DNA of 64,000 bases from an uncultured Bacilli bacterium (GTDB taxonomy: Bacteria; Bacillota_I; Bacilli_A; RF39; UBA660): contig CALVRZ010000001.1 in NCBI GenBank assembly GCA_944358875.1, positions 20,214 to 84,213 of the forward strand, given 5' to 3'. The notes under the pieces were generated by a model, which was not told the origin of the DNA, did not search any database, and saw nothing but the letters and a program-made list of their open reading frames with translations. Each line of letters starts with the position of its first letter. Position 1 is the stretch's first letter. Made by a program: the position numbers and the translations under genes. Shown here piece after piece: positions 1-64,000 of this stretch.

Positions 1-824
1 TTGTCCAGTATTTTAATTCTTTATTTGCAGATTTTGATAAAGAGAAAGAAAGTAAAGATATTTTTAGAGAAAATAGTAAAATACTTAAACAGAAAATTGA
101 AAATATTAATAAAGTTGTTTACGATATTTATATTCAGATTGATGATATTAAGCTAACTTATGATTTGTCAGATGAAGAAATTAATAAATTTAGTATTCTT
201 AATCGTAATTTGGAGCAGATTAACGAAGATTATAAAGCTTTAATGGCTCATGGAAGAGGTAAGACTTTTGCTTATTCAAAACTAGTGTCAGAACTTGATG
301 GATTAAGTATTAAATTATCGAGGTTACAAGATGATTTAGATTATCAATTAAGATCAATTACAAGTATGAAAGATGATGAGTATAGAGCTAAGGAACAATT
401 GGCTACGATTCAAAGATTACTCAAAGAGTCAAGAAATAAGCTTAAGGATTATAAGATACCTGTTATTCCTAATAGTTATTATATTGAACTTAGAGAGGCA
501 CAAGAAGCAATTCGGGAAATTATTAAGGAACTTGATAAGAAACCAATTGTTATTAAAATTTTAAATATTCGTGTAGATACAGCGAGAGATTTGGTGTTTA
601 AAATCTTTAATAAAACAAATGATATGGTTAAAAGTGCAATGATTAGTGAAAAACTTATTGTCTATGGTAATAGATATCGTAGTAGTTATCCCGAGATTGA
701 TCAAGGACTTAAACAGGCTACAGAATTATTTTATAAAGGACAATATAAAAATTCTTTTGATACTTCGGTTCAGACATTGCAAAAGGTTGATAGTGATGTG
801 TTAAAAAAAATAGAGACATTATAA
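1..824 (+). CDS. ezrA: Septation ring formation regulator EzrA, C-terminal part; 5' end lies outside the window (frame open from nt 3, no start codon)
   Basis: Open frame from the window edge. Long K/E/L/Q-rich coiled-coil sequence with a C-terminal segment (QATELFYKGQYKNSFDTSVQTLQKVD) of the kind seen in EzrA C-termini. Confidence 0.5.
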   Translation, partial: VQYFNSLFADFDKEKESKDIFRENSKILKQKIENINKVVYDIYIQIDDIKLTYDLSDEEINKFSILNRNLEQINEDYKALMAHGRGKTFAYSKLVSELDGLSIKLSRLQDDLDYQLRSITSMKDDEYRAKEQLATIQRLLKESRNKLKDYKIPVIPNSYYIELREAQEAIREIIKELDKKPIVIKILNIRVDTARDLVFKIFNKTNDMVKSAMISEKLIVYGNRYRSSYPEIDQGLKQATELFYKGQYKNSFDTSVQTLQKVDSDVLKKIETL

Positions 825-887
825 AAAAACATTGCAATTTTAGTTAAAGTATGATAGTATTAATATAGAGTAAAGAGGAGGAAAAAA

Positions 888-1937
888 ATGAGCTTTGTTG
901 AATTTTTGATGGAATATTATATCTATATATTGATCGTTTTAGTTTTAATGATTATTACTATTATTGGCTTTTTAGCTGATAAAAGGGACAAGAAGAAAAA
1001 GAAAAATAAGAAAGATGCTAGTGTAAGTGATAATGTTAGTGTTAATGCTAATACTAATGTAGGTGGAAATGTTTCTCAACCAATGGAGAATATTGCACCA
1101 ACACCATTACAACCGCAAAACTTAGATGTTAATATGAGTAATGCGAATATGAATACGGCAATAAATAGTAATGTTAATCCTAATATGGGAATGAATAGTG
1201 GTATTGCTAGTCAAAATATTCTGGAACAACCTTTAATTAGAGAAGAGGTACCTAATCAAGTAGCTAGCACGACTGATACTAATAGTGATGTTAATAGTTT
1301 AGGGTATAAGCCTTTAGATGAGCAGAAGCCTAAAATTGCTCCTAGACCAGTTGAAATACCTAGTGAGAATGCTATGGGTAATGTTGATAGTAATTTAGGA
1401 AACGTTGGTGTTACACCTAATGTTAATCCTACACCAACACCAGTAGCTCCTAATATGAATCAAACACCTGTGATGGAACAACCAACGATGAGTGTTAACC
1501 CTATACCAACGATTAATCAAACATTTAATTCTGGAGTTGGTACTGGTGTTACACCTTCAGTACAAAATCCACAAACACAGGCTAGCGTTAATACAATGCC
1601 TGCTACTAATCCGGTTCCTGGAGCACCCGTTGTTAATAGTTGGGATGTTAATCCAACACCAAGTGTTAATCCGACAGTGATTACACCAGAGCCAACGATG
1701 GGACAAACAGTAAGTCCTATGCCTAATACGAGTAATACGACTTCAACACCAATGCAACCTAATGTTAATCCAGTTCCTACTAATGTAGGAATCAACGTTA
1801 GTCAACCTGCTAGTCAAGTTACTGCAACACCACAACCTCAACAACAAGCTAGTGGAATGAATTTTGTATATGGTCAGGAAACACCGACAAATGCTAATAA
1901 TCAAGTGAATAATAATCAGGATTTATGGAAATTATAG
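888..1937 (+). CDS. Membrane-anchored low-complexity protein: N-terminal TM helix, Lys-rich linker, then Asn/Pro/Thr/Val/Gln-rich repeats (NVNP, NPTP motifs)
   Basis: Strong RBS (AGGAGG) 7 nt upstream. Hydrophobic segment at aa 10-30. Remainder is compositionally biased and repetitive. Confidence 0.45.
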   Translation: MSFVEFLMEYYIYILIVLVLMIITIIGFLADKRDKKKKKNKKDASVSDNVSVNANTNVGGNVSQPMENIAPTPLQPQNLDVNMSNANMNTAINSNVNPNMGMNSGIASQNILEQPLIREEVPNQVASTTDTNSDVNSLGYKPLDEQKPKIAPRPVEIPSENAMGNVDSNLGNVGVTPNVNPTPTPVAPNMNQTPVMEQPTMSVNPIPTINQTFNSGVGTGVTPSVQNPQTQASVNTMPATNPVPGAPVVNSWDVNPTPSVNPTVITPEPTMGQTVSPMPNTSNTTSTPMQPNVNPVPTNVGINVSQPASQVTATPQPQQQASGMNFVYGQETPTNANNQVNNNQDLWKL

Positions 1938-1984
1938 ATTTAGGTTTTTCCTAAATCTTTTATACCTATTAAGGAGGGATTACG

Positions 1985-2593
1985 ATGAATGACGAAGAAA
2001 TTATGAAACGCTTTAATGCATCTTTAGCGGAAGATAATAAGCAAACGCCAGTTACACCGTATCATGCTACCGGTAATCTTAATACGGCAATTGGTAATCC
2101 TAATATTAATGTTAATGATCCTATGAATGTTAATATTCAAAATGGTGGTTTAAATACTAATAATACTTCTTCAGCAGTACCACCAGTTGATTTGTTAAAA
2201 CCTGAAAGTCAAATTTCTAATGGAATGCCAGTAGGGGAACAACCATCAACTAATTTTAATAATAATTCTAATGTGGTACTTAATCTTAATCAACCATCTG
2301 TTGCGCCAAATATGAATGGTCAAGGAGAACAACAAAGTGCCTCACAGAATACCAATTATCAACCAGATGTGACCGAGCAATATATTCCTAATCAAGAATT
2401 ACAGGGTGACCAAGTATATAAAACGACAACTTATATTTCGACTCAACCATCAATGACGCAAAAGAAAAAGAAGACAGTGAAACTTACACTATCTCCTGAA
2501 ACAAAAATTGCAATGGTAATTGCTTTAATCTTATTTATTTTTATTATGGTAATGCCAACTATTTATGATTTTATTAGAAATATACGTTTTTAG
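1985..2593 (+). CDS. Asn/Pro-rich low-complexity protein with a C-terminal TM helix (tail-anchored topology), compositionally related to the preceding gene
   Basis: RBS AAGGAGGG. N/P/Q-rich body, KKKK stretch, hydrophobic C-terminus IAMVIALILFIFIMVMPTIY. Confidence 0.4.
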   Translation: MNDEEIMKRFNASLAEDNKQTPVTPYHATGNLNTAIGNPNINVNDPMNVNIQNGGLNTNNTSSAVPPVDLLKPESQISNGMPVGEQPSTNFNNNSNVVLNLNQPSVAPNMNGQGEQQSASQNTNYQPDVTEQYIPNQELQGDQVYKTTTYISTQPSMTQKKKKTVKLTLSPETKIAMVIALILFIFIMVMPTIYDFIRNIRF

Positions 2594-2891
2594 GATGAGA
2601 TGATAATTCAATGATTAAATCAAAATTATCATCATCGGCAACAATATTTTTATGAATTTTGTTACATTTGGAACACTTATAAATTATTTTATAAGTGTTT
2701 TTAAATTTTTCTATACCAATTGGAATTAATAATCCTTGACATTGATTAGATCTGTCGCCGGGATTAATATCGACGTGTTTAGAGTACAAACAATAAGGAC
2801 AGTGGTCTCTAGCGGTATATTTTAGCTTTTCAACGTGTTTGTGACAATTTTCACAGATGAATTCTTCATCGATCATATTAAATTTTTTCAT
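2574..2891 (-). CDS. RNHCP domain-containing small Cys-rich (zinc-ribbon-like) protein
   Basis: CENCHKH...RDHCPYC...CSKCNK cysteine pairs with the R-D-H-C-P signature. Convergent with the upstream gene and overlaps it by 20 nt. Confidence 0.5.
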   Translation of the reverse strand: MKKFNMIDEEFICENCHKHVEKLKYTARDHCPYCLYSKHVDINPGDRSNQCQGLLIPIGIEKFKNTYKIIYKCSKCNKIHKNIVADDDNFDLIIELSSHPKNVYF

Positions 2892-3018
2892 TATCTCACC
2901 AAATTCATTATATCATTTATATTTTATATTGTAAATTATAGAAAAGATAATTAATTTTATGATATCAGAACTTGTATTAAATTATTCTATATATTATAAT
3001 TTATATAAGAGGTGGATT

Positions 3019-3714
3019 ATGAATAGAGAATTAAAAATACCAAATCATGTTGCGATTATATTGGATGGTAATGGTCGGTGGGCAACGGAGAGAGGATTAA
3101 AAAGAAGTAAAGGTCATGATGCAGGATTTAAAAACTTGAAAACACTTAGTGACTATATTTTAACTTGTGGGGTTAAAATACTTAGCGTTTTTGCTTTTTC
3201 GACAGAAAATTTTAAGCGAAGTAAAGAAGAAGTAGATTATTTAATGAATTTATTTGTTACAGGTTTCAAAAAAGAAAGAAATTATTTTGTTGAAAGAAAT
3301 ATTAAGGTTATTTTTTCAGGACGAAAAGTTAATTTAAGAAAAGATGTAGTTAAAGCAATGAATGAACTTGAAAAGATTACTAAAGATGGGACAAAGGGTA
3401 TTCTTAATATTTGTTTAAATTATGGAGGACAAAGTGAGATTGTTGATGCTGTTAATAATATTATTTTAGATGGTGTTAAGGAAGTTGATGAAGAAACTTT
3501 TAGTAAATATTTATATCAAGAACTACCTCCGATTGATTTGATGATTAGAACAAGTGGGGAACTTAGAATTAGTAATTTTATGTTATGGCAACTAGCTTAT
3601 GCAGAATTGTATTTTTCTAATACTTATTTTCCTGATTTTGATGAAAAAGAATTTGATAAGGCATTAGTAGAATATACTAAACGAGACCGGCGATTTGGTG
3701 GTATTAAGAAGTAA
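3019..3714 (+). CDS. uppS: Isoprenyl transferase (undecaprenyl-diphosphate synthase)
   Basis: Canonical N-terminus HVAIILDGNGRWA, plus FSTENFKR, SGELRISNFMLWQ and RRFGG motifs. Start chosen at the ATG preceding MNRELKIP (the ORF track's upstream extension has no RBS). Confidence 0.9.
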   Translation: MNRELKIPNHVAIILDGNGRWATERGLKRSKGHDAGFKNLKTLSDYILTCGVKILSVFAFSTENFKRSKEEVDYLMNLFVTGFKKERNYFVERNIKVIFSGRKVNLRKDVVKAMNELEKITKDGTKGILNICLNYGGQSEIVDAVNNIILDGVKEVDEETFSKYLYQELPPIDLMIRTSGELRISNFMLWQLAYAELYFSNTYFPDFDEKEFDKALVEYTKRDRRFGGIKK

Positions 3715-3716
3715 TT

Positions 3717-3752
3717 AGGTTGTTCGTAAAGACAACCTTTTTTTTATTTCAT
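3717..3752 (+). terminator. Rho-independent terminator after uppS (GGTTGT-TCGTAAA-GACAACC + T8)
   Basis: Perfect 7-bp stem followed by a T-run. Confidence 0.6.
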
Positions 3753-3777
3753 ATAATACCTATGAAGGAGGGATTTG

Positions 3778-4662
3778 ATGGTTAAAACTTATAGTTATGC
3801 TAAAGATAAAGATGTTTTTTTGACAACGCATTTTAAAGTAGGAGAATTTCGAAGTTTTAATGATAAAACGGGGAAGCTTACAACTGATAAAATATTAATT
3901 GATGAAAATTTACCAGTAATGCTTGAAAATCTATATAGCCTTTTGGATAATAAATATGGTCTTAAGTCCATCGTTATTAATAGTGGTTATCGAAGTGATG
4001 ATTTTGAAGAATCTCTATCTGGTGGTGTTAGAGGTGGAACACATACGCAAGGAAAAGGTGCAGATATTGTTTGTTATAATAAAAAAGGAAGTGTTATTAA
4101 TAATAAAGAAGTTTGTTGTTTAGCTGAAGATATAGGATTTAAGGGTATAGGTTATGGTGGAACATATAGCCACGTCGATGTTCGAGATACTAAAAGTTTT
4201 TTTGATGAAACGAATGGAAAAACGGGAATTAGTAGCTTTTATAGTTATTTTAATATAGCTAAGGTAGATGATAATAGTGATACTCTTAATTATAAGATTG
4301 GAGATATAGTGTCTATTAATGGGGTATATGTATCAAGCGACGCTACAGAAAAATTAGTTCCAAAGATAAAGAAGGGAAAAATTACGAAGATAAAGTTAGG
4401 AAGTAAGAATCCATATTTGTTAGATGATGGTGCGATTGGTTGGGTAAATGATAGTGTTATTGTTAGTAATATTTACTTAGCTAATTTATCTTATGATGGC
4501 GATTCTATTGTCGATGCACTTTCTTTAATTGGTGTTGATAGTTCATATAACAATCGCAGTAAACTTGCTAAAGCGAACGGTATTACTAATTATAGTGGTA
4601 CAGCAGAACAAAATCTTAAATTACTTAGTTTACTTAAAAAGGGAGAACTTATTAGTATATAG
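3778..4662 (+). CDS. Peptidase M15-family zinc D,D-/L,D-peptidase-like cell-wall hydrolase with a C-terminal SH3b-like / cell-wall-binding-like region
   Basis: H-x(6)-D in HTQGKGADI plus downstream SHVDVRD (hedgehog/DD-peptidase Zn ligands). RBS GAAGGAGGG. The track's first codon is TTG; ATG at 3778 preferred. Confidence 0.55.
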   Translation: MVKTYSYAKDKDVFLTTHFKVGEFRSFNDKTGKLTTDKILIDENLPVMLENLYSLLDNKYGLKSIVINSGYRSDDFEESLSGGVRGGTHTQGKGADIVCYNKKGSVINNKEVCCLAEDIGFKGIGYGGTYSHVDVRDTKSFFDETNGKTGISSFYSYFNIAKVDDNSDTLNYKIGDIVSINGVYVSSDATEKLVPKIKKGKITKIKLGSKNPYLLDDGAIGWVNDSVIVSNIYLANLSYDGDSIVDALSLIGVDSSYNNRSKLAKANGITNYSGTAEQNLKLLSLLKKGELISI

Positions 4663-4690
4663 TTCTTCTTTTTTTATTGATGTTTAAAAT

Positions 4691-4744
4691 AATGACTTCT
4701 TTTGCTGTGAACTTAGTGACTTTTAATGAGAAATTTGATACAAT
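4691..4744 (+). repeat. 54-bp direct repeat, copy 1 (promoter-like, ends in extended -10 TGATACAAT), upstream of the DUF1016 gene
   Basis: AATGACTTCTTTTGCTGTGAACTTAGTGACTTTTAATGAGAAATTTGATACAAT. Repeated at 5809-5862 with 3 mismatches. Confidence 0.8.
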
Positions 4745-4769
4745 TTAGATTAAAGATTGGAGGTTATTT

Positions 4770-5810
4770 ATGGATAAGAATTTAATATATAATGATAATG
4801 AAATAAATCATATATTTGATAATATCAAAGAATTAGTTATTAATAGTAGGAATAAAGTTTATTCTACTATTAATACTGAGATGCTTAATTTATATTGGAA
4901 TATAGGTAAAGCTATCATGGAGATACAACAAGGTGATGAAAGAGCTAGTTATGGTGAAACGGTACTTGAAAAGTTATCTAAAAAATTAACTGATGAATTT
5001 GGAAAAGGATTTTCTATAATAAATTTAAGAAGAATGAGAAAATTTTATTGTTTATTTCCAATTCGTTCAACAGTGTTGAACGAATTAAGTTGGTCTCATT
5101 ATCTTGAAATAATAAAAATAGAAGAAGAACCTAAAAGAAATTTCTATATAAAAGAAACTATTAATTCGAGATGGAGTGTTCGAGAACTCCAAAGACAAAT
5201 TGGTTCACTATTATATGAAAGACTAACATTATCTACTAATAAGGATAAAATATTAGAACTAGCTTTAAAGGGACATGAATTAAAAAATGGTAAAGATTTA
5301 GTGAAAGATCCTTTTGTTTTAGAATTTTTGGATATTAAGGAAAATACTGATTATTTAGAATCTGATTTAGAAAAAAATATTCTAGAACATTTAAAAGATT
5401 TTTTATTAGAGTTGGGAAAAGGTTTTATGTTTGTTGGTTCTCAGGTAAGATTAACATTAGAAGAAGATCATTTTTATCCGGATTTAGTTTTCTATAATAG
5501 ACTTTTAAAATGTTTTGTAATAATAGATTTAAAAATTGGAAAAGTATCTCATCAGGATATTGGACAAATGCAAATGTATGTTAATTATTATGATAGAGAA
5601 ATAAAAAATGATGACGAAAATCCTACAGTTGGTATTTTATTATCGACATTAAAAAATAAAACGGTTGTTAAATATACATTACCTGAGGATAATAAGAATA
5701 TCTTTTCTTCAAGTTATAAGTTGCATCTTCCTACAGAACAAGAATTAATTGAGGCGGTTGAAGAAGAAAAAAAGAATTTACAATTAAATGAGGAACAAAA
5801 GGTAAAATAA
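4770..5810 (+). CDS. PDDEXK nuclease-domain protein, YhcG/DUF1016 family
   Basis: N-terminal DUF1016 signature (LYWNIGKAI, LSWSHYLEI) and C-terminal PD-(D/E)xK-like region (DLVFYNRLLKCFVIIDLKIGK). Confidence 0.6.
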   Translation: MDKNLIYNDNEINHIFDNIKELVINSRNKVYSTINTEMLNLYWNIGKAIMEIQQGDERASYGETVLEKLSKKLTDEFGKGFSIINLRRMRKFYCLFPIRSTVLNELSWSHYLEIIKIEEEPKRNFYIKETINSRWSVRELQRQIGSLLYERLTLSTNKDKILELALKGHELKNGKDLVKDPFVLEFLDIKENTDYLESDLEKNILEHLKDFLLELGKGFMFVGSQVRLTLEEDHFYPDLVFYNRLLKCFVIIDLKIGKVSHQDIGQMQMYVNYYDREIKNDDENPTVGILLSTLKNKTVVKYTLPEDNKNIFSSSYKLHLPTEQELIEAVEEEKKNLQLNEEQKVK

Positions 5811-5862
5811 TGTCTTCTTTTGCTGTGAACTTAGTGACTTTTGATGAGAAATTTGGTACAAT
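5809..5862 (+). repeat. 54-bp direct repeat, copy 2, immediately upstream of eno (likely the eno promoter)
   Basis: 51/54 identical to 4691-4744. -10 TACAAT sits 18 nt before the eno ATG. Confidence 0.8.
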
Positions 5863-5879
5863 ATAATTGGTGATAAAAA

Positions 5880-7106
5880 ATGAAAAAGATAATTGATATT
5901 AAAGGTAGAGAAATTCTTGATTCAAGAGGTAATCCTACCGTTGAAGTAGATGTAATATTAGATGATGGTATTAAAGCTACGGCTTCAGTTCCAAGTGGTG
6001 CTTCGACAGGAGTACATGAAGCTTTAGAGCTTAGAGATGGAGATAAAAATAGATATAATGGGAAAGGTGTTTTAAAAGCTGTTAATCATGTTAATAATGA
6101 AATTAAAACATCTTTACTAGGAATGAATATTGATGATTTAGCAGCAATTGATAAGAAAATGTTAGAATTAGATGGTACGGATAATAAATCTAATTTAGGT
6201 GCTAATGCTATTTTAGGAGTATCATTGGCGTGTCTTAAGGCTGGTGCTTTAGCTAATAATAAGAAATTATTTGAATATGTTGGTGATGGTAAAACTTTAC
6301 CTAAATGTATGATGAATATTTTAAATGGGGGAGCACATGCAGCGAATGGACTTGCTTTTCAGGAATTTATGATTGTACCTCAGTTAGATGATTATTTAGC
6401 TAATTTACAAATGGGTTCTGAAATATTTCATAGTTTACAATCTTTACTTAAAGAGAAAAACTTAAGTTGTGGTGTTGGTGATGAAGGTGGTTTTGCACCG
6501 ATGATTGATACTACTTATCAGGCTTTAGATTTAGTTAAAGAAGCGGTAAATAGATCAGGATATATATTAGGTAGTGATGTTTGTTTAGCAATGGATGTGG
6601 CGGCTTCAGAATTTTATGAAGATGGTTATTATGTTTTTGAAAATAAAAAGTATAATAGTGAAGAGATGGCTAATTATTATCTTGATTTAATTAGTAAATA
6701 TCCTATTATTTCAATTGAAGATGGAATGGCTGAAGATGATTATGATGGCTGGATCTTACTTACGAAATTACTTGGCGATAAGATTTTATTAGTTGGCGAT
6801 GATTTATTTGTTACAAATAAAAAATTATTACAAGTTGGTATAGATAAGCATATGGCTAATGCTATTTTGCTTAAAGTTAATCAGATTGGTAGTGTAACTG
6901 AAACTTTAGAGACAATTAAATTAGCTAAAGATAATGGCTATAAAACAATTATTTCACATCGAAGCGGCGAAACAGAAGACAATTATATTGCTGATTTAGC
7001 GGTGGGACTTGATCTTGGGGTGATTAAAACAGGTTCAATGTCAAGAAGTGATCGCTTAGCTAAATATAATCAATTGATTAGAATAAATGAAGTAGTTAAT
7101 AAGTAG
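5880..7106 (+). CDS. eno: Enolase (phosphopyruvate hydratase)
   Basis: MKKIIDIKGREILDSRGNPTVEVDV, SGASTG, and the catalytic motif around IEDG. Confidence 0.95.
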   Translation: MKKIIDIKGREILDSRGNPTVEVDVILDDGIKATASVPSGASTGVHEALELRDGDKNRYNGKGVLKAVNHVNNEIKTSLLGMNIDDLAAIDKKMLELDGTDNKSNLGANAILGVSLACLKAGALANNKKLFEYVGDGKTLPKCMMNILNGGAHAANGLAFQEFMIVPQLDDYLANLQMGSEIFHSLQSLLKEKNLSCGVGDEGGFAPMIDTTYQALDLVKEAVNRSGYILGSDVCLAMDVAASEFYEDGYYVFENKKYNSEEMANYYLDLISKYPIISIEDGMAEDDYDGWILLTKLLGDKILLVGDDLFVTNKKLLQVGIDKHMANAILLKVNQIGSVTETLETIKLAKDNGYKTIISHRSGETEDNYIADLAVGLDLGVIKTGSMSRSDRLAKYNQLIRINEVVNK

Positions 7107-7113
7107 GTGTTGT

Positions 7114-7611
7114 ATGAAAAAGATAATTGTGGTATTTGGTTTTGTATTAATTTTTTTGGTAGGATGTAGTAGTGATGTAAAGGTTGCGGTCGATAATACA
7201 GTTGAGGAAGAAAAAAATGATTATGTGACATATAAGAATAATTTACAGAGTGTTTCTGAATTTACATCAGAAGATGAAATTCCTTGTGACATTACTACTT
7301 CAATAGATAGAGTTAATGAAGAAGAAGTTAGTTACCGAGCTATTTTTGATAATCCTAAAGTTGATATGTACGATATTAAGGCTTTGATTATTCACGATTA
7401 TTTTACGGAAGATATTTTTCCTTCGATTGGTATTTTTGATGAAACAGAAGATTTAATTATTGGTGATGAAGAAGTTAAGGGAATTCAATTAGTAGGTTAT
7501 ATAAAAACTAAAGAAGAAATTGAAAATTTAAATTTAGAACTTAGAATTTGGATTGAATATAAAGATGTAACGGGAGAAACTAAGACAATATATTATAAAC
7601 CGACAAAATAA
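7114..7611 (+). CDS. Lipoprotein of unknown function
   Basis: Signal peptide with lipobox LVGC-SS. Confidence 0.5.
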   Translation: MKKIIVVFGFVLIFLVGCSSDVKVAVDNTVEEEKNDYVTYKNNLQSVSEFTSEDEIPCDITTSIDRVNEEEVSYRAIFDNPKVDMYDIKALIIHDYFTEDIFPSIGIFDETEDLIIGDEEVKGIQLVGYIKTKEEIENLNLELRIWIEYKDVTGETKTIYYKPTK

Positions 7612-7649
7612 TACTTTAGTTTTTGATATATTGTTTTGGGTGATAAAAA

Positions 7650-7814
7650 ATGAAAGTTAAAGTTTTTGATGAATCACATGAGAAAGATTTAGAAAATAGC
7701 ATTAATGAATTTATTGTTGAAAAGGAAATTATTGATATTAAATTTTCGGTTTCAACCTCGATATTTAGTGATGAACAAATTTATTGTTTTTCGGCTTTAA
7801 TTATGTATAAGTAG
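7650..7814 (+). CDS. Cse60/YteV-like small protein (54 aa); below the ORF-track length cutoff
   Basis: MKVKVFDESHEKDLENSINEFI...IDIKFSVS...EQIYCFSALIMYK matches the pattern VKxFDxxHEKDLExxxNxF...QIYCFSA that I recall for Cse60 (a sigma-E-controlled sporulation protein in Bacillus). Confidence 0.4.
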   Translation: MKVKVFDESHEKDLENSINEFIVEKEIIDIKFSVSTSIFSDEQIYCFSALIMYK

Positions 7815-7825
7815 GATGGTGGATT

Positions 7826-9565
7826 ATGAAAGAAAAAAGAGGGTTTACTTTAATTGAATTGCTAGCTGTTATATTAATTTTAGGTATTATAATGTCAATT
7901 AGTACTTATTTTATGTTTAATAGTAATAAGGATGCTGAAAATGAAGTTAATTATATTAATGAAAACGGTATTTTAAATTCTGCTTCTTTTTATACAACTG
8001 AATATAATAAAAATTTAATTTGGAATGAAGATGAGAATGCGGCTTGTATTTCAATAAATACACTTATCAATAGGGGGTATTTTGAACGAGATGATATTGT
8101 AGCTAGTGGATATGATAAATATAGTGTTAAAGTTACAGAAGTTGGCGATAAAGTATATAATTATGAATTAGTTAATGATATTTATTGTTATTTTAAAGAT
8201 TTTATTGATCCTACGATATCAATAGATGGTGATAATCCATTAATTAAAAATTATGGCGAAAGTTTTGACTTATGGAGCGATGTTACAGTTGATGGTACTG
8301 GTAGTGATGTTATTTCAAAATATATTTTAAATGGCGATAAGAGAATTAATAACACCAATGAACTTCAAGTTGGTGAATATGTTATTAATTATTATGTAAT
8401 GGATACTTTTGAAAATGAAGCAAAAATGGAAAGACAAGTACATATTATTGATAATGTTTCTCCTACGATTGATTTTGAGACACCAATAGTTAAAGCTTTA
8501 GGTGAAGATTTTGATTTGTGGAGTGATGTTACTGTCAAAGATTTAGAAAGTGGTATTGATAATAATTCAAAAAAAGTAATTAATAAGGATAACAATCAAG
8601 TAATTACTAATACTAAGGATTTAGAAATTGGTACATATAATTTTACTTATTCAGTAAGTGATAAAGTGGGGAATGAGGTTACTAAAGATAGACAGATTCA
8701 AATAATACTTTCTGATAAGAAGTTTGAGTATAAAGGATATGAAGAAGAATTTGTTGTTCCGGCGACAGGATATTATTTTGTGGATGCAAATGGGGCTGGT
8801 ACTAATATAGGCGGTGGCTTAGGTGGTAATGTTACTGGTTATATTTATTTACAACAAGGCGAAGTTTTAAAAATAAAAGTTGGAGGTACGAATGGTTATA
8901 ATGGTGGTGCTAAATCATCAAAGAGTGATGGAATGACAGGTGGTGGTGCAACAACGTTAACTAAAAATGGCAAAACTTTAATTACAGCAGCGGGAGCTGG
9001 TGGACCTACATATTCTTGTAAAACACCTTTATATAAAGTAGATAAACCAAATACTTTTAAATTTCCTGATGACAGTTATTGTTTTCCTTTCGATAAAGAT
9101 GCTAATCTAAATGGTGGTTTAGGTGATGGTTATGGTCCTGGAGGAAATGGTACAAATGGTGGTGGTGGCGCTGGTATTGCTGGTGATTTTGAGACATCTT
9201 GTTTGGGAGCTAATCCGCAATGCGAAGAATATGAACAAAAAATTTGTATTCAATGGGAAGAGGTTTGTGTTGATATACCTGCTTATTGTGTACAGTGGAG
9301 TCCTTTGGGTTACTGTAAAAGATATACTAAGCCTCAGCATATTTGTTACGAGGGCGGTGATTGTGTTAAATGGAATATTATAGAGAGCGTTCGTAATTGT
9401 CAATTTGAATATTATATGTGTACAGCATCAGCAGTTGGTGAACCAGGTAGAGGTGGCAAAAGTAGTGTTTCTAGTGAGGTTATTAATGTTAACTATATTC
9501 ATGGTGAATCAGAAAATTATTATAATGGTGATTTGACAATTAAATATGTAGGTGAGAGTCTATGA
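7826..9565 (+). CDS. Prepilin-type N-terminal cleavage/methylation-domain protein (type IV pilin-like) with two Ig-like repeats (DUF5011-like, DFDLWSDVTV motif) and a Gly-rich then Cys-rich C-terminal region
   Basis: KRGFTLIELLAVILILGIIMSI class-III prepilin motif. Two ~70-aa repeats. GGGLGGN...GGNGTNGGGGAGIAG followed by 12 Cys in ~110 aa. Confidence 0.6.
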   Translation: MKEKRGFTLIELLAVILILGIIMSISTYFMFNSNKDAENEVNYINENGILNSASFYTTEYNKNLIWNEDENAACISINTLINRGYFERDDIVASGYDKYSVKVTEVGDKVYNYELVNDIYCYFKDFIDPTISIDGDNPLIKNYGESFDLWSDVTVDGTGSDVISKYILNGDKRINNTNELQVGEYVINYYVMDTFENEAKMERQVHIIDNVSPTIDFETPIVKALGEDFDLWSDVTVKDLESGIDNNSKKVINKDNNQVITNTKDLEIGTYNFTYSVSDKVGNEVTKDRQIQIILSDKKFEYKGYEEEFVVPATGYYFVDANGAGTNIGGGLGGNVTGYIYLQQGEVLKIKVGGTNGYNGGAKSSKSDGMTGGGATTLTKNGKTLITAAGAGGPTYSCKTPLYKVDKPNTFKFPDDSYCFPFDKDANLNGGLGDGYGPGGNGTNGGGGAGIAGDFETSCLGANPQCEEYEQKICIQWEEVCVDIPAYCVQWSPLGYCKRYTKPQHICYEGGDCVKWNIIESVRNCQFEYYMCTASAVGEPGRGGKSSVSSEVINVNYIHGESENYYNGDLTIKYVGESL

Positions 9566-10218
9566 AAAGAAAAATAGCATATGTTATATTATTTATTTTA
9601 ATTATAATGGTAATCAGTATTATTTGTTTTGTTATGTTTTATCCTAAAGAAAAATTAGAAAATAATAAAACTGTTACTTCTTCAGAAATGATTCAGTATT
9701 TAGAAAGCAGTATGTATATGTATGGTGATTATTTAATTAATGATACTAATTATTTAGATCAATTTAATGTATCTAGGGAATATCATGTATATTTAGAAGA
9801 AATGTTAAATAGTGATAAATTTGATCAACAACCTTTAGAATTTTTAGAATGTGATTATAGTAATACTTATTTAAATATTATTATTAATTTGGAGAATGAT
9901 GATATATCATTAGATGCTATTACTGATTGTTTAGTTAATCAAGACCAATATGGAGTGTTTTATAATAGGCAAAAATTAGAAGATAAATTATTAGAATATG
10001 GTAAGGATATAGCTTCTTATTATGATACAACAGATATGGATGATAGTGCCACTATTGAAATTAATTTAGAACAATTACGGGATGTTTATAATCGTGATAT
10101 TTCAATGTTTATGGAAAATTATGACCTGAAAGAAACTAAAGTTTTGATTTCTTTTAACGAAGATACTAGTGGTTATAGTAATGATTATAAATGTGTTTTA
10201 ACTAAGAAAAATGATTGA
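9562..10218 (+). CDS. Membrane protein (single N-terminal TM) translationally coupled (ATGA overlap) to the pilin-like gene
   Basis: Hydrophobic N-terminus IAYVILFILIIMVISIICFVMF. The stop codon lies inside the 62-bp direct repeat. Confidence 0.45.
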   Translation: MKRKIAYVILFILIIMVISIICFVMFYPKEKLENNKTVTSSEMIQYLESSMYMYGDYLINDTNYLDQFNVSREYHVYLEEMLNSDKFDQQPLEFLECDYSNTYLNIIINLENDDISLDAITDCLVNQDQYGVFYNRQKLEDKLLEYGKDIASYYDTTDMDDSATIEINLEQLRDVYNRDISMFMENYDLKETKVLISFNEDTSGYSNDYKCVLTKKND

Positions 10219-10244
10219 CAATATACTTAATTTTATTATATAAT
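10183..10244. repeat. 62-bp perfect direct repeat, left copy, flanking the IS (target-site duplication)
   Basis: GATTATAAATGTGTTTTAACTAAGAAAAATGATTGACAATATACTTAATTTTATTATATAAT is identical at 12251-12312. It contains TTGACA-N18-TATAAT. Confidence 0.85.
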
Positions 10245-12250
10245 CTCAAATTTGACAGTTGTATAAAGTTAAAAACTCACAAACCCTTTATTTATAAGGG
10301 AATGCGAGTTTTTTTGAATTTAGAAAAATGGCGTACATAATTCTTATTTATTTCATATCTAAAATTTCTTTAATTTTTTTGTAAGTTATTATCTCAGTAT
10401 CAGTATTTATGCCTAAAAAATCATGTAAAGCATCTGTTAAATCATCTCTTGTTTGTATTGGTTCAAATCCTTTTCCATTGTGCTCTAATAATTTCATTTC
10501 TTGTAATTTTGATATTATTTCATTTACAGTATATTTATCATCCAATTGATGTTCTAGATATCTATAGATAAATAATGCTAAGAAGCAAGTAATAAAATGT
10601 CCTTTTATTCTATCTTCGCGTGATAAATGAACTGTCCCAGAATCAAAGTCATCTTTCATAATTCTAAATGATTCTTCAATTTCCCATCTACCATTCATAA
10701 CTTTTATAATTGTTGCAGTATCATCAATTAAATTAGTTGTTATTCCGTATAAACCATTATATTTTTCTTCATTTTTATAAATTTCTTCATCTATGATATA
10801 TTCTATATTACAGGCGATTTCTCCAGCATCGGTTGTTTTAATTTCTTTAATAAATCTTTTAGGATCATTAGGATTTTTACTTATTTTTATTTTTTCAACA
10901 TCTTTTTTCTTTGCTATTTTTTTATTTTTCTTATTAGTTTCTTCAACTAGTTTTCTGGCACGCTCTAATTGATGTAATTTTAAATTGTACTGGTAGACTT
11001 GATATTTAAAAGAAAAAGTTACTATTAAAGTTTGCATTACTGATGCTGTTTCACATTCAATTTCTTTATAAAATATGGTGTTAAAATATTTCTTTTTTAA
11101 TTGTTCGTCTTTTTCAATTTCATCAAGATTATAAACATTCATAAGGTTTCCTAAGATTCGCCATCCTTTTCTATCTAAAGCAAATTCTTGTAATTTATTA
11201 TTTAATTTTTTTATAGATTGAGTAATTACAAAACCACGACCATCTTTGACATTAAATTTTTTAATTTCATCGGTACACATGGCTGCATCAGTACATACAA
11301 TTATGTTACTACCAGCCATGTTATAATTTTTTAAAAACTCTTCCTCAGTAGGAATCATGGTCTTAGTTTCAGAAGTATTTCCAGGATTAATATTCATAGC
11401 AAAAGGATAGCCATCAGCATCCATAAATAATCCCATTTGTACAAGTGGATTAGGTTGATGTTGTTTACTTATTCCATACCTTTGAAAATCATTTTCTTCA
11501 GTGTAGAAAAAATAGTTTGTACAATCATAATAAATAACCTTGTAATTTCTATCGATGACTTTACTACTATTGTCAAATAGTTCTTTTTGAATAGTATTTA
11601 TTTCATGTGATAAATAGGTTAATGTTCTATAAACATGTTGAAGATCAAAGTCATAATTTCCTATAAATTTTCTTGATTGTTCAAATGTTGAAAGTTTAGA
11701 AGAAGGCCATATGATACGAGCATATAGTAAGCATTCAACAACTGCATTTATATCAAATGTAAATTTATATTTATCTTTAATATTTTTACATATTTTATCA
11801 ATACCTAGATCATAATAAATTTTTCTTAAGAAAAAATGTCCAGAATAGAAGCAACGATTTATATTTTTTTCTATTTGTTTATTAGGATTTAAAGTTAAAT
11901 TAACGGGTAATTCTTTTCCATCTTTTATCATCTGATTTAAAGAGTTGATATACTCTTTGACTTTATCCATAGTATTTTCAGTACCAAATCTTTCTTTTAA
12001 GTTTTGGTCATTACCTAAGTTTTCATAAACATAAGTAGATTTTTTTCCATTAAGTTTTTTATAATCAGCAATTATGGCATAGTTATTATTGCTTTTTGTT
12101 GATACAGTTTTGAGTCTCATAAGTGTGGTACCTCCTTACATTATATTAATATTATATCATGTACGGCTTATGTACGCAAGAGTAAAATTAAAAAAAACTA
12201 GGATTTATAAGGCCTAGAACACAATTTTTTATTACAAGTGTCAAAGATGG
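10245..12250 (-). mobile_element. IS1634-family insertion sequence (~2.0 kb) with imperfect terminal inverted repeats (AAATTTGACAGTTGTATAAA / reverse complement ATCTTTGACACTTGTAATAAA)
   Basis: Single long DDE-type transposase ORF. Inverted termini read by eye (~16/21). Immediately bounded by a 62-bp direct repeat. Long variable target duplications are a known property of IS1634. Confidence 0.65.
10348..12120 (-). CDS. IS1634-family transposase
   Basis: N-terminus MRLKTVSTKSNNNYAIIADYKKLNGKKSTYVYENLG follows the IS1634-family pattern (K-x-NG-x-YYxI-x-SY...LG). ~590 aa with DDE-like acidic residues. Confidence 0.6.
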   Translation of the reverse strand: MRLKTVSTKSNNNYAIIADYKKLNGKKSTYVYENLGNDQNLKERFGTENTMDKVKEYINSLNQMIKDGKELPVNLTLNPNKQIEKNINRCFYSGHFFLRKIYYDLGIDKICKNIKDKYKFTFDINAVVECLLYARIIWPSSKLSTFEQSRKFIGNYDFDLQHVYRTLTYLSHEINTIQKELFDNSSKVIDRNYKVIYYDCTNYFFYTEENDFQRYGISKQHQPNPLVQMGLFMDADGYPFAMNINPGNTSETKTMIPTEEEFLKNYNMAGSNIIVCTDAAMCTDEIKKFNVKDGRGFVITQSIKKLNNKLQEFALDRKGWRILGNLMNVYNLDEIEKDEQLKKKYFNTIFYKEIECETASVMQTLIVTFSFKYQVYQYNLKLHQLERARKLVEETNKKNKKIAKKKDVEKIKISKNPNDPKRFIKEIKTTDAGEIACNIEYIIDEEIYKNEEKYNGLYGITTNLIDDTATIIKVMNGRWEIEESFRIMKDDFDSGTVHLSREDRIKGHFITCFLALFIYRYLEHQLDDKYTVNEIISKLQEMKLLEHNGKGFEPIQTRDDLTDALHDFLGINTDTEIITYKKIKEILDMK

Positions 12251-12312
12251 GATTATAAATGTGTTTTAACTAAGAAAAATGATTGACAATATACTTAATT
12301 TTATTATATAAT
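12251..12312. repeat. 62-bp direct repeat, right copy (target-site duplication)
   Basis: Identical to 10183-10244. Confidence 0.85.
12283..12312 (+). promoter_or_regulatory. Sigma-A-type promoter TTGACA-N18-TATAAT within the right repeat copy, positioned to drive the flp-like gene and feoAB
   Basis: Consensus hexamers. A duplicate sits at 10215-10244 just before the IS. Confidence 0.5.
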
Positions 12313-12337
12313 TGTTTATATAAGTAGGAGGCTTGTA

Positions 12338-12559
12338 ATGATGAGATTGAATAATAAAGGGCAGACTTTAGTTGAATATGTATTGATTATTTCTTTGATT
12401 ACGGTTTTGGCTATTGCTTTAGTTAAGATATTTGGAGGTTATTTGAAGGATTCTGTTACTAAAATGGGTTGTTCAATTGCCGGCAAAGAATATGTTGAGG
12501 GAGAAAAAATTGGTGAAGCTTATTGTTCAGGAGACGAAGATAAGTTGTTTAGTGATTAG
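12338..12559 (+). CDS. Flp/Fap-family pilin-like small protein (class III signal peptide, G/QTLVEY motif)
   Basis: MMRLNNKGQTLVEYVLIISLITVLAIALVKIFG resembles Flp prepilins (G-[AT]-x-x-IEY-[GA]-L-I). RBS AGGAGG. Confidence 0.45.
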   Translation: MMRLNNKGQTLVEYVLIISLITVLAIALVKIFGGYLKDSVTKMGCSIAGKEYVEGEKIGEAYCSGDEDKLFSD

Positions 12560-12626
12560 AACTTTATAGTTCTTTTTTTTTCACATTATAATTGGGCTTT
12601 CATAGATTATTATAGGGAGTGATATA

Positions 12627-12857
12627 ATGTGGATGAAACTTAGTGATATAAAAGTAGGAGAAGAAGCAAGGGTTACAGATATTAGGGTTAATGGTGATAT
12701 TAAGAGAAGACTTTATGATATTGGGCTTATTCCAGGTACTATTATTAAAGCTGTTATGCAAAGTCCTTTTGGAGAGCCTATTGCTTATAACATTAGGGGA
12801 AGTATTATAGCTATTCGAAAAGAAGATACAAGTAAGATTTTGGTTGAGGTGTTATAG
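12627..12857 (+). CDS. feoA: Ferrous iron transport protein A
   Basis: Small SH3-like FeoA (LSDIKVGEEARVTDI...RLYDIGLIPGTII), immediately upstream of feoB. Confidence 0.8.
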   Translation: MWMKLSDIKVGEEARVTDIRVNGDIKRRLYDIGLIPGTIIKAVMQSPFGEPIAYNIRGSIIAIRKEDTSKILVEVL

Positions 12858-14927
12858 ATGACTTATAAGATTGCTTTAGCAGGTAATCCTAATGTTGGTA
12901 AAAGTACTATTTTTAATGCTTTAACGGGTCTTCATCAACATACGGGAAATTGGTCGGGGAAAACGGTTAGTAATGCTAAGGGATTATATTGCTATAATGG
13001 TAATGAATATGAACTTTATGATTTACCAGGAACTTATTCATTAATTGCTCATTCAGAAGAAGAGTTAGTAGCGAGAGATTTTATTTGTTTTGAAGATAGT
13101 GATATGACAATTGTTGTGTGTGATGCAATAATGTTGGAGCGTAATTTGAATTTGATTTTACAAATAATTGAAATCAATCCTCAAGTTTTAGTATGTGTTA
13201 ATTTATTAGATGAGGCCAAGAAGAAAGGAATTGAAATTGATTTATTAAAATTAGAACAGAAATTAGGAGTAAAAGTCGTGGGAACAACGGCTAGAAAGGG
13301 AATTGGGCTTGATAGTTTAAAAGAAAAAGTAGAACAAATGGTTTTAGAGAAAACTAGTATTAAAGGTATTACTATTAATTATGGTAAAGAATTAGAAAAA
13401 AGTATAACGAATATTAGAAATTATTTGGATAAATTAAAGCTTGGTATTAATACGAGATGGTTAGCACTTAGATTATTATGTAATGATAAAGAAGCAGTTA
13501 AATCTTGTTTCAATTATTTAAATTTTGATATAGATAATGATAGTGATCTTTTAAAATTGATAGATAAAGAGGTTAGATTTTTAGATAAGAATAATATTAA
13601 ACGAGATGAAATTAATGAAGTAGTAGTTAATACTATTTTTGATATTTCTAAAATGATTAGTTTAGAAGTCGTTTCTTATAGTAAGATAGACTATGATAAA
13701 AGAGATCGAAAAATAGATCGTATTTTGACTAATAAGATAACGGGTATACCTATAATGATATTATCATTACTTGGTATTTTGTGGCTTACAATTGTGGGTA
13801 GTAATTATCCTTCTAGTTTGCTTTATGATTTTTTATTTAGTTTAGAACAACCTTTATATAATTTACTTAGTTTTCTTCCTTCTTTTTTACAAGATATGTT
13901 AGTTTTGGGAATGTATAGGACAGTAGCATGGGTAGTATCAGTTATGTTACCACCGATGGCCATCTTTTTTCCTTTATTTACGATTTTAGAAGATTTGGGT
14001 TATTTGCCAAGAATTGCTTTTAATTTAGATAAATTTTTTAAGAAATGTTCTTCTTGTGGAAAGCAGGCTTTATGTATGTGTATGGGTTTTGGTTGTAATG
14101 CTGTTGGAGTAACAGGAAGTAGGATTATTGATTCAAAAAGAGAAAGATTAATTGCTATTTTGACTAATTGCTTTGTTCCTTGTAATGGAAGATTTCCAAT
14201 GATCATTGCTATTATTACAATGTTTTTTGTAGGTTTTAATACAGGAATAGTAAGTAGCTTGACTAGTGCTTTATTTCTTCTTTTGGTAATACTACTTGGA
14301 ATTGGGATGACTTTTTTAGTTTCTTGGATTTTGTCAAAAACTTTATTAAAAGGTGAACCTACTTCTTTTGTTTTAGAATTACCTCCTTATCGAAGACCCC
14401 AGATATTAAAAGTTATTGGAAGAAGTATCGTGGATAGAACACTACATATTTTAGGAAGAGCTATCGCGGTTGCTGCTCCGTGTGGTATTATTGTTTTTCT
14501 TCTTTCTAATATTATGATTGATGGTAATAATATTCTTAGTATCATAGCAAATTATTTGGATCCACTTGCTGATTTAATTGGTCTTGATGGAGTTATAATA
14601 CTTGCTTTTATTTTAGGATTTCCGGCGAATGAAATAGTTATACCAATCATGTTAATGATGTATTTAAATACAGGAACTTTGGTAGAATATGATAGTTTAG
14701 AATCTTTAAAAACCATTTTATTAAATAATGGATGGACGTGGTTGACGGCGGTTTGTGTAGTGGTCTTCTCGTTACTACATTTTCCTTGTTCGACAACTTG
14801 TTTAACGATAAAGAAAGAAACTAACTCTTGGAAATGGGCAATATTAGGATTTATTATACCTACGATGGTGGGAATTCTAATGTGTTTTATAATAACAACA
14901 GTAGTAAGACTACTTGGTTTGGTTTAA
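12858..14927 (+). CDS. feoB: Ferrous iron transport protein B
   Basis: G-protein domain IALAGNPNVGKSTIFNALTG, DLPGTYSL, plus a polytopic membrane domain. Confidence 0.9.
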   Translation: MTYKIALAGNPNVGKSTIFNALTGLHQHTGNWSGKTVSNAKGLYCYNGNEYELYDLPGTYSLIAHSEEELVARDFICFEDSDMTIVVCDAIMLERNLNLILQIIEINPQVLVCVNLLDEAKKKGIEIDLLKLEQKLGVKVVGTTARKGIGLDSLKEKVEQMVLEKTSIKGITINYGKELEKSITNIRNYLDKLKLGINTRWLALRLLCNDKEAVKSCFNYLNFDIDNDSDLLKLIDKEVRFLDKNNIKRDEINEVVVNTIFDISKMISLEVVSYSKIDYDKRDRKIDRILTNKITGIPIMILSLLGILWLTIVGSNYPSSLLYDFLFSLEQPLYNLLSFLPSFLQDMLVLGMYRTVAWVVSVMLPPMAIFFPLFTILEDLGYLPRIAFNLDKFFKKCSSCGKQALCMCMGFGCNAVGVTGSRIIDSKRERLIAILTNCFVPCNGRFPMIIAIITMFFVGFNTGIVSSLTSALFLLLVILLGIGMTFLVSWILSKTLLKGEPTSFVLELPPYRRPQILKVIGRSIVDRTLHILGRAIAVAAPCGIIVFLLSNIMIDGNNILSIIANYLDPLADLIGLDGVIILAFILGFPANEIVIPIMLMMYLNTGTLVEYDSLESLKTILLNNGWTWLTAVCVVVFSLLHFPCSTTCLTIKKETNSWKWAILGFIIPTMVGILMCFIITTVVRLLGLV

Positions 14928-14930
14928 GGT

Positions 14931-14958
14931 ACTAGTTTGGCTAGTACTTTTTGGATTA
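14931..14958 (+). terminator. Rho-independent terminator after feoB (GTACTAG-TTTGG-CTAGTAC + T-run)
   Basis: Perfect 7-bp stem followed by TTTTT. Confidence 0.6.
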
Positions 14959-15013
14959 TAATTTACAAAAACAATTATTTATGTTATGATTATGGAAAAG
15001 AGAGGTAATAGAT

Positions 15014-15955
15014 GTGAAAAAATTATTGTCAGTAGTTGTTTCTTGTTATAATGAAGAAGCAGCCATTCCTTATTTTTACGATGAAATCGTTAAGACGGCG
15101 AAAGAGATGAAAGAGGTTAATTTTGAATTCATTTTTGTAAATGATGGAAGTAAGGATAAAACATTAGAAATTCTTAAAAGTTTAGCTAACAAAGATAAAA
15201 GAGTGAAATTTGTTTCTTTTTCAAGAAATTTTGGGAAAGAAGCAGCGATGATGGCAGGACTAGAATACTCTAAAGGAGATTATGTAACACTTATGGATGC
15301 TGATTTGCAAGATCCGCCGGCACTTTTACCAGAAATGTATAATTACATTGTTAATGAAGGTTATGATTGTGTGGGTACGAGAAGGGTAACTAGAAAAGGA
15401 GAACCCCCAATTAGGAGTTTCTTTGCTAGAATGTTCTATAAAATTATTAATAAAATATCAAAAGTTGAGATGGTCGATGGAGCTCGTGATTATAGACTTA
15501 TGACAAGACAGATGGTCGATGCTATTTTGTCTTTGAAAGAATATAATCGTTATTCAAAGGGATTATTTAGTTTTGTTGGTTTTAATACTAAATGGCTAGA
15601 ATATGAAAATGTTGAAAGAGTCGCAGGGGAGACAAAATGGTCATTTTGGAAATTACTTATTTATGCAATTGAAGGAATTACCGCTTTTTCGACAGTGCCT
15701 TTGATGATATCAGTAGTAATTGGATTATTATTCTGTTTAATTTCTTTTATTATGATTGTTGTTATTATTGTAAAAACTTTAGTTTTTGGAGATCCAACTT
15801 CAGGATGGCCTAGTCTAGCTTGTATTATTTTCTTAGTAAGCGGTGTTCAGTTGTTTTCAATTGGAGTATTAGGCCAATATTTAGCTAAGACTTATTTGGA
15901 AACAAAGAAAAGACCTGTTTATATTATTAAAGAGACAGAAAAAGATTTAGATTAA
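15014..15955 (+). CDS. GT2 glycosyltransferase, GtrB/CsbB-like polyisoprenyl-phosphate glycosyltransferase (GTG start)
   Basis: SVVVSCYNEE, FVNDGSKD, DADLQDPP motifs and two C-terminal TM helices. Confidence 0.75.
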   Translation: MKKLLSVVVSCYNEEAAIPYFYDEIVKTAKEMKEVNFEFIFVNDGSKDKTLEILKSLANKDKRVKFVSFSRNFGKEAAMMAGLEYSKGDYVTLMDADLQDPPALLPEMYNYIVNEGYDCVGTRRVTRKGEPPIRSFFARMFYKIINKISKVEMVDGARDYRLMTRQMVDAILSLKEYNRYSKGLFSFVGFNTKWLEYENVERVAGETKWSFWKLLIYAIEGITAFSTVPLMISVVIGLLFCLISFIMIVVIIVKTLVFGDPTSGWPSLACIIFLVSGVQLFSIGVLGQYLAKTYLETKKRPVYIIKETEKDLD

Positions 15956-15986
15956 AACAAACATTGTAACAAAGGTGTGATAGGAA

Positions 15987-16445
15987 ATGAGTAAAAATGT
16001 TTTATTAATTATTCTTTTAGGAATATTTTTGATGGTAGTAACGGGTTGTGATAATAATGAACAGAGGACAGATAATACTAGTAATATGAATGAAGAACAA
16101 GATGTATCAAATGTAGATATTGATAATAATAGTAATGATGATACCTTATCAATGGATGAAGTTAATGGTGAAGATACATCGGATGATTATTATGTAGGAA
16201 CTTATTATTTAGCTTTAACGGATGGATCTTTAGCTAAAGATGGATCTGGAACAATTATTTTAAATGCTGATGGAACGTGTACCTATTATTATGGTTGGTC
16301 TGATTTTGGGTGTATTTCCTATACTGTTTATGATCATTTAATAACTCTTAAAACAACGGAAAATTCATCTGATATTCAATTAACACTTACGGTAGATAAT
16401 GATACTTTAATTGATAGTGCTAATGAAAAATATATTAAGGAGTAA
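15987..16445 (+). CDS. Lipoprotein of unknown function (acidic, Asn/Asp-rich)
   Basis: Signal peptide with lipobox VTGC. Confidence 0.45.
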   Translation: MSKNVLLIILLGIFLMVVTGCDNNEQRTDNTSNMNEEQDVSNVDIDNNSNDDTLSMDEVNGEDTSDDYYVGTYYLALTDGSLAKDGSGTIILNADGTCTYYYGWSDFGCISYTVYDHLITLKTTENSSDIQLTLTVDNDTLIDSANEKYIKE

Positions 16446-16553
16446 GAACTTTAATTAATTGTAGGTTGAGTACTTTTTTCTTTTTTTTAATGAAATTTGA
16501 CATTTTATTAAAAATGAGTATAATATTCTATACGAAAAAGGGGGGGAATTATA

Positions 16554-17228
16554 ATGAAAAAGGAATATAATAAATTATATATTAATTATTTATTTAATAT
16601 TTTTAAGAAAGTTAATGGTTTAAATGATAATGCTAGATATGATGATTATTGGGTTGAATTTAGAGATTTTTTAATTAAATATGAAGATGTTAGTAATAAG
16701 TATGCTAAGTATTTAGAATATCTGGGAATTAATGGATATGAAGGACCTATAATGGAATATGGTTCTGGTAAGAGTGATACGGTAGCTACTACATTAATTG
16801 ATGATCATTACCCAGTAGTTGTAGTTAGTGAAAAATATGCTAGTACTTTTGATGGCAGTGGTATTCTAGCATATAATGGTAAGATTATATGTGATTATGA
16901 TGATGTTAGAATTAGGTATGATAGAGATAATGTTAATAGAATTAATGTAGATAAGTTTCGTTCTATTGTCTGTCATAGTCCAATTGAATTAATTGGTTTA
17001 AATGAAATTTACTTATTACTTGCTCTATCTTCTAAGAAAAGTGACGTTTATATTGGTAGATATGGTTATATAACTGATAAAAATTGGCCTCAAGTGATAA
17101 GTGATATGAAAGAATTGCGAAAGAAAATAGATTTTATAAATAGAGATACAGAAGTTATATATAATGAAGATTTTATGGGTAATTATTATTTTTCTAATAT
17201 TATGGTTAAGAGTAGAAGAAGACGCTAG
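16554..17228 (+). CDS. Hypothetical cytoplasmic protein
   Basis: ORF with RBS GGGGGG. No recognisable motifs. Confidence 0.4.
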   Translation: MKKEYNKLYINYLFNIFKKVNGLNDNARYDDYWVEFRDFLIKYEDVSNKYAKYLEYLGINGYEGPIMEYGSGKSDTVATTLIDDHYPVVVVSEKYASTFDGSGILAYNGKIICDYDDVRIRYDRDNVNRINVDKFRSIVCHSPIELIGLNEIYLLLALSSKKSDVYIGRYGYITDKNWPQVISDMKELRKKIDFINRDTEVIYNEDFMGNYYFSNIMVKSRRRR

Positions 17229-17245
17229 TAGTCTTCTTTTTACAT
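17213..17245 (+). terminator. Terminator overlapping the stop of the preceding gene (AGAAGAC-GCTAGTA-GTCTTCT + T-run)
   Basis: 7-bp perfect stem and a T-run. Confidence 0.5.
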
Positions 17246-17273
17246 ATTTTAGGGAATAAATATCATAATAATA

Positions 17274-18383
17274 TTGGTGATATTTATGACTAATGGTAAA
17301 AGGTATAATTTATTTATCTTAATTAGTACTTTAGCTAGAAATATAGTTGAGATTTTTTCTTCAGTTATTTTATATGAAAAAGGATATAGTGTTAAGGATA
17401 TCTTGTTATTTTTTGCTATTTTATATGGATTTGGTATTGTTGTTAATATAGTTAGTATTTACTTGGGTAGGATAATTAAACAAAAAAATATTTTAATTAT
17501 TTCTAGTTTAATATATGGTTATGCTTTTTATTATTTATCGACAATGAGTATTAACTTAACTAATTTAGTTATTTATAGTATTTTACTTTCAATAGGTAGT
17601 TATACTTATCATGCAATGCGTCATTATTTAGCACTTAGTATTTTACCTAAAGATAATAAAAAAGAAATTGGAAGTATTTTGATATGTAGTTATATAGCTA
17701 TTATTGTTTCATCATATCTGGGGGGATATATTACTAATAATTTGGGTATTATGTGGACTTTAGGAATTGTTATTATTTCTTCACTTATTAGTATTATTCC
17801 CATTATTAAGTTAGAGGTTAAGAATGATAAAAAAAAGATCAAATATGATTATAAGGGAATTAAGAAAAATAAGATTGCTTTTTTTATCTTCGAACAATTT
17901 AAAGTAATATTTTTATCTATTCAACCTTTATTTTTATATATTTATGCTAAAAGTGATATTGAATATATAGGTATTTTTAATGCTTTATTAGGAGTTGCTT
18001 CGGTTTTATTTGTTTACTTTATTAGTAGAAAAGTTAATTTGAAAAAAATATTTTGGATAGGTAATTTGTTATTTTGTCTGGTTTTAATCTTTAAAATTAA
18101 TATTACATCTTCTAGTATTTTGCTTATTATTGCTTTTTTGGAAGGTTTACTTACTAAAATGTATGAAATGGTTAGTACTACTAATATATATAGTAAAGAT
18201 TATAAGGATATTAGTAGTTATTTGATACTTACTGAATTTATTTTTTGTTTGGTTAGATCTTTAATATGTTTATTCTTTTATTTCTTTATTAGTGATGTTA
18301 AATTAATGTTATATATTTGTATTGGTGGTATTTTAATAAGTGGTTTTGTTAGATATGAATATAAAGATAGATTGGAATATTGA
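17274..18383 (+). CDS. Polytopic membrane protein (>=10 TM segments), possibly MFS-like transporter
   Basis: Hydropathy pattern only. Confidence 0.4.
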   Translation: MVIFMTNGKRYNLFILISTLARNIVEIFSSVILYEKGYSVKDILLFFAILYGFGIVVNIVSIYLGRIIKQKNILIISSLIYGYAFYYLSTMSINLTNLVIYSILLSIGSYTYHAMRHYLALSILPKDNKKEIGSILICSYIAIIVSSYLGGYITNNLGIMWTLGIVIISSLISIIPIIKLEVKNDKKKIKYDYKGIKKNKIAFFIFEQFKVIFLSIQPLFLYIYAKSDIEYIGIFNALLGVASVLFVYFISRKVNLKKIFWIGNLLFCLVLIFKINITSSSILLIIAFLEGLLTKMYEMVSTTNIYSKDYKDISSYLILTEFIFCLVRSLICLFFYFFISDVKLMLYICIGGILISGFVRYEYKDRLEY

Positions 18384-18423
18384 TTATTTATGATAGGAAC
18401 TGAGGGACGCCATGCGATTAATT

Positions 18424-18590
18424 GTTACTATTCACAGCTAAATTCGACAATTAATTTCTTTATTTTAAGGACTTTATTGTATTTTTGAGTTTATAAATAT
18501 GTGTAATAGCAAGTATTCACAGCCTATTTTTATCCAAATTTTAAATTTAAAGTACTATAAATTAAAGGGCAAAAGGCTGTGAATAGTAAC
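18424..18590. mobile_element. MITE-like 167-bp element, copy 1: 15-bp perfect terminal inverted repeats GTTACTATTCACAGC...GCTGTGAATAGTAAC, flanked by 8-bp direct repeat GATTAATT
   Basis: Near-identical copy at 32955-33121 with a different 8-bp flank duplication. No internal ORF. Confidence 0.8.
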
Positions 18591-18619
18591 GATTAATTAA
18601 AAAAACACTTAAAAAACTA

Positions 18620-18648
18620 TTGCATTTATTTTATGTGTGTTGTACAAT
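18620..18648 (+). promoter_or_regulatory. Promoter TTGCAT-N17-TACAAT (TG immediately upstream) heading an ORF-poor ~260-nt transcript that ends at the 18890-18918 terminator
   Basis: Near-consensus hexamers with 17-bp spacing. Confidence 0.45.
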
Positions 18649-18889
18649 TATATTTGTAAGACAACTCCCAATAATTTTTTCTTAACTTTTATATTTTATA
18701 TCTTTTATATCTAATTATTATTATAATTAATGACTTTATTTTGTCAAATTATGTATTTTATTCAAGTACGGTGGCGACCATCGGAATTTATGCCTATAAT
18801 AACAATAGTAATATTTATAGTAGGAAACCTAGGAGGTAACGACTAGGATGATAAATTTAATTTTATCTTATGTCCTAGAGTTGTTTTAC

Positions 18890-18918
18890 AAGAAACCATT
18901 TGGTTTCTTTTTTTTTTA
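18890..18918 (+). terminator. Rho-independent terminator (AAGAAACC-ATTT-GGTTTCTT + T9)
   Basis: 8-bp stem and a T-run. Confidence 0.6.
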
Positions 18919-18995
18919 GATAATTGTAGAAATTTTTGTTATTATTTGTTATAATATAGTTGAATGTACATAGGAGTGTTAAAGAGGGTGTTAGA

Positions 18996-21533
18996 ATGAA
19001 GAAGATTTATTACTTTTGGGCTTTATTATTATTTGTAATATTTAGTGGTAATGTTAAGGCATTAAATGCAACTGTTGATGTTGATGATGCTTTATATTTA
19101 AGAAAAGAACCTAGTAGTTATTCAGCTAATTTGACAGCGATTCCTGGAGGGACGAAACTAAATGGTGTTGTTATGACCAGTACGAAAGGTAATGGTTGTA
19201 CTGGTAATTGGTATTCGGTTACTTATGGAGGTCAAAGTGGTTATGTATGTGGAGATTATCTACAAATTGATAGTACTAGTAGTAATGATACGGGAAAAGT
19301 TGCTTGTTTTGAAAATGATGATCCTTTAAATATATGGACAGATGTTAATAAATCAGGACGTTTGAAACAACTTAGTTGTGATACCGAACTTAATATTTTA
19401 GAAAGAAATGTGGCAAGTAATAGTCTATGTAGTAATTGGTACAAAGTTGAACATGGTGGAACAGTAGGTTATGCTTGTGGTACTTATATTTATAATGATG
19501 ATGATAATACTGGTGGAAATAATGATACTAATGTAGGTAAGAGTACAACCGGGGATAACATTTATGAGAAAAATAATTATAGTAGCCCTGTCAATGGTGA
19601 TGGAACAGTTGCCTGCTACGAAGATACGGGAGATCTTTCTTTAAGAAGTTCGGCAGGGGGAGCTGCTAATGGATATAAGATTAGTTGTGGTACACCAGTT
19701 AAAATTAATTTTGTAAGAGAAACAAGTGGGACATGTAAATACTACTATAATATTACTAATAAATTAAATAATCAGTCTGGTTATGTATGTGGTTATTATA
19801 TAAATACAACTAAATTATCTAGTACAGCAGAGAATTACTATAAAAATAATGAGGATTTAGATGATTATTATGATAGCTTAAGAGCTAAAGGATTTCCTGA
19901 TAGTTATTTACCTTATTTAGCTGAAATTCATGCAAGACATCCTAATTGGATTTTTAATGCGGAAAAAATTAATTTGGATTTTGACGATGTTGTCTTTTAT
20001 GAATCTTTTGATGGAAGAAGTTTATTACAGGGTAGTGCTTTTGATGTTAATTATTTTTCTATGGATTTGAATACTTATGATATTTTAAATGATAAGTTTT
20101 ATGATTATGATACGGAAAATGGTTGGTATAATGCCTCAACTGAAGCTATTGCTTTTTACTTAGATCCAAGAAATTATTTGAATGAAAAATATATTTTTGC
20201 ATTTGAAAGTTTACTTTATAATGCATCACATGATGAAAGTATGGTATCTAAAATTATGAGTAATATGAACTTCTGGACTGATGTCTATAAAGGTTATTCT
20301 AGTACGATATATGCTGATGTTATTAAAGCTAGTAAAGATGTTGATATTAGTGCTATTCATGTAGCTAGTCGTATTAAACAAGAGATTAGTGGTATTTCTA
20401 CTAGTGATCCTAGATTAGGGGGAGTGTTTACTTATAATAATAAGAAATATTCTGGATATTATAATTTTTTTAACATTAATGTTTATGGTGATAATAAAAT
20501 CGTAAATGGTATGGTATATGCAATGAATAATGATTGGGATACTCCATATAAAGCTGTTCTTGGTGGTAGTAGTTTTATCAGAGGCAATTATATTGGAGTT
20601 AATCAAGATACAGTTTATTATGAAAAATTTGATGTTTCTACTACTGATGGTCATTATACGCATCAATATCAACAGAATTTAGCTGTAGCAATGCAAGAGA
20701 CTAATTCAACATTTAATAGTTATGTTAGCTTAGATAATTATTTTGATCAGAATCTTGTCTTTACTATTCCTGTCTACAATAATATGAGTACATATGCTGT
20801 TACTTCTCCTAGTTTAGGTAATCCTAATAATTATTTAAAGGATTTGAAAGTTAATGGTACGACTGTGAGTGGTTTTAGTTACAGTGATTATGAGTATGAT
20901 ATTACATTACCAGCAGGAACAAAGAGTATTAATGTTACTGCGACAAAGATTAATAATAATGCTAGTATAAGTGGCGATGGCAATATTACTATTGATAGTG
21001 ATAAGAAAACAGTTAATATTGTGGTAACAGCGCAAAATGGTCGAACAAGAACTTATACTTTAAATATTACAAGAACACAGGCTAGTGAAGATGAGATTAT
21101 CGATATTGATGTTATTATGAATAATACAGGAATAAAATATAATGGTGATTATATTTATGGTATTTATGAGAGTACTAATATTAATAGTTTGATTAATAAT
21201 GTTGAGAAGATTAGTGAGTTTGCTAGTGCCAGTATTAAAGATAAAGATGGTAATGCTAAGAATAATGGTATCTTTAAAACAGGTGATGTAGTTACTATTA
21301 GTAATTCTAAAGAAAGTGCTAGTTATACAGTTGTTATCTATGGCGATGCTAATGGAGATGGTGCGATTGAAAGCTTAGATTATTTAGCAATACTTCGTCA
21401 TATGTATAATTATGATAGATTAGAGGGAGTATATGCAAGTGCTGCGGATGCTAATCATGATGGTGATATTAATGAGCTTGATTATTTGGCTGTTTTAAGA
21501 GATTACTATGGCTATGCTAAAATTGTTCAGTAA
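18996..21533 (+). CDS. Secreted multidomain surface protein: signal peptide, three SH3b repeats, central putative cell-wall glycoside-hydrolase-like domain, cadherin-like beta-sandwich domain, C-terminal type I dockerin
   Basis: NWY(S/K)V...GYVCG SH3b motifs three times. Cadherin-like LKDLKVNG...YDITLP...TYTLNITR. Dockerin GDANGDGAIESLDYLAILRH...ADANHDGDINELDYLAVLRDYY. Start moved to the MKKIYYFWALLLF signal peptide with RBS AGAGGG. Confidence 0.6.
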   Translation: MKKIYYFWALLLFVIFSGNVKALNATVDVDDALYLRKEPSSYSANLTAIPGGTKLNGVVMTSTKGNGCTGNWYSVTYGGQSGYVCGDYLQIDSTSSNDTGKVACFENDDPLNIWTDVNKSGRLKQLSCDTELNILERNVASNSLCSNWYKVEHGGTVGYACGTYIYNDDDNTGGNNDTNVGKSTTGDNIYEKNNYSSPVNGDGTVACYEDTGDLSLRSSAGGAANGYKISCGTPVKINFVRETSGTCKYYYNITNKLNNQSGYVCGYYINTTKLSSTAENYYKNNEDLDDYYDSLRAKGFPDSYLPYLAEIHARHPNWIFNAEKINLDFDDVVFYESFDGRSLLQGSAFDVNYFSMDLNTYDILNDKFYDYDTENGWYNASTEAIAFYLDPRNYLNEKYIFAFESLLYNASHDESMVSKIMSNMNFWTDVYKGYSSTIYADVIKASKDVDISAIHVASRIKQEISGISTSDPRLGGVFTYNNKKYSGYYNFFNINVYGDNKIVNGMVYAMNNDWDTPYKAVLGGSSFIRGNYIGVNQDTVYYEKFDVSTTDGHYTHQYQQNLAVAMQETNSTFNSYVSLDNYFDQNLVFTIPVYNNMSTYAVTSPSLGNPNNYLKDLKVNGTTVSGFSYSDYEYDITLPAGTKSINVTATKINNNASISGDGNITIDSDKKTVNIVVTAQNGRTRTYTLNITRTQASEDEIIDIDVIMNNTGIKYNGDYIYGIYESTNINSLINNVEKISEFASASIKDKDGNAKNNGIFKTGDVVTISNSKESASYTVVIYGDANGDGAIESLDYLAILRHMYNYDRLEGVYASAADANHDGDINELDYLAVLRDYYGYAKIVQ

Positions 21534-21545
21534 GGAGGAAAAAGA

Positions 21546-22865
21546 ATGAAATGTGTTGGTAATATAAAATTGGTGATATTTGGAATATTTTGTTTCATAG
21601 CTTTTAATTTTAATGTAAATGCTACTAGTAGTGTTAGCCTTAAGGCTAGTGCTACATCTGTTACAGTAGGTGATACAATTACTATAACTACAACTTTTAG
21701 TTCTGATGTTGGTCTTGTTTGGACTAAGGCTTCTGTTGAATGCCGAGGCGCAGGGGTTAAAGAGTCAGGTAAAAGTATTGATAAGGCTTTAACAAATGAT
21801 AAGACTTATCAAGAAAGCTATAAAATTAGACCTACTTCTTCTGGTACTATTACTTGTACGGTTTCAAGTGCAAAGATTCTTGATATGAATAGCGATCAAA
21901 ATTTAGGTAATGATGCATGGATTAATTTATCTAATAAGTCATTAACTATTCAAGTTAAAGAACCTGTTGTTATTACTCCTCAAGAGTATTCTTCAAATAA
22001 TTATTTAGAGAATTTGAGCATTGATGGTTTTGAATTAAGTCCAGAATTTGATAAAGAAACTTTAGAATATAGTGTCGAAGTTCCTAATGATACTGAGAAA
22101 GTTATTATCAATGCTAAAAAGGAAGATAGTACAGCATCAGTGAGTGGATCTGGAGAAGTTAGTGTCAGTGAAGGAGCTAATAAGATTGAAGTTAAAGTAA
22201 CGGCACAAAATGGTAATGAGAGAATATATGTCATTAATGTTAATGTTGAAGAGTTAGATCCTATTAAGGTAACGATCGATGATAAAGAGTATACCATTAT
22301 TCGAAAAAATGATGTTTTAGAACCACCTCAAGGTTATGAAGAGACAACGGTTATGATTGATGGTGAAGAGGTTTTAGCTTATACAAATGATCAAACTAAA
22401 TATACTTTAGTTGGCTTAAAAGATGAGGAAGGAAATAGTGCTTGGTATATTTATGATGAAGAAAAAGATACTTATACCCCTTATGTTTTTTATAATTTCA
22501 ATGGGGTTAGTTTGATCACCCTCGATATGCCTAAAAATTTAATACCAGATGGTTTTGTTAAATCTTCATTTGAATATAATGATGAGAGAGTCGAAGGATA
22601 TAAATATAAGAGTAATAGCCAGTTTTACTTAATTTATGGTATGAATAGTGAAACAGGAGAAAAAGGTCTTTATATGTTCGATAAGAAAGAGGGAACAGTT
22701 CAAAGATTTAATGATGAAATTGCTGATATTTATAAAGATAAAGCGGATTTATATTTTATGATATTAATGATTGTTTCAGGAATCGTGGGTGTTGCTATTG
22801 TCGCTACGGCGGTTGTCTTAATTGTAAGAACTAAGAAACGAAAGAAGAATAAAATTAAATTTTAA
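21546..22865 (+). CDS. Cell-surface protein: signal peptide, N-terminal beta-rich domain, cadherin-like beta-sandwich domain, C-terminal TM anchor with basic tail
   Basis: NYLENLSIDGFELSPEFDKETLEYSVEVP...IYVINVNV, and C-terminal ILMIVSGIVGVAIVATAVVLIVRTKKRKK. Confidence 0.5.
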   Translation: MKCVGNIKLVIFGIFCFIAFNFNVNATSSVSLKASATSVTVGDTITITTTFSSDVGLVWTKASVECRGAGVKESGKSIDKALTNDKTYQESYKIRPTSSGTITCTVSSAKILDMNSDQNLGNDAWINLSNKSLTIQVKEPVVITPQEYSSNNYLENLSIDGFELSPEFDKETLEYSVEVPNDTEKVIINAKKEDSTASVSGSGEVSVSEGANKIEVKVTAQNGNERIYVINVNVEELDPIKVTIDDKEYTIIRKNDVLEPPQGYEETTVMIDGEEVLAYTNDQTKYTLVGLKDEEGNSAWYIYDEEKDTYTPYVFYNFNGVSLITLDMPKNLIPDGFVKSSFEYNDERVEGYKYKSNSQFYLIYGMNSETGEKGLYMFDKKEGTVQRFNDEIADIYKDKADLYFMILMIVSGIVGVAIVATAVVLIVRTKKRKKNKIKF

Positions 22866-23027
22866 GCATAAAATATAATGTCATTATGATTAATGATATG
22901 AATGGGTTCAAGGTTTTGAATTCATTCTTTTTTGTTTCTACACGATTTGGTTGGAACTAAAAAATAAGTTTTCCGACGAAGTGTTGGGAAGCTTTTTTTA
23001 CGTTCATGTCCCTTTATTTATTTTTGA

Positions 23028-23056
23028 AGGTAAAAATTTGACAATTGTTTGCTTTT
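23028..23056 (+). promoter_or_regulatory. Consensus sigma-A promoter TTGACA-N17-TATAAT upstream of two small genes and ftsA-ftsZ
   Basis: Perfect hexamers with 17-bp spacer. Confidence 0.55.
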
Positions 23057-23099
23057 TTGGTATAATTTCTCTTTGCTACGGAAAGAGAGGAGGGTGTTT

Positions 23100-23288
23100 A
23101 TGACTGATAATTTTTATGTTCCAATTAGAACTATTGAATTTAATAATAGATTTTTAATTACTGTTGGTATACCAGTTTTAGTAGATGGTATTTTTATAGG
23201 TTATACTGATTTGCATGTTGTATCACATGAAGAATATCATGCTAAATACCGTTCTAGTTCTGACAAAATGAAAAAATTAGTAAGATAA
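23100..23288 (+). CDS. Small protein (62 aa), paralog of the next gene
   Basis: RBS GAGGAGGG. C-terminus HEEYHAKYRSSSDK resembles LEEYRQKYRPVGAR of its neighbour. Confidence 0.45.
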   Translation: MTDNFYVPIRTIEFNNRFLITVGIPVLVDGIFIGYTDLHVVSHEEYHAKYRSSSDKMKKLVR

Positions 23289-23320
23289 ATTAATATAGTT
23301 GTTAAGGAGGATGTAGTAAT

Positions 23321-23524
23321 ATGTATTATAATAATGAATATATTGTCCCTTGTAAAGTTGAAGAAAAGGGAGGAAATACTTTTGTAACTATTGGTGTTCT
23401 TAATTTTACATCTGATGGTGCGATTAAGAGTGTTAAACCTTTTGAAACGTTATCTTTAGAAGAATATCGTCAAAAGTATCGTCCGGTTGGTGCAAGGGTA
23501 AGAGCTAAAAAGAGAACGAGATAA
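23321..23524 (+). CDS. Small protein (67 aa), paralog of the previous gene
   Basis: RBS AAGGAGG. Same architecture (beta-rich N-terminus, basic C-terminus). Confidence 0.45.
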   Translation: MYYNNEYIVPCKVEEKGGNTFVTIGVLNFTSDGAIKSVKPFETLSLEEYRQKYRPVGARVRAKKRTR

Positions 23525-23612
23525 ATAAATATATTAAAAAGGAAGAAAAAAATCTTTCTTTTTTCTTTATTATTTGATATAATTAGTATGTATCATTTTA
23601 GGGAGAGTCGGT

Positions 23613-24875
23613 ATGATGAAGAAAATATATACAAGTATCGATATTGGATCTGACACAATTAAGATTGTGGTCGGCGAGTCATTTAATGGAAATGTTAATG
23701 TATTAGCTTCTAAGACCATTAAATCTAAAGGAGTTAGGAAAGGCTTAATTACTGATCCTAATTTAGCTATTACGGCAATTAAGGATGGCATGCTAAGTAT
23801 TAATGATATGCTTGGGATTACGATAAAAAAAGTTATTGCTACCGTTCCTAGCTATAATGCTAAGTTTATGTATGTAACGGGTTCTGTTAATATTACTAGT
23901 CCGGATGGTTTTGTTACTAACGATGATGTTAACCGGGTCATTAAAGATTCAATATATAGTAAGATAGCTCAAGAATATGAACTAGTCACGGTTATTCCGA
24001 CGTCTTTTTTAGTGGATAATGAAGAAGTTAGTTCTAAGCCAGTAGGAATGCAAGGTAAGAAACTTGATATTAAAGGAATTATGATAACGACACCTAAAAA
24101 GAATATCTATTCTGTCATTAGTGTTTTGGAAGGTGCGGGACTGGAAGTTGTCGATATTGCCGTATCTGGTTTAGGTGATTATTTCGAAGTTCATAATGCT
24201 AATATTGATAAAAAAGTGGGGGCAATTATCAATATTGGTCATGAGACAACGACGGTTTCGGTATTTAATCATGGTAAATTAATGAATACTGATGTTATTC
24301 AACTTGGAGGATACAATGTTGAAAAAGATATTGCTTATATTTTTGGTATCAGTGTTTTTGATGCTAGAATTTTAAAAGAACGTTTTGCTAGTTCTCATAA
24401 ACGTTTTAGTCAACTTAATGATACATATGAAATAACAAATAATGCTAATGAGAAAATTAAATTAAATCAATTAGAAGTGACAGAAGTTGTTATGAGTAGA
24501 ATGGCTCAAATATTAAAAATGGCAAAAAAACAAATTTTACTCTTAACAAAACATGATATTGGATATATAATTATTACAGGGGGACTTACAGAAATTAAAT
24601 CTTTTAAGAATTTAGTCTTTGAAATATTAGGAAAAGATGTTATAATATTTACTGAAGAAACTTTAGGTGTTAGAGATAATATGTATACAACATCTTTAGG
24701 ATTGATAAAATATTTTTGTGATAAGATGGAATCAAGGGGAAGAAGTTATTCGATGGTTGATGAAATGGATGTAGAATCTTTAACAACTCCTTTTATGGAT
24801 AAGAACAAGAAAGATAACACAACAATTACAAAGATATTTGGTAATTTTACTAAAAGTATTAAGGAGGAAAAGTAA
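23613..24875 (+). CDS. ftsA: Cell division protein FtsA
   Basis: Actin-like ATPase fold motifs ([25 protein letters not shown]). Immediately followed by ftsZ with an overlapping stop/start. Confidence 0.85.
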
Positions 24876-25948
24876 TGAATAATATGTTTGGTTTGGAAAT
24901 GGATCAATTGGCAAAAATTAAAGTTATTGGTGTTGGTGGTGGTGGCTGTAATGCAGTTAACCGAATGATTGAATCTGGACTTAAGGGCGTTGATTTCATT
25001 GTTGCTAATACGGATTTACAGGTTTTAAATAATTCTTTAGCTCCAATTAAATTACAAATTGGAAGTGAACTTACTGATGGTTTAGGAGCAGGTGCTAATC
25101 CTGAGATTGGTAGAGAGGCTGCTTTAGAGAGTAAAGCAGAAATCGAAGAAGCTTTAAAGGGTGCCGATATGGTATTTGTTACTTGTGGTATGGGTGGTGG
25201 AACTGGTACAGGTGCTAGTCCTGTTATCGCTGAAATTGCTCAAGATCTTGGAGCTCTTACAGTAGGAATTGTTACGAAACCATTTAGTTTTGAAGGTAAG
25301 AAAAGAATGGAACAAGCTATTAATGGTCTAGATGAATTAAGAAAACACGTTGATACTTTAATTGTTATTCCAAATGATCGTTTAAGAGAAATAATTGATA
25401 AAGCAACACCAATGTTAGAAGCCTTTAGAGAAGTTGATAATATCTTACATCGCGGTGTTCAATCTATATCTGATTTGATTGCTGTGGCTGGTTTAGTCAA
25501 CCTAGATTTTGCCGATGTAAAAGCGGTTATGAAAGATCGTGGTAATGCTCTAATTGGTATTGGTGTTGGTTCAGGAGAAGGTAGAGCTGTCGAAGCTGCT
25601 AAACAAGCTGTTTCTTCACCACTTCTTGAAACATCAATCAATGGGGCAACAGATGCTATTATCAATGTTACGGGTGGATCTTCACTTACATTATTTGAAG
25701 TAGAAGAAGCTGCTGAAATTATTAGAACGGCCGCTAATACAGATATTAATACTATTTTTGGTGCTGTTATTAATGAAAATTTAAATGATGAGGTTATTGT
25801 AACTGTTATTGCGACAGGTTTTGAACAACCAAGCGAGCCACTATATCATAGCTTTAATTCAACAAGAAGAGAAGATATGTTCAATGATGATGATATGGAT
25901 ACGGATTTAGATATTCCTCCATTTTTAAGAGATAGAGATAATTATTAA
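24875..25948 (+). CDS. ftsZ: Cell division protein FtsZ
   Basis: [11 protein letters not shown], tubulin signature GGGTGTG, NTDLQ. Confidence 0.95.
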
Positions 25949-25954
25949 AATAAA

Positions 25955-25990
25955 AATACGTTAATTAGAAACGTATTTTTTTGTTGATGT
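25955..25990 (+). terminator. Terminator after ftsZ (AAATACGTT-AATTAGAA-ACGTATTT + T-run)
   Basis: 8-9-bp stem plus T7. Confidence 0.6.
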
Positions 25991-26000
25991 TTTAAAATAA

Positions 26001-26100
26001 AAGGCACCTGACTTTAACATTTGTTGGTCGGGTACTTATCTAAACTTATTTGGAAAGCATCTGATTCACATAATCAAATGTATCCTTTTTTATGAGGCGC
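26001..26100. repeat. Partial copy (hairpin module only) of the repeat that flanks the 511-aa gene
   Basis: AAAAGGCACCTGAC...GTCGGGTAC...GGAAAGCATCTGATTCACATAATCAAATGTATCCTTTTTTATGAGGCG is shared with 26337-26440 and 28498-28612. Confidence 0.75.
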
Positions 26101-26106
26101 TAATTT

Positions 26107-26440
26107 TTTTGTTATAAATTTATAAATTTATTTCATTTCTTGTTAGTTAAAATAGTAGTATTATAAATAATTATTTGATATTATAACTAACTGGATACAT
26201 TTTGAAGATCAGGTGCTTTCCTTTCTAATTTTATGCTAGAAAGGTAGGTGATATTTATGAGCAAAAGAGAATTATATCTTTATATCATAATATTACTTTT
26301 ATTTCTAGTAATATTTTTATTATTAAAATAAAAAAAGGCACCTGACTCAACGTTTGTTGGTCTGGTGCTTACCATACATATTTGGAAAGCATCTGATTCA
26401 CATAATCAAATGTATCCTTTTTTATGAGGCGTTTTCCTCA
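26107..26440. repeat. Long direct repeat, left copy (~335 bp): AT-rich leader, 24-aa hydrophobic-peptide ORF bracketed by inverted repeats (GATCAGGTGCTTTCC / AAGGCACCTGAC), then the hairpin module
   Basis: ~90% identical to 28262-28612 by eye. Confidence 0.75.
26257..26331 (+). CDS. Tiny hydrophobic peptide (24 aa, MSKRELYLYIIILLLFLVIFLLLK) inside the repeat unit; could be a type I toxin-like or leader peptide
   Basis: RBS AAAGGTAGGTG 6 nt upstream. Identical peptide encoded at 28420-28494. Confidence 0.3.
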   Translation: MSKRELYLYIIILLLFLVIFLLLK

Positions 26441-26617
26441 TATCTACATTATAGCATACGGCAGACTATGTCCGCAACCTAACATTTTGATTTTTTTTCA
26501 TAAAAAAATCAAAACCCTCCTATAATGAACATAAATGTAGTATAATACTACTCAAACAAATCGGAGACTACTTGGTATTACCGTTCTCTCCCGTATAATG
26601 AATGGAGTGGTTTTGAT

Positions 26618-28153
26618 ATGAATATAATAGAACAAAATAAGAAAAAAATCAATGGGAAATTAGAAACTTTTGACAGAATGATAATAAACGGATATTTATT
26701 AAACCTATGTAATTATAGACATTTTCTATATTATCTAATACAAAACAATATTCAATTAAAAGATTTTGATAAATTTGCTTTAGAACAAACAAAAGAATTA
26801 TGTAATCACATTGATAATTATATCAATGAAAATAACATTCAAACAATTTATCTTAATTCTGGTAAGATTGATAAAAATGAAATTGTTATGCGTGAATTAG
26901 ATAAAAATCCTAATAAAACTGGTTTAATATCTGTATTATCAGCAGTTGAAATATGTAATACTATGACTGTTAAACCAAATCATGAATCTCAAAAATTAGA
27001 AGTTACATCTAGACCTACTAAATGTAAACATTATTATTTTTATTTTAATGATAAAGAATTTGGTTTAATGTATTTAAAAATACAAACTTGGTTTCCTTAT
27101 AATGTTCAAATATATATTAATGGACGTGAATATTTATCTAAGTTGCTTGAAAAAAACAATATAAAATATGAAATGTATAATAATTCATTTTCATATATTG
27201 AAGATTTTTCAAAAGCTCAAAAACTTGCAGATGATATTCTTAACAAGAAGATTTCTGATTCATTTGATGGATTAATTAAGCAAATAAATATACACTTACC
27301 TAAAATAGAAAAAATATTTAGTCATTCTTACTATTGGTGTATTGATCAATGCGAGTTTGCAACCGACATTAATTTTAAGAGTCGTGATGACTTAAGTTTA
27401 TTTTATAAGACACTGGTTGAAACTGCATATTTCACTTTTAGTTCTGAAGATATTTATTCTTTCTTTGGTAGAAATGTATCTAGAATTCATACTTTTTCTA
27501 AAGGAGAAATTGTTTCTGATTTAAGAAACAGGTATCAAGGTTACCGAATAAAATTTAAAATAAATAATAATCAAATAAAAATGTATGATAAAGGAAACAA
27601 TTTAAGAATCGAAGTTACTATTAATAATCCAAAAGATTTTAAAGTCCTTAAAGAAAAAGAAAAAATTGTAGAACATAAAACATTAGAAAAAGAAAAAGTT
27701 TGGGTACCTATGGGTAAGAGTATATCTAACTTATATAGATATGTTGAAATAAGTAAATCTATTACTAAAAGGTATATTGAATCATTACCTCTAGTAAATA
27801 TTGATGAAGTTCCAATTTCTGATATAGAAAAACTTTCTTCTTCAATAACTGTTAATAATAAAAAATATACTGGTTTTAATATACTAGAAAAAGATACATT
27901 AAAACTTTTTTCTATTATTTCTAAGGGAGAATATTTAATTAATGGTTTTTCTAACAAGTCAATTAGAAAACAATATTTTGAAGGAGATATAACTTCTAAA
28001 GAAATAAATAGACTTACTAGACTATTATCTAAATTAAAAGCTCATGGACTAATTAAAAAAGTAGCTAGAAAAAACAAATATTATCTAACTACCAAAGGTC
28101 GTAAAATAACAAATAGTATATTGATCTATACTAAAAAAAAGTTGTTAAATTAA
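26618..28153 (+). CDS. Hypothetical 511-aa protein, very AT-rich, flanked by long direct repeats; likely horizontally acquired cargo of unknown function
   Basis: Long uninterrupted ORF with RBS-like GGAGTGG. No motif I can assign. Confidence 0.5.
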   Translation: MNIIEQNKKKINGKLETFDRMIINGYLLNLCNYRHFLYYLIQNNIQLKDFDKFALEQTKELCNHIDNYINENNIQTIYLNSGKIDKNEIVMRELDKNPNKTGLISVLSAVEICNTMTVKPNHESQKLEVTSRPTKCKHYYFYFNDKEFGLMYLKIQTWFPYNVQIYINGREYLSKLLEKNNIKYEMYNNSFSYIEDFSKAQKLADDILNKKISDSFDGLIKQINIHLPKIEKIFSHSYYWCIDQCEFATDINFKSRDDLSLFYKTLVETAYFTFSSEDIYSFFGRNVSRIHTFSKGEIVSDLRNRYQGYRIKFKINNNQIKMYDKGNNLRIEVTINNPKDFKVLKEKEKIVEHKTLEKEKVWVPMGKSISNLYRYVEISKSITKRYIESLPLVNIDEVPISDIEKLSSSITVNNKKYTGFNILEKDTLKLFSIISKGEYLINGFSNKSIRKQYFEGDITSKEINRLTRLLSKLKAHGLIKKVARKNKYYLTTKGRKITNSILIYTKKKLLN

Positions 28154-28261
28154 TCATCAGTAATTATACTGATTTGGGGTAAGGGGAATTCTACCCTTTT
28201 TTATATAATTGTATAAAAACTTGTTTTTTATTTAAGTATTTAGAATGCAATAGCATATAAA

Positions 28262-28612
28262 ACTTATTTTTGCTATAAATTTACTTTAAGTTTATTATAT
28301 ATCTTGTTAGTTAAATTGGTATTATTATAAAAGATTATTTGATATTATAAATAACTGGATGCATTTGAAGATCAGGTGCTTTCCTTTCTAATTTTATGTT
28401 AGAAAGGTAGGTGGTATTTATGAGCAAAAGAGAATTATATCTTTATATCATAATATTACTTTTATTTCTAGTAATATTTTTATTATTAAAATAAAAGGCA
28501 CCTGACTCAACATTTGTTGGTCGGGTGCTTATCCAAACTATTGGAAAGCATCTGATTCACATAATCAAATGTATCCTTTTTTATGAGGCGCTCCTCATAT
28601 CTACATTATAGC
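28262..28612. repeat. Long direct repeat, right copy (~350 bp), including the second copy of the 24-aa peptide ORF
   Basis: Matches 26107-26440 module for module. Confidence 0.75.
28420..28494 (+). CDS. Tiny hydrophobic peptide (24 aa), second identical copy
   Basis: Same RBS and coding sequence as 26257-26331. Confidence 0.3.
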   Translation: MSKRELYLYIIILLLFLVIFLLLK

Positions 28613-28831
28613 ATAAAAAATTTTTTTTTGCTATAAATTTACTTTAGATTTATTTTGTTTCTAGTAATGTTTGTTGGTTGAACACTAAATTAAATGTATT
28701 CTTTTGTTCTTATATGAAATAGTTCTTCATATTAGATATGTTGTATTATAAAGAAATTGTTTTGGTGATACTTTTTGCTATAACTTGATTTTTGTTTTTA
28801 TTTACCTTATAATAGTGGGAGAAAGGAAGAG

Positions 28832-29827
28832 ATGATGATGAGCAAAGAAAATATTGATCTTTATATTGATCCTAGAGTAGAAGTAGTGTTAAAAACGATT
28901 GCCTATACAAATAAAATGAATGAAAAACTTAGTTTAAAAAAACAAAAATATTATCAAAGAAAATTTTGGAATAAAATGAAAACTTTAGGTAATGATAAAA
29001 ATAACTTATATAATATAAACAATCAAGTTGAAGAATATTTTGGTTGGTATTATATTCATATGATTAAAAATAGATATGATTATGGGGTTGAAAAAAGTTA
29101 TTTGAAAGAAATAATAGATTTATTTTATAAACTTGTTAATTTTTATAGTATAAAATATCCTTTAGATAATAAAGGTGTAGTAGTTAATAAGGAAATATTT
29201 GATTTTCTTACTGATAGAGAAAAGAAATTATTGATACCTAAGTTTAGAAATAATGCTGTTATTCATATAAACGATGATACTAAGTTAGTATTTGATTTAA
29301 AGAACGATAGTCAGATTGGGTATGTTAAAGTGGTAGGTAAAGATATTGATACTAGTATATTTTATAATAAAGATGAAAGAAGATATTTGTTCTTAGATGA
29401 AGCAATTGAAATGATGATAGATAAAAAGATAGTATCAAGTAATAATCATGATGTAAAAAATAGATTAAAAGAACTTGATTATTTTGATAATGCTAATTAC
29501 AGTAGGGATATGTTATTGTATTTAGTGGGTAAAAAGTTATTTTATAATGGTGGTAATAAAAGAGATGCATCATTTTATAGAACTTTAATTTTATATGGTG
29601 ATTTTATTATGGATGATGATATTATTTCTGATTTTATTAGAGAGACAGCATCTTATTTATCTATTGATATTTTAAATAATATGAAGGTATTGTATGATAG
29701 ATTAGATTGGAAAACTAAAGAATGTATTGATAAGGCTCTTTTAGAAAAAGAACGAAAAGAATTAGGAAAGCGATTAGTTAGGGATTTAAAAGTAATTAGA
29801 GATAGAAAATTAGAAAATAATAGTTAG
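28832..29827 (+). CDS. Hypothetical protein (331 aa), AT-rich, at the edge of the repeat-bounded region
   Basis: RBS GGGAGAAAGGAAGAG. No assignable motifs. Confidence 0.45.
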   Translation: MMMSKENIDLYIDPRVEVVLKTIAYTNKMNEKLSLKKQKYYQRKFWNKMKTLGNDKNNLYNINNQVEEYFGWYYIHMIKNRYDYGVEKSYLKEIIDLFYKLVNFYSIKYPLDNKGVVVNKEIFDFLTDREKKLLIPKFRNNAVIHINDDTKLVFDLKNDSQIGYVKVVGKDIDTSIFYNKDERRYLFLDEAIEMMIDKKIVSSNNHDVKNRLKELDYFDNANYSRDMLLYLVGKKLFYNGGNKRDASFYRTLILYGDFIMDDDIISDFIRETASYLSIDILNNMKVLYDRLDWKTKECIDKALLEKERKELGKRLVRDLKVIRDRKLENNS

Positions 29828-30155
29828 AAATAAAATGATACTAAAGATGATTTTAGTATCATTTTTGTTACTATATGATGGTATTAATAATGTTTGACTA
29901 ATATAAAGATTATTATATATATAATTTTCATATATAGTACTCATATTGTATATTATATATTGTAAAAGGTAAATATAATATTTATTTTATGTGAAAAAAC
30001 GTGAAAAATCATTGAATTTATTAGTTATTTATGGTAAGATAATTATGGCTTTTCAAAAAATATTCATGAATATTGATTTAAAATGTCTAGTGCCTAGTTG
30101 GTGATGTTTTAAAGAAGAAATATTCAGAAGCAAAACAAAAGGAGGAAGATAATTT

Positions 30156-31160
30156 ATGGCAGTAGTATCTATGAGCTACTTATTAGAAGCTGGAGTTCAT
30201 TTTGGTCATCAGACAAAAAGATGGAATCCAAAAATGAAAGAGTATATCTACAACTCTCGTGACGATATTTATATTATCGATTTACAAAAAACAGTAGAAA
30301 AAATGGAAGAGGCATATCAAGCTTTAAACAAAATAGCTAGTGAAGGTGGAAAAGTACTATTTGTTGGTACAAAGAAACAAGCTCAGGAAGTTTGTAAAGA
30401 AGAAGCTATTCGTTCTTCAATGTATTATATGACTGAACGTTGGTTAGGTGGAACACTTACTAACTTTAAGACAATTAGAAGAAGAGTTAATCGTCTTGCT
30501 GAAATTGAAAAAATGGAAGCTGATGGTACTTTTGATAAATTACCTAAGAAAGAAGTTATTGGTTTAAAGAAAGAATATGACAAATTAAATAAGAATTTAT
30601 GTGGTATTAGAGAAATGACTAAATTACCACAAGCACTTATTATTGTTGATTCAATTAAGGAAGAAAATGCAATTAGAGAAGCTAAGAAATTAGGTATTCC
30701 TGTATTTGGAATTATTGATACTAATTGTGATCCTGATATGGTTGATTATGTTATTCCTGGTAATGATGATGCTGTTAGAGCAGTTAAAGTTGTTTTAGGT
30801 GCTTTAACAAATGCTATTGTTGAAGCTAATGGAGGCACATTAGTTGATTATGTAACAGAAGATGATGCTAAAAAACAAATGCGTTTTGAAAAGAATAACG
30901 ATAAGAAAGTTAACAATGATAAAAAAGGAAAAAACTTTAAAGAAAAAAGACAAGAAAAAGTTGAAGTAAAAGAAGAGCCTAAAAAAGAAGAAGTAAAGGT
31001 TCAAGAAAAGAAAGAAGAAAAGCCAGAAGTAACCAAAAAAGAAACAAAAATTGATTTAAGTATTTTAACTGTTGCTGAATTAAGAGATTTAGCTAAGAAA
31101 AAAGAAATCAAAGGTTACTCAAAAATGAAAAAAGATGAATTAATCGAAAATTTAAAATAA
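30156..31160 (+). CDS. rpsB: 30S ribosomal protein S2 with an ~85-aa Lys/Glu-rich C-terminal extension ending in a Rho-N/SAP-like helix-extended motif
   Basis: [19 protein letters not shown] and the S2 core. Tail ...[31 protein letters not shown]. Confidence 0.9.
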
Positions 31161-31183
31161 AAACTAGGAAAGGAGATAAGAAA

Positions 31184-32056
31184 ATGATTAGTGCTAGCAT
31201 GGTAAAAGAGTTGAGAGAAACAACTGGAGCAGGAATGTTAGATTGTAAAAAAGCTTTAGAAGAAACTAATGGTAATATTGAAGAAGCTATTACTTGGTTA
31301 AGAGAAAAAGGAATTAGTAAAGCTGCTAAAAAAGCAACAAGAATTGCGGCAGAAGGATTAGCTTTTGCTAAAGAAAAAGATAACAAAGCTGTTATTGTTG
31401 AAGTTAATTCTGAAACAGATTTTGTTGCTAAAAATGAAGAATTTAAAAACTTAGTTAATTTAATCGCAGATACTTTACTAGAAAATGAAGTTAGTAATGT
31501 TGAAGAAGCTTTAAAATTAACTATGGATGGCAAGACAATCCAAGATATTATTACAGAAAAAGTTGCTACAATTGGTGAAAAACTATCATTTAGACGTTTT
31601 AAAGTTTTAACTAAAAACGATAATGAAGTTTTTGGTATATATTCACACATGGGTGGTAAAATTGTAACAGTTGTAGTTATGGAAAGTAATGATTGCGAAC
31701 TTGCTAAGGATATTGCTATGCAAATTGCAGCGATGCATCCTTTATATTTAACTAAAGAAGAAGTTCCTAGTGAAGCAGTCGATAAAGAAAGAACTATTCT
31801 AACTGAACAAGCTGAAAATGAAGGACTTGATCCTAATAAAATTCCAATGATTGTCAATGGTCGTTTGAATAAATATTATGAAGAAATTTGTTTGTTAGAT
31901 CAAGGCTTTATTAAAGAAAATAAGATGAAAGTATCTAAATATGTAGAAAGTAAGAATAGTAAAATTATTAAATTTGTTCGTTATGAAGTAGGAGAAGGTA
32001 TGGAAAAGAAAGAAGAAGACTTTGCTTCTGAAGTAATGAAACAAATTAATGGATAA
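31184..32056 (+). CDS. tsf: Elongation factor Ts
   Basis: ISASMVKELRETTGAGMLDCKKAL UBA-like N-terminus and EF-Ts dimerisation core. Confidence 0.9.
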   Translation: MISASMVKELRETTGAGMLDCKKALEETNGNIEEAITWLREKGISKAAKKATRIAAEGLAFAKEKDNKAVIVEVNSETDFVAKNEEFKNLVNLIADTLLENEVSNVEEALKLTMDGKTIQDIITEKVATIGEKLSFRRFKVLTKNDNEVFGIYSHMGGKIVTVVVMESNDCELAKDIAMQIAAMHPLYLTKEEVPSEAVDKERTILTEQAENEGLDPNKIPMIVNGRLNKYYEEICLLDQGFIKENKMKVSKYVESKNSKIIKFVRYEVGEGMEKKEEDFASEVMKQING

Positions 32057-32061
32057 TGAAA

Positions 32062-32092
32062 GAAGACCTAGTTTATGGGTCTTTTTTGTGTT
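32062..32092 (+). terminator. Terminator after tsf (AGACCTA-GTTTA-TGGGTCT + T-run)
   Basis: Stem followed by a T-run. Confidence 0.55.
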
Positions 32093-32153
32093 ATAACGTC
32101 AAAAAAAAGTAGATAGTTGCTTTTTCTTTAATATTATGGTAGTTTATAGTTAG

Positions 32154-32948
32154 GTGTTAATGATGCGATTTAAAAAGGTATATATTGAAATAACTAATAG
32201 ATGTAATTTGAATTGTTCTTTTTGTAAGAATAATTCTAGATATAAAGAAGATATGTCTTTAAATAAATTTGAAATTGTTTTAAAGAAAATTAAGAAATAT
32301 ACTGATTATATATATTTACATGTTAAAGGTGAACCTTTATTACATAGTAATTTAGATGGGATACTTAATTTATGTAATAGATATAATATGAAAGTTAATA
32401 TTACGACGAATGGGGTATTATTACTTGATAAGATTAATGTTATTAAGAAATATAACAATATTAGACAAATTAATATTTCTTTACATAGTGAAAATAATAA
32501 GAGTAATTATTTAGATGATATACTTAAAGCAGTGGAATTAATTCCCAATATTTATATTAGTTATAGATTTTGGACTAATAATGATTTATTAAATAAATTA
32601 AAAGAATATTATAATTATAATAGTAGTAATGGTAATAAATTAAGTGATAAGAGATTTCTTAGTTTTGATAAAAAATTTATATGGCCTGATATAAATAATG
32701 ATTATTATAAAGAAAAGGGTTATTGTCATGGGCTTAAAAGTCATATTGGTATATTAGTAGATGGTAGTATAGTTATTTGTTGTTTAGATACGAATGGTGA
32801 TACAAAGATAGGTAATATATTTACAGATAATATTGATGATATTTTGAATAGTGATATGGTTAATAAAATTATAGATGGATTTAATAATAGATGTGTTTAT
32901 TTTGAATTGTGTAAGCATTGTTCTTACAAGGAGAAATTTGATAAATAA
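32154..32948 (+). CDS. Small radical SAM protein with a Cys-rich C-terminal (SPASM/twitch-like) region
   Basis: CNLNCSFC (CxxxCxxC), ITTNG, and C-terminal CHG...ICCLD...C...C...CKHCSY. Confidence 0.55.
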   Translation: MLMMRFKKVYIEITNRCNLNCSFCKNNSRYKEDMSLNKFEIVLKKIKKYTDYIYLHVKGEPLLHSNLDGILNLCNRYNMKVNITTNGVLLLDKINVIKKYNNIRQINISLHSENNKSNYLDDILKAVELIPNIYISYRFWTNNDLLNKLKEYYNYNSSNGNKLSDKRFLSFDKKFIWPDINNDYYKEKGYCHGLKSHIGILVDGSIVICCLDTNGDTKIGNIFTDNIDDILNSDMVNKIIDGFNNRCVYFELCKHCSYKEKFDK

Positions 32949-32954
32949 TTTATC

Positions 32955-33121
32955 GTTACTATTCACAGCTAAATTCGACAATTAATTTCTTTATTTTAAG
33001 GACTTTATTGTATTTTTGAGTTTATAAATATGTGTAATAGCAAGTATTCACAGCCTATTTTTATCCAAATTTTAAATTTAAAGTACTATAAATTAAAGGG
33101 CAAAAGGCTGTGAATAGTAAC
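32955..33121. mobile_element. MITE-like 167-bp element, copy 2, flanked by 8-bp direct repeat AATTTATC
   Basis: Same 15-bp TIRs and >95% identical interior to copy 1. Confidence 0.8.
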
Positions 33122-33205
33122 AATTTATCTGGAAATATAATAAATAAATATTTCTTTTTTATTTTGATTATGATATAATTAATTTATAGAATAAAGGGTG
33201 ATTAT

Positions 33206-35575
33206 ATGGCTAGTAATAGTTTAGCTTCGTATTTTATTAATGATAGGAAAGATTTAATAGGAAGAAAAGATTGTACAATTATAGGTAAGAAATATCGTTT
33301 TACAGTTCTTACTGATAGTTTAATTCGTCTTGAATATAGTCCTAATGGGGTATTTGAAGATAGGCCTACACAAAGAGTTATTTTTCGTAATTTTGAAAGA
33401 CCTTTGTATGTAGCTACTGAGACTGATTTATTACTTCAAATTCAAACCAAATATTTTGTATTGGACTATGTTAAAAATCATAATTTTGATAGTGGTCGCT
33501 TAACGCCTGGTTCTAATTTAAAAGTGTTATTAAAAGATACTAACCATGAGTGGTATTATGGTCATCCTGAAGCTAGAAATCTAGGGGGAACTAATTTTTC
33601 TTTAGATAAGTTAGTTAAAGAGTTAAAACTTAATCCAGGACTTTATTCTAGTGATGGTTTTGCGGTAGTAGATGATTCTAATTCTTATGTTTTAAATGAG
33701 AACGATGAATATATTCCTAGAGAAAATCCGGAAATTGATCTATACTTATTTATGTATAAAAGGGACTTTGGTAAATGTTTACAGGATTATTATAGACTTA
33801 CGGGATATCCTTCCATGATACCTAGGTATGCTTTAGGTAATTGGTGGTATAAGGATACACAATATACAACGAAAGATATTATTGATGTAGTTAATCATTT
33901 TGCTAAATTAGAGATTCCTTTAAATAATATATTACTTGGTAGTAAATGGCATAATAATGTTGATAAGTTTGATTTTGATACTAGTATTATTAATCCTAAT
34001 GAACTAGTTAATTTTCTTAGAAGTAGGAAGATTAAACTAGGAGTTACAATTGATCCTACTAGTACTATTACTACTGAGTCAAAAAGATTTGGAGAATTAG
34101 CTAAGTATGTAGGTAATAATAATAATTTTTGTCTTTTACCTTTAACGACACAGAAGATCAATGTTTATCTTAGTTTATTTGTTCGTAATTTAATGGCTAT
34201 AGGTGTCGACTTTTTCTATATTGATTATGATAATATTAAAGATAGAGAGAATTTATGGTTATTTAATCATTATCATTATGTAAGTAATTCTTTTTTACTT
34301 AAAAGAAGAGGTATGGTAATGTCTAGAAATACGATGATGGCAACTCATCGTTATCCAATATTGTATTCTGGTAAGACAAGAGTTTCTTGGGATACTTTAG
34401 CTAATTTGCCTTTTTATAATTCTAGTGCTTCTAACATGGGAATTAGTTATTGGGCTCATGCCATCGGAGGTTTTGAAAAGGGAATTGAAGATAGTGAACT
34501 ATATGTTAGATATATTGAGTTTGGTACTTTTAGTCCTATATTTATTTTAGCTAGTGCTGATGGTAAATATTATAAGAGAGAACCCTGGAAATGGAATGAA
34601 ATTAGATTAGCTATGGTAACTAGATTTATGCAACTTAGACTCAAACTTATTCCATATTTATATAATGAATGCTATAATTATCACAAGAATGGTTTGCCTA
34701 TTATTCAACCTTTATATTATAAATATCCTAAGATAGTCGATGAACCACAATACAAGAACCAATATTTCTTTGGTAGTCAGATGTTAGTTGCCCCAATTAC
34801 GGCTAGAAAAAATTATATTATGAATAGAGCTATTTTAAAAGTTTTTATTCCAGATGGGGTATGGTATGATTTCTTGACAGGTAAGAAATATCCGGGTCCT
34901 AATTATTATATGAGTTTTTATCGGGATGCTGAATATCCGGTTTTCTGTAAAGCAGGAGCTATTATTCCTTTATCTTTAGATGAAGGAACGGATGTTCCTT
35001 TGAATATGGAGATTCAAATATTTCCTGGGGCTAGTAATATTTATAGGCTATTTGAGGATGATGGTATTACGGATAATTTTAAACAAGGTAATTATTATAT
35101 AACACAATTTGATTACCATTACCAAGAGAATGGTACTACTTTGATTGTTCAAAATATTGAGGGTAATGGTTTTGGAATTAAAAGTCGTAATTATAGATTT
35201 AGATTTAGAAACGTGTTACTTCCTAGTATGTTAGGAACTTACATCGATAAGAAACAAGTAGCTAATCGTTGTTATATCGATGAAAATGATTTTATTGTTG
35301 AACTTACTGATGTACCAATTAAAAGTGAAATTATTATTAATTTTACGGGAGCTAGTGAAGTGGCTGCAACATCCGTGATTAATGAAGAGATTGCCGGTAT
35401 TTTGGATGACTTGGAAATTGAAACATTACTTAAAGAGAAAATTGATGCAATTTTATTTAGTGATATGGAGATTAAAAAGAAAAGAATTGAGATTAAAAAG
35501 CTACGGAAATTCGGTTTAGAAGCAAAATTTGAAAAAATGTTTATTAATTTACTTGAGTATATTCAAGAGGTGTAG
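33206..35575 (+). CDS. Glycoside hydrolase, probably family 31-like (alpha-glucosidase/xylosidase fold), cytoplasmic
   Basis: TGYPSMIPRYALGNWWYK followed by a ...GVDFFYIDYDN segment in the position of the GH31 WiDMNE region. No signal peptide. Confidence 0.45.
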   Translation: MASNSLASYFINDRKDLIGRKDCTIIGKKYRFTVLTDSLIRLEYSPNGVFEDRPTQRVIFRNFERPLYVATETDLLLQIQTKYFVLDYVKNHNFDSGRLTPGSNLKVLLKDTNHEWYYGHPEARNLGGTNFSLDKLVKELKLNPGLYSSDGFAVVDDSNSYVLNENDEYIPRENPEIDLYLFMYKRDFGKCLQDYYRLTGYPSMIPRYALGNWWYKDTQYTTKDIIDVVNHFAKLEIPLNNILLGSKWHNNVDKFDFDTSIINPNELVNFLRSRKIKLGVTIDPTSTITTESKRFGELAKYVGNNNNFCLLPLTTQKINVYLSLFVRNLMAIGVDFFYIDYDNIKDRENLWLFNHYHYVSNSFLLKRRGMVMSRNTMMATHRYPILYSGKTRVSWDTLANLPFYNSSASNMGISYWAHAIGGFEKGIEDSELYVRYIEFGTFSPIFILASADGKYYKREPWKWNEIRLAMVTRFMQLRLKLIPYLYNECYNYHKNGLPIIQPLYYKYPKIVDEPQYKNQYFFGSQMLVAPITARKNYIMNRAILKVFIPDGVWYDFLTGKKYPGPNYYMSFYRDAEYPVFCKAGAIIPLSLDEGTDVPLNMEIQIFPGASNIYRLFEDDGITDNFKQGNYYITQFDYHYQENGTTLIVQNIEGNGFGIKSRNYRFRFRNVLLPSMLGTYIDKKQVANRCYIDENDFIVELTDVPIKSEIIINFTGASEVAATSVINEEIAGILDDLEIETLLKEKIDAILFSDMEIKKKRIEIKKLRKFGLEAKFEKMFINLLEYIQEV

Positions 35576-35594
35576 TATAATACATTTAAAGCGT

Positions 35595-35785
35595 TTGATG
35601 AAGGAGTAGTAGTAATCTTCTTAATTTTAGAGAGTAAGTGGATGGTGGGAACTTATATTAAGAGATTATGAACTTGCCTTTGGAGTGTCTTTAGACCGGG
35701 TAATGCCGTTATACGTAAGTAAGTAATAAGGTAGGATGGTACCGCGTAAGAAACGCTCCTAGAATAGGGGTGTTTTTATTTGGAA
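35595..35785 (+). promoter_or_regulatory. T-box-like leader (tRNA-sensing riboswitch) upstream of leuS
   Basis: Conserved T-box-like element GGATGGTACCGCG at 35734-35746, a stem I-like AGAGAG...GGTGGGAAC region, and a terminator-like stem with T-run at 35750-35780. Possible Leu specifier CUU in GAACUUGCC. Confidence 0.5.
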
Positions 35786-35797
35786 GGAGGAAAATAG

Positions 35798-36139
35798 GTG
35801 AGATATGTATTTGAATATGTGATTGTTTTTCTCTTGGTATTTGTTATTAATTATTTCTTATTTATTAGAAAGAAAAAGAGATATAATAAGAAGAAGGTAC
35901 CAGTAGAGTTAGCTTATTTACTCTTAGTATATAAGATAGATGTTAAAAAGATTAATTATAAGAGATTTGTATGGATATATTCTTTAGTTAATACTTTTAT
36001 TGTTAGTACGGTCTATATGATTGTTATGTATTTAGTCGAGGGTATTGTATGGCAGTTAATCGTCGGTATTATACTTCTTATCTTACTTACAATTATATGT
36101 TATGGCATTATGGGAAGAGTTTATGAAAGGAAGGAATAG
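35798..36139 (+). CDS. Small membrane protein (3 TM, GTG start) between the T-box leader and leuS
   Basis: RBS GGAAGGAGG 7 nt upstream of GTG. Three hydrophobic segments. Confidence 0.4.
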   Translation: MRYVFEYVIVFLLVFVINYFLFIRKKKRYNKKKVPVELAYLLLVYKIDVKKINYKRFVWIYSLVNTFIVSTVYMIVMYLVEGIVWQLIVGIILLILLTIICYGIMGRVYERKE

Positions 36140-36141
36140 TT

Positions 36142-38544
36142 ATGTATAATTTTAAAGAAATTGAAAGTAAATGGCAAAATTATTGGAAAGAACATGAGTG
36201 TTTTAAAGCAAGTGATGATTTTAGTAAGAAGAAATGGTATGGTCTAGTTGAATTTCCTTATCCAAGTGGAGCAGGGATGCATGTTGGTCATATTAAGGCT
36301 TATTCAGGATTAGAGGTTATTGCTAGAAAGAGAAGAATGGAAGGATATAATGTTTTATTTCCTATTGGTTTTGATGCTTTTGGTCTTCCAACGGAAAACT
36401 ATGCGATTAAGACCAATATTCATCCGCGAAAAGTTACGGATAAGAATATTGAAACTTTTACTAATCAGTTGAATAGAACCGGTTTTTCCTTTGATATGAG
36501 TAGAGTTATTGATACGACAGATAGTAATTATTATAAGTGGACCCAATGGATCTTTCTTAAGATGTTTGAAAAAGGATTAGCTTTTAAGGATAAGACGTTA
36601 GTTAATTATTGTCCTTCTTGTAAGGTTGTTTTATCTAATGAGGATTCACAAGGTGGTAAGTGTGATATTTGTCATAATCAAGTTATTCAGAAGGAAAAAG
36701 AGGTATGGTATTTAAGAATTACGGAATATGCTGATAAGTTACTTGAAGGATTAAAGGAAGTTGATTATTTACCTAATATTAAATTACAACAAGAAAACTG
36801 GATTGGAAAGTCAAAGGGAGCTTTTGTTAGATTTAAAGTAAAAGAAGTAAATGATGAATTTAAGATTTATACAACAAGACCAGATACTTTATTTGGTGTT
36901 ACTTTCATGGTAATGGCCCCTGAACATCCGATTATTGATAAGTATAAGGATAAAATTAGTAATTTTGATGAAATTATTAGTTACCGCAAAGAAGCTCAGA
37001 AGAAAACAGAATTTGAAAGAACCCAACTTGTTAAGGATAAGACAGGAGTTAAAATTGAAGGATTTACGGCAATTAATCCGGTGAACGAGAAAGAAATACC
37101 TATTTATATATCTGATTATGTTATGATGGGATATGGTACAGGGGCTATTATGGCGGTTCCGGCCCATGATGAACGTGATTATGATTTTGCTAAGAAATTT
37201 GGTATTGATATTATCCCTGTAATTGAGGGAGGAGATATTACTAAGGAAGCTTATACCGGCGATGGTAATATGATTAATTCGGATTTCTTAAATGGGATGA
37301 CTAATAAGAAGGATTCTATTACGAAGATGATTAGTTATCTTGAAGATAAGGGTATTGGTGAAAGTGCTGTTCAATATAAGATGAAAGATTGGGCTTTTAA
37401 TCGGCAAAGATATTGGGGAGAACCTATTCCTATTATTTATTGTGAACATTGTGGTATGGTTCCTGTTCCTTATGATGAGTTACCTCTTAAATTGCCAGAA
37501 ATGGATAATTTTGAACCGGGTACAGATGGAGAAAGTCCACTAGCGAAGATCGATAGTTTTGTTAATTGTAAGTGTCCTAAATGTGGTAGAGATGCGAAAA
37601 GAGAAACGGATACGATGCCTCAGTGGGCGGGATCTAGTTGGTATTATTTAAGGTATATTGATCCACATAATGATAATGAACTTGCTAGTATGGATAAACT
37701 TAAGTATTGGTTGCCAGTCGACTGGTATAATGGTGGTATGGAACATGTTACAAGACATCTTATTTATTCTAGATTTTGGCATCGTTTCTTATATGATATT
37801 GGGGTAGTTCCAACGAAAGAACCTTATGCTAAGAGAACAGCGCAAGGCTTAGTTTTAGGACCTGATGGGGATAAGATGAGTAAGAGTAAGGGAAATGTTG
37901 TCGATCCTAATCAGATTATTGATGTGTATGGTGCTGATGTTCTTAGAACTTATATCTTATTTATGGGTGAATATGGCTTAGAAAGTCCATGGAATGATAA
38001 TGCGATTAAGGGTGTTAGTAGATTTTTGGATAAGGTATATAATTTACATGATAAGGTTATCAGTGGGGATAATTATACTAATGAACTAGAAGTTATGATT
38101 AATAAGACGATTAAAAAAGTTAGCGAAGATTATGAAAATATGAAATATAATACGGCGATATCAGAACTTATGAAATTAACTAATGCTTTTGCTAATAGTG
38201 AGAAGATAACAAAAGCTGATTATCTAGTTTTAATAAAACTTTTAAATCCGGTTGCACCTCATTTGGCGGAAGAACTTAATAGTTTAATAGGAAATAAGGA
38301 AACATTAGTATTTGCTAGTTTTCCAACTTACGATGATGAAAAAATTGTCGATGATGTGTTAGAGATTGCCGTTCAAGTTAATGGTAAACTTAGAGATTCA
38401 ATTAAGGTTAAGAAAGATGAAGATAAGAAAGTTGTCGAAGAAACGGCCCTTGCTTCTGTTAATGTTAAAAGACATATTGAAGGTAAGGAAATAGTTAAAG
38501 TAATCGTCGTACCTAATCGTATTGTTAATATTGTTGTTAAGTAA
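36142..38544 (+). CDS. leuS: Leucine--tRNA ligase
   Basis: HVGHIKAY (HIGH), KMSKS, and the CP1 editing domain. Confidence 0.95.
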   Translation: MYNFKEIESKWQNYWKEHECFKASDDFSKKKWYGLVEFPYPSGAGMHVGHIKAYSGLEVIARKRRMEGYNVLFPIGFDAFGLPTENYAIKTNIHPRKVTDKNIETFTNQLNRTGFSFDMSRVIDTTDSNYYKWTQWIFLKMFEKGLAFKDKTLVNYCPSCKVVLSNEDSQGGKCDICHNQVIQKEKEVWYLRITEYADKLLEGLKEVDYLPNIKLQQENWIGKSKGAFVRFKVKEVNDEFKIYTTRPDTLFGVTFMVMAPEHPIIDKYKDKISNFDEIISYRKEAQKKTEFERTQLVKDKTGVKIEGFTAINPVNEKEIPIYISDYVMMGYGTGAIMAVPAHDERDYDFAKKFGIDIIPVIEGGDITKEAYTGDGNMINSDFLNGMTNKKDSITKMISYLEDKGIGESAVQYKMKDWAFNRQRYWGEPIPIIYCEHCGMVPVPYDELPLKLPEMDNFEPGTDGESPLAKIDSFVNCKCPKCGRDAKRETDTMPQWAGSSWYYLRYIDPHNDNELASMDKLKYWLPVDWYNGGMEHVTRHLIYSRFWHRFLYDIGVVPTKEPYAKRTAQGLVLGPDGDKMSKSKGNVVDPNQIIDVYGADVLRTYILFMGEYGLESPWNDNAIKGVSRFLDKVYNLHDKVISGDNYTNELEVMINKTIKKVSEDYENMKYNTAISELMKLTNAFANSEKITKADYLVLIKLLNPVAPHLAEELNSLIGNKETLVFASFPTYDDEKIVDDVLEIAVQVNGKLRDSIKVKKDEDKKVVEETALASVNVKRHIEGKEIVKVIVVPNRIVNIVVK

Positions 38545-38548
38545 TTTA

Positions 38549-38582
38549 GAAAAAGAGAACTTGGTAATGGTTCTCTTTTGAT
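38549..38582 (+). terminator. Terminator after leuS (AGAGAAC-TTGGTAATG-GTTCTCT + T-run)
   Basis: 7-bp perfect stem. Confidence 0.6.
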
Positions 38583-38683
38583 GTTTTAAATAAAAATAAA
38601 GTGATTTTGTATAGTTTGTGTAAACATACTTGTATTTTTGATTTTGATGTTGTATCCTAATAATAGGAAAGGGAGTGTGATAT

Positions 38684-38887
38684 ATGATTTATCCATCTAT
38701 TGATAAAATTTTAAATATTGTTGATTCAAAGTATGCTCTTGTCTATATTGTATCAGATCGGAGTAAACAAATGACGAAGACGGGGTACTATCAAATGCCA
38801 ATTCAGAACTATAAGTCTTCTAAGAATATTGGGAGAGCTTTAGAAGAGGTGTATGAGGGTTTAATTCATGTTAATAAGAAAATGTAA
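38684..38887 (+). CDS. rpoZ: DNA-directed RNA polymerase subunit omega
   Basis: MIYPSIDKILNIVDSKYALVYIVSDRSKQM matches the Firmicutes RpoZ N-terminus (M-L-YPSID-LL--VDSKY-LV). Confidence 0.65.
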   Translation: MIYPSIDKILNIVDSKYALVYIVSDRSKQMTKTGYYQMPIQNYKSSKNIGRALEEVYEGLIHVNKKM

Positions 38888-39012
38888 TGATCATTTTCTT
38901 TTTTTTGACACTTTTTTGTAAAATAGGAATATAATATTATGGGAAAATGTGTGAAAGAAAGTACATAAAAAAAATATTGTGATACAATAGTTGCGTGAAG
39001 GAGGGGATTTGT

Positions 39013-39555
39013 ATGAATGAACAAATAATTAATGTATTACAACTAGAACCAGAGCAATTTTTATCTTTAGTTTTCTTTGCTGTTTATCATGGAAAAATTT
39101 ATAGTTATATTAACGATGAAAAGTATGATGAACGTTATGTAACATCAAGGGATATTGATCGTTTTACATATATATTAGGGAAAAATTTTATTAAGTATGA
39201 GAAAAAGGAAATTGGGGTAACTAAACCTGATGCTATTGTTTATTTAAACTATGGGGATTTTGATAAGTTTTTTGAATATTTTCCTTTACCGGATAATGCA
39301 GGATATGGATATCGGATTAAAAAAGGATATAATGATAAAGATTCTTATTTAATTAGTTTAAAATTGGAAGAGTATATTTCCTCAATTGTTAAGGAACATA
39401 GTAAAGGGATTAGAATAAGCAATAATGAATTTCTTAGTAGATATTCTTTAAAGAAACCATTAGTTAAAAAACAAGATAAAAAGAAAAAGAAGCTTGGAAA
39501 GATAAGATTGCCTTTTCATTCATTAAAAAAGACAACTAATTATATCAAACATTGA
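39013..39555 (+). CDS. Hypothetical protein with a basic C-terminus
   Basis: RBS GAAGGAGGGG. No assignable motif. Confidence 0.4.
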   Translation: MNEQIINVLQLEPEQFLSLVFFAVYHGKIYSYINDEKYDERYVTSRDIDRFTYILGKNFIKYEKKEIGVTKPDAIVYLNYGDFDKFFEYFPLPDNAGYGYRIKKGYNDKDSYLISLKLEEYISSIVKEHSKGIRISNNEFLSRYSLKKPLVKKQDKKKKKLGKIRLPFHSLKKTTNYIKH

Positions 39556-39560
39556 TATAA

Positions 39561-40331
39561 TTAGTTGTCTTTTAGTTTGTCTGAAATGGTAATACCAATC
39601 GGGCAGTGGTCACTACCATAGATATGAGAATAAATATAGGCATCTATTAGTTTGGATATTAAATCTTGGGAAAGAAGAAAGTAGTCAATGCGCCAACCAA
39701 TATTTTTTTCACGGACGTTTTTCATGTAACTCCACCAAGTGTAAGCATCAGTTTTGTGGGGATATAAGTGACGATAACTATCAATAAAACCAGATGCTAA
39801 AAGATTAGTGAATTTTTCTCTTTCTTCATAGGTAAAACCAGCATTGCCAATGTTTTGTTTGGCATTTTTGATATCTATTTCTTCATGGGCAACGTTAAAG
39901 TCACCACAGACAATGACCGGTTTATTTTGCTTTAGTTTATTTAGATAATCTTTGAATAAGTCTTCCCATTTCATGCGATAGGGAAGGCGCTCTAAAGTTC
40001 TTTTGACATTAGGTACATAAACATTAACAAGAAAGAAATGTTGATATTCTAAAGTAATAACACGACCTTCATTATCATATTCGTCATTATTTATACCGTA
40101 AGTTACATTAAGGGGCTTGATTTTGGTATAGACAAGAGTACCGGAGTAACCTTTACGAAGTGCGGAATTATAGTATTCTAAATATCCTTCAGGATGAAAA
40201 TTTATTTGATCTTGTGTGGCTTTTATTTCTTGAAGACAAAAGATGTCCGCGTCGATATCGTTAAAGAAATTGCTAAAGCCTTTGTTTAAACAGGCTCGGA
40301 AGCCGGCGACATTCCATGATATTATTTTCAT
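39561..40331 (-). CDS. xth: Exodeoxyribonuclease III (AP endonuclease family 1)
   Basis: MKIISWNVAGFRA, LQEIK, GDFNVAHEEID, DHCPIG. Start set at the second ATG, which has RBS AGGAAGG 9 nt upstream. Confidence 0.85.
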   Translation of the reverse strand: MKIISWNVAGFRACLNKGFSNFFNDIDADIFCLQEIKATQDQINFHPEGYLEYYNSALRKGYSGTLVYTKIKPLNVTYGINNDEYDNEGRVITLEYQHFFLVNVYVPNVKRTLERLPYRMKWEDLFKDYLNKLKQNKPVIVCGDFNVAHEEIDIKNAKQNIGNAGFTYEEREKFTNLLASGFIDSYRHLYPHKTDAYTWWSYMKNVREKNIGWRIDYFLLSQDLISKLIDAYIYSHIYGSDHCPIGITISDKLKDN

Positions 40332-40418
40332 ATTAAGTTTCCTTCCTTTCACTACATTCGAGGGCGCATATAAGAATTAAGATTTTGAACTTTCTTTTAG
40401 ATTAATATTCTTTGATAG

Positions 40419-41195
40419 TTAGTCTAAGAGGGATTTTATTAATGTGTGCATACTTTTTCTTTGCTTTTTTTCAAGCTCTTCTTTTTGGTTTGGGGATAAT
40501 GGTACATTTCCTTTTAGATGGTCGTGGAAAGGACTTTTGATTTGTAAACTTGAGCTTGGATAGATATTACTTTCATAGAAATTAGTTGTTTGGATGGTAA
40601 AAGTTAAATAAGTAGCTAAATTGTTGGCTCTTTGAACTTTTTCATCTAAATCATTAAGATTATCAATAGTAGGTTTAATTAAACGAATGATATCGTCTTT
40701 GGTAATATTACCAAAGGTATCTAGATTGATATCTAAATCAGTAAGAAGATCTTGAATTGGTTTAGTATCTTTTATACTGATTTTTTCGATAAGATCTAGG
40801 AGTAAAATTAATTTTCTTTTGACAATAGCAGTATATTTTTTAAAGTATTCTAGGGTATAGGGATCAAAATCATATTTGGCTGCGATAATATGATCAACGA
40901 ATTCTTGACTTATACTTAAAGCTTTTATGTTTTGTTCTTCTTCTTGCCAATTAGGATTATAAAGATCTTGTTGTTTGGCTTCTATTCTTTTTTTGGTTTC
41001 AGGTTCTTCTTCAATAAATTTTTTTTCTAAATATTCTTTAATTTGTTCTTTAGTAACAGTTATTTTTTGATTATTGATATCTTCTTTTATTTGTCTAAAA
41101 GGTTTACCTGTAATATCTTCAATAATGGTAATAATAATTCTTGGATCATAAATTTTTTGATTAGTAAAATAGTTTTCTAAATTTAATTTAGTCAT
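40419..41195 (-). CDS. Hypothetical protein
   Basis: Long ORF. No assignable motif. Confidence 0.4.
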   Translation of the reverse strand: MTKLNLENYFTNQKIYDPRIIITIIEDITGKPFRQIKEDINNQKITVTKEQIKEYLEKKFIEEEPETKKRIEAKQQDLYNPNWQEEEQNIKALSISQEFVDHIIAAKYDFDPYTLEYFKKYTAIVKRKLILLLDLIEKISIKDTKPIQDLLTDLDINLDTFGNITKDDIIRLIKPTIDNLNDLDEKVQRANNLATYLTFTIQTTNFYESNIYPSSSLQIKSPFHDHLKGNVPLSPNQKEELEKKQRKSMHTLIKSLLD

Positions 41196-41229
41196 AAAAT
41201 ATTTATTTCCTTTCTTGATATATCATTAA

Positions 41230-41306
41230 TGGCGTTCACGAGGGGAGTTGAACCCCTGACCTTTCCCTTCGGAGGGGAATATTCTATCCAACTGAACTAC
41301 GTGAAC
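41230..41306 (-). tRNA. tRNA-Arg (anticodon CCG)
   Basis: Reverse complement folds as a cloverleaf GTTCACG/CGTGAAC acceptor, anticodon loop CTCCGAA, T-loop TTCAACT. CCA encoded. Confidence 0.8.
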
Positions 41307-41566
41307 ATAACTATATTATATCAATTTTATTATTTTTTGCAAAGGGAAATCTGGACTTTTATTAATTTAGATGGTATGATATTGATAGTAGATAATAAAT
41401 AATGAACGAAAAGTGAGGCAGGTAAGTGTGATAGTTTATGATAAATCTAATAAATATAGGGAAATGAGTGTAAATTTAAAAGAGCTTAGTAGAAATGAAT
41501 AACTTTTTACTAAGTTCTTTAATTTTAATAAAAAAAGCCTTGAAAATCAAGACTATATAATCTAAA

Positions 41567-41643
41567 TGGTCGGGAAGACAGGATTTGAACCTGCAACCCC
41601 TTGGTCCCAAACCAAGTGCTCTACCAAGTTGAGCCACTTCCCG
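41567..41643 (-). tRNA. tRNA-Pro (anticodon UGG)
   Basis: Acceptor CGGGAAG/CTTCCCG, anticodon stem CTTGG/CCAAG, loop TTTGGGA. CCA encoded. Confidence 0.8.
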
Positions 41644-41648
41644 ATAAA

Positions 41649-41725
41649 TGGTGGAGAATGAGGGACTCGAACCCTTGACCCTCTGCGTGCAAGGCAGATG
41701 CTCTAGCCAACTGAGCTAATTCCCC
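41649..41725 (-). tRNA. tRNA-Ala (anticodon UGC)
   Basis: Acceptor GGGGAAT/ATTCTCC including the G3:U70 identity pair, anticodon loop CTTGCAC. CCA encoded. Confidence 0.85.
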
Positions 41726-41764
41726 ACGTACCGTAATTTATGATACCTTTTCGGTACATGTTAA

Positions 41765-41793
41765 ATTATATCAATATTTATAGGTGATGTCAA
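41765..41793 (-). promoter_or_regulatory. Consensus promoter TTGACA-N17-TATAAT (minus strand) for the tRNA-Ala/Pro/Arg cluster
   Basis: Reverse complement reads GTTGACATCACCTATAAATATTGATATAAT. Confidence 0.55.
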
Positions 41794-41891
41794 CATAATT
41801 TTTTGTTTTTTTATAATTTTTTTTGTTTTTCTGTTAAATTCTATGATATATTGAATAAAATTATGATATAATGTTGAATGTGAGGTGCATT

Positions 41892-43334
41892 ATGAAAGAT
41901 AATATTAACAATAAAGAAATTACAAGTCGTGATGTTGATTTTGCTAAATGGTATACGGATGTTGTTAGAATGGCTAAATTAGCTACTTATTCTAATACCA
42001 AAGGATGTATTGTTTTTGAACCTAATGGTTATGCAATATGGGAAAAAATACAAAGTGTGCTCGATAGAATGTTTAAAGAAACAGGACATCAAAATGTTTA
42101 TTTACCTCTTTTGATACCTGAGAATTTGATGAAAAAAGAAGGTGAACTTATTAATGGGTTTGCACCTGAAGCTGCTTGGGTAACAATTGGGGGAAAAAAA
42201 GAACTTGATGAAAAGCTTTGTATTAGACCAACATCTGAGACTTTGTTTAGTGATTATTATGCTTCAGTAGTTAAGTCTTACAGGGATTTACCTAAGTTAT
42301 ATAATCAATGGTGCAGTGTTTTAAGATGGGAAAAAGAAACAAGACCTTTTCTTAGAAGTAGAGAATTTTTATGGCAAGAAGGTCATACAGTTCATGCAAC
42401 GAAAGAAGAAGCAGAGAGAGAGACAAGACAAATGCTAGATATTTATAATCGTTTCTTTCATGAATATTTAGCTATTCCTTCTATTATTGGGAAGAAGACT
42501 GATAAAGAAAAATTCGCGGGTGCTGATTATACTTATACGGTTGAATCTTTGATGTACAATGGAATTAGTTTACAATCAGCAACATCACATTATTTTGGAC
42601 AACGTTTTTCTAAAGCTTACGATATTACTTTTTTAAATAAGGATAATAAGTTAGAACATGTTTATCAGACTTCTTGGGGCGCTAGTACAAGAATGATTGG
42701 AGCATTGATCATGGTTCATTCTGATGATCGGGGCTTAGTTTTACCACCTAAGATTGCTTCGAAACAGGTTGTTATTGTTCCTATTAAGGATACGGATGAA
42801 GTAATGGAGAAAGCTAACTATTATGCTAATTTACTTAATGATAAGGGAATTGTTACTTATATTGATAATAGTAATAAGTCCGCAGGATTTAGATTTGCAG
42901 AAGCAGAAGTTAATGGTATTCCTGTTAGAATGGAAATTGGTCCAAGAGATTTGGAACAAGGTCAGGTTACTTTGGCTAGAAGAGATACAGGTGATAAGAT
43001 ACAAGTATCTATTAATGATGACATGGTTAGTACTGTTAGTAAATTACTTGATGATATTCAAAACAATTTATATAATAGAGCTCTAGAAAGACGTAATAAA
43101 ATGATATATACGGCTAAAGATATGGAAGAAGTTAAAAAGATTATGAATACCCAACCTGGTTTTATTAAAGCTATGTGGTGTGGTAGTGAAGAGTGTGAAC
43201 TTAAAATGAAAGAAATTAAAGGTCTTAAATCTAGATGTATTCCTTTTGAAGATGAACAAGAACATATTAGTGATACTTGTGTTTGCTGTGGTAAAAAAGC
43301 TAAAGAAATGGTCGTTTGGGGTATTCAATATTAG
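41892..43334 (+). CDS. proS: Proline--tRNA ligase, short archaeal/eukaryote-like type with C-terminal Zn-binding module
   Basis: Class II aaRS motifs (FRSREFLWQEGH, GASTRMIGALIMVHSDD), C-terminal CGSEECE...C..C. Confidence 0.9.
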   Translation: MKDNINNKEITSRDVDFAKWYTDVVRMAKLATYSNTKGCIVFEPNGYAIWEKIQSVLDRMFKETGHQNVYLPLLIPENLMKKEGELINGFAPEAAWVTIGGKKELDEKLCIRPTSETLFSDYYASVVKSYRDLPKLYNQWCSVLRWEKETRPFLRSREFLWQEGHTVHATKEEAERETRQMLDIYNRFFHEYLAIPSIIGKKTDKEKFAGADYTYTVESLMYNGISLQSATSHYFGQRFSKAYDITFLNKDNKLEHVYQTSWGASTRMIGALIMVHSDDRGLVLPPKIASKQVVIVPIKDTDEVMEKANYYANLLNDKGIVTYIDNSNKSAGFRFAEAEVNGIPVRMEIGPRDLEQGQVTLARRDTGDKIQVSINDDMVSTVSKLLDDIQNNLYNRALERRNKMIYTAKDMEEVKKIMNTQPGFIKAMWCGSEECELKMKEIKGLKSRCIPFEDEQEHISDTCVCCGKKAKEMVVWGIQY

Positions 43335-43345
43335 GTGAGAATAGA

Positions 43346-43795
43346 ATGAAGAATATGAAGGGAATATTTTATTTATTAAGCTTAGTTTTATTAATTGTTA
43401 CTTTTGGTTTATGTTCTTTTGAAGTTAGTACTTTTATTTTAGTTATGCTTAGTCCAATTGCCACTATTAGTTATTTATGGTTACCATCAGTAACTTTAAT
43501 GGTAGCAGTAATATTATTTTTGATAGGTTCATTTTGCTTTAATGGTAAAAAGCAAATAAAAAAGACAACAAGAATTGCAATTCAAAATAGTTGTATTGCT
43601 TATATGGCAGTTATGGTGCTTTCTTGGCTAGTAATGTTATTATATTTTATGGGAACAAATGATAGTACATTATTAGATAATTTAAGTTTTGCAACCTTAA
43701 TTGTAATAATGATTTTTGGCTTTTGGTTTATTATATCATCGGTGGTTCTTTGGTTGATTAATCGTGGTAGGAGTGTTGTAAGTAGAAGAAAATAA
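43346..43795 (+). CDS. Membrane protein (4 TM) of unknown function
   Basis: Hydropathy. RBS AGGTGAG. Confidence 0.4.
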   Translation: MKNMKGIFYLLSLVLLIVTFGLCSFEVSTFILVMLSPIATISYLWLPSVTLMVAVILFLIGSFCFNGKKQIKKTTRIAIQNSCIAYMAVMVLSWLVMLLYFMGTNDSTLLDNLSFATLIVIMIFGFWFIISSVVLWLINRGRSVVSRRK

Positions 43796-43901
43796 ATAAT
43801 AATAATCTTCCTTTAATGCTCTAGTTTAAAATTATGATGAAGATATTGTTTATTTAATATTATTATGATATAATTAGATTGTTAGAAATGGAGGCTACAT
43901 T

Positions 43902-44114
43902 ATGGAGATTGCAGTAATTATTGTATCAATTTTGCTTATAGCACTTGTATTACTTCAAAGTGGTAAAGCAGAGGCAGCATCACAAATTATTCAGGGTGGT
44001 AATGCTGATTTATTTGCGAATCGTAAAGAAAGAGGACCTCAGTTATTTATTACAAGATTAACGATGTTCTTAGGTTTTGTTTTCTTTATATTATGTTTAA
44101 TTATGTCAATATAG
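43902..44114 (+). CDS. secG: Preprotein translocase subunit SecG
   Basis: Two-TM 70-aa protein LLQSGKAEA...GG with the conserved secG-rnr-smpB gene order. Confidence 0.6.
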   Translation: MEIAVIIVSILLIALVLLQSGKAEAASQIIQGGNADLFANRKERGPQLFITRLTMFLGFVFFILCLIMSI

Positions 44115-44157
44115 CTTACTTATAGTAAGCTTTTTTCTGAATATGAGGGAGGATTAT

Positions 44158-46275
44158 ATGGAGAAAGAGATTTTATTAATATTGGATGATAAGAGTAATC
44201 CTAGTTTGGCTATTATGGATATTTATGATAAATTAGGACTTAAGACAACGGAAGAATTGACAGAGTTACAAGCTACATTAAATATGATGGTAGAAAATGG
44301 TACTTTATATTATAGTGATAAAAAGAAAAAATATATGTTACTTAAGAATAGTCATATGTTAAGTGGTAAGTTTATTATGAATCCAAAGGGATTTGGCTTT
44401 GTTGATATGGGAAGAGATACGAAAGATATTTATATTGGTGCTGGTAATATTAATGGCGCTAGAAATGGTGATACGGTTTTGATTGAATTAATTGGTGATA
44501 AGACAGAAGGTAAAATTATTAAGATAGTTAAAAGAGATATATCATCATTCGTGGGCGAAGTATACATGAAGAATAATAAATATTATGTTGATGCTTTGAA
44601 TAAAGATAGAACGATCGATATGGAAATACCTAAAGATAAGTTAAATGGGGCTGTCGAAGGTCATAAAGTATTGGTTAAACCTTTTAATGGTAGTAAATAT
44701 GTCGGTGAAGTGGTGGAAATTATTGGTCATAAAAATGATGTAGGGATTGATATTTTATCTTTTGTCTATGATCATGATTTTAGGCCTTACTTTAGTGAAG
44801 AAGTTAAAGAGGAATTAAAGAGTATTCCTAGTTCGGTCAGTGAAGAAGAGATGAAGGATCGTTTGGATTTGCGAGATGAAGTTATTTTTACGATCGATGG
44901 AGCGGATACGAAAGATATCGATGATGCGGTTTCTATTAGGAAAAATGATGATGGTACTTATGAATTAGGTGTTCATATTGCTGATGTTTCACATTATGTT
45001 AAAGATAATACGGCTTTGGGTGAAGAAGCTTATAATCGCGGTACTAGTGTTTATTTAGTTGATAGAGTTGTACCAATGCTTCCCCATCAGTTATCAAATG
45101 GTATTTGTTCTTTGAATGAAAATGAAGATAGACTTGCCATGTCATGTATTATGACCATCGATGGTAAGGGTAATGTTAAACATTATGATATTAGAAAGAG
45201 TGTTATTAGAAGTAGAAAGAAAATGACTTATGATAGTGTTAATCATTTACTAGAAGATAATATTATTGATGATGGATATCAAGAGTTTGCTAGTCATTTG
45301 ACTTTGATGAATGAATTATCTGATATACTTAGAAAAAAAATGATAAATAGAGGATATATTGAATTTGAAGATCCAGAAGCTAAGATACTGGTCGATGAGA
45401 ATTGTCATCCATATGAAATTAAATTAAGAGAACAAAGAACAGGTGAGAAATTAATTGAAAACTTTATGATAGTGGCTAATGAAACGGTAGCTAGTGATAT
45501 TTATTACAGGGGATTACCAGGTATCTATAGGGTTCATGATAAGCCTGATATGGAAAGATTACAACGCTTTTTAGATTTTATTGCAGCGAGAGGATATGTG
45601 GTTAAGGGTAAGAGAAATGAAAAAATGATGGCTAGAGATCTACAATATATGTTAGATCAACTTAAGGATAAACCAGAGAGTCGACTTTTAAATGAACTTG
45701 CTATTAGAAGTCAGAAGAAGGCTATTTATTCAGAAGAAAATATTGGTCACTTTGGTTTAGGTAGTAAGTGTTATGCGCATTTTACTTCTCCAATTAGGAG
45801 GTTCCCTGATTTAACTTTACATCGTTTGATTAAAGATTATAACGATAATTATAGTGATGAAGTTATTCGTCATTGGGAAGAAATATTACCGGAGATTGCT
45901 TTGCATTCTTCTAAAAAGGAACAAGATTCGGTGGCTTGTGAGAGAGATGTCGACAAGATGAAAAAAGCTGAATATATGGAAGATCATATTGGTGAAGTAT
46001 ACGATGGTATTATCAGTGGAGTGGCTGAGTTTGGCATGTTTGTCGAACTTCCTAATACGGTTGAAGGTTTAGTTAAGGCAAGCGATATTTCAGGAGATTA
46101 TTATGAATATGATAGCAGAACGATGTCATTAATTGGCGTAAATTCAAAGAAAAAATATACGTTTGGGGATGAGGTTAAAGTAAAAGTTGTGGGGGCATCG
46201 AAAGATACGATGAATGTTGATTTTGAGTTAGTAAAGGAGTTTAAGAAAAATGGCAAAGAAAAGAAGGAAAGTTAA
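44158..46275 (+). CDS. rnr: Ribonuclease R
   Basis: Cold-shock/OB N-terminus, RNB catalytic domain (FTIDGADTKDIDDAVS), C-terminal S1 domain (GEVYDGIISGVAEFGMFVEL). Confidence 0.9.
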   Translation: MEKEILLILDDKSNPSLAIMDIYDKLGLKTTEELTELQATLNMMVENGTLYYSDKKKKYMLLKNSHMLSGKFIMNPKGFGFVDMGRDTKDIYIGAGNINGARNGDTVLIELIGDKTEGKIIKIVKRDISSFVGEVYMKNNKYYVDALNKDRTIDMEIPKDKLNGAVEGHKVLVKPFNGSKYVGEVVEIIGHKNDVGIDILSFVYDHDFRPYFSEEVKEELKSIPSSVSEEEMKDRLDLRDEVIFTIDGADTKDIDDAVSIRKNDDGTYELGVHIADVSHYVKDNTALGEEAYNRGTSVYLVDRVVPMLPHQLSNGICSLNENEDRLAMSCIMTIDGKGNVKHYDIRKSVIRSRKKMTYDSVNHLLEDNIIDDGYQEFASHLTLMNELSDILRKKMINRGYIEFEDPEAKILVDENCHPYEIKLREQRTGEKLIENFMIVANETVASDIYYRGLPGIYRVHDKPDMERLQRFLDFIAARGYVVKGKRNEKMMARDLQYMLDQLKDKPESRLLNELAIRSQKKAIYSEENIGHFGLGSKCYAHFTSPIRRFPDLTLHRLIKDYNDNYSDEVIRHWEEILPEIALHSSKKEQDSVACERDVDKMKKAEYMEDHIGEVYDGIISGVAEFGMFVELPNTVEGLVKASDISGDYYEYDSRTMSLIGVNSKKKYTFGDEVKVKVVGASKDTMNVDFELVKEFKKNGKEKKES

Positions 46276-47494
46276 GAGAAAACTTAAGGTAGGAAGAATA
46301 ATAATTGCACTTACAATTTTGATTTTAATTATTTTAGGAATTGTTTTGGTTGTTGCTAAAGTTACTTCTAATGATCCTGAACCTAGTAAAGAACATATTG
46401 CTGATGAAACTAAGGAAGAAGTTACTTCTGTATCGATGATTATGGTAGGGGATGCTTTAATTCACTCATCTATTTATAAGGATGCGCAGGAGAAGACTAA
46501 TTATAATGGTTATGATTTTGCTTCAATGTTAACTTATATTAAAGATATTGTTTCTAACTATGACCTTGCTTATTATAACCAAGAAACAATCTTGGGGGGA
46601 GATGAGATTGGTTTATCTGATTATCCGACATTTAATTCGCCATATGAGTTTGGGGATGCAATGTTAGATGCTGGTTTTAATATGGTAAGTTTAGCTACTA
46701 ATCATACGATCGATAGGGGACAAGAAGCGGTAGAGAATTCTTGTGCTTATTGGAAACAACATGAAGATGAGGTTTTATATGCTGGTAGTTATTGTAGTGA
46801 AGAAGAACGTAATGAAGTTAAAGTTAAGGAAATGAATGATATTACTTATAGTATGTTATCTTATACTTATGGAACTAATGGAATACCTGTTCCTGAAGGT
46901 AAAGAGTATATGGTAAATGTATGGCCAACTGATTTAGCTATTAATGATCCTGATAGTGATGATGAATATCAAGCTTATAAGGAACAAGTTAAGAAGGATA
47001 TTGATGCAGTACGTGATAAAGTTGATGTTTTAATGGTAGCAATGCACTGGGGAGTTGAATATACCCATACACCAACGGCCTATCAAGAAGATATGGCTAA
47101 TTATTTAGCTAGTTTAGGTGTCGATATTATTATTGGTAGTCATCCTCATGTTGTCCAACCCGTTACTTGGATTGATGATACATTAGTTATTTATTCATTA
47201 GGTAACTTTATTTCGGCGCAAGATACAGAGATGGATTATGCTAAAATGGTGGGACTTATGCCATCTTTAACAATTACTAAGAGGACTAAAGGTGATGATG
47301 TTGATATTGAAATTAGTGATGTTAAAAATGATTTGATTTTCACATATTACAGTGGTTGGCGTAATTTTAAAGTTGTACCATTTGCAAGTCCTGATATTTA
47401 TGATTATATGAGTGATGCTAGTCGTTTGTATGATGAGTATAGTGCCGTTATTAAAGATATGGATGAGACGATGGTTGTCAGTGAATTAGGATAG
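46250..47494 (+). CDS. CapA/PGA_cap-family membrane-anchored metallophosphatase-like protein
   Basis: N-terminal [41 protein letters not shown]. Confidence 0.6.
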
Positions 47495-47501
47495 TGATAA
47501 G

Positions 47502-47939
47502 ATGGAAATTATAAATCGTAAAGCACGTTTTGATTATGAAATTGAAGATACTTACGAAGCTGGAATGGTTTTAAAAGGAACGGAAATTAAGTCAATTAGA
47601 AATGGTAAAGCTAATATTAAAGATAGTTATGCCATTATTAAAAATGATGAAATATTTCTTTTGAACATGCATATTGCTTTATATAAGGAAGGTAATCAAT
47701 TTAATCATGAAGAGACAAGAACAAGAAAATTATTACTCCATAAGAAGGAAATTAGAAAGTTAAAGATAAAGATAGAAATGGAAGGATATACACTTGTTCC
47801 ACTTAAGGTTTATTTTAAAGATGGTAGAGCTAAAGTATTAATTGGTGTTGCTCGTGGTAAGAAGAATTATGATAAGAGAGAAACAATTAAGAAAAGAGAT
47901 ATAGAAAGGGAAATGCAAAAGAATAATAAGTATCGTTAG
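47502..47939 (+). CDS. smpB: SsrA-binding protein
   Basis: [31 protein letters not shown] canonical SmpB. Confidence 0.9.
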
Positions 47940-47951
47940 GAAGTGTTTTTA

Positions 47952-48650
47952 ATGGATTATGATTTTATTTCACGATATAGTTATCTTAAGAAGAATATTT
48001 ACAATATATTAGGTCCTTTTCTTGATAAGAAGGCTTTATGGGAGCAAACAAAAAGGGTATTTGACTATATTGATATTACGGATACGGAGTTAATTATTTC
48101 TGTTTTATCGATTCTTTTTGATAAGGGAAGATTAGTAGAGTTAAGAGGATATAAGTATATTGAAGATTTAAAAAGTAATAATGAATATATGAATAGAGTA
48201 AATGATAGTATGCCTATTTTTAGGGATAAGATGAAAAAAGGGGTTCAAGATGGAGAAAGAGACTTTTTTGCAAAGTATTTTTCACAAATGAATCCAGAGT
48301 TTGTGATGTCATTTATGAAGGAATATGAAGATGATACTCAGATAACAGAAGAACAATTTTTAATGGACTTATTTAGATATTTGCATATATTTACTGGTAA
48401 TAATTTAGTTTTGGAAACTAAGGGTCGGGCTATTATTGAATTTTATAGTAAAATAGCTAGAATAACAGGAAAAACTAATGATGAAATGTGTTATATATTA
48501 AGTGATTCAGAACTTAAATATCTACTTAGTAATGATAGAAATGCTTTTTTGAAGGGGATTCCTTTAGCATTTGATCTTGAATATATTATTGATGTAGCAT
48601 CAGAAATAGAAAAATGGGATATTAATGATGTTAAGAAATTGGTAAAGTGA
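47952..48650 (+). CDS. Hypothetical protein
   Basis: ORF with RBS AGGAAGTG. No assignable motif. Confidence 0.4.
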   Translation: MDYDFISRYSYLKKNIYNILGPFLDKKALWEQTKRVFDYIDITDTELIISVLSILFDKGRLVELRGYKYIEDLKSNNEYMNRVNDSMPIFRDKMKKGVQDGERDFFAKYFSQMNPEFVMSFMKEYEDDTQITEEQFLMDLFRYLHIFTGNNLVLETKGRAIIEFYSKIARITGKTNDEMCYILSDSELKYLLSNDRNAFLKGIPLAFDLEYIIDVASEIEKWDINDVKKLVK

Positions 48651-48654
48651 TTAT

Positions 48655-49374
48655 ATGGATGATAAAATTATAGAATTGAAAGAGATTATTGCTAATAGTA
48701 ATAATATTGTTGTTATGACGGGAGCAGGTGTGTCAACACTATCTGGAATTCCTGATTTTAGAAGTAAAGATGGTTTATATAATATGAAATATAAGTATGA
48801 TCCTGAAGAAATATTAAGTCATCATTTCTTTATGAATAATACGGAAGAGTTTTATGAATTTTATAGAGATAAGATGAATTCTTTAGATAAATTACCTAAT
48901 ATTCTTCATGAGTATTTGGCTAAATTAGAGGAAATGGGTAAATTAGAGATGATTATTACTCAGAATATTGATGGACTTCATACAAGGGCTGGGAATAAGA
49001 AAGTTATTGAACTTCATGGTAGTATTTTGAATAATTATTGTATGAAATGTCATAAGTATTATGATGCTAATTATGTATTTAATAGTGATGGTATTCCTAA
49101 ATGTTCTTGTGGAGGTATTATTAAGCCCGATGTTGTTTTGTATGAGGAAGCACTTAAAGAAGAAGATATTAATAATACTATTTCTTCACTAAATAAAGCT
49201 GATACATTACTAGTGATTGGAACATCACTAGTAGTATATCCAGCTGCTTCTTTTGTGGGCTATTTTAGAGGAAATAATTTAGTTATTATTAATAATGATA
49301 AAACGAATTATGATAAGATGGCTACTTTGGTTATTAATGATGATATTTTTGAAGTTACGAAAAAACTTATGTAA
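48655..49374 (+). CDS. cobB: NAD-dependent protein deacylase (Sir2 family)
   Basis: GAGVSTLSGIPDFRS, QNIDGLH, Zn ribbon CxxC...CxC. Confidence 0.8.
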   Translation: MDDKIIELKEIIANSNNIVVMTGAGVSTLSGIPDFRSKDGLYNMKYKYDPEEILSHHFFMNNTEEFYEFYRDKMNSLDKLPNILHEYLAKLEEMGKLEMIITQNIDGLHTRAGNKKVIELHGSILNNYCMKCHKYYDANYVFNSDGIPKCSCGGIIKPDVVLYEEALKEEDINNTISSLNKADTLLVIGTSLVVYPAASFVGYFRGNNLVIINNDKTNYDKMATLVINDDIFEVTKKLM

Positions 49375-49424
49375 AACTATTTACAAATTTAAAAAAAGTG
49401 TAGTATAATTATATTACCATTTTA

Positions 49425-49510
49425 TGCCGGCCTGGCGGAATGGTAGACGCGACAGACTCAAAATCTGTTACTAGCAATAGTGTGAGGGTTCAAGTCCCTT
49501 GGCCGGTACC
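49425..49510 (+). tRNA. tRNA-Leu (anticodon CAA), class II with long variable arm, preceded by an extended -10 promoter
   Basis: Acceptor GCCGGCC/GGCCGGT (G1:U72), anticodon loop CTCAAAA, variable arm ~16 nt. CCA encoded. Terminator hairpin at 49517-49545. Confidence 0.8.
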
Positions 49511-49569
49511 AGTAGAAATTAACTCCAAAATATTTGGAGTTTTAGTATATAATGAGAGGAGATTTTAAT

Positions 49570-49947
49570 ATGATAAGATTTTCAGTACAAGATTATTTAG
49601 ATGTTAAAAGTAATAAAAAGGATTGTCCACATCCTATTTTAACAGAAAGTTTAATTGATCAAGATAAAACAGGTAAAAGATGGACATGTTTTATATGTGG
49701 TCAAAGATTTGATAATACTTTGGAACATGAAATTGATCCTGATAGTAGATATGTTGTTTTAATGAATAGGGACTTAATGCCTAAAAAATATAGCTATTTT
49801 AGATCTTTAATAGAAGAAATTATATTAGAACATAAAGATCATCCTAATGTTGATATTGTTAGGTTATTAAGAGAATTTGATGACAAGGCTACTTTATCTG
49901 ACACTAATCAAAAAAATACATGTCTTAAAAAAATAAAGAAAAAATAA
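49570..49947 (+). CDS. Hypothetical small protein with CxxC-like pairs (CPH...CFICG)
   Basis: RBS GAGAGGAG. Confidence 0.4.
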   Translation: MIRFSVQDYLDVKSNKKDCPHPILTESLIDQDKTGKRWTCFICGQRFDNTLEHEIDPDSRYVVLMNRDLMPKKYSYFRSLIEEIILEHKDHPNVDIVRLLREFDDKATLSDTNQKNTCLKKIKKK

Positions 49948-50102
49948 TACCAGTTTATTAATTGGTATTTTTTTTAGTTAAGTTTATTGACAAATATATT
50001 TGTGTGTGTATTATATTTAATTCAAGGAGTGAAGTTAAATTTCTAAAAAAGTGATAAAATAAATTATTAACTAATTTTGTGTTAGTTGTAGAAAGGATGT
50101 GG

Positions 50103-50471
50103 ATGATGAATACAACTAGTATAAAAACAGAAATAGTAGTAAAGAATCAGAAAATTAGTGTTTTAAGAATTGATAATAAAGAATATATATCTTTGACTGA
50201 TTTAGCAAGATATGCAAATCCTGAAGAACCTAAAATACCCGTTTATGCTTGGATGAGAAATAAAGATGTTGTTTTATATTTAGGATTATGGGAAAGTATA
50301 AATAATGAAAATTTTAAAGGTCACGAATTCGAGACCTTTGAGAGTGAGGCTGGTAAAAACAGTTTTTATATGTCACCTCAAAAATGGATTAAGGCTACTA
50401 ATGCTATCGGTATTATTTCAAAATCAGGCAATAATGGTGGAACCTTTGCTCATCCTGATTTTGTGTTATAA
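50103..50471 (+). CDS. KilA-N domain-containing protein
   Basis: ISLTDLARYANPEEP...WMRNKDVVLYLGLWE resembles the KilA-N DNA-binding domain common in phage and virus proteins. Confidence 0.45.
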   Translation: MMNTTSIKTEIVVKNQKISVLRIDNKEYISLTDLARYANPEEPKIPVYAWMRNKDVVLYLGLWESINNENFKGHEFETFESEAGKNSFYMSPQKWIKATNAIGIISKSGNNGGTFAHPDFVL

Positions 50472-50475
50472 CTTT

Positions 50476-50512
50476 TTTTAGAGAAAGTAAAATTAAGCTT
50501 TCTCTTTTTTTA
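50476..50512. terminator. Bidirectional terminator between convergent genes (AGAGAAAG-TAAAATTAA-GCTTTCTCT flanked by T/A runs)
   Basis: 8-bp stem with U-runs on both strands. Confidence 0.55.
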
Positions 50513-51386
50513 ATAATTGTAAAAACTTTTGAGCACTATAACTTAAGGATTTATTTTTTAAATAGATAAGACCAATATGGCGTTCATTTAATTTGGGAAC
50601 GATATTTAATTCGAAAAGTTCACCATTATTTAATTCTTTTGCAATGAAGTCTTTAGTAACTAAACCAATTCCTAAGCCTATTTTGGCAAAATGAGTTACT
50701 AAAGAGTAACTGGCAAGTTCCATTTCAGGAATTAAAGTTATATTATGAGATAGGCAGAAGTTATCTAAAAAATATCTTGTATTGGAACCTTTGGCCATTA
50801 AAATTAAGGGATAGTTATTTAAATTTTCTAAGGGAATTGTTTCTTTTTTTAGATAATCGTAATTAGAATTTGCGACAAAGCAATCTTGTATAGTTTTTAA
50901 ATTCTTTGTTGTAAAATCATTAGGGACTTCATAAGGTAAGTTTAATATTATAAAGTCTATTATACCATTTCGTGCTTTAATTATTAATTCATCAGTAGGA
51001 TTAGTATATATTTTGATTTTGATTTGGGGATATTGTTTATGAAATTCTTCTATGTATGTTAATAAAAATTTTCTTGTTAAAGTATTACTTATGCCAATAT
51101 TTATATATCCATTAGTCATGTTAATCATTTCCATCAAAGATTTTTCAGCATTATCAATTATTTCTATAGCATCAGTTAATTTTGAATATAACATTTTACC
51201 TTCTTTAGTCAAGTAAACACCTGATTTAGTTCGGACAAATAATTTACAATTTAATTGTTCTTCTAAGTTTTTTATTGATTTACTAACACCAGGCTGGCTA
51301 ATCATTAGCTTTTTAGCGGCTTTAGTAATATTTTTTTGTTCGGCGACATTTAAAAAGATTTTATATAATTCTAAGTTAATGTTCAT
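50493..51386 (-). CDS. LysR-family transcriptional regulator
   Basis: N-terminal HTH LELYKIFLNVAEQKNITKAAKKLMISQPGVSKSIKNLEEQL and a C-terminal substrate-binding domain. Divergent from the nucleotide operon. Confidence 0.8.
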   Translation of the reverse strand: MNINLELYKIFLNVAEQKNITKAAKKLMISQPGVSKSIKNLEEQLNCKLFVRTKSGVYLTKEGKMLYSKLTDAIEIIDNAEKSLMEMINMTNGYINIGISNTLTRKFLLTYIEEFHKQYPQIKIKIYTNPTDELIIKARNGIIDFIILNLPYEVPNDFTTKNLKTIQDCFVANSNYDYLKKETIPLENLNNYPLILMAKGSNTRYFLDNFCLSHNITLIPEMELASYSLVTHFAKIGLGIGLVTKDFIAKELNNGELFELNIVPKLNERHIGLIYLKNKSLSYSAQKFLQLLKKEKA

Positions 51387-51498
51387 ACTTCGTTCCTCCT
51401 TATTAATTTATTCATAACTTGTAGTTATGACAAGATAACTAAAAAGTATTTGTATTATAACATGTTTTAATTTATAATACAACTTGAAGGGAGGATAT

Positions 51499-52080
51499 AT
51501 GGTTTTTGCAACAAATAATATAGGCAAAATAAGAGAGTTAAAAGACATTTTTGGAGAAGGAAATATTGTTTCTTTAGATGAAGTGGGAATTAAAATTGAT
51601 GTATTAGAAGATCAAGATAGTTTTTATGGGAATGCATCAAAAAAGGCAAGAGAATTATATGCTTTGATTAATAATCCTGTTATTGCTGATGATTCGGGAT
51701 TATGTATTGATGCACTTGATGGATTTCCAGGTGTTTTAACCCATCGTTTTTTAGGAGAAAATAAAACAGATGAAGAAATTAATAAGGCTATTATAGATAA
51801 ATGTAGAAATATAAAGGATAGAAGAGCAAGAGTAGTATGTTGTTTAGTTTATTATGATGGGGTAAGAGAAGTTGTTGCTCAAGGAGAAATACAAGGTAAG
51901 ATTGTTAAAGAACCCCGGGGAAGAAATGGTTTTGGCTTTGATTCGATCTTTGAACTTGAAAAGGGAAAAACTTTAGCTGAAATAGATGGTACAGTTAAAA
52001 ATTTATGTAGTGCTAGATATTTAGCGGCTAAAGAATTAAAGAAGAAATTAGAAGATATTAAAATCAGAAAGATAAGATAG
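51499..52080 (+). CDS. rdgB: Non-canonical purine NTP pyrophosphatase (RdgB/HAM1 family)
   Basis: MVFATNNIGKIRELKDIF, ADDSGLCIDALDGFPGV, F(G/D)FDSIF motifs. Confidence 0.75.
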   Translation: MVFATNNIGKIRELKDIFGEGNIVSLDEVGIKIDVLEDQDSFYGNASKKARELYALINNPVIADDSGLCIDALDGFPGVLTHRFLGENKTDEEINKAIIDKCRNIKDRRARVVCCLVYYDGVREVVAQGEIQGKIVKEPRGRNGFGFDSIFELEKGKTLAEIDGTVKNLCSARYLAAKELKKKLEDIKIRKIR

Positions 52081-52127
52081 TTATTAATTTGATGATTAAT
52101 AATGATAAAAATGGAAGGAAGTAAAGA

Positions 52128-52715
52128 ATGAATTTTTTAGAAATTGGTGCGACGTTATTTGGTTTATTACAAGGTTACTTAGTAATGATAAATAAAAGAA
52201 GTAATTGGATAGCATATATTATGCAAATGTTATTTATGTTTGCTTTTTCACTTAGTGTACGACTTTATGGCGATGCTATTAATAATTTGTGTTACATTTT
52301 TGTGGGAATGATAGGGTTTATTGTATGGAATAAAAAGGATGAAAGAGATATTAAAGCTTGTTCATTGAAAGAAAGAATAATTTATATATTGATTATGTTG
52401 GTAGCAACGTTTATTTCATTTTTGATATTGAAAGAGACGGATGATCCTTTACCATTAATTGATTCTTTTACTACTGTTTCTTCATTTATAGCTACATATT
52501 ATATGATTGTTAAAAAGATTGATACTTGGGTAATATGGTTTATAAATGATATATTTTATTGTATTACTTATTTGTTACTTCCCGACCAAGCTCTATATTT
52601 ATTTGCACTAAATTTAATATGGACATTTATGGCTATTGGTAGTTTTATTAATTGGAGAAAAATTATGATAAATAATGGAGGTAATGGTGATGAAAAAGGT
52701 TTATTTAGCAGGTAA
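52128..52715 (+). CDS. PnuC-family nucleoside/vitamin-riboside transporter-like membrane protein
   Basis: ~195 aa, 7-8 TM, N-terminal GLLQGYL...KRSNW and GFIVWNKK-like Trp motif typical of PnuC/PnuN. Confidence 0.5.
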   Translation: MNFLEIGATLFGLLQGYLVMINKRSNWIAYIMQMLFMFAFSLSVRLYGDAINNLCYIFVGMIGFIVWNKKDERDIKACSLKERIIYILIMLVATFISFLILKETDDPLPLIDSFTTVSSFIATYYMIVKKIDTWVIWFINDIFYCITYLLLPDQALYLFALNLIWTFMAIGSFINWRKIMINNGGNGDEKGLFSR

Positions 52716-53193
52716 ATTTAATTTAATTAAAAATAATGATTTAAGTTTAAGTGAAAAGTTAGTTAATGATTTTAGAGCTATTTTATTAGGTAATGCACAT
52801 TTGTTAACTTTTGCTCAGGAAAATTTAAGATTAAATGAAAAGTATATTTATGGTGGACCATTTTATTGTGAACAAGCATCAAATGGGGACTATACTTCAA
52901 CCGATTGTAATGTTGTTTTAGAAAATGAATATAAAGCAGTACTTGATTCAGATATTTATGTTGCGGTATTTGGAGAAAAATTTTCTGTTGGTACAATTGT
53001 TGAACTTGATTGGGCTTTGGAGAATAATAAAGAAATTATAATTTTATACCAAGAAGAAGATTCTAATTACACGATTAAATCTGATTATTGGTTTGCTATT
53101 GCTAATGCTTTAAAAAGAAATAATAAAATAAAGTTATATAAATATAAGAATGATGATGAGGTTGTTAAATATTTACAAGAGGTGTTAGAATGA
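52690..53193 (+). CDS. Nucleoside 2-deoxyribosyltransferase-like (Ndt/DNPH1/LOG-fold) protein
   Basis: N-terminal VYLAGKF and catalytic-Glu region VGTIVELDWALENNKEIIIL aligning with Ndt DVGLGMELGYALSQGKYVLL. Start set at the ATG after RBS GGAGG. Confidence 0.5.
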   Translation: MKKVYLAGKFNLIKNNDLSLSEKLVNDFRAILLGNAHLLTFAQENLRLNEKYIYGGPFYCEQASNGDYTSTDCNVVLENEYKAVLDSDIYVAVFGEKFSVGTIVELDWALENNKEIIILYQEEDSNYTIKSDYWFAIANALKRNNKIKLYKYKNDDEVVKYLQEVLE

Positions 53194-54023
53194 TTAAGTA
53201 TAAAGAGTTAGAATTAATTTTTTCTTCATTTAAATGTGATAAGAACTGTCCTTATTGTACGGCAAAAATTACGAAATGGCCAATTAAAGATGATTCTTTA
53301 GATAAACTTCTTGAAAAATTAAATTTTTTGAAGAATAAAAAAATTAGATTTAAATATTTTATAATTTCCGGAAATGGAGAGCCATCTTTAAATAGTTATG
53401 ATAGTTTAAAAATGATTAAAGATGCTACTAATAGGGTAAACTTATTTGATGAGAAAAGGTTGCAGTCAAGTGGTAATATTTTTTATGAAGATGATAAGTT
53501 TGAAATGTTAAAAGATGATTTTATGATTGAAATTACAAGATGTTATTTTGATTCTAAAAAAGATATGGAAATTCTTGGTTATGAAAGAGATTATATTAAT
53601 ACAGATAATTTTAAAAAAGCTAAGATAAGACTTAACTATGTAATGATGAAAAATAAGACTTTTGATGAATATTTAGATGAAATAAAGATGTTTATTGATA
53701 AATATCCTAATATTAAGACAGTTAGTTTAAAGACTTTAAATGTAAATACTTTAAATGATAATATTGATAATAGGTATTCTAAATGGATACTTGAAAATGG
53801 CCTTACGAAGAGTGATTCTGATAAGATAATTGACTATATGGCTAATAAAGCAATATTTAAATGTAAAGATGAGAATTTTTTTGATCGATATGAATGGATT
53901 TACCATGATATTCCTATTACTTTTTATGTAAAAAAATTAGATTATGGTTATTCTAATATTGTTTATTATGGTGGTGAACTAGTTGATTATCATTTGCAAC
54001 CTATTAATTTTGAGGAGATGTGA
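53190..54023 (+). CDS. Small radical SAM enzyme
   Basis: CDKNCPYC (CxxxCxxC) at aa 16-23. SAM-binding ISGNGEP (GGEP-like). Confidence 0.6.
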   Translation: MIKYKELELIFSSFKCDKNCPYCTAKITKWPIKDDSLDKLLEKLNFLKNKKIRFKYFIISGNGEPSLNSYDSLKMIKDATNRVNLFDEKRLQSSGNIFYEDDKFEMLKDDFMIEITRCYFDSKKDMEILGYERDYINTDNFKKAKIRLNYVMMKNKTFDEYLDEIKMFIDKYPNIKTVSLKTLNVNTLNDNIDNRYSKWILENGLTKSDSDKIIDYMANKAIFKCKDENFFDRYEWIYHDIPITFYVKKLDYGYSNIVYYGGELVDYHLQPINFEEM

Positions 54024-54025
54024 TT

Positions 54026-54916
54026 ATGGTTAAGTTAAGATTAGGGAAAATTAATAATGAAGAAAGAAAATTTATACCAACAAAGATGGAATATTTAGAA
54101 AAGTATTTAAATGGAATGGATTGTATCGAAGAGTATATTTTGACGCAAACTTACCTTAATGGTTTTAAATATCGTGAATATAATGATGGAGGCGTTTTTA
54201 AATATACAAGAAATAATAAAATGAGTAAAATTACTGATGTTAAGGAGATTTCTAGTAAGGAATTTTATGATGTTTTAAAGAAAAATGATTATAAATGTGT
54301 TAGAAAAATTAGGAAATATTATATTGATGGTGATTATGAAATTGATGCTGATTATTTTATAGAACCAATTAGGATGGTAATGATTGAAGTATCTTCCACA
54401 AAACCACTAGAGGATTATGTTCCACCAAAGGGCTTTTTAGAAGTTTCTAATACTAAGACTTTTGAGAATTATGGCATTTATAATGGTATGGTTAAAGCCA
54501 ATAGAACAATTATTGAAGGTACTGATGGTGTAGGTAAAACAGAAACAATAAAAAAATTATTAGAAGATGGAATAATATGTCAGGATCGATTGGTTGAGGT
54601 TGTATCTAAAAATATGTTTTTTGATATAGATATGGATATTCGTGCTAAAAGGATAGAGGATTATTTAATTAATAATAACAATGATATAATTATATTGATT
54701 AATAATGATAAAGAAGAATTGGAAAAGCGAATTAGGATGAGAGAGGTTTTATCTGAATATGATTTAGAGGCATTTAGATATAATCAACTTTATTTAGATA
54801 CTTTTAATTATATGAAAGAAAATAAGATGTTACATAATAAAATGTTTTTAGTTGATTGTACGCATTTAACGATTGATGAACAAGTAAGAGAAGTTAAAAA
54901 GATAATCGAAAGATAA
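54026..54916 (+). CDS. Two-domain protein: N-terminal CYTH-like domain (tentative) fused to a P-loop nucleoside/nucleotide kinase (dNK/thymidylate kinase-like)
   Basis: N-terminus NEERKFIP...TQTYL...RIRKYYIDGDYEIDADYFIEP (CYTH-like acidic/basic pattern). IIEGTDGVGKTE Walker A and DR motif. Confidence 0.45.
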   Translation: MVKLRLGKINNEERKFIPTKMEYLEKYLNGMDCIEEYILTQTYLNGFKYREYNDGGVFKYTRNNKMSKITDVKEISSKEFYDVLKKNDYKCVRKIRKYYIDGDYEIDADYFIEPIRMVMIEVSSTKPLEDYVPPKGFLEVSNTKTFENYGIYNGMVKANRTIIEGTDGVGKTETIKKLLEDGIICQDRLVEVVSKNMFFDIDMDIRAKRIEDYLINNNNDIIILINNDKEELEKRIRMREVLSEYDLEAFRYNQLYLDTFNYMKENKMLHNKMFLVDCTHLTIDEQVREVKKIIER

Positions 54917-54940
54917 TAATATTGATAGGAGTTTTTTAAA

Positions 54941-56545
54941 ATGTTTAATATAGGACAAATAAAATATTCAATAATGCATACTATGGCAATTAATATGTTG
55001 GGTGAAAAAAGAAAGGTTGGTAAAACTCTTTTGGAAGAAATGAAGTACCATGATATGGATAAGGTTTTAAATTATATGATTAGTAGTATATTTACGGCAC
55101 ATAGACTACATATAATTAATTCTAACCATCATTTAGAATCATCTACAATAAAACATGATACGGATTTAATAGAAACGGTTTTGGATTGGGAAATAGCTAG
55201 ATATACGAAGAGTGATAAACCTTTAAATGCTTATCAGACTTTAAATAAATATCATTCGGAATATAAAAATGTTATTTTACCTGTTTTAAAAGATTTAAAC
55301 TTAGATAATGATAATACTCAAATGGATAGAGAAATTGTAGAAAAAATAAATAATATTAATTTATCAAATGAAGATATTTTAAATTATGTTATTAGTTATA
55401 TTAATTATTTAAAAGATAATAGGGTAGAAACATATTATGATTTAAAAGAAATAGTTTTAAGAATTTATCAAAGTTTAAGTAAAGAAGAACAATTATATTT
55501 TAAAAGTCATATGGATAGTGATTATTTAAATCCAATTTTGAAGTCGAAAAGAAAACGAAGAATAGGATTATTTACCCATAAAAATGCTGATTATGATGCT
55601 ATTTCAAGTACACTTTCTTTAGCTAGTTATATTAGTTTTTTAACTAATGATGAAGATATAGAAGTTATTCCTGTGATTGAACCGACGATGCTTTTACAAA
55701 AAGTAAAGAATAATTTAAAAGTATATACGGAAGAAGAAGCAAAAGAGATAGATTTTGATGATGTAATTATTTGTGATGTTAATGAGCAAGATAGAGTTTA
55801 TGGACTTGATTTAATTAATAAAGTTGAAGTTAATAGACGCTATATTATTGATCATCATGATAAAAATAGAGTAGAAGTGGAAGCCTTAGGAACTAATAAA
55901 ATGGTTCTTCCTAGTTATTCTTCTACTTGTGAGATAATTACGGAATTGCTTATTTTTGATGGCTTTTCAATTCCTAGGGATATGGCTTACAATTTATATT
56001 GTGGTATGGCAAGTGATACTTCTTTATTTGAAAGAAATGTAACATTAAATACAGAAAAAATGGTAAACTATTTGAAATTAACAGAACAAGAGAAAAAGGA
56101 TATTCAAGATGATATGAATAAAATGACACCAGAACAGGAAAAATTATATGATAGAATTAAAGTAATTGATAGTGGAGAAGATATTAAAATTTATACACTT
56201 TTGGAGCCTATAGAAGCAGGTGATATTACAAAGTATTTAAAACATAAGAAATTTGATCAATTGACAGGTCCTACGAAGGAAAATCCTATAACTTGTTTTA
56301 TAGTAGGATGTGGAAATAATTATTTCTTAAAATTAAAGAAGATTCCTGATTGTGAAATAGATTTGTTAACGATAGCTATTAATTGTAATGGTGGTGGTCA
56401 TGAAAATCGTTGTGCCGGAAGATTTTATGATACTGATTTTCAAACTGTATTTAATAAATTAATAGAAGAATATCGTTCTGTTAAAGCAAAAATGTTAAAT
56501 AATGATGATGGTGAAGAGAAAAAAAGAAAATTGTTTTTACAATAA
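54941..56545 (+). CDS. DHH/DHHA1-family phosphoesterase with an N-terminal His-rich (possibly HD-like) ~200-aa domain
   Basis: DHH motifs FTHKNADYDAISS (I), ICDVNEQD (II), IIDHHDKN (III), DHHA1 GGGHENRCAG. N-terminal HTMAINM, YHDMDK, HRLHIINSNHH. Confidence 0.55.
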   Translation: MFNIGQIKYSIMHTMAINMLGEKRKVGKTLLEEMKYHDMDKVLNYMISSIFTAHRLHIINSNHHLESSTIKHDTDLIETVLDWEIARYTKSDKPLNAYQTLNKYHSEYKNVILPVLKDLNLDNDNTQMDREIVEKINNINLSNEDILNYVISYINYLKDNRVETYYDLKEIVLRIYQSLSKEEQLYFKSHMDSDYLNPILKSKRKRRIGLFTHKNADYDAISSTLSLASYISFLTNDEDIEVIPVIEPTMLLQKVKNNLKVYTEEEAKEIDFDDVIICDVNEQDRVYGLDLINKVEVNRRYIIDHHDKNRVEVEALGTNKMVLPSYSSTCEIITELLIFDGFSIPRDMAYNLYCGMASDTSLFERNVTLNTEKMVNYLKLTEQEKKDIQDDMNKMTPEQEKLYDRIKVIDSGEDIKIYTLLEPIEAGDITKYLKHKKFDQLTGPTKENPITCFIVGCGNNYFLKLKKIPDCEIDLLTIAINCNGGGHENRCAGRFYDTDFQTVFNKLIEEYRSVKAKMLNNDDGEEKKRKLFLQ

Positions 56546-56653
56546 CAATACTTTAAGTTTATTATAAAACAAATCATGATAATAGATTATGATTTGTTTT
56601 TTTGGTAAAATGATAAAGATGTGTTATAATATACTTCCATCTGGGGGGATATT

Positions 56654-57727
56654 ATGGATTTCGTTTTATTAAGTAAAATTGATAACTTAGTATTTGAATT
56701 AAAAGAATTATTCTATTTATACAATGATTTAACGATTAAAGATATAAAAAATTATTTGGATAAGGCCAAGAAATTTTATAGTATTGAAGAAATAGAATGT
56801 GCTGTAAATATTTTATTAGTAGATTATGGAATAATTGTAAGAGATGACTTTTGGGAAAAAGATGCTGTATATCATTATGTTGCTAATAGATATTATCAAG
56901 ATTCTGCTTTTACGCGTCATTATTATTCATTTACAGTAGATAATACTAGTAATAAGAAAATTTTATTAATATCTGATACACATATAGGAAATCCAGAATT
57001 AGAAAATTTTTCAATGTTACATAATATTTATGATTATGCTTTGAAAAAGGGGGTAAATAAATGTTTTCATCTAGGTGATATTTTTTCACGGTTAGATTAT
57101 GATAAATGGGATAGGGAGAAGATTGAAAAACAGTTAGCTTTATTTGGTAGATATTATCCTGATTGTGCTGAAATAGATACTTATTCATTGATTGGTAATC
57201 ATGATGAATATTTTAATGGCTTTTTGACATATGATAAGATGATAAATATACCTATTGAGTATGATTTAAGACAATTATCTAGATATGTAAGTAATTTTTA
57301 TGTAATACCTAGGACGGCTTGGAATATTGATTTTTCAAATGTTAAGATGCATCTTAGTCATAAGTTGTATCTTAATTGGATGATTCGTGATAAAAAGTTA
57401 AATAATTTAGAAGAGATGAAGTATAATAATTTCTTTGATAATATGGATTATAATTTGCTAATATCAGGTCATTTACATCAAGGGTTTATTTATAATTATG
57501 TTTGTAATAAGCAAGACCATCTTTTTTTAGGAGTGCCATCTGCGACTAGATTAAATCAAAATGGAGTAGTTGCATATATTGTTTCTTTAAATTATAATGA
57601 TTTAGGAGAAATTGATTATTTTGATGTTTCATTATTGTTAAGTGATGATAATAATAAAATTTATGAAGGTGAGACAATTAATTGGAATTTTCAAGAAAAA
57701 AATAAAAGTTTAAAAAAGACTTTTTAA
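56654..57727 (+). CDS. Calcineurin-like metallophosphoesterase
   Basis: ISDTHIG, LGDIF, GNHDEYF, SGHLHQG motif series. Confidence 0.6.
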   Translation: MDFVLLSKIDNLVFELKELFYLYNDLTIKDIKNYLDKAKKFYSIEEIECAVNILLVDYGIIVRDDFWEKDAVYHYVANRYYQDSAFTRHYYSFTVDNTSNKKILLISDTHIGNPELENFSMLHNIYDYALKKGVNKCFHLGDIFSRLDYDKWDREKIEKQLALFGRYYPDCAEIDTYSLIGNHDEYFNGFLTYDKMINIPIEYDLRQLSRYVSNFYVIPRTAWNIDFSNVKMHLSHKLYLNWMIRDKKLNNLEEMKYNNFFDNMDYNLLISGHLHQGFIYNYVCNKQDHLFLGVPSATRLNQNGVVAYIVSLNYNDLGEIDYFDVSLLLSDDNNKIYEGETINWNFQEKNKSLKKTF

Positions 57728-57793
57728 GATAAAAAGTGAATTAACCTTTCATTTTTCCATATTTTATTATATAATTTAAATAGGTGAAGATGT

Positions 57794-58198
57794 ATGAATA
57801 GGAAAGGTTTTACTTTAATTGAATTATTGGGTGTTTTAGTTATAATATCTGTTATTATGTTAATTGGGGTTTCTATTATTGGTAATAGTTTAGCTTTGAA
57901 TAAGGAAGAAGCATACAAGATTATGAAAAATAATGTTGCTAATGCTGCTTTAACTTATGTTAAGGAATGTGAAGGAAATTTGATTAATTGTGATAATGAG
58001 TATGAATGGCAAAATGATAATGATGGGGAAGTTGCTATTGTTAGAGCTTATAATTTACTTAATCATGGTTATTTTAGAGGAGATAGTTTACTTAGTCCTA
58101 TAGATAATAGTGATGTAAGTAATTGTATGGTTGTTTATGTTTATAGAGATAGTAATATGGTGTTGTCACCAAGAGTTGATGATAGTGATTGTAATTAA
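57794..58198 (+). CDS. Prepilin-type N-terminal cleavage/methylation-domain protein (short pilin-like, 134 aa), paralog of the N-terminal domain of the 579-aa protein
   Basis: RKGFTLIELLGVLVIISVIMLIGVSI. Shared NHGYFRGD / NRGYFERDD motif with the gene at 7826. Confidence 0.6.
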   Translation: MNRKGFTLIELLGVLVIISVIMLIGVSIIGNSLALNKEEAYKIMKNNVANAALTYVKECEGNLINCDNEYEWQNDNDGEVAIVRAYNLLNHGYFRGDSLLSPIDNSDVSNCMVVYVYRDSNMVLSPRVDDSDCN

Positions 58199-58231
58199 AA
58201 AGAAGTTGTCGAATTATGACAGCTTCTTTGA

Positions 58232-58432
58232 TTAATAAAATGGAACTGGTGGGTAAGGATATGGATATGGTGGATAGGGTCTTGGGTAGAAGGCGGGTGC
58301 TAATAAACCTCCGGTTATTCCTCCTAGAATAAAGGGTCCTAGAAAACCACCTCCAATGAACCGATTACCATTATTTATACCAGGTCGTGGACGAGGACGA
58401 AATGATGGGTTCATAGGCCTATTATTATACAT
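58232..58432 (-). CDS. Small Pro/Tyr/Gly-rich protein (66 aa, ...YPRPYPPYPYPYPPVPFY)
   Basis: RBS GAAAGGAG on the minus strand. Composition resembles spore-coat-like or structural low-complexity proteins. Convergent with the pilin-like gene across a hairpin. Confidence 0.35.
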   Translation of the reverse strand: MYNNRPMNPSFRPRPRPGINNGNRFIGGGFLGPFILGGITGGLLAPAFYPRPYPPYPYPYPPVPFY

Positions 58433-58488
58433 GGTATCAAGCTCCTTTCATATTATTATATAGAAATATTTTAAAAAGGGTGATAAAA

Positions 58489-59607
58489 ATGGAAAATAAA
58501 ATTGATAAACTTGCTAATCTTGTGGTTAATTATTCTTTAAAGGTTAAAAAGGGAGATAGAATTCTTATTTCTTGTGAGACTTTAGAGCCTAAGCCTTTAG
58601 TAAAAGCTTTAGTTAATAAGATTATGGATCTTGGTGGTTATGTTTTAGTTAAAATTTCTGATCCTGAGATTAATGCTCTTATTAATGAAAAAATTAATGA
58701 TGATATATTAGATAATTTTGCGAAGAGAAAAGAATTTGAAGTGGATAATTTTGATGCTTTTATTACGATTTGTTATAGTGTTAATGATTATATTGATAAA
58801 AAAAGAAATAGTAAGGTTATAAGTAAACTTAGTAAAATGACTCAGGATATTGATCATATTAGGATTAATGATAGAAAATGGGTACTAATTAATTATCCTT
58901 CTTGTTTGGATGCTTATAAGGCAATGATGAAGAATGATGATTTTTATGAATATGCAATGGCCGCTATGACGATGGATTATGCTAAGATGAACGAACTTAT
59001 TAAACCTTTGAAAGAATTAATGGAAAAGACGGATAAAGTTAGAATTTTGGGGCCTGATACAGATATTACTTTTAGTATTAAAGGAATGCATGCGGAACCT
59101 TGTACGGGAGAATATAATATTCCTGATGGGGAGATTTTTACGGCACCAATTAGAGATAGTGTCAATGGCATTATTACTTATAATACGAGAAGTGTATATC
59201 ATGGTGAAGTGTTTAGTGATGTTAGATTGGAATTTAAAGATGGTAAAATTATAAAAGCTAGTTCAAAGATGGGTAAACAAGACAAGTTAGAAGAAATATT
59301 TAATTCGGATGAGGGAGCTCGTTATATTGGTGAATTTGCTTTAGGTTTTAATCCGATGATTACAGAACCAATGGGGGATATTTTATTTGATGAAAAGATA
59401 AAGGGAAGTTTACATTTTACGCCAGGACAGTGTTATGATGAAGCTGATAATGGTAATAATTCGATGATTCATTGGGATTTGGTTTTAATTCAAAGAGAAG
59501 AATATGGTGGTGGCGAAATTTATTTTGATGATGTTCTTATTAGAAAGGATGGTAAATTTATTTTACCAGAATTAGAAGCACTCAATTTTGACAAAAAAGA
59601 AAAATAG
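58489..59607 (+). CDS. Aminopeptidase, M29 (AmpS/PepS/aminopeptidase T) family
   Basis: N-terminal KLANLVVNYSLKVKKGDRILISCETLEPKPLVKAL and overall length typical of M29 aminopeptidases. Confidence 0.65.
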   Translation: MENKIDKLANLVVNYSLKVKKGDRILISCETLEPKPLVKALVNKIMDLGGYVLVKISDPEINALINEKINDDILDNFAKRKEFEVDNFDAFITICYSVNDYIDKKRNSKVISKLSKMTQDIDHIRINDRKWVLINYPSCLDAYKAMMKNDDFYEYAMAAMTMDYAKMNELIKPLKELMEKTDKVRILGPDTDITFSIKGMHAEPCTGEYNIPDGEIFTAPIRDSVNGIITYNTRSVYHGEVFSDVRLEFKDGKIIKASSKMGKQDKLEEIFNSDEGARYIGEFALGFNPMITEPMGDILFDEKIKGSLHFTPGQCYDEADNGNNSMIHWDLVLIQREEYGGGEIYFDDVLIRKDGKFILPELEALNFDKKEK

Positions 59608-59639
59608 TATATAATAGATAGTCATATTGGGTGATGTAA

Positions 59640-60560
59640 ATGGAAGTTAATATAGAAAAGTATTTTAAAAGGTTTTATCCTTTTACAAATGAAAATATAA
59701 AAGAAATGCATAATTATTTGGATTTTAGGGATAAAGATATTTTAACTGTGTGTGGTTCTGGTGATTTAATACTTAATATGATTTTATGGGGGACTAAAAG
59801 GATTGATGCTTTTGATATTAATCGTGATTGTATTTGGTATTATGAACTTAAGAAAGCTGGAATATTAGGTTTAGAGAGAAAGGAATTTATTGAATTTTTC
59901 TGTTTTGAAGATTATCCCGTTCCTTATCAATATAATAAGAAGGCATTTAGTAAGAAAGTGTATAATAAGTTAGTTCCTTTTTTAAAAACTGAGGCAAAAG
60001 AGTATTGGGATTTTCATTTTGGTAATGTTTTTAATTCTGGTTTAAATATTCGGTCAAATGCTAAATTGTTTATGAAAGAACCAGTTGGATATAAAGAAAA
60101 TATTAAGTGTAATGATTATCTTAATAATGATGAAAATTATTATTTATTAAGAGAGAAAATTAGGAATTTTGATATTAACTTTTATCATGTTAATGTTACT
60201 GATTTGAATAGAACTTTAAATATTAAATATGATTATATTTTCTTATCTAATATTTCTTCATATATGGATTTGTTATTCGATAAAGATACTTTAATTCAGT
60301 TTAGAGATTTAATCGTGGGACTTTTACCTTATTTAAATGATAAGGGAATTATTCAGATTGGTTATTTATATAATTATAAATTGCCTTTATATGGCCCTTA
60401 TTATATTGAAAAAGATTGGACTTATATACATGATGTAATGCTAATTAATAGTCTTTTTGATAATAAACATTTGTGGTGTCTTCCTGTTAATTCTGTTCTT
60501 GAATATCCAAAGAATGATACTGATATAGTTATGTTATATAAAAAGAGAGTTAAAAGATAG
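59640..60560 (+). CDS. DUF3419/BtaA-like putative SAM-binding protein
   Basis: ILTVCGSGDLILNMILWG...IDAFDIN resembles the Rossmann-like N-terminal region of DUF3419 proteins. Tentative. Confidence 0.35.
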   Translation: MEVNIEKYFKRFYPFTNENIKEMHNYLDFRDKDILTVCGSGDLILNMILWGTKRIDAFDINRDCIWYYELKKAGILGLERKEFIEFFCFEDYPVPYQYNKKAFSKKVYNKLVPFLKTEAKEYWDFHFGNVFNSGLNIRSNAKLFMKEPVGYKENIKCNDYLNNDENYYLLREKIRNFDINFYHVNVTDLNRTLNIKYDYIFLSNISSYMDLLFDKDTLIQFRDLIVGLLPYLNDKGIIQIGYLYNYKLPLYGPYYIEKDWTYIHDVMLINSLFDNKHLWCLPVNSVLEYPKNDTDIVMLYKKRVKR

Positions 60561-60870
60561 GTATTGTCAAAATAGCTATTTTGTGTTATGATGAATATGT
60601 CAAGGGAACTTGAATACAATAAAAAAGGAACACTTAATTTGCCAATGCTTAAGTGTTGCCAAAAATTTTTGGGTTCACCTAATTCATTAGATGAGTTAGG
60701 TTTGGTGGTTTTTATTATATTATTACTATGTGCTCCATCTAATTTATATCATGAGTTAGGTGGATTTCTTTTAATTTGATGAAAAAATATTATAAAAAAG
60801 GGAAAGTTTAACAAATAACTTTCTTTTTTTTTCATTAATTGGTATAATTAGTTATGAAAGTAGGTGTGAT

Positions 60871-61611
60871 ATGAGAAATGATGTACCACCAGAAGTTATG
60901 GAATTATTATTTAATCATGGTTATGAAGATGAAATTATCGATATAGTTATGGCTAACCAAGATAATGGTGCTTATGAAGTTAGTGATATTCCTATTTCAC
61001 CACTGACAATATTGGAAAGTGATGATAAGGTAATTATTAGTCCAAAAGTATATGATGTATATACTAAGTTAGTGGCAAGAATTAGTGATATTGATACGGC
61101 TTTAGAAGTTCCTTTCTTCCTTTTAGGGAAGAGAAAAGAAATAGATGGTAATAGTTATATTTTATTTGAAGAGATAAAATATGATATTAATAAAGCTGAA
61201 TCTGATTTTCATGTATGTAATGATATTAATCAGTTTAGAGGATTATTGAATGATGATAATTATGATGTTATTTCCATTGGTCATACTCATGGTAATGTTA
61301 GTGACGATAAGAAAAAGAAGACTTTAACAGAAAACTTATCAAAAGAAATAAAAGATAAATACAATATTAGAGATGTTGGTTTAAATGTTTCTATCGCAGA
61401 TATTTGGCAGCTTGATGCTTTTAAGCAAATTGCTAAACTTACCAATGAGAAAGAAGTACTAGAGACTATTATTATGTACAATGGTGATATGATTGTTATG
61501 GTCCCCGATAGGGTAGATAAAATAAATAATATTCAAACAATATTAGAAGATGGAAAGATAGTTGATATACCAACAGGACTAGTTAGTGCAAATAAAAAAA
61601 GTAAAAAATAA
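60871..61611 (+). CDS. Hypothetical protein (contains HTHG...SIAD, a weak JAMM-like spacing)
   Basis: ORF with RBS. Motif assignment not secure. Confidence 0.35.
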   Translation: MRNDVPPEVMELLFNHGYEDEIIDIVMANQDNGAYEVSDIPISPLTILESDDKVIISPKVYDVYTKLVARISDIDTALEVPFFLLGKRKEIDGNSYILFEEIKYDINKAESDFHVCNDINQFRGLLNDDNYDVISIGHTHGNVSDDKKKKTLTENLSKEIKDKYNIRDVGLNVSIADIWQLDAFKQIAKLTNEKEVLETIIMYNGDMIVMVPDRVDKINNIQTILEDGKIVDIPTGLVSANKKSKK

Positions 61612-61689
61612 AAAAAATGAAAAAATTAAAGATAAGTATTTTATTTTATTCTTTTTTTTGATATAATAAGGAAAGAGTAGGTGAAGTAC

Positions 61690-62343
61690 ATGAAAAGGAA
61701 ACTATTACTACTACTATCAATCTTAATGATATCGGGGTGTACTAATATTAATAATCTTAGTTATAGTGAACTGATCGATCAGTCATTAGACTCGGATTTG
61801 GTTTTATTAAATGAAGTATCTACAGGGTATAAATATTATTTACCTAGAGGAGTAACATTAAAAGAAGATAATGATTTTAATCAGAAATTAGCTTTTATGG
61901 ATACTTATTTATATATGTATGTCGATATTATTAGTTATTATTATAAGAATGAGCTTAATTATAGAGAGACAGAAGATTTTAGTTATTTTTATCAAAATAT
62001 TGAAAAAGATGGTAAGACTGGTTATGTGGGGATTAGACAAGAAGGTGAAAAATATTTTGTTAAGATAGTCTATAATTATGCTAAGATTGAAGCTTATGTG
62101 AGTGAAAATCAGATTAGTAGTACGATTAGTTATGCCATGATATTATTAAATAGTATTAGATATAATGATACTTTAATAGATAGAATAGTAAATGATACTT
62201 CAGTTAATTCCTCAGAAATAACTTATGAAATAGATAAACCAAGTGGTTCAGAAAGTAAGTTTTCTCAGTATTTGAGTGAATATGTCCAAGAAGAAGATGA
62301 TGACAATGATGTGGTATTGCCTGATGAATATGAAAACGAGTAA
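61690..62343 (+). CDS. Lipoprotein of unknown function
   Basis: Signal peptide LLLLLSILMISGC-TN lipobox. RBS AGGTGA. Confidence 0.5.
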   Translation: MKRKLLLLLSILMISGCTNINNLSYSELIDQSLDSDLVLLNEVSTGYKYYLPRGVTLKEDNDFNQKLAFMDTYLYMYVDIISYYYKNELNYRETEDFSYFYQNIEKDGKTGYVGIRQEGEKYFVKIVYNYAKIEAYVSENQISSTISYAMILLNSIRYNDTLIDRIVNDTSVNSSEITYEIDKPSGSESKFSQYLSEYVQEEDDDNDVVLPDEYENE

Positions 62344-62360
62344 GAAAGAGGTGCTTTTAA

Positions 62361-63404
62361 ATGGGACTATTAGATAAGTTTAAAGATTTATTTACGGATG
62401 TTGAGGAGGTCGAAGAAGAAAAAGTAATCGAAGAAGAAGAAATTACTCCTCCAGAAGAAAATAAACTTCCTACTTTTATGCGTGAGAAGATTGAACGGGA
62501 AGAACAAGAGAAGGTAATTCCTTTGGAACAACCAAAAGAAGAGAAAAAAGAAGAAGATGATGGTTTATTAAAACCTAATAATAGTTTTCGCTTTCCAATT
62601 GATTATGATGATGAGGATGATGCTTTTTTAGTAAGAAAAGAGACAAGAGAAGAAAAAGTAATGCGAAGAGAAGTTAAGCATGAAGAAGTTCCAGTTAAAC
62701 CTAAAGTAGAACTTTATAATAAGAGTGCTAAAGAAAAGGAAAAAGAGAAAGGAAAGCAGGAAGAAAAGAAGTTTGCTCCATCGCCAATTATTTCGCCTGT
62801 GTATGGTGTACTAGACAAGAATTATCATCAAGATGAGGTAAGAGCTAAGGAAGAAGATTCTTATGAATTACAAAGACCATCAAAGAAACTTGATTTTGAA
62901 AGTGTTAGAAAGAAAGCTTTTGGAACTTTAAGTGATGATATAAAAGATAATATGATGTGTGAAAATTGTGAGTTATTGAAGGAATTAAAGGAAAGTACTA
63001 AAGTGGAACAAATTAGTGAAGATGATTTACTTTATGAAATGACAGAAGAAGAAAAAACAGTGGATGTAAAACCAAAAGATAATATTACAATTGATGAAGC
63101 TGTCGAAAACTATTATGATTTTGGTGTTGCTTATGAACCTGATACTTCAACTAAAACAATTGATGATAATGATGATGTGGTTATTGTTAATCATAATGAT
63201 GAAGAATCAAGAGCTTCTAAGATAGAAGTAAAAGAAGATGTAACACCTTTGAAAGATAATGATATTAGTTTAATTAGTGATGATATTGAAGAAGAGAAGA
63301 ATGAAGAAGTCAAGGATACTCCTCTTGAAGATTTAGAACTTACAGATGATTTATTTAATTTGATTGATTCAATGTATATGGAAAAGGAGGATAAGAATGA
63401 TTGA
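62361..63404 (+). CDS. Highly acidic Glu/Lys/Asp-rich protein
   Basis: RBS AAGAGGTG. Low-complexity charged sequence. Confidence 0.4.
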   Translation: MGLLDKFKDLFTDVEEVEEEKVIEEEEITPPEENKLPTFMREKIEREEQEKVIPLEQPKEEKKEEDDGLLKPNNSFRFPIDYDDEDDAFLVRKETREEKVMRREVKHEEVPVKPKVELYNKSAKEKEKEKGKQEEKKFAPSPIISPVYGVLDKNYHQDEVRAKEEDSYELQRPSKKLDFESVRKKAFGTLSDDIKDNMMCENCELLKELKESTKVEQISEDDLLYEMTEEEKTVDVKPKDNITIDEAVENYYDFGVAYEPDTSTKTIDDNDDVVIVNHNDEESRASKIEVKEDVTPLKDNDISLISDDIEEEKNEEVKDTPLEDLELTDDLFNLIDSMYMEKEDKND

Positions 63405-63678
63405 GACTAATCCAGCTTTAGTGATTTTACCAATTATTTTGTATATACTTGGTTCTATTCTATTAGTAGTATTAATAATATTAGGTATAAAGTTGATTAT
63501 TACGATGAATAAAATTGAAAAAGTCGTCGATGATGTTAATATTAAGGTTAATAAACTGAATAATTTATTTAATATAATTGATATGGTAACTGATAAGTTT
63601 GCAACAATTACAGATAATGTTATCGAAGGGATTAGCTCAGTTGTTAAAAAAATATTTGGAAAAGGAAAGGGTGAATAG
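63397..63678 (+). CDS. DUF948-like small membrane protein (single TM + coiled coil)
   Basis: RBS AAGGAGG. ALVILPIILYILGSILLVVLIILGI TM then a coiled-coil. Overlaps the upstream gene by 8 nt. Confidence 0.5.
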   Translation: MIETNPALVILPIILYILGSILLVVLIILGIKLIITMNKIEKVVDDVNIKVNKLNNLFNIIDMVTDKFATITDNVIEGISSVVKKIFGKGKGE

Positions 63679-63680
63679 CA

Positions 63681-64000
63681 ATGGGAAAGAAAAAAAGTGG
63701 TTTAGGTAAGTTTGCACTAGGTCTTGGTATTGGTGCAGGATTAGGTATTTTGTTTGCTCCTAAGAAAGGTAGCGAAACAAGACAAGATCTTAAAAGGAAA
63801 CTAGATGAATTAATTAACAAAGTTAAAGAAATTGATGTTAATGAAGTTAAAGAAGAATTCTTTAATAAAGTTGATGAAATTAAAAAGGAATTAGAAGATC
63901 TTGATAAAGAAAAGGCTATTAAGTTAGCTAAGAAAAAAGGTGAAGAACTTAAGGTTAAATGTGGTGAATTAATCGAACTTGCAAAAGAAAAAGGTACACC
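63681..64000 (+). CDS. YtxH-like protein, 3' end outside window
   Basis: GLGIGAGLGILFAPKKGSETRQDLKRKL matches the YtxH signature (GxxxG...APxSGxETR). Confidence 0.5.
   Translation, partial: MGKKKSGLGKFALGLGIGAGLGILFAPKKGSETRQDLKRKLDELINKVKEIDVNEVKEEFFNKVDEIKKELEDLDKEKAIKLAKKKGEELKVKCGELIELAKEKGT

What the first reader, a model, noticed from the sequence alone, without database searches (positions are those of the whole stretch)
18996..22865. Dockerin-bearing SH3b cell-wall-hydrolase-like protein adjacent to a membrane-anchored cadherin-like surface protein: possible two-protein cell-surface complex
The 857-aa secreted protein ends in a clear type I dockerin duplicated calcium-binding segment (GDANGDGAIESLDYLAILRH / ADANHDGDINELDYLAVLRDYY). 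It follows three SH3b repeats, a central domain with weak GH73-like glucosaminidase features, and a cadherin-like domain. The downstream 439-aa protein has a signal peptide, a ~110-aa N-terminal beta-rich region that could be a cohesin-like receptor, a cadherin-like domain and a C-terminal TM anchor. Dockerins outside cellulolytic clostridia are uncommon, so a local cognate partner would be notable.
Basis: partly seen in the sequence, partly recalled or inferred. Interest (0 to 1): 0.55.

Follow-up and report, generated by a model that had tools for sequence, protein, structure and literature searches.

The report
Wall-cutting enzyme with its own membrane dock
Two adjacent genes in an uncultured gut bacterium encode a secreted cell-wall-cutting enzyme ending in a calcium-dependent plug (dockerin) and a membrane-anchored protein whose tip is a diverged socket (cohesin). 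Plug and socket have changed together across more than 70 related species, so this is very likely a private tether that holds the enzyme on the cell that made it.

Summary
Window 18996-22865 is a two-gene operon bounded by terminators.

Gene 1 (845 aa from ATG 18996, not 857) carries:
- a signal peptide and three SH3b repeats;
- a solid GH73 glucosaminidase (family profile vs SagB, E 2e-25; catalytic Glu invariant in 73/73);
- a cadherin-like domain and a small pre-dockerin module;
- a type I dockerin (Pfam 38-45 bits, cut-off 22.9).

Gene 2 (439 aa) carries a signal peptide, a 115-aa N-domain, a cadherin-like domain, a domain with no solved-fold relative, and a C-terminal membrane anchor.

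The window's N-domain fails Pfam Cohesin. Three results still link it to cohesins:
- The same domain in orthologues passes the cut-off (up to 38 bits; 36 of 97 family representatives match at E <= 0.001).
- The window class aligns to those orthologues at 98.3% hhalign probability, against 0.1-6% for controls.

Evidence that the two modules are partners:
- The genes are adjacent in every one of about 78 loci with sufficient upstream DNA.
- Dockerin class matches N-domain class without exception.
- Their divergences correlate far more than any other domain pair (partial r 0.70).
- They are swapped together as one DNA block.

Physical binding is untested. A GH73-linked single cohesin/dockerin was noted earlier in Ruminococcus bicirculans. 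I classify this as a new variant of a known kind.

The parts
18890..18909 (+). Terminator-like hairpin that closes the upstream transcription unit
   Evidence: 8-bp stem followed by a T run
18927..18955 (+). Promoter-like site (TAGAAA-17-TATAAT with a TG extension) about 40 nt before the gene 1 start
   Evidence: This is a consensus match only; the number of such sites in the region is not above the shuffled expectation.
18996..21533 (+). Gene 1: secreted 845-aa SH3b x3 / GH73 / cadherin-like / X module / dockerin protein
18996..19070 (+). Signal peptide of gene 1 (about aa 1-25, MKKIYYFWALLLFVIFSGNVKALNA)
   Evidence: Read directly from the sequence; no predictor was run
19068..19814 (+). Three SH3b repeats (aa 25-95, 99-170, 203-273)
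20016..20822 (+). GH73 N-acetylglucosaminidase catalytic domain (about aa 341-609). The catalytic-position Glu463 lies at nt 20382-20384.
   Evidence: family profile vs SagB 6u0o/6fxp at E 2-3e-25, Atl at 3e-21, AtlE at 1e-19. E463 conserved 73/73, N490 73/73, Y558 72/73.
20835..21074 (+). Cadherin-like beta-sandwich domain of gene 1 (aa 614-693)
   Evidence: 30.1 bits. It is homologous to the gene 2 copy (hhalign 99.8%).
21075..21332 (+). Small conserved module directly before the dockerin ('X module', aa 694-779); no family assignment
   Evidence: only sub-threshold hits. It is conserved in the orthologue alignment.
21339..21530 (+). Type I dockerin with two calcium-loop/helix segments (aa 782-845)
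   Evidence: 38.2 and 45.3 bits, cut-off 22.9. D1 and D12 invariant, N3 and D5 conserved; the two segments resemble each other.
21546..22865 (+). Gene 2: 439-aa type I membrane protein (N-domain, cadherin-like domain, C-domain, TM anchor)
21546..21623 (+). Signal peptide of gene 2 (aa 1-26)
   Evidence: Read directly from the sequence. An N-terminal hydrophobic region is present in 97/97 family representatives.
21624..21965 (+). N-terminal cohesin-derived domain (aa 27-140, 'class A', with invariant Cys66 and Cys104); the proposed dockerin receptor
22008..22244 (+). Cadherin-like beta-sandwich domain of gene 2 (aa 155-233)
   Evidence: 46.7 bits. Present in 90/97 representatives.
22251..22730 (+). 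Membrane-proximal all-beta domain (aa 236-395) with no family and no solved-fold relative
22758..22862 (+). C-terminal transmembrane helix (aa 405-427) and basic cytoplasmic tail (aa 428-439); no LPXTG motif
   Evidence: Read directly from the sequence. TM helix in 76/97 representatives, LPXTG in 0/97.
22900..22994 (+). Two terminator-like hairpins that close the operon (22900-22927 and 22966-22994)

Best explanation
This is a self-contained two-gene cassette.

Shown or strongly inferred from sequence:
- Gene 1 is a secreted, probably active GH73 N-acetylglucosaminidase. Three SH3b repeats would bind peptidoglycan, and a C-terminal calcium-binding type I dockerin ends the protein.
- Gene 2 is a single-pass membrane protein whose outermost domain is a short, diverged cohesin.

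Inferred mechanism:
1. After Sec export, the dockerin plugs into the cohesin-derived domain of the protein encoded immediately downstream.
2. The hydrolase is thereby held on the producer's own membrane.
3. The cadherin-like and C-domains of gene 2 act as a stalk that sets the enzyme's distance from the membrane.
4. There it trims or separates the cell's own peptidoglycan instead of diffusing away.

The plug and socket diversify together, so each lineage has its own matching pair.

Not shown: physical binding, calcium dependence, enzyme activity and the physiological role.
For: Gene 1 identity:
- Dockerin above the Pfam cut-off, with invariant Ca ligands D1 and D12 and conserved N3 and D5.
- The dockerin's two segments are kept alike within a protein: 0.75 identity, against 0.35 between proteins.
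- GH73 confirmed, with the catalytic Glu conserved 73/73.

Gene 2 N-domain as a cohesin relative:
- Orthologues pass Pfam Cohesin: 27.2-38.4 bits against a cut-off of 24.1.
- 36 of 97 family representatives match Pfam Cohesin at E <= 0.001.
- The top 17 PDB hits of their profile are all cohesins.
- The window class is homologous to them: hhalign 98.3%, E 2e-14. Controls against three other beta domains of the same proteins score 0.1-5.9%.
- An HMM built only from the cohesin-positive class finds the window domain as its sole hit in the 64 kb, at E 3.8e-6.

Pairing:
- Gene 1 lies immediately upstream of gene 2 in every locus with sufficient upstream DNA, about 78 of the 81 held.
- In the 73 pairs complete enough to parse, the gap is -73 to +15 nt. 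The neighbourhoods differ between loci.
- There is exactly one dockerin per locus, in 80 of 81 loci.
- Dockerin class and N-domain class pair without exception: 33 A, 30 B including two intermediates, and 10 C.
- Pairwise-identity correlation between dockerin and N-domain is 0.86, against <= 0.71 for all other domain pairs.
- The partial correlation controlling for GH73, Cad2 and C-domain is 0.70, against <= 0.30 for other pairs. None of 2000 permutations reached it.
- Among 37 closely related pairs, 31 keep both modules, 6 change both and none is discordant.
- L003 vs L006: a single ~560-bp block, exactly dockerin + signal peptide + N-domain, falls to 41-69% identity in a cassette that is otherwise about 72-94% identical.
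- L068 vs L081: a recombination breakpoint sits at the N-domain/cadherin junction, so the N-domain travels with gene 1 rather than with the rest of its own protein.

Anchor: TM helix plus basic tail, no LPXTG.

Operon: bounded by terminator-like hairpins.
Against: - No binding experiment and no complex model.
- The window's own N-domain has no Pfam Cohesin hit at E <= 10, and its class profile finds no cohesin in the PDB.
- The domain is about 115 aa. Pfam matches cover only profile positions about 2-105 of 139, so it is shorter than canonical cohesins.
- Dockerin and N-domain are adjacent in the DNA, so a single recombination tract could move both without any functional link.
- Other cohesins elsewhere in the genome cannot be excluded. 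Only 64 kb, plus up to 10 kb either side of each related locus, were seen.
Confidence: 0.72

Rival explanations
1. Dockerin and N-domain do not bind each other. Both are exposed, fast-evolving surface modules, for example under phage or host-antibody pressure. They share an evolutionary history only because they are neighbours in the DNA and are replaced by the same recombination tracts.
For: The two modules form one contiguous ~560-bp stretch, and the clearest swap is a single block. The N-domain is a local divergence hotspot even against the nearest relative: 48-62% identity against about 70-94% elsewhere.
Against: - The signal peptide lies between the two modules yet does not co-vary with either (partial r 0.07 and 0.09). 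It is short and noisy, so this is weak evidence.
- The X module directly upstream of the dockerin co-varies only weakly with the dockerin (partial r 0.30).
- Class pairing holds over deep divergence, down to 33% identity, with no exception in 73 pairs.
- The N-domain is homologous to the one protein fold known to receive dockerins.
- The two dockerin segments are kept symmetrical, which implies selection on a binding surface.
Confidence: 0.1
2. The dockerin binds a different cohesin encoded elsewhere, such as a wall-anchored scaffold. Gene 2 is a functionally related surface protein whose N-domain is only an Ig-like spacer.
For: The window class fails cohesin HMMs, and Foldseek sees only generic folds. 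The genome outside the window was not examined.
Against: - There is exactly one dockerin and at most one cohesin-like domain per locus across 81 loci, and none other in the 64-kb window.
- Dockerin class and N-domain class co-vary without exception.
- A comparable single cohesin plus single dockerin linked to GH73 is reported for R. bicirculans (PMC4611034).
Confidence: 0.08
3. The tether exists, but the enzyme is a weapon rather than a housekeeping autolysin. It would be a surface-displayed lysin that attacks neighbouring bacteria on contact. Private plug/socket pairs would stop competitors from capturing or stripping it.
For: The three SH3b targeting repeats and rapid, class-wise diversification of the docking pair are typical of conflict systems. 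The cassette sits in different neighbourhoods in different species.
Against: - No immunity-like gene lies in the operon.
- The closest solved relatives are housekeeping staphylococcal glucosaminidases SagB, Atl and AtlE.
- The cassette is present once in each of the ~80 loci recovered from different GTDB species genomes (one match per locus), a pattern more typical of a core function. How many related lineages lack it was not checked.
Confidence: 0.15
4. Prophage-derived endolysin or tail lysin remnant.
For: The GH73 core matches a PHROG annotated as a tail-associated cell-wall hydrolase, E 2.9e-10.
Against: - The match covers only about 80 residues of the catalytic core, and gene 2 has no PHROG hit.
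- Both proteins have Sec signal peptides.
- No phage genes flank the cassette: the neighbours are an MFS transporter and ftsA/ftsZ.
- The cassette is conserved in its own bounded operon.
Confidence: 0.02

Closest known systems
Single cohesin plus single dockerin associated with a GH73 enzyme in the non-cellulolytic gut Firmicute Ruminococcus bicirculans (stated in Ze et al. 2015, PMC4611034, citing Wegmann et al. 2014, which is not held in the library)
   Same: A non-cellulolytic gut bacterium in which one dockerin and one cohesin are linked to a GH73 peptidoglycan hydrolase.
   Different: - Only a one-sentence genome remark was accessible, so I could not check architecture, gene order or homology to this cassette.
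- The organism is a Clostridia member, not the uncultured Bacilli seen here.
- The accessible text describes no co-diversification, membrane anchor or divergent cohesin class.
Clostridium perfringens non-cellulosomal cohesin-dockerin pairs that assemble glycoside-hydrolase toxin complexes (NagJ and NanJ cohesins; PDB 2w1n, 2vo8, 2o4e, 2ozn)
   Different: - There the cohesin sits on another soluble enzyme; here it sits on a dedicated membrane-anchored receptor.
- Sequence identity is 13-14%.
- The present domain is shorter.
- The gene pair here is bicistronic.
Type I cohesin-dockerin of cellulosomes (for example Clostridium thermocellum CipA and enzyme dockerins)
   Same: A duplicated 22-24-residue Ca-loop/helix dockerin that passes PF00404. 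Variability falls at helix positions 10, 11, 17, 18 and neighbouring positions, which I recall as the canonical contact positions. Internal two-fold symmetry is compatible with dual binding.
   Different: - There is no scaffoldin, no multi-enzyme assembly and no plant-polysaccharide enzymes.
- There is one enzyme and one receptor.
- The anchor is a TM helix rather than SLH domains or sortase.
Staphylococcus aureus SagB-SpdC peptidoglycan release complex
   Same: The closest solved catalytic relative (E 2e-25; NCBIfam SagB model). The logic is the same: a GH73 glucosaminidase kept at the membrane by a partner membrane protein.
   Different: - From my recollection, SagB has its own TM helix and binds SpdC within the membrane.
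- Here the enzyme is fully secreted and would be attached through an extracellular cohesin-dockerin contact.
- Gene 2 is unrelated to SpdC.

Membership tests
Type I dockerin (Pfam PF00404) | Profile score above the curated cut-off | tested here: met
   38.2 bits in the whole protein and 45.3 bits on the isolated module, against a cut-off of 22.9. EF-hand models are all below their cut-offs.
Type I dockerin (Pfam PF00404) | Two tandem Ca-binding loops (D1, N3, D5, D12), each followed by a helix | tested here: met
   The window has DANGDGAIESLD and DANHDGDINELD. Across 71 family members, D1 is 71/71 (segment 1) and 69/71 (segment 2), and D12 is 71/71 and 70/71. N3 and D5 are conserved in 58-69 of 71.
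Type I dockerin (Pfam PF00404) | Calcium-dependent binding to a cohesin | not testable with these tools
   Needs ELISA or ITC with and without EDTA, or a multimer prediction.
Cohesin (Pfam PF00963), gene 2 N-domain | Profile score above the curated cut-off for the window sequence itself | tested here: not met
   No Cohesin hit at E <= 10 for the window N-domain or for the full protein.
Cohesin (Pfam PF00963), gene 2 N-domain | Positional orthologues score above the cut-off, and the window domain is homologous to them | tested here: met
   - Five orthologues score 27.2-38.4 bits against 24.1.
- 36 of 97 representatives match at E <= 0.001.
- hhalign window class vs the cohesin-positive class: 98.3%, E 2e-14. 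Controls: 0.1-5.9%.
- The class-B-only HMM hits the window domain at E 3.8e-6.
Cohesin (Pfam PF00963), gene 2 N-domain | Cohesin beta-sandwich fold | tested here: inconclusive
   [not shown]
Cohesin (Pfam PF00963), gene 2 N-domain | Binds a dockerin | not testable with these tools
   Only indirect evidence: exclusive class pairing, partial r 0.70, and joint block replacement.
Glycoside hydrolase family 73 (N-acetylglucosaminidase) | Sequence homology to characterised GH73 catalytic domains | tested here: met
   Family profile vs SagB at E 2.3e-25, Atl at 2.9e-21, AtlE at 1.2e-19, and 5wqw at 8.6e-14. Pfam's Glucosaminidase model hits 0 of 13 members.
Glycoside hydrolase family 73 (N-acetylglucosaminidase) | Conserved catalytic glutamate | tested here: met
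   E463 aligns with the Glu of the SagB 'LLETG' segment and is invariant in 73/73 family members. That this Glu is SagB's general acid is my recollection.
Glycoside hydrolase family 73 (N-acetylglucosaminidase) | Hydrolysis of the GlcNAc-MurNAc bond of peptidoglycan | not testable with these tools
   Needs zymography or muropeptide analysis.
Sortase-anchored (LPXTG) surface protein, considered for gene 2 | LPXTG motif before the C-terminal hydrophobic segment | tested here: not met
   No LPXTG-like motif in the window protein or in 0/97 representatives. The Pfam Gram_pos_anchor hit is at E 0.65 and covers the TM/tail only.

The most novel reading that the evidence does not exclude
The cassette is a naturally co-diversifying minimal lock-and-key. 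At least three deep classes, with sub-classes, of short (~115 aa) cohesin-type sockets are each matched to its own dockerin and exchanged between lineages as one ~560-bp block. Each lineage thereby gets a private address for its own wall hydrolase. This would be a form of self/non-self control of an autolysin, preventing capture of, or by, neighbours' enzymes. It would also be a ready-made set of orthogonal, compact protein-protein connectors.
Probability: 0.3. Interest if true: 0.7.

Novelty: new variant of a known kind. Interest (0 to 1): 0.55.

Why it matters
How bacteria keep their own wall-cutting enzymes from killing them or drifting away is an active question. Known answers include enzymes with their own membrane helix plus a membrane partner (SagB-SpdC), wall-binding repeats, and ABC-transporter-like activators.

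A secreted GH73 enzyme held by an extracellular cohesin-dockerin contact to a dedicated membrane receptor would add a different solution. The cassette was found in about 80 genomes of different GTDB species. The receptor's N-domain profile matches about a thousand 50%-identity clusters (E <= 0.001), though part of these are unrelated Ig-repeat proteins. It occurs in a large, uncultured, genome-reduced group of gut Bacilli.

The finding also shows that standard cohesin models miss a whole derived class of the domain, so cohesin censuses in gut metagenomes are undercounts.

The matched, mutually exclusive plug/socket classes are directly testable as specificity variants and could serve as compact orthogonal connectors in protein engineering.

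Tried and rejected
1. Fused-chain complex prediction. I built 37 paired constructs (dockerin + Gly/Ser linker + gene 2 ectodomain, alignment A4). A read-through translation across the two in-frame genes is blocked by the stop codon. No complex model exists.
2. Third homologue search with the class-B N-domain profile. It returned only 13 mostly fragmentary proteins and added little apart from two small SP-cohesin-TM proteins.
3. Foldseek against the PDB for the N-domain. Only generic beta-sandwich hits and no cohesin. I report this as evidence against a diagnostic fold match.
5. Wegmann et al. 2014, the R. bicirculans genome paper. It is not held, so the precedent rests on one sentence in PMC4611034.
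6. Prophage lysin. Rejected on context and PHROG results.
7. Sortase anchoring. Rejected because there is no LPXTG motif.
8. The giant proteins at the top of the representative search. They looked like multi-cohesin scaffoldins but are Big_12 Ig-repeat/LRR proteins. Their scores accumulate over 6-15 weak repeats. They are not relatives in any useful sense. They do show that the class-A profile carries generic Ig-like signal.
9. Genome-wide count of cohesins and dockerins. Not possible, because only the window and up to 10 kb either side of related loci were available.

Full report
**What is there**

The region holds two same-strand, same-frame ORFs 12 nt apart. A terminator-like hairpin (18890-18909) and a promoter-like site (18927-18955) precede them. 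Two terminator-like hairpins (22900-22994) follow, and then a perfect consensus promoter leads into ftsA/ftsZ. It therefore looks like an autonomous two-gene operon.

The window is a 24-33% GC Firmicute-type sequence. Related loci come from uncultured gut MAGs labelled Bacilli, Tenericutes, Mollicutes or Clostridium sp. CAG:302. The isolate names point to human, goat, rabbit and roe-deer samples among others.

**Gene 1**

- The real start is ATG 18996, giving 845 aa. Gene calls on two independent contigs use the same start.
- Pfam gives SH3_3, Cadherin-like (aa 614-693) and Dockerin_1 (aa 782-833; 38.2 bits against a cut-off of 22.9).
- On the isolated module, the dockerin scores 45.3 bits while all EF-hand models stay below their cut-offs. 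The 'generic EF-hand' refutation therefore fails.
- Three SH3b repeats are real. Repeats 1 and 2 score 40.6 and 26.1 bits. Repeat 3 is matched at i-E 8e-13 by an HMM built only from repeats 1 and 2 of the family.
- The central domain is a solid GH73.
  - The single sequence hits SagB, AtlE and Atl at E 7e-10 to 3e-8.
  - A 13-member family profile hits SagB at E 2.3e-25 over about 270 positions, Atl at 2.9e-21 and AtlE at 1.2e-19.
  - Pfam's own Glucosaminidase model misses all 13 members.
- The Glu aligned with SagB's LLETG glutamate (E463) is invariant in 73/73 orthologues. N490 (73/73) and Y558 (72/73) are also conserved.

**Gene 2**

The 439-aa protein has these parts:
- a signal peptide;
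- an N-domain (aa 27-140) with no Pfam family;
- a Cadherin-like domain (46.7 bits);
- a C-domain (aa 236-395) with no family;
- a hydrophobic helix (aa 405-427) followed by RTKKRKKNKIKF.

The family is large. The N-domain profile finds 1044 representatives of 50%-identity clusters at E <= 0.001, although part of that list is unrelated Ig-repeat proteins (see below). Most of the 150 best-scoring hits listed are 420-600 aa with the domain at residues about 25-145.

Among 97 representatives:
- 90 have the cadherin-like domain;
- 76 have a strong C-terminal TM helix;
- none has LPXTG.

It is therefore a type I membrane protein, not a sortase substrate.

**Is the N-domain a cohesin?**

Directly, no. 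The window sequence has no Cohesin hit at E <= 10, and the profile of its own class finds no cohesin in the PDB.

Across orthologues, the N-domain comes in three sequence classes.

- **Class B** carries the motif 'LGxWxFxLxYDxSxLxL'. It passes the Pfam Cohesin cut-off in five tested orthologues (27.2-38.4 bits against 24.1). 36 of 97 representatives match Pfam Cohesin at E <= 0.001 (best E 4.5e-10). The top 17 PDB hits of the class-B profile are all cohesins.
- **Class A**, the window's class, has two invariant cysteines in CxGAG ... SGTxTC.
- **Class C** has the motif AGxFxITSS.

All three are homologous:
- A vs B: 98.3%, E 2e-14;
- C vs B: 98.2%;
- C vs A: 96.8%.

The same profiles score only 0.1-5.9% against three other beta domains of the same proteins. 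Intermediates exist (L036, L039). An HMM made only from class B finds the window's N-domain as its single hit in the six-frame translation of the window (E 3.8e-6).

My reading is that this is a shortened, derived cohesin. It is supported by homology and by position in the protein. Fold comparison allows this reading but does not prove it.

**Are the two modules partners?**

1. **Adjacency.** A gene 1 homologue lies immediately upstream of the gene 2 homologue in every locus with sufficient upstream DNA, about 78 of the 81 held.
   - In the 73 pairs complete enough to parse, the gap is -73 to +15 nt, and identity to the window falls as low as 33%.
   - The surrounding genes differ between loci.
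   - In the loci where its C-terminus could be read, gene 1 always ends in a two-segment dockerin.
   - A family dockerin HMM finds exactly one dockerin in 80 of 81 loci and never two. The window also holds exactly one dockerin and one cohesin-like domain.

2. **Class pairing.** Dockerin helix classes pair with N-domain classes as follows:

| Dockerin class | N-domain class | Pairs |
|---|---|---|
| LDYLAxLR, DDCLxILR, LDAxxIL | A | 33 |
| DLLxxQK | B, plus the two intermediates | 30 |
| DYVxIKN, DFIxIKK | C or C-like | 10 |

   There is no cross-class combination.

3. **Co-variation.** The correlation of pairwise identities is 0.86 for dockerin vs N-domain and at most 0.71 for every other pair of eight domains.
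   - After regressing out GH73, Cad2 and C-domain divergence, the partial correlation is 0.70. The largest value in 2000 label permutations was 0.11.
   - By comparison, X-module vs dockerin is 0.30, and signal peptide vs either module is at most 0.09.

4. **Natural swaps.** Among 37 locus pairs with background identity >= 75%, 31 keep both modules, 6 have changed both and none is discordant. The six represent three events.
   - L003 vs L006: the cassette DNA is about 72-94% identical except for one block at nt ~2340-2900, which falls to 41-69%. That block is exactly dockerin + signal peptide + N-domain.
   - L068 vs L081: DNA downstream of the N-domain/cadherin junction is 88-100% identical, and everything upstream mostly <= 70% (peaks to 0.81). 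The N-domain thus shares its history with gene 1, not with the rest of its own protein.
   - Window vs its nearest relative, L002: the N-domain falls to 48-62% against about 70-94% elsewhere. The dockerin differs at loop/helix positions 9-10, ES and NE in the window against DK and DK in L002.

5. **Dockerin anatomy.** Ca ligands D1 and D12 are invariant or nearly so, and N3 and D5 are conserved. Variability concentrates at positions 10, 11, 13, 15 and 17-21. From memory, these include the canonical contact positions of type I dockerins. The two segments of one dockerin are 75% identical over positions 9-24, against 35% between proteins. That is the internal symmetry expected of a dual-binding dockerin.

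The weakness of points 2 to 4 is that the two modules are contiguous in the DNA, so joint inheritance alone could produce part of the signal. The lack of co-variation of the intervening signal peptide and of the flanking X module argues against that, but does not settle it.

**Mechanism proposed**

- Shown by sequence: a secreted GH73 with intact catalytic residues, three wall-binding SH3b repeats and a Ca-type dockerin; and a membrane-anchored protein tipped by a cohesin-derived domain, encoded in the same operon.
- Inferred: after export, the dockerin docks on the cohesin-derived tip. The enzyme is thereby retained on the producer's membrane, at a height set by the cadherin-like and C-domains. 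There it remodels the cell's own peptidoglycan.
- In logic this resembles the SagB-SpdC arrangement of S. aureus, the closest solved catalytic relative, but it uses an extracellular protein-protein plug.
- Whether the enzyme serves housekeeping or attack on neighbours is open.

**Comparison with what is known**

- Non-cellulosomal cohesin-dockerin pairs are established: the C. perfringens toxin complexes (the best structural hits) and the R. bromii amylosome.
- Ze et al. [quoted passage not shown] They add that examples in non-cellulolytic species are few (PMC4611034).
- Literature searches for dockerin or cohesin combined with peptidoglycan hydrolase, autolysin, GH73 or glucosaminidase found no functional study of such a pair.
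- The kind is therefore known and the GH73 association has been noted before. The new points here are:
  - the conserved bicistronic cassette in uncultured gut Bacilli;
  - the dedicated TM-anchored receptor architecture;
  - the derived cohesin classes that Pfam misses;
  - the block-wise co-diversification of the two modules.

**Caveat from the representative search**

Several of the highest-scoring hits of the N-domain profile are giant Big_12/LRR surface proteins. Their scores accumulate over 6-15 weak repeats. The class-A profile therefore also carries generic Ig-like signal. That is one more reason not to rest the case on fold or weak sequence similarity alone.

**Verdict**

I put the probability that this dockerin binds this N-domain at about 0.72.

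Noticed in passing
window 23038-23612: A perfect consensus promoter (TTGACA-17-TATAAT with TG) lies about 550 nt upstream of ftsA. Between it and ftsA are two small ORFs, about 62 aa (23100-23288) and 67 aa (23321-23524). Both end in a similar '(E)EY..KYR' basic tail and look like paralogues. Gene callers on other contigs call both.
   Followed up: partly
[not shown]
   Followed up: partly
window 20835-21074 and 22008-22244: The cadherin-like domains of gene 1 and gene 2 are clear homologues of each other (hhalign 99.8%, E 6e-30). A second contact between the two proteins through these domains is conceivable but was not tested.
   Followed up: no
gene 2 N-domain Cys66/Cys104 (window 21741-21743, 21855-21857); class 'DDCLxILR' dockerins in L003, L007, L010 and others: The class-A N-domains have two invariant cysteines absent from class B, possibly forming a disulfide. 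One dockerin sub-class carries a cysteine at position 13 of both segments. The N-domain cysteines are invariant in both dockerin sub-classes, so no correlation between the two features is apparent.
   Followed up: no
P0251, P0252: These ~213-aa proteins consist only of a signal peptide, a cohesin-like domain, a low-complexity linker and a C-terminal TM helix with a basic tail. Minimal membrane-anchored cohesins may therefore exist outside this cassette.
   Followed up: no
window 10348-12120 (- strand): A 590-aa DDE transposase (PF01609) lies on the minus strand. It coincides with the only 2-kb bin of negative GC skew in the window.
   Followed up: partly
window 26618-28153: A 511-aa ORF directly after ftsZ has no Pfam family. 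It sits in a stretch of low GC (0.24) and near-zero GC skew, so it may be an insertion.
   Followed up: no
L068 vs L081 (locus cassette nt ~2998): A sharp recombination breakpoint falls exactly at the N-domain/cadherin-like junction of gene 2. Identity is 88-100% downstream and mostly <= 70% (peaks to 0.81) upstream, including all of gene 1.
   Followed up: yes
P0254, P0261: Giant Big_12/LRR surface proteins, one with a T9SS sorting domain, also carry sub-threshold Dockerin_1 matches (E 5e-4, 20.6 bits).
   Followed up: no
window 35585-35763; 41233-41725; 49426-49508: A T-box leader at gathering score lies directly upstream of the small ORF at 35798-36139, which is followed by an 800-aa ORF (36142-38544). 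Four tRNA genes are also present.
   Followed up: no

What the first reader, a model, noticed from the sequence alone, without database searches (positions are those of the whole stretch)
26001..28612. Orphan 511-aa gene bracketed by ~340-bp direct repeats that each encode a 24-aa hydrophobic peptide and hairpin modules
Between ftsZ and rpsB lies a composite structure: module3 | module1-2-3 | 511-aa ORF | module1-2-3. Module 2 holds a perfectly conserved mini-ORF (MSKRELYLYIIILLLFLVIFLLLK) with its own RBS, enclosed by an inverted repeat (GATCAGGTGCTTTCC ... AAGGCACCTGAC). Module 3 is a GC-richer stem-loop (GGCACCTGAC-loop-GTCGGGTGC) plus a second conserved segment. The 511-aa protein is extremely AT-rich and I cannot assign it a family. 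Possible readings: a novel mobile element with long terminal direct repeats carrying a Rep- or recombinase-like cargo; a type I toxin-antitoxin-like small-peptide/antisense unit duplicated around an island; or a Leu/Ile-rich leader-peptide regulatory unit copied with its gene.
Basis: seen in the sequence. Interest (0 to 1): 0.7.

Follow-up and report, generated by a model that had tools for sequence, protein, structure and literature searches.

The report
Promoter-targeting insertion sequence inside toxin-like repeats
The "orphan" 511-aa gene is the transposase of a 1.8-kb insertion sequence from a large, unannotated family. Its enzyme looks like a rolling-circle replication nuclease rather than any known transposase, it always lands next to the consensus -10 promoter box, and here it landed by chance between two tandem copies of a small toxin-antitoxin-like gene unit.

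Summary

**The insertion sequence (IS), window 26459-28257, 1799 bp.**
- Contigs of the same species (identical FtsZ) carry the same repeats without it, with a precise empty site.
- More than 40 other loci carry it with the same ends and unrelated flanks.
- It has no terminal inverted repeats and no target duplication, and it has a hairpin near each end.
- It always sits 3' of ATTATAnCATA. That is the reverse complement of TATGnTATAAT, the Gram-positive extended -10 promoter, usually of a gene reading away from the element.
- Its protein has no Pfam, NCBIfam or PDB sequence match.
- A confident AlphaFold model gives a TBP-like double β-sheet plus a C-terminal winged helix.
- The invariant residues mirror the Rep_trans (RepD/pT181) active-site motifs.
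- Inferred, not shown: a tyrosine nuclease that moves one DNA strand.

**The ~340-bp "direct repeats".**
- They are a tandem array of type I toxin-antitoxin-like units that was there before the insertion.
- Each unit has a conserved 23-25-aa hydrophobic peptide and an mRNA closed by 5'-3' pairing.
- Each also has a predicted convergent antisense RNA. The IS hit that RNA's -10 box.

The element is not bounded by the repeats. The family appears undescribed.

The parts
26000..26099 (+). Solo module-3 remnant just after the ftsZ terminator. It has both hairpins and the T-run but lacks the small hairpin and the minus-strand -10 box.
   Evidence: Compared with full units.
26100..26458 (+). Unit 1 of the type I toxin-antitoxin-like array: promoter region, structured mRNA, mini-ORF, two terminator hairpins, small hairpin and antisense -10 box.
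   Evidence: Homologous units in L046, L051-L054.
26193..26221 (+). 5' arm of the long-distance helix (GGATACATTTTGAAGATCAGGTGCTTTCC). It pairs with 26384-26417.
   Evidence: 25 pairs kept in 7 of 7 homologues, including one compensatory CG to UA change.
26220..26244 (+). Hairpin CCTTTCTA...TAGAAAGG that overlaps the ribosome-binding site of the mini-ORF.
   Evidence: (I8).
26257..26331 (+). Mini-ORF, 24 aa, MSKRELYLYIIILLLFLVIFLLLK. Putative membrane toxin.
   Evidence: Conserved in frame, with 3- and 6-nt indels, in L046, L051, L052, L053, L054 and L050.
26337..26369 (-). Hairpin GGCACCTGAC...GTCTGGTGCT. It is followed by a T-run only on the minus strand, so it is the predicted terminator of the antisense RNA.
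   Evidence: compensatory CG to UA in 3 sequences.
26384..26423 (+). 3' arm of the long-distance helix and second hairpin, followed by TTTTTT. Predicted terminator of the peptide mRNA.
26448..26458 (-). ATTATAGCATA, which reads TATGCTATAAT on the minus strand. It is the extended -10 box of the predicted antisense RNA promoter and the target site used by the IS.
   Evidence: logo; box at the same place in all homologous units; empty site.
26459..28257 (+). Insertion sequence, 1799 bp, with one ORF, no terminal inverted repeats and no target duplication.
   Evidence: homology limits in 42 loci; precise empty site in L065; same insertion in L066.
26461..26475 (+). Left-end hairpin GCAGAC-TAT-GTCCGC, followed by the invariant CAA.
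   Evidence: The stem covaries in L015 (GTGGCC/GGCCAC) and in L068 (GTAGTC/GACTAC). The loop is free to vary.
26618..28153 (+). 511-aa putative transposase: TBP-like double-repeat core (about residues 1-395) plus a C-terminal winged helix (about 420-505).
28181..28204 (+). Intrinsic terminator of the transposase gene.
   Evidence: The stem covaries between loci.
28236..28248 (+). Right-end hairpin GTATT-TAG-AATGC.
   Evidence: variants GCTTT..AAAGC, GCATT..AATGT and ACAGT..ACTGT keep the pairing.
28250..28257 (+). Right tip ATAGCATA. It is almost invariant, mimics the target core, and the element ends after it.
   Evidence: Tandem junctions in L002 and L015.
28258..28615 (+). Unit 2 of the array: mini-ORF at 28420-28494 and an intact, unoccupied target / -10 box at 28605-28615.
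28616..28680 (+). Partial module 1, the start of a further degenerate unit, upstream of the 331-aa ORF.
   Evidence: (D5, D6).

Best explanation
**Two independent things overlap here.**

**(A) The repeat array.** The region between ftsZ and the 331-aa gene holds a tandem array of ~360-bp type I toxin-antitoxin-like units.
- Each unit makes a plus-strand mRNA for a 23-25-aa hydrophobic peptide.
- The ribosome-binding site of that mRNA sits in a hairpin.
- The 5' and 3' ends of the mRNA pair to close the molecule.
- Each unit probably also makes a convergent ~110-nt minus-strand antisense RNA that covers the mRNA 3' end. It would start from a TATGCTATAAT promoter and stop at the first hairpin.

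**(B) The insertion sequence.** A 1799-bp IS (26459-28257) inserted immediately upstream of that antisense -10 box in unit 1.
- The IS belongs to a large family that is not annotated as mobile.
- Its single 511-aa protein is predicted to be a TBP-fold, Rep_trans-like tyrosine nuclease with a winged-helix DNA-binding domain.

**Inferred mechanism of the IS.**
- The enzyme cuts one strand 3' of ATA(n)CATA at both junctions: target|left end and right end|flank.
- It forms a 5'-phosphotyrosine link.
- It joins right end to left end, as seen in the tandem junctions.
- It re-inserts 3' of a new ATTATAnCATA, in the style of IS200/IS605 or IS91.
- That target is the extended -10 promoter consensus on the other strand, so the element lands between the -35 and -10 of genes that read away from it.
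- The left end carries a conserved TTG 18 nt from the TATAAT and may replace the lost -35.

**Shown:** mobility, the element ends, the target, the empty site, the predicted fold, and conservation of the peptide and the RNA helices.
**Inferred:** the catalytic chemistry, the single-strand pathway, -35 replacement, peptide toxicity, and the existence of the antisense RNA.
For: **The IS is real.**
- DNA homology in 42 genome loci always runs from window ~26448 to 28257, with unrelated flanks.
- Conspecific contigs with identical FtsZ give a precise empty site: L065 reads ...CATTATAGCATA|TAAAACTTATTTTTGC... L066 has the same insertion as the window.
- Most homologues sit on 1.8-2.8-kb contigs or at contig ends.
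- L037 carries an internal-deletion, MITE-like copy.

**The target.**
- Left-flank positions -11 to -1 read ATTATAnCATA in 25-28 of 29 junctions, with nothing conserved beyond them.
- The variable base n differs between near-identical copies (L016 versus L042).
- In about 18 of 24 junctions an ORF of at least 80 codons starts 17-61 nt away and reads outward. In L026 the flanking gene is a tRNA.

**The ends.**
- The right tip ATAGCATA is nearly invariant.
- In L002 and L015 the right end is joined directly to a left end.
- The left-end stem covaries in the 63%- and 43%-identity subfamilies.

**The protein.**
- 4279 clusters at 50% identity match at E of 1e-3 or better, with full-length matches down to 27% identity.
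- No Pfam, NCBIfam, PHROG, PADLOC or PDB sequence hit covers the core.
- The AlphaFold model has pLDDT 91.8 and pTM 0.81.
- Foldseek against the viral library gives giant-virus TBPs (E 1e-4) and an Inoviridae protein. The same pattern was reported for Rep-Arvir (PMC13107129).
- Rep_trans enzymes have the TBP fold (PMC4797284).
- The invariant residues D19, Q-x-E246-x-A-x-D250, K-x-Y323-x-K and R330-x-E332 parallel RepC D46, R-x-D142-x-A-x-D146, R-x-Y191-x-K and R212-x-E214.
- The best unbiased local hhalign matches are exactly IKMYDK~IRIYNK and FDRMIINGYL~FDAMTIVGNL.

**The repeat units.**
- The mRNA fold has z = -10.5 and the antisense fold z = -6.
- The closing helix and hairpins are kept, with compensatory changes, in 7 homologues.
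- The peptide is conserved in frame.
- A minus-strand TRTGnTAT(A/T)AT box sits at a fixed position in all units.
Against: **The link to Rep_trans.**
- It rests on fold class and short motifs only.
- hhalign against RepC is not significant (E 0.1-0.4).
- PF02486 never matches.
- I could not superpose coordinates to check that the putative catalytic residues cluster.

**The single-strand model.**
- The left-end and right-end hairpins are unlike each other.
- No strand bias relative to neighbouring genes was seen. The IS200/IS605-type single-strand model is therefore not specifically supported over a double-strand site-specific reaction.

**The toxin-antitoxin reading.**
- No transcript data exist for the antisense RNA.
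- There is no toxicity test.
- Neither the peptide nor the RNAs match any Pfam or Rfam toxin-antitoxin family.
Confidence: 0.72

Rival explanations
1. Composite transposon: the ~340-bp direct repeats are the long terminal repeats of one mobile unit that carries the 511-aa gene as cargo or recombinase.
For: The repeats bracket the gene and are 86-98% identical.
Against: - Conspecific alleles carry both repeats in tandem with no gene between them, and a precise empty site.
- The gene plus 1.8 kb moves alone to more than 40 other sites, and 41 of the 42 fetched loci have no module.
- The modules occur elsewhere without the gene.
- The number of units varies independently (1 or 2) among strains.
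Confidence: 0.02
2. The element is a real IS, but its protein is not a Rep_trans-type tyrosine nuclease. The TBP-like sheet would be only a DNA- or RNA-binding scaffold. Catalysis would be of another kind: an unrecognised metal nuclease or recombinase, possibly guided by an RNA from the 160-nt left end as in IS110.
For: - There is no significant sequence link to PF02486.
- The 11-nt target is long for protein-only or IS608-type recognition.
- Like IS110, the element has no inverted repeats, no duplication and a 160-nt non-coding left end.
Against: - No RuvC/DEDD, RNase H, HUH, PD-(D/E)xK, or serine or tyrosine recombinase fold or domain was found.
- The invariant residues lie on one face of the sheet, in the same order and with the same local motifs as the Rep_trans active site.
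- The left-end region beyond about 60 nt is poorly conserved between loci, and Rfam finds nothing.
Confidence: 0.2
3. ATTATAnCATA is part of the element, acting as an outward-facing promoter, and ATAGCATA is an 8-bp target duplication. Insertions upstream of genes would then be kept by selection rather than chosen by the transposase.
For: In the window the 8 bp ATAGCATA is present on both sides of the element.
Against: - In most loci the left copy reads ATATCATA, ATAACATA or ATACCATA, while the right copy is always ATAGCATA. They are therefore not a duplication.
- The unoccupied unit 2, the conspecific empty sites, and the homologous units in other species all have the box already.
- Tandem junctions lack ATTATA.
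Confidence: 0.03
4. The repeat units are not toxin-antitoxin systems. They would be genes for a small membrane peptide of another function, or bidirectional-terminator modules that spread as intergenic repeats. The minus-strand -10-like box would be fortuitous.
For: - There is no match to any known type I family.
- Solo module-3 copies sit behind ordinary genes like terminators (window 26000-26099; L045, L048, L049).
- There are no expression data.
Against: - The box, a covarying 5' hairpin, a minus-strand-only terminator and an mRNA-closing helix are all conserved at fixed positions in 7 units from different metagenomes.
- This layout matches 3'-overlapping type I systems.
- An IS that selects promoter boxes chose this one.
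Confidence: 0.2

Closest known systems
Rep_trans (PF02486) rolling-circle initiators and MOBT relaxases (RepC/RepD of pT181, RepSTK1, RelSt3)
   Same: - TBP-like curved double β-sheet.
- Putative active site on one face of the sheet, with an Asp on strand 1, [R/Q]-x-[D/E]-x-A-x-D, [R/K]-x-Y-x-K and R-x-E in the same order.
- A separate helix-turn-helix-type DNA-binding domain.
- Substrates with hairpins next to the nick site.
   Different: - No HMM match.
- The core is about 395 aa with much longer strands and inserts.
- It is the only gene of a chromosomal 1.8-kb IS with defined ends and a target, not of a plasmid, phage or conjugative element.
- There are three invariant tyrosines.
Rep-Arvir / DUF7845 archaeal rolling-circle endonucleases (PMC13107129)
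   Same: - TBP-fold catalytic domain followed by a MarR-like winged helix.
- Recognisable only by structure.
- Same top Foldseek viral hit (A0A2N9QVX7).
- A KHYY-type tyrosine motif: KHYYM there, CKHYYFY here.
   Different: - Those are archaeal virus and plasmid replication proteins with an adjacent origin hairpin.
- This is a bacterial transposable element.
- No Pfam DUF7845 hit.
IS200/IS605 (HUH Y1) and IS91/ISCR (HUH Y2) insertion sequences
   Same: - No terminal inverted repeats and no target duplication.
- Subterminal hairpins.
- Fixed orientation 3' of a specific short sequence that resembles the right-end cleavage site.
- Right-end to left-end junctions.
- Non-autonomous deletion derivatives.
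   Different: - The transposase is not an HUH enzyme (no HUH motif, fold or Pfam match).
- The target is 8-11 nt rather than 4-5 nt.
- The left-end and right-end hairpins are dissimilar.
- No lagging-strand bias could be shown.
IS110/IS1111 family
   Same: - No inverted repeats or duplications.
- High target specificity, often for repeated or regulatory sequences.
- A long non-coding end.
- Sequence shared between donor junction and target.
   Different: - No DEDD/RuvC-like or Tnp_20 domain.
- No conserved structured RNA found in the ends.
Type I toxin-antitoxin systems with 3'-overlapping antisense RNAs (txpA/RatA, bsrG/SR4, SprA1/SprA1AS) and mRNAs locked by 5'-3' pairing (hok/sok, aapA1/IsoA1). 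Comparison from general knowledge.
   Same: - Hydrophobic peptide of about 24 aa with charged ends.
- Sequestered ribosome-binding site.
- Long-distance 5'-3' helix.
- Convergent small RNA sharing the terminator region.
- Tandem duplication, and solo antitoxin-like remnants.
   Different: - No sequence or covariance-model match to any described family.
- The host is an uncultured gut Bacilli lineage.
- Nothing has been tested experimentally.

Membership tests
Insertion sequence (generic) | Several copies with the same ends and unrelated flanks | tested here: met
   42 loci. Homology always runs from window 26448 to 28257.
Insertion sequence (generic) | Presence/absence polymorphism with a precise empty site | tested here: met
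   L065, L060, L063 and L067 are empty; L066 is occupied; all have identical FtsZ.
Rep_trans superfamily | Match to the PF02486 profile | tested here: not met
   No hit in 70 family members even at E up to 10. hhalign against RepC gives E 0.1-0.4.
Rep_trans superfamily | TBP-like double β-α-β4-α fold of the catalytic domain | tested here: met
Rep_trans superfamily | Catalytic Tyr motif plus acidic metal ligands on the sheet face | tested here: inconclusive
   Invariant D19, E246, D250, Y323, R330 and E332 sit in matching motifs and in the same order. The 3-D clustering could not be checked because no coordinates are available.
Rep_trans superfamily | Site-specific nicking with a 5'-phosphotyrosine adduct | not testable with these tools
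   Needs biochemistry.
IS200/IS605 | HUH Y1 transposase (PF01797) | tested here: not met
   No Pfam hit, no HUH motif, and a different fold.
IS200/IS605 | No inverted repeats or duplication, subterminal hairpins, insertion 3' of a specific sequence | tested here: met
IS91/ISCR | HUH Y2 transposase (PF04986) | tested here: not met
IS110 | DEDD (RuvC-like) plus Transposase_20 domains; bridge RNA | tested here: not met
   No Pfam or fold match. No Rfam or conserved RNA match in the ends.
Type I toxin-antitoxin | Short hydrophobic peptide ORF conserved as coding | tested here: met
   Six homologues have in-frame indels and conservative changes.
Type I toxin-antitoxin | Antisense RNA overlapping the toxin mRNA | tested here: inconclusive
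   A conserved minus-strand extended -10 box, a 5' hairpin and a minus-strand terminator are predicted. There are no transcript data.
Type I toxin-antitoxin | Membership of a described toxin or antitoxin family | tested here: not met
   Pfam gives nothing for the peptide. Rfam gives nothing at E up to 1.
Type I toxin-antitoxin | Peptide toxicity neutralised by the RNA | not testable with these tools
   Needs expression experiments.

The most novel reading that the evidence does not exclude
The 511-aa protein founds a new catalytic class of prokaryotic transposase. It would be a TBP-fold, Rep_trans-related tyrosine nuclease, distinct from DDE, DEDD, HUH, and serine and tyrosine recombinases. 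It would drive a very widespread IS superfamily (thousands of 50%-identity clusters from Firmicutes to Burkholderia and Mycobacterium) that current annotation calls 'hypothetical' or 'ArsR regulator'. This branch of the superfamily reads the extended -10 promoter consensus as its integration site, and its left end replaces the displaced -35.
Probability: 0.5. Interest if true: 0.9.

Novelty: new variant of a known kind. Interest (0 to 1): 0.8.

Why it matters
If confirmed, three things follow.

1. **A new transposase class.** Rolling-circle-type nucleases of the non-HUH (Rep_trans/TBP-fold) class would be shown to have been recruited for transposition. So far, plasmids, phages and conjugative elements use both classes, but transposons are known to use only HUH enzymes.
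2. **Better annotation.** A large, currently invisible IS family could be annotated. It breaks assemblies of gut metagenome genomes (most copies sit on ~2-kb contigs) and is mislabelled as a regulator.
3. **A possible tool.** An element that integrates in one orientation at an 11-nt promoter consensus, apparently without silencing the gene, is an attractive model. It could be used to study how mobile DNA avoids harming its host, and might serve for promoter-directed insertion.

The repeat units add a candidate new type I toxin-antitoxin family in an uncultured lineage.

Tried and rejected
**Searches on the 511-aa protein.**
- Pfam, NCBIfam, PHROGs, PADLOC and PDB sequence and profile searches gave only weak winged-helix hits at the C-terminus.
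- Foldseek against PDB gave nothing significant.

**Attempts to link the protein to Rep_trans by sequence.**
- hhalign of the family profile against RepC, alone and as a 120-sequence alignment, was not significant.
- My last large protein search, with RepC as query, returned only sequences at least 81% identical to it. It gave no useful diversity for a profile.

**Other tests that led nowhere.**
- Rfam gave no hit in the region, at gathering threshold or at E up to 1.
- The test for a strand bias of the IS relative to flanking genes was inconclusive: 15 loci mostly opposite, 7 mostly the same, and the replication direction is unknown.
- The simple promoter scan does not score extended -10 promoters, so it did not flag the antisense promoter.
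- Literature searches found no promoter-targeting IS and no Rep_trans-type transposase.
- I tried to see all four copies in the M. riyadhense plasmid, but the tool lists only the best place per record.

**Readings rejected.**
- 8-bp target duplication.
- Long terminal direct repeats.
- Leader peptide.
- IS110-like or HUH-like membership.
Full report
**1. Check of the observation**

- Module 3 stands alone at 26000-26099.
- Full module 1-2-3 units lie at 26100-26458 and 28258-28615.
- The 511-aa ORF lies at 26618-28153 on the + strand.
- ftsZ is at 24875-25948 and rpsB at 30156-31160.

The repeats are far beyond chance. The 34-nt and 29-nt cores have 3 and 2 exact copies, against 0 expected in shuffles. 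Both mini-ORFs encode MSKRELYLYIIILLLFLVIFLLLK.

**2. The 511-aa gene is an insertion sequence, and the repeats are not its ends**

The first protein search returned more than 1,700 homologues. Nearly all sit on contigs of 1.8-2.8 kb and none has a Pfam domain. That is the signature of a multi-copy element that collapses in assemblies.

A scan of species-representative genomes gave 42 loci in gut-derived MAGs. They are mostly labelled uncultured Bacilli, and include Ca. Faecisoma and Ca. Onthousia. Many of the matches are at contig ends or truncated.

BLAST of the window against these loci shows that DNA similarity always starts at about 26448 and stops at 28257. The flanks are unrelated between loci, and only L011 has a module nearby.

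The decisive test used the window's exact FtsZ protein to fetch conspecific contigs.
- L065, L060, L063 and L067 carry the two units in tandem with no element.
- L065 reads ...CCTCATATCTACATTATAGCATA|TAAAACTTATTTTTGCTATAAATTTACTTTAAG. This is exactly the window's left flank joined to its right flank.
- L066 has the same insertion as the window.
- L061 and L062 have only one unit.

So the element is 26459-28257 (1799 bp). It is polymorphic within the species, and the unit number varies independently of it. The composite-transposon reading is refuted.

**3. Anatomy of the element**

There are no terminal inverted repeats.

*Left end.* It starts CGGCAGAC-NNN-GTCCGCAACCTAAC.
- The 6-bp stem is conserved while the 3-nt loop varies freely.
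- The stem covaries fully in a 63%-identity relative (L015: GTGGCC-TAC-GGCCAC and GTGGGC-TTC-GCCCAC).
- It also covaries in a 43%-identity relative (L068: GTAGTC-TTC-GACTAC).

*Right end.* After the gene's terminator it carries AAAAACTTGTTTTT, then a small hairpin that covaries (GTATT/AATGC, GCTTT/AAAGC, GCATT/AATGT, ACAGT/ACTGT). It finishes with a nearly invariant AATAGCATA.

*No target duplication.* The 8 bp ATAGCATA flank both sides in the window. In other loci the left copy reads ATATCATA, ATAACATA or ATACCATA, while the right one stays ATAGCATA.

*Tandem copies.* In L002 and L015 a right end is followed directly by a left end (…GCAATAGCATA|CGGCAGAC…). Either these are head-to-tail copies made because the right tip mimics the target, or they reflect a right-end to left-end junction intermediate.

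*Derivatives.* L037 holds a ~370-bp internal-deletion copy with both ends.

**4. The target is the extended -10 promoter**

Over 29 left junctions, positions -11 to -1 are A-T-T-A-T-A-n-C-A-T-A (25-28 of 29 each). Nothing is conserved further out, and nothing is conserved on the right flank.

The reverse complement is TATGnTATAAT. From general knowledge, this is the TRTGnTATAAT extended -10 consensus of Gram-positive promoters.

In about 18 of 24 independent junctions, an ORF of at least 80 codons starts 17-61 nt beyond the box and reads away from the element, often with a clear Shine-Dalgarno sequence. In L026 the downstream gene is a tRNA.

The box belongs to the target, not to the element:
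- n differs between near-identical copies;
- the tandem junctions lack ATTATA;
- empty sites and homologous units elsewhere already have the box.

The insertion point lies between the -35 and the TRTG of the -10. The left end places an invariant CAA, which reads TTG on the promoter strand, 18 nt from the TATAAT. The same is true in the L015 and L068 subfamilies. A hybrid promoter that keeps the gene expressed is therefore plausible. This is inference only.

The window has four other exact target sites that are unoccupied.

**5. The protein**

An exhaustive HMMER search of 1.84 billion cluster representatives found 4,279 clusters at E of 1e-3 or better (365 at 1e-30 or better). Many are full length (500-530 aa), down to 27% identity.

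A 70-sequence alignment has these invariant residues: D19, R20, G102, Y140, Y142, G149, P160, N168, N189, E246, K321, Y323, R330, E332 and N446.

No member hits any Pfam family over the core. Only weak winged-helix families match the C-terminus. PDB sequence and profile searches are empty. RefSeq plasmids annotate homologues as 'hypothetical protein' or 'ArsR family regulator'.

AlphaFold2 with this alignment gives a confident model (pLDDT 91.8, pTM 0.81). It shows two β-α-β4-α repeats with very long strands, followed by a winged helix.
- Foldseek against PDB shows weak TBP and other TBP-fold hits.
- Against viral models, the best hits are giant-virus TBPs (E 1e-4, probability 0.9) and an Inoviridae protein.
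- No RNase H/DDE, RuvC/DEDD, HUH, PD-(D/E)xK or recombinase fold appears.

The literature shows that Rep_trans rolling-circle initiators (RepD/RepC of pT181) have exactly this TBP-like sheet, with the active site on its inner face: Y191; metal ligands D46, D142 and E214; conserved R140, D142, A144, D146, R212 and E214 (PMC4797284). A structure-only relative in archaea, Rep-Arvir, combines this fold with a MarR-like winged helix and gave the same top viral hit as my model (PMC13107129).

I extracted RepC from pT181. Its motifs line up with this family's as follows:

| RepC (pT181) | This family |
|---|---|
| SFD46AM | FD19R |
| TR-L-D142-L-A-F-D146-F | Q-C-E246-F-A-T-D250-I |
| R-I-Y191-N-K | K-M-Y323-D-K |
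| W-R212-V-E214 | L-R330-I-E332 |

The order is the same, and the motifs fall on the corresponding strands (strand 1 of each repeat and the later strands of repeat 2).

Profile comparison is not significant. However, the best local matches it finds on its own are precisely IKMYDK~IRIYNK and FDRMIINGYL~FDAMTIVGNL.

I therefore regard the protein as a probable TBP-fold, Rep_trans-like tyrosine nuclease. It is not a member of PF02486 as defined. A second invariant tyrosine pair (H-x-Y140-x-Y142, in CKHYYFY) recalls the KHYYM catalytic motif of Rep-Arvir. It leaves open a two-tyrosine mechanism.

**6. Likely mechanism of the element (inferred)**

- Both junctions have ATA(n)CATA immediately 5' of the break on the same strand.
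- A tyrosine nuclease cutting there would attach to the 5' end of the element at the left junction, and to the 5' end of the flank at the right junction.
- Strand transfer would give a right-end to left-end junction and a resealed donor.
- Integration would then occur 3' of a new ATTATAnCATA.

This parallels IS200/IS605 'peel and paste' and IS91 rolling-circle transposition, with a different enzyme class.

Points that do not fit neatly:
- the two hairpins differ from each other;
- the target is long;
- I found no orientation bias relative to neighbouring genes.

**7. The repeat units**

A metagenome scan with a module-3 pattern found homologous units in 12 other contigs.

*The peptide is conserved in frame*, with conservative changes and 3- or 6-nt indels:
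- MTKKQTFVVILLLFIIIFTLLYR
- MTKNQTFVVILLLFLVIFIILFK
- MSKRELSQFIVILLLFFIVITLLYK
- MTKRETSQFIIIILLFFVVITLLYR

*The plus-strand RNA folds very stably.* The MFE is -78.7 kcal/mol and z = -10.5. A 25-bp helix between its 5' end and the second 3' hairpin region, and a hairpin over the ribosome-binding site, are kept in all seven homologues with compensatory changes.

*The terminators are strand-specific.* The first 3' hairpin is followed by a T-run only on the minus strand. The second is followed by one only on the plus strand.

*An antisense promoter is predicted.* Downstream lie a small covarying hairpin (GAGG/CCTC, GAAG/CTTC, GAGA/TCTC, CAAG/CTTG) and, at a fixed distance, a minus-strand TRTGnTAT(A/T)AT box. 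This predicts a ~110-nt convergent antisense RNA (fold z = -6) that overlaps the mRNA 3' end.

This is the layout of 3'-overlapping type I toxin-antitoxin systems with a 5'-3' locked toxin mRNA. No known family matches and nothing is tested, so this part is a well-supported prediction only.

Solo module-3 copies behind ordinary genes look like remnants. Examples are the window's 26000-26099, which lacks the antisense promoter, and L045, L048 and L049.

**8. How the two fit together**

The element simply used the antisense promoter's -10 box of unit 1 as one more target. The identical box of unit 2 (28605-28615) is free. The bracketing by repeats is a coincidence of inserting into a tandem array.

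**9. Novelty**

I found no paper in the library that describes a Rep_trans/TBP-fold transposase or an IS that targets the -10 consensus. A review-type statement lists only HUH-based transposon groups (10.1101/2022.12.15.520654, abstract). Curated profile libraries do not know the family.

ISfinder could not be queried, so an unclassified entry there cannot be excluded.

I rate the element as a new variant of a known kind (a nuclease-driven, hairpin-ended, target-specific IS). There is a substantial chance that it represents a new catalytic class of transposase.

Noticed in passing
window 28832-29827 (+): A 331-aa ORF with no Pfam, NCBIfam, PHROG or PADLOC hit is conserved (331-333 aa) between the repeat array and rpsB in all conspecific contigs. 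Its first codons (MMMSKENIDLYI) and its upstream 60 nt resemble the mini-ORF start and module 1. This may be chance or a trace of how the array grew.
   Followed up: partly
window 30156-31160 (+): Ribosomal protein S2 is 334 aa long and carries a C-terminal Rho_N (PF07498) domain at residues 300-333. That is an unusual fusion.
   Followed up: no
L060-L067 versus window 26000-28830: The number of toxin-antitoxin-like units between ftsZ and the 331-aa gene is polymorphic within the species: one or two full units, with intergenic lengths of 570-1083 bp.
   Followed up: partly
L017 about 4245-4271: The 13-nt right tip ATGCAATAGCATA is duplicated in tandem at the end of one IS copy. This may be a footprint of repeated cleavage or termination.
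   Followed up: no
L021 900-2800 and L022 2720-4720: A 56%-identity homologue lacks the left-end hairpin. It is flanked by inverted copies of the 5' end of a pilin-like gene (MERKNMVLLTVIAV...) with ATATCATA next to each ribosome-binding site. It may be a rearranged or immobilised copy.
   Followed up: no
L005 685-760: A solo left end (74 bp) sits on its own target box, followed by an unrelated gene. It is 2 kb from a complete copy.
   Followed up: no
L037 1320-1700: A MITE-like derivative of about 370 bp with left end, remnants of the ORF start and end, and right end.
   Followed up: partly
NZ_OY970457.1 (L059), M. riyadhense plasmid: A distant homologue (22% identity, 538-aa 'hypothetical protein') occurs at four places in one plasmid, next to an IS4 transposase. 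This suggests that distant family members are mobile too.
   Followed up: partly
window 33169-33179, 41862-41872, 43864-43874: Three further exact matches to the IS target (TATGATATAAT on the + strand), all unoccupied. Five matches in the window against 1.3 expected.
   Followed up: no
window 35585-35763 (+): A T-box leader (Rfam RF00230, 93.5 bits). Also tRNA genes at 41233-41725 (-) and 49426-49508 (+).
   Followed up: no
L060 1-2991 (the corresponding window region was not examined): In a conspecific contig, large dockerin- and cadherin-like-domain proteins lie upstream of ftsA and ftsZ. This hints at a cellulosome-like surface system in this uncultured Bacilli lineage.
   Followed up: no
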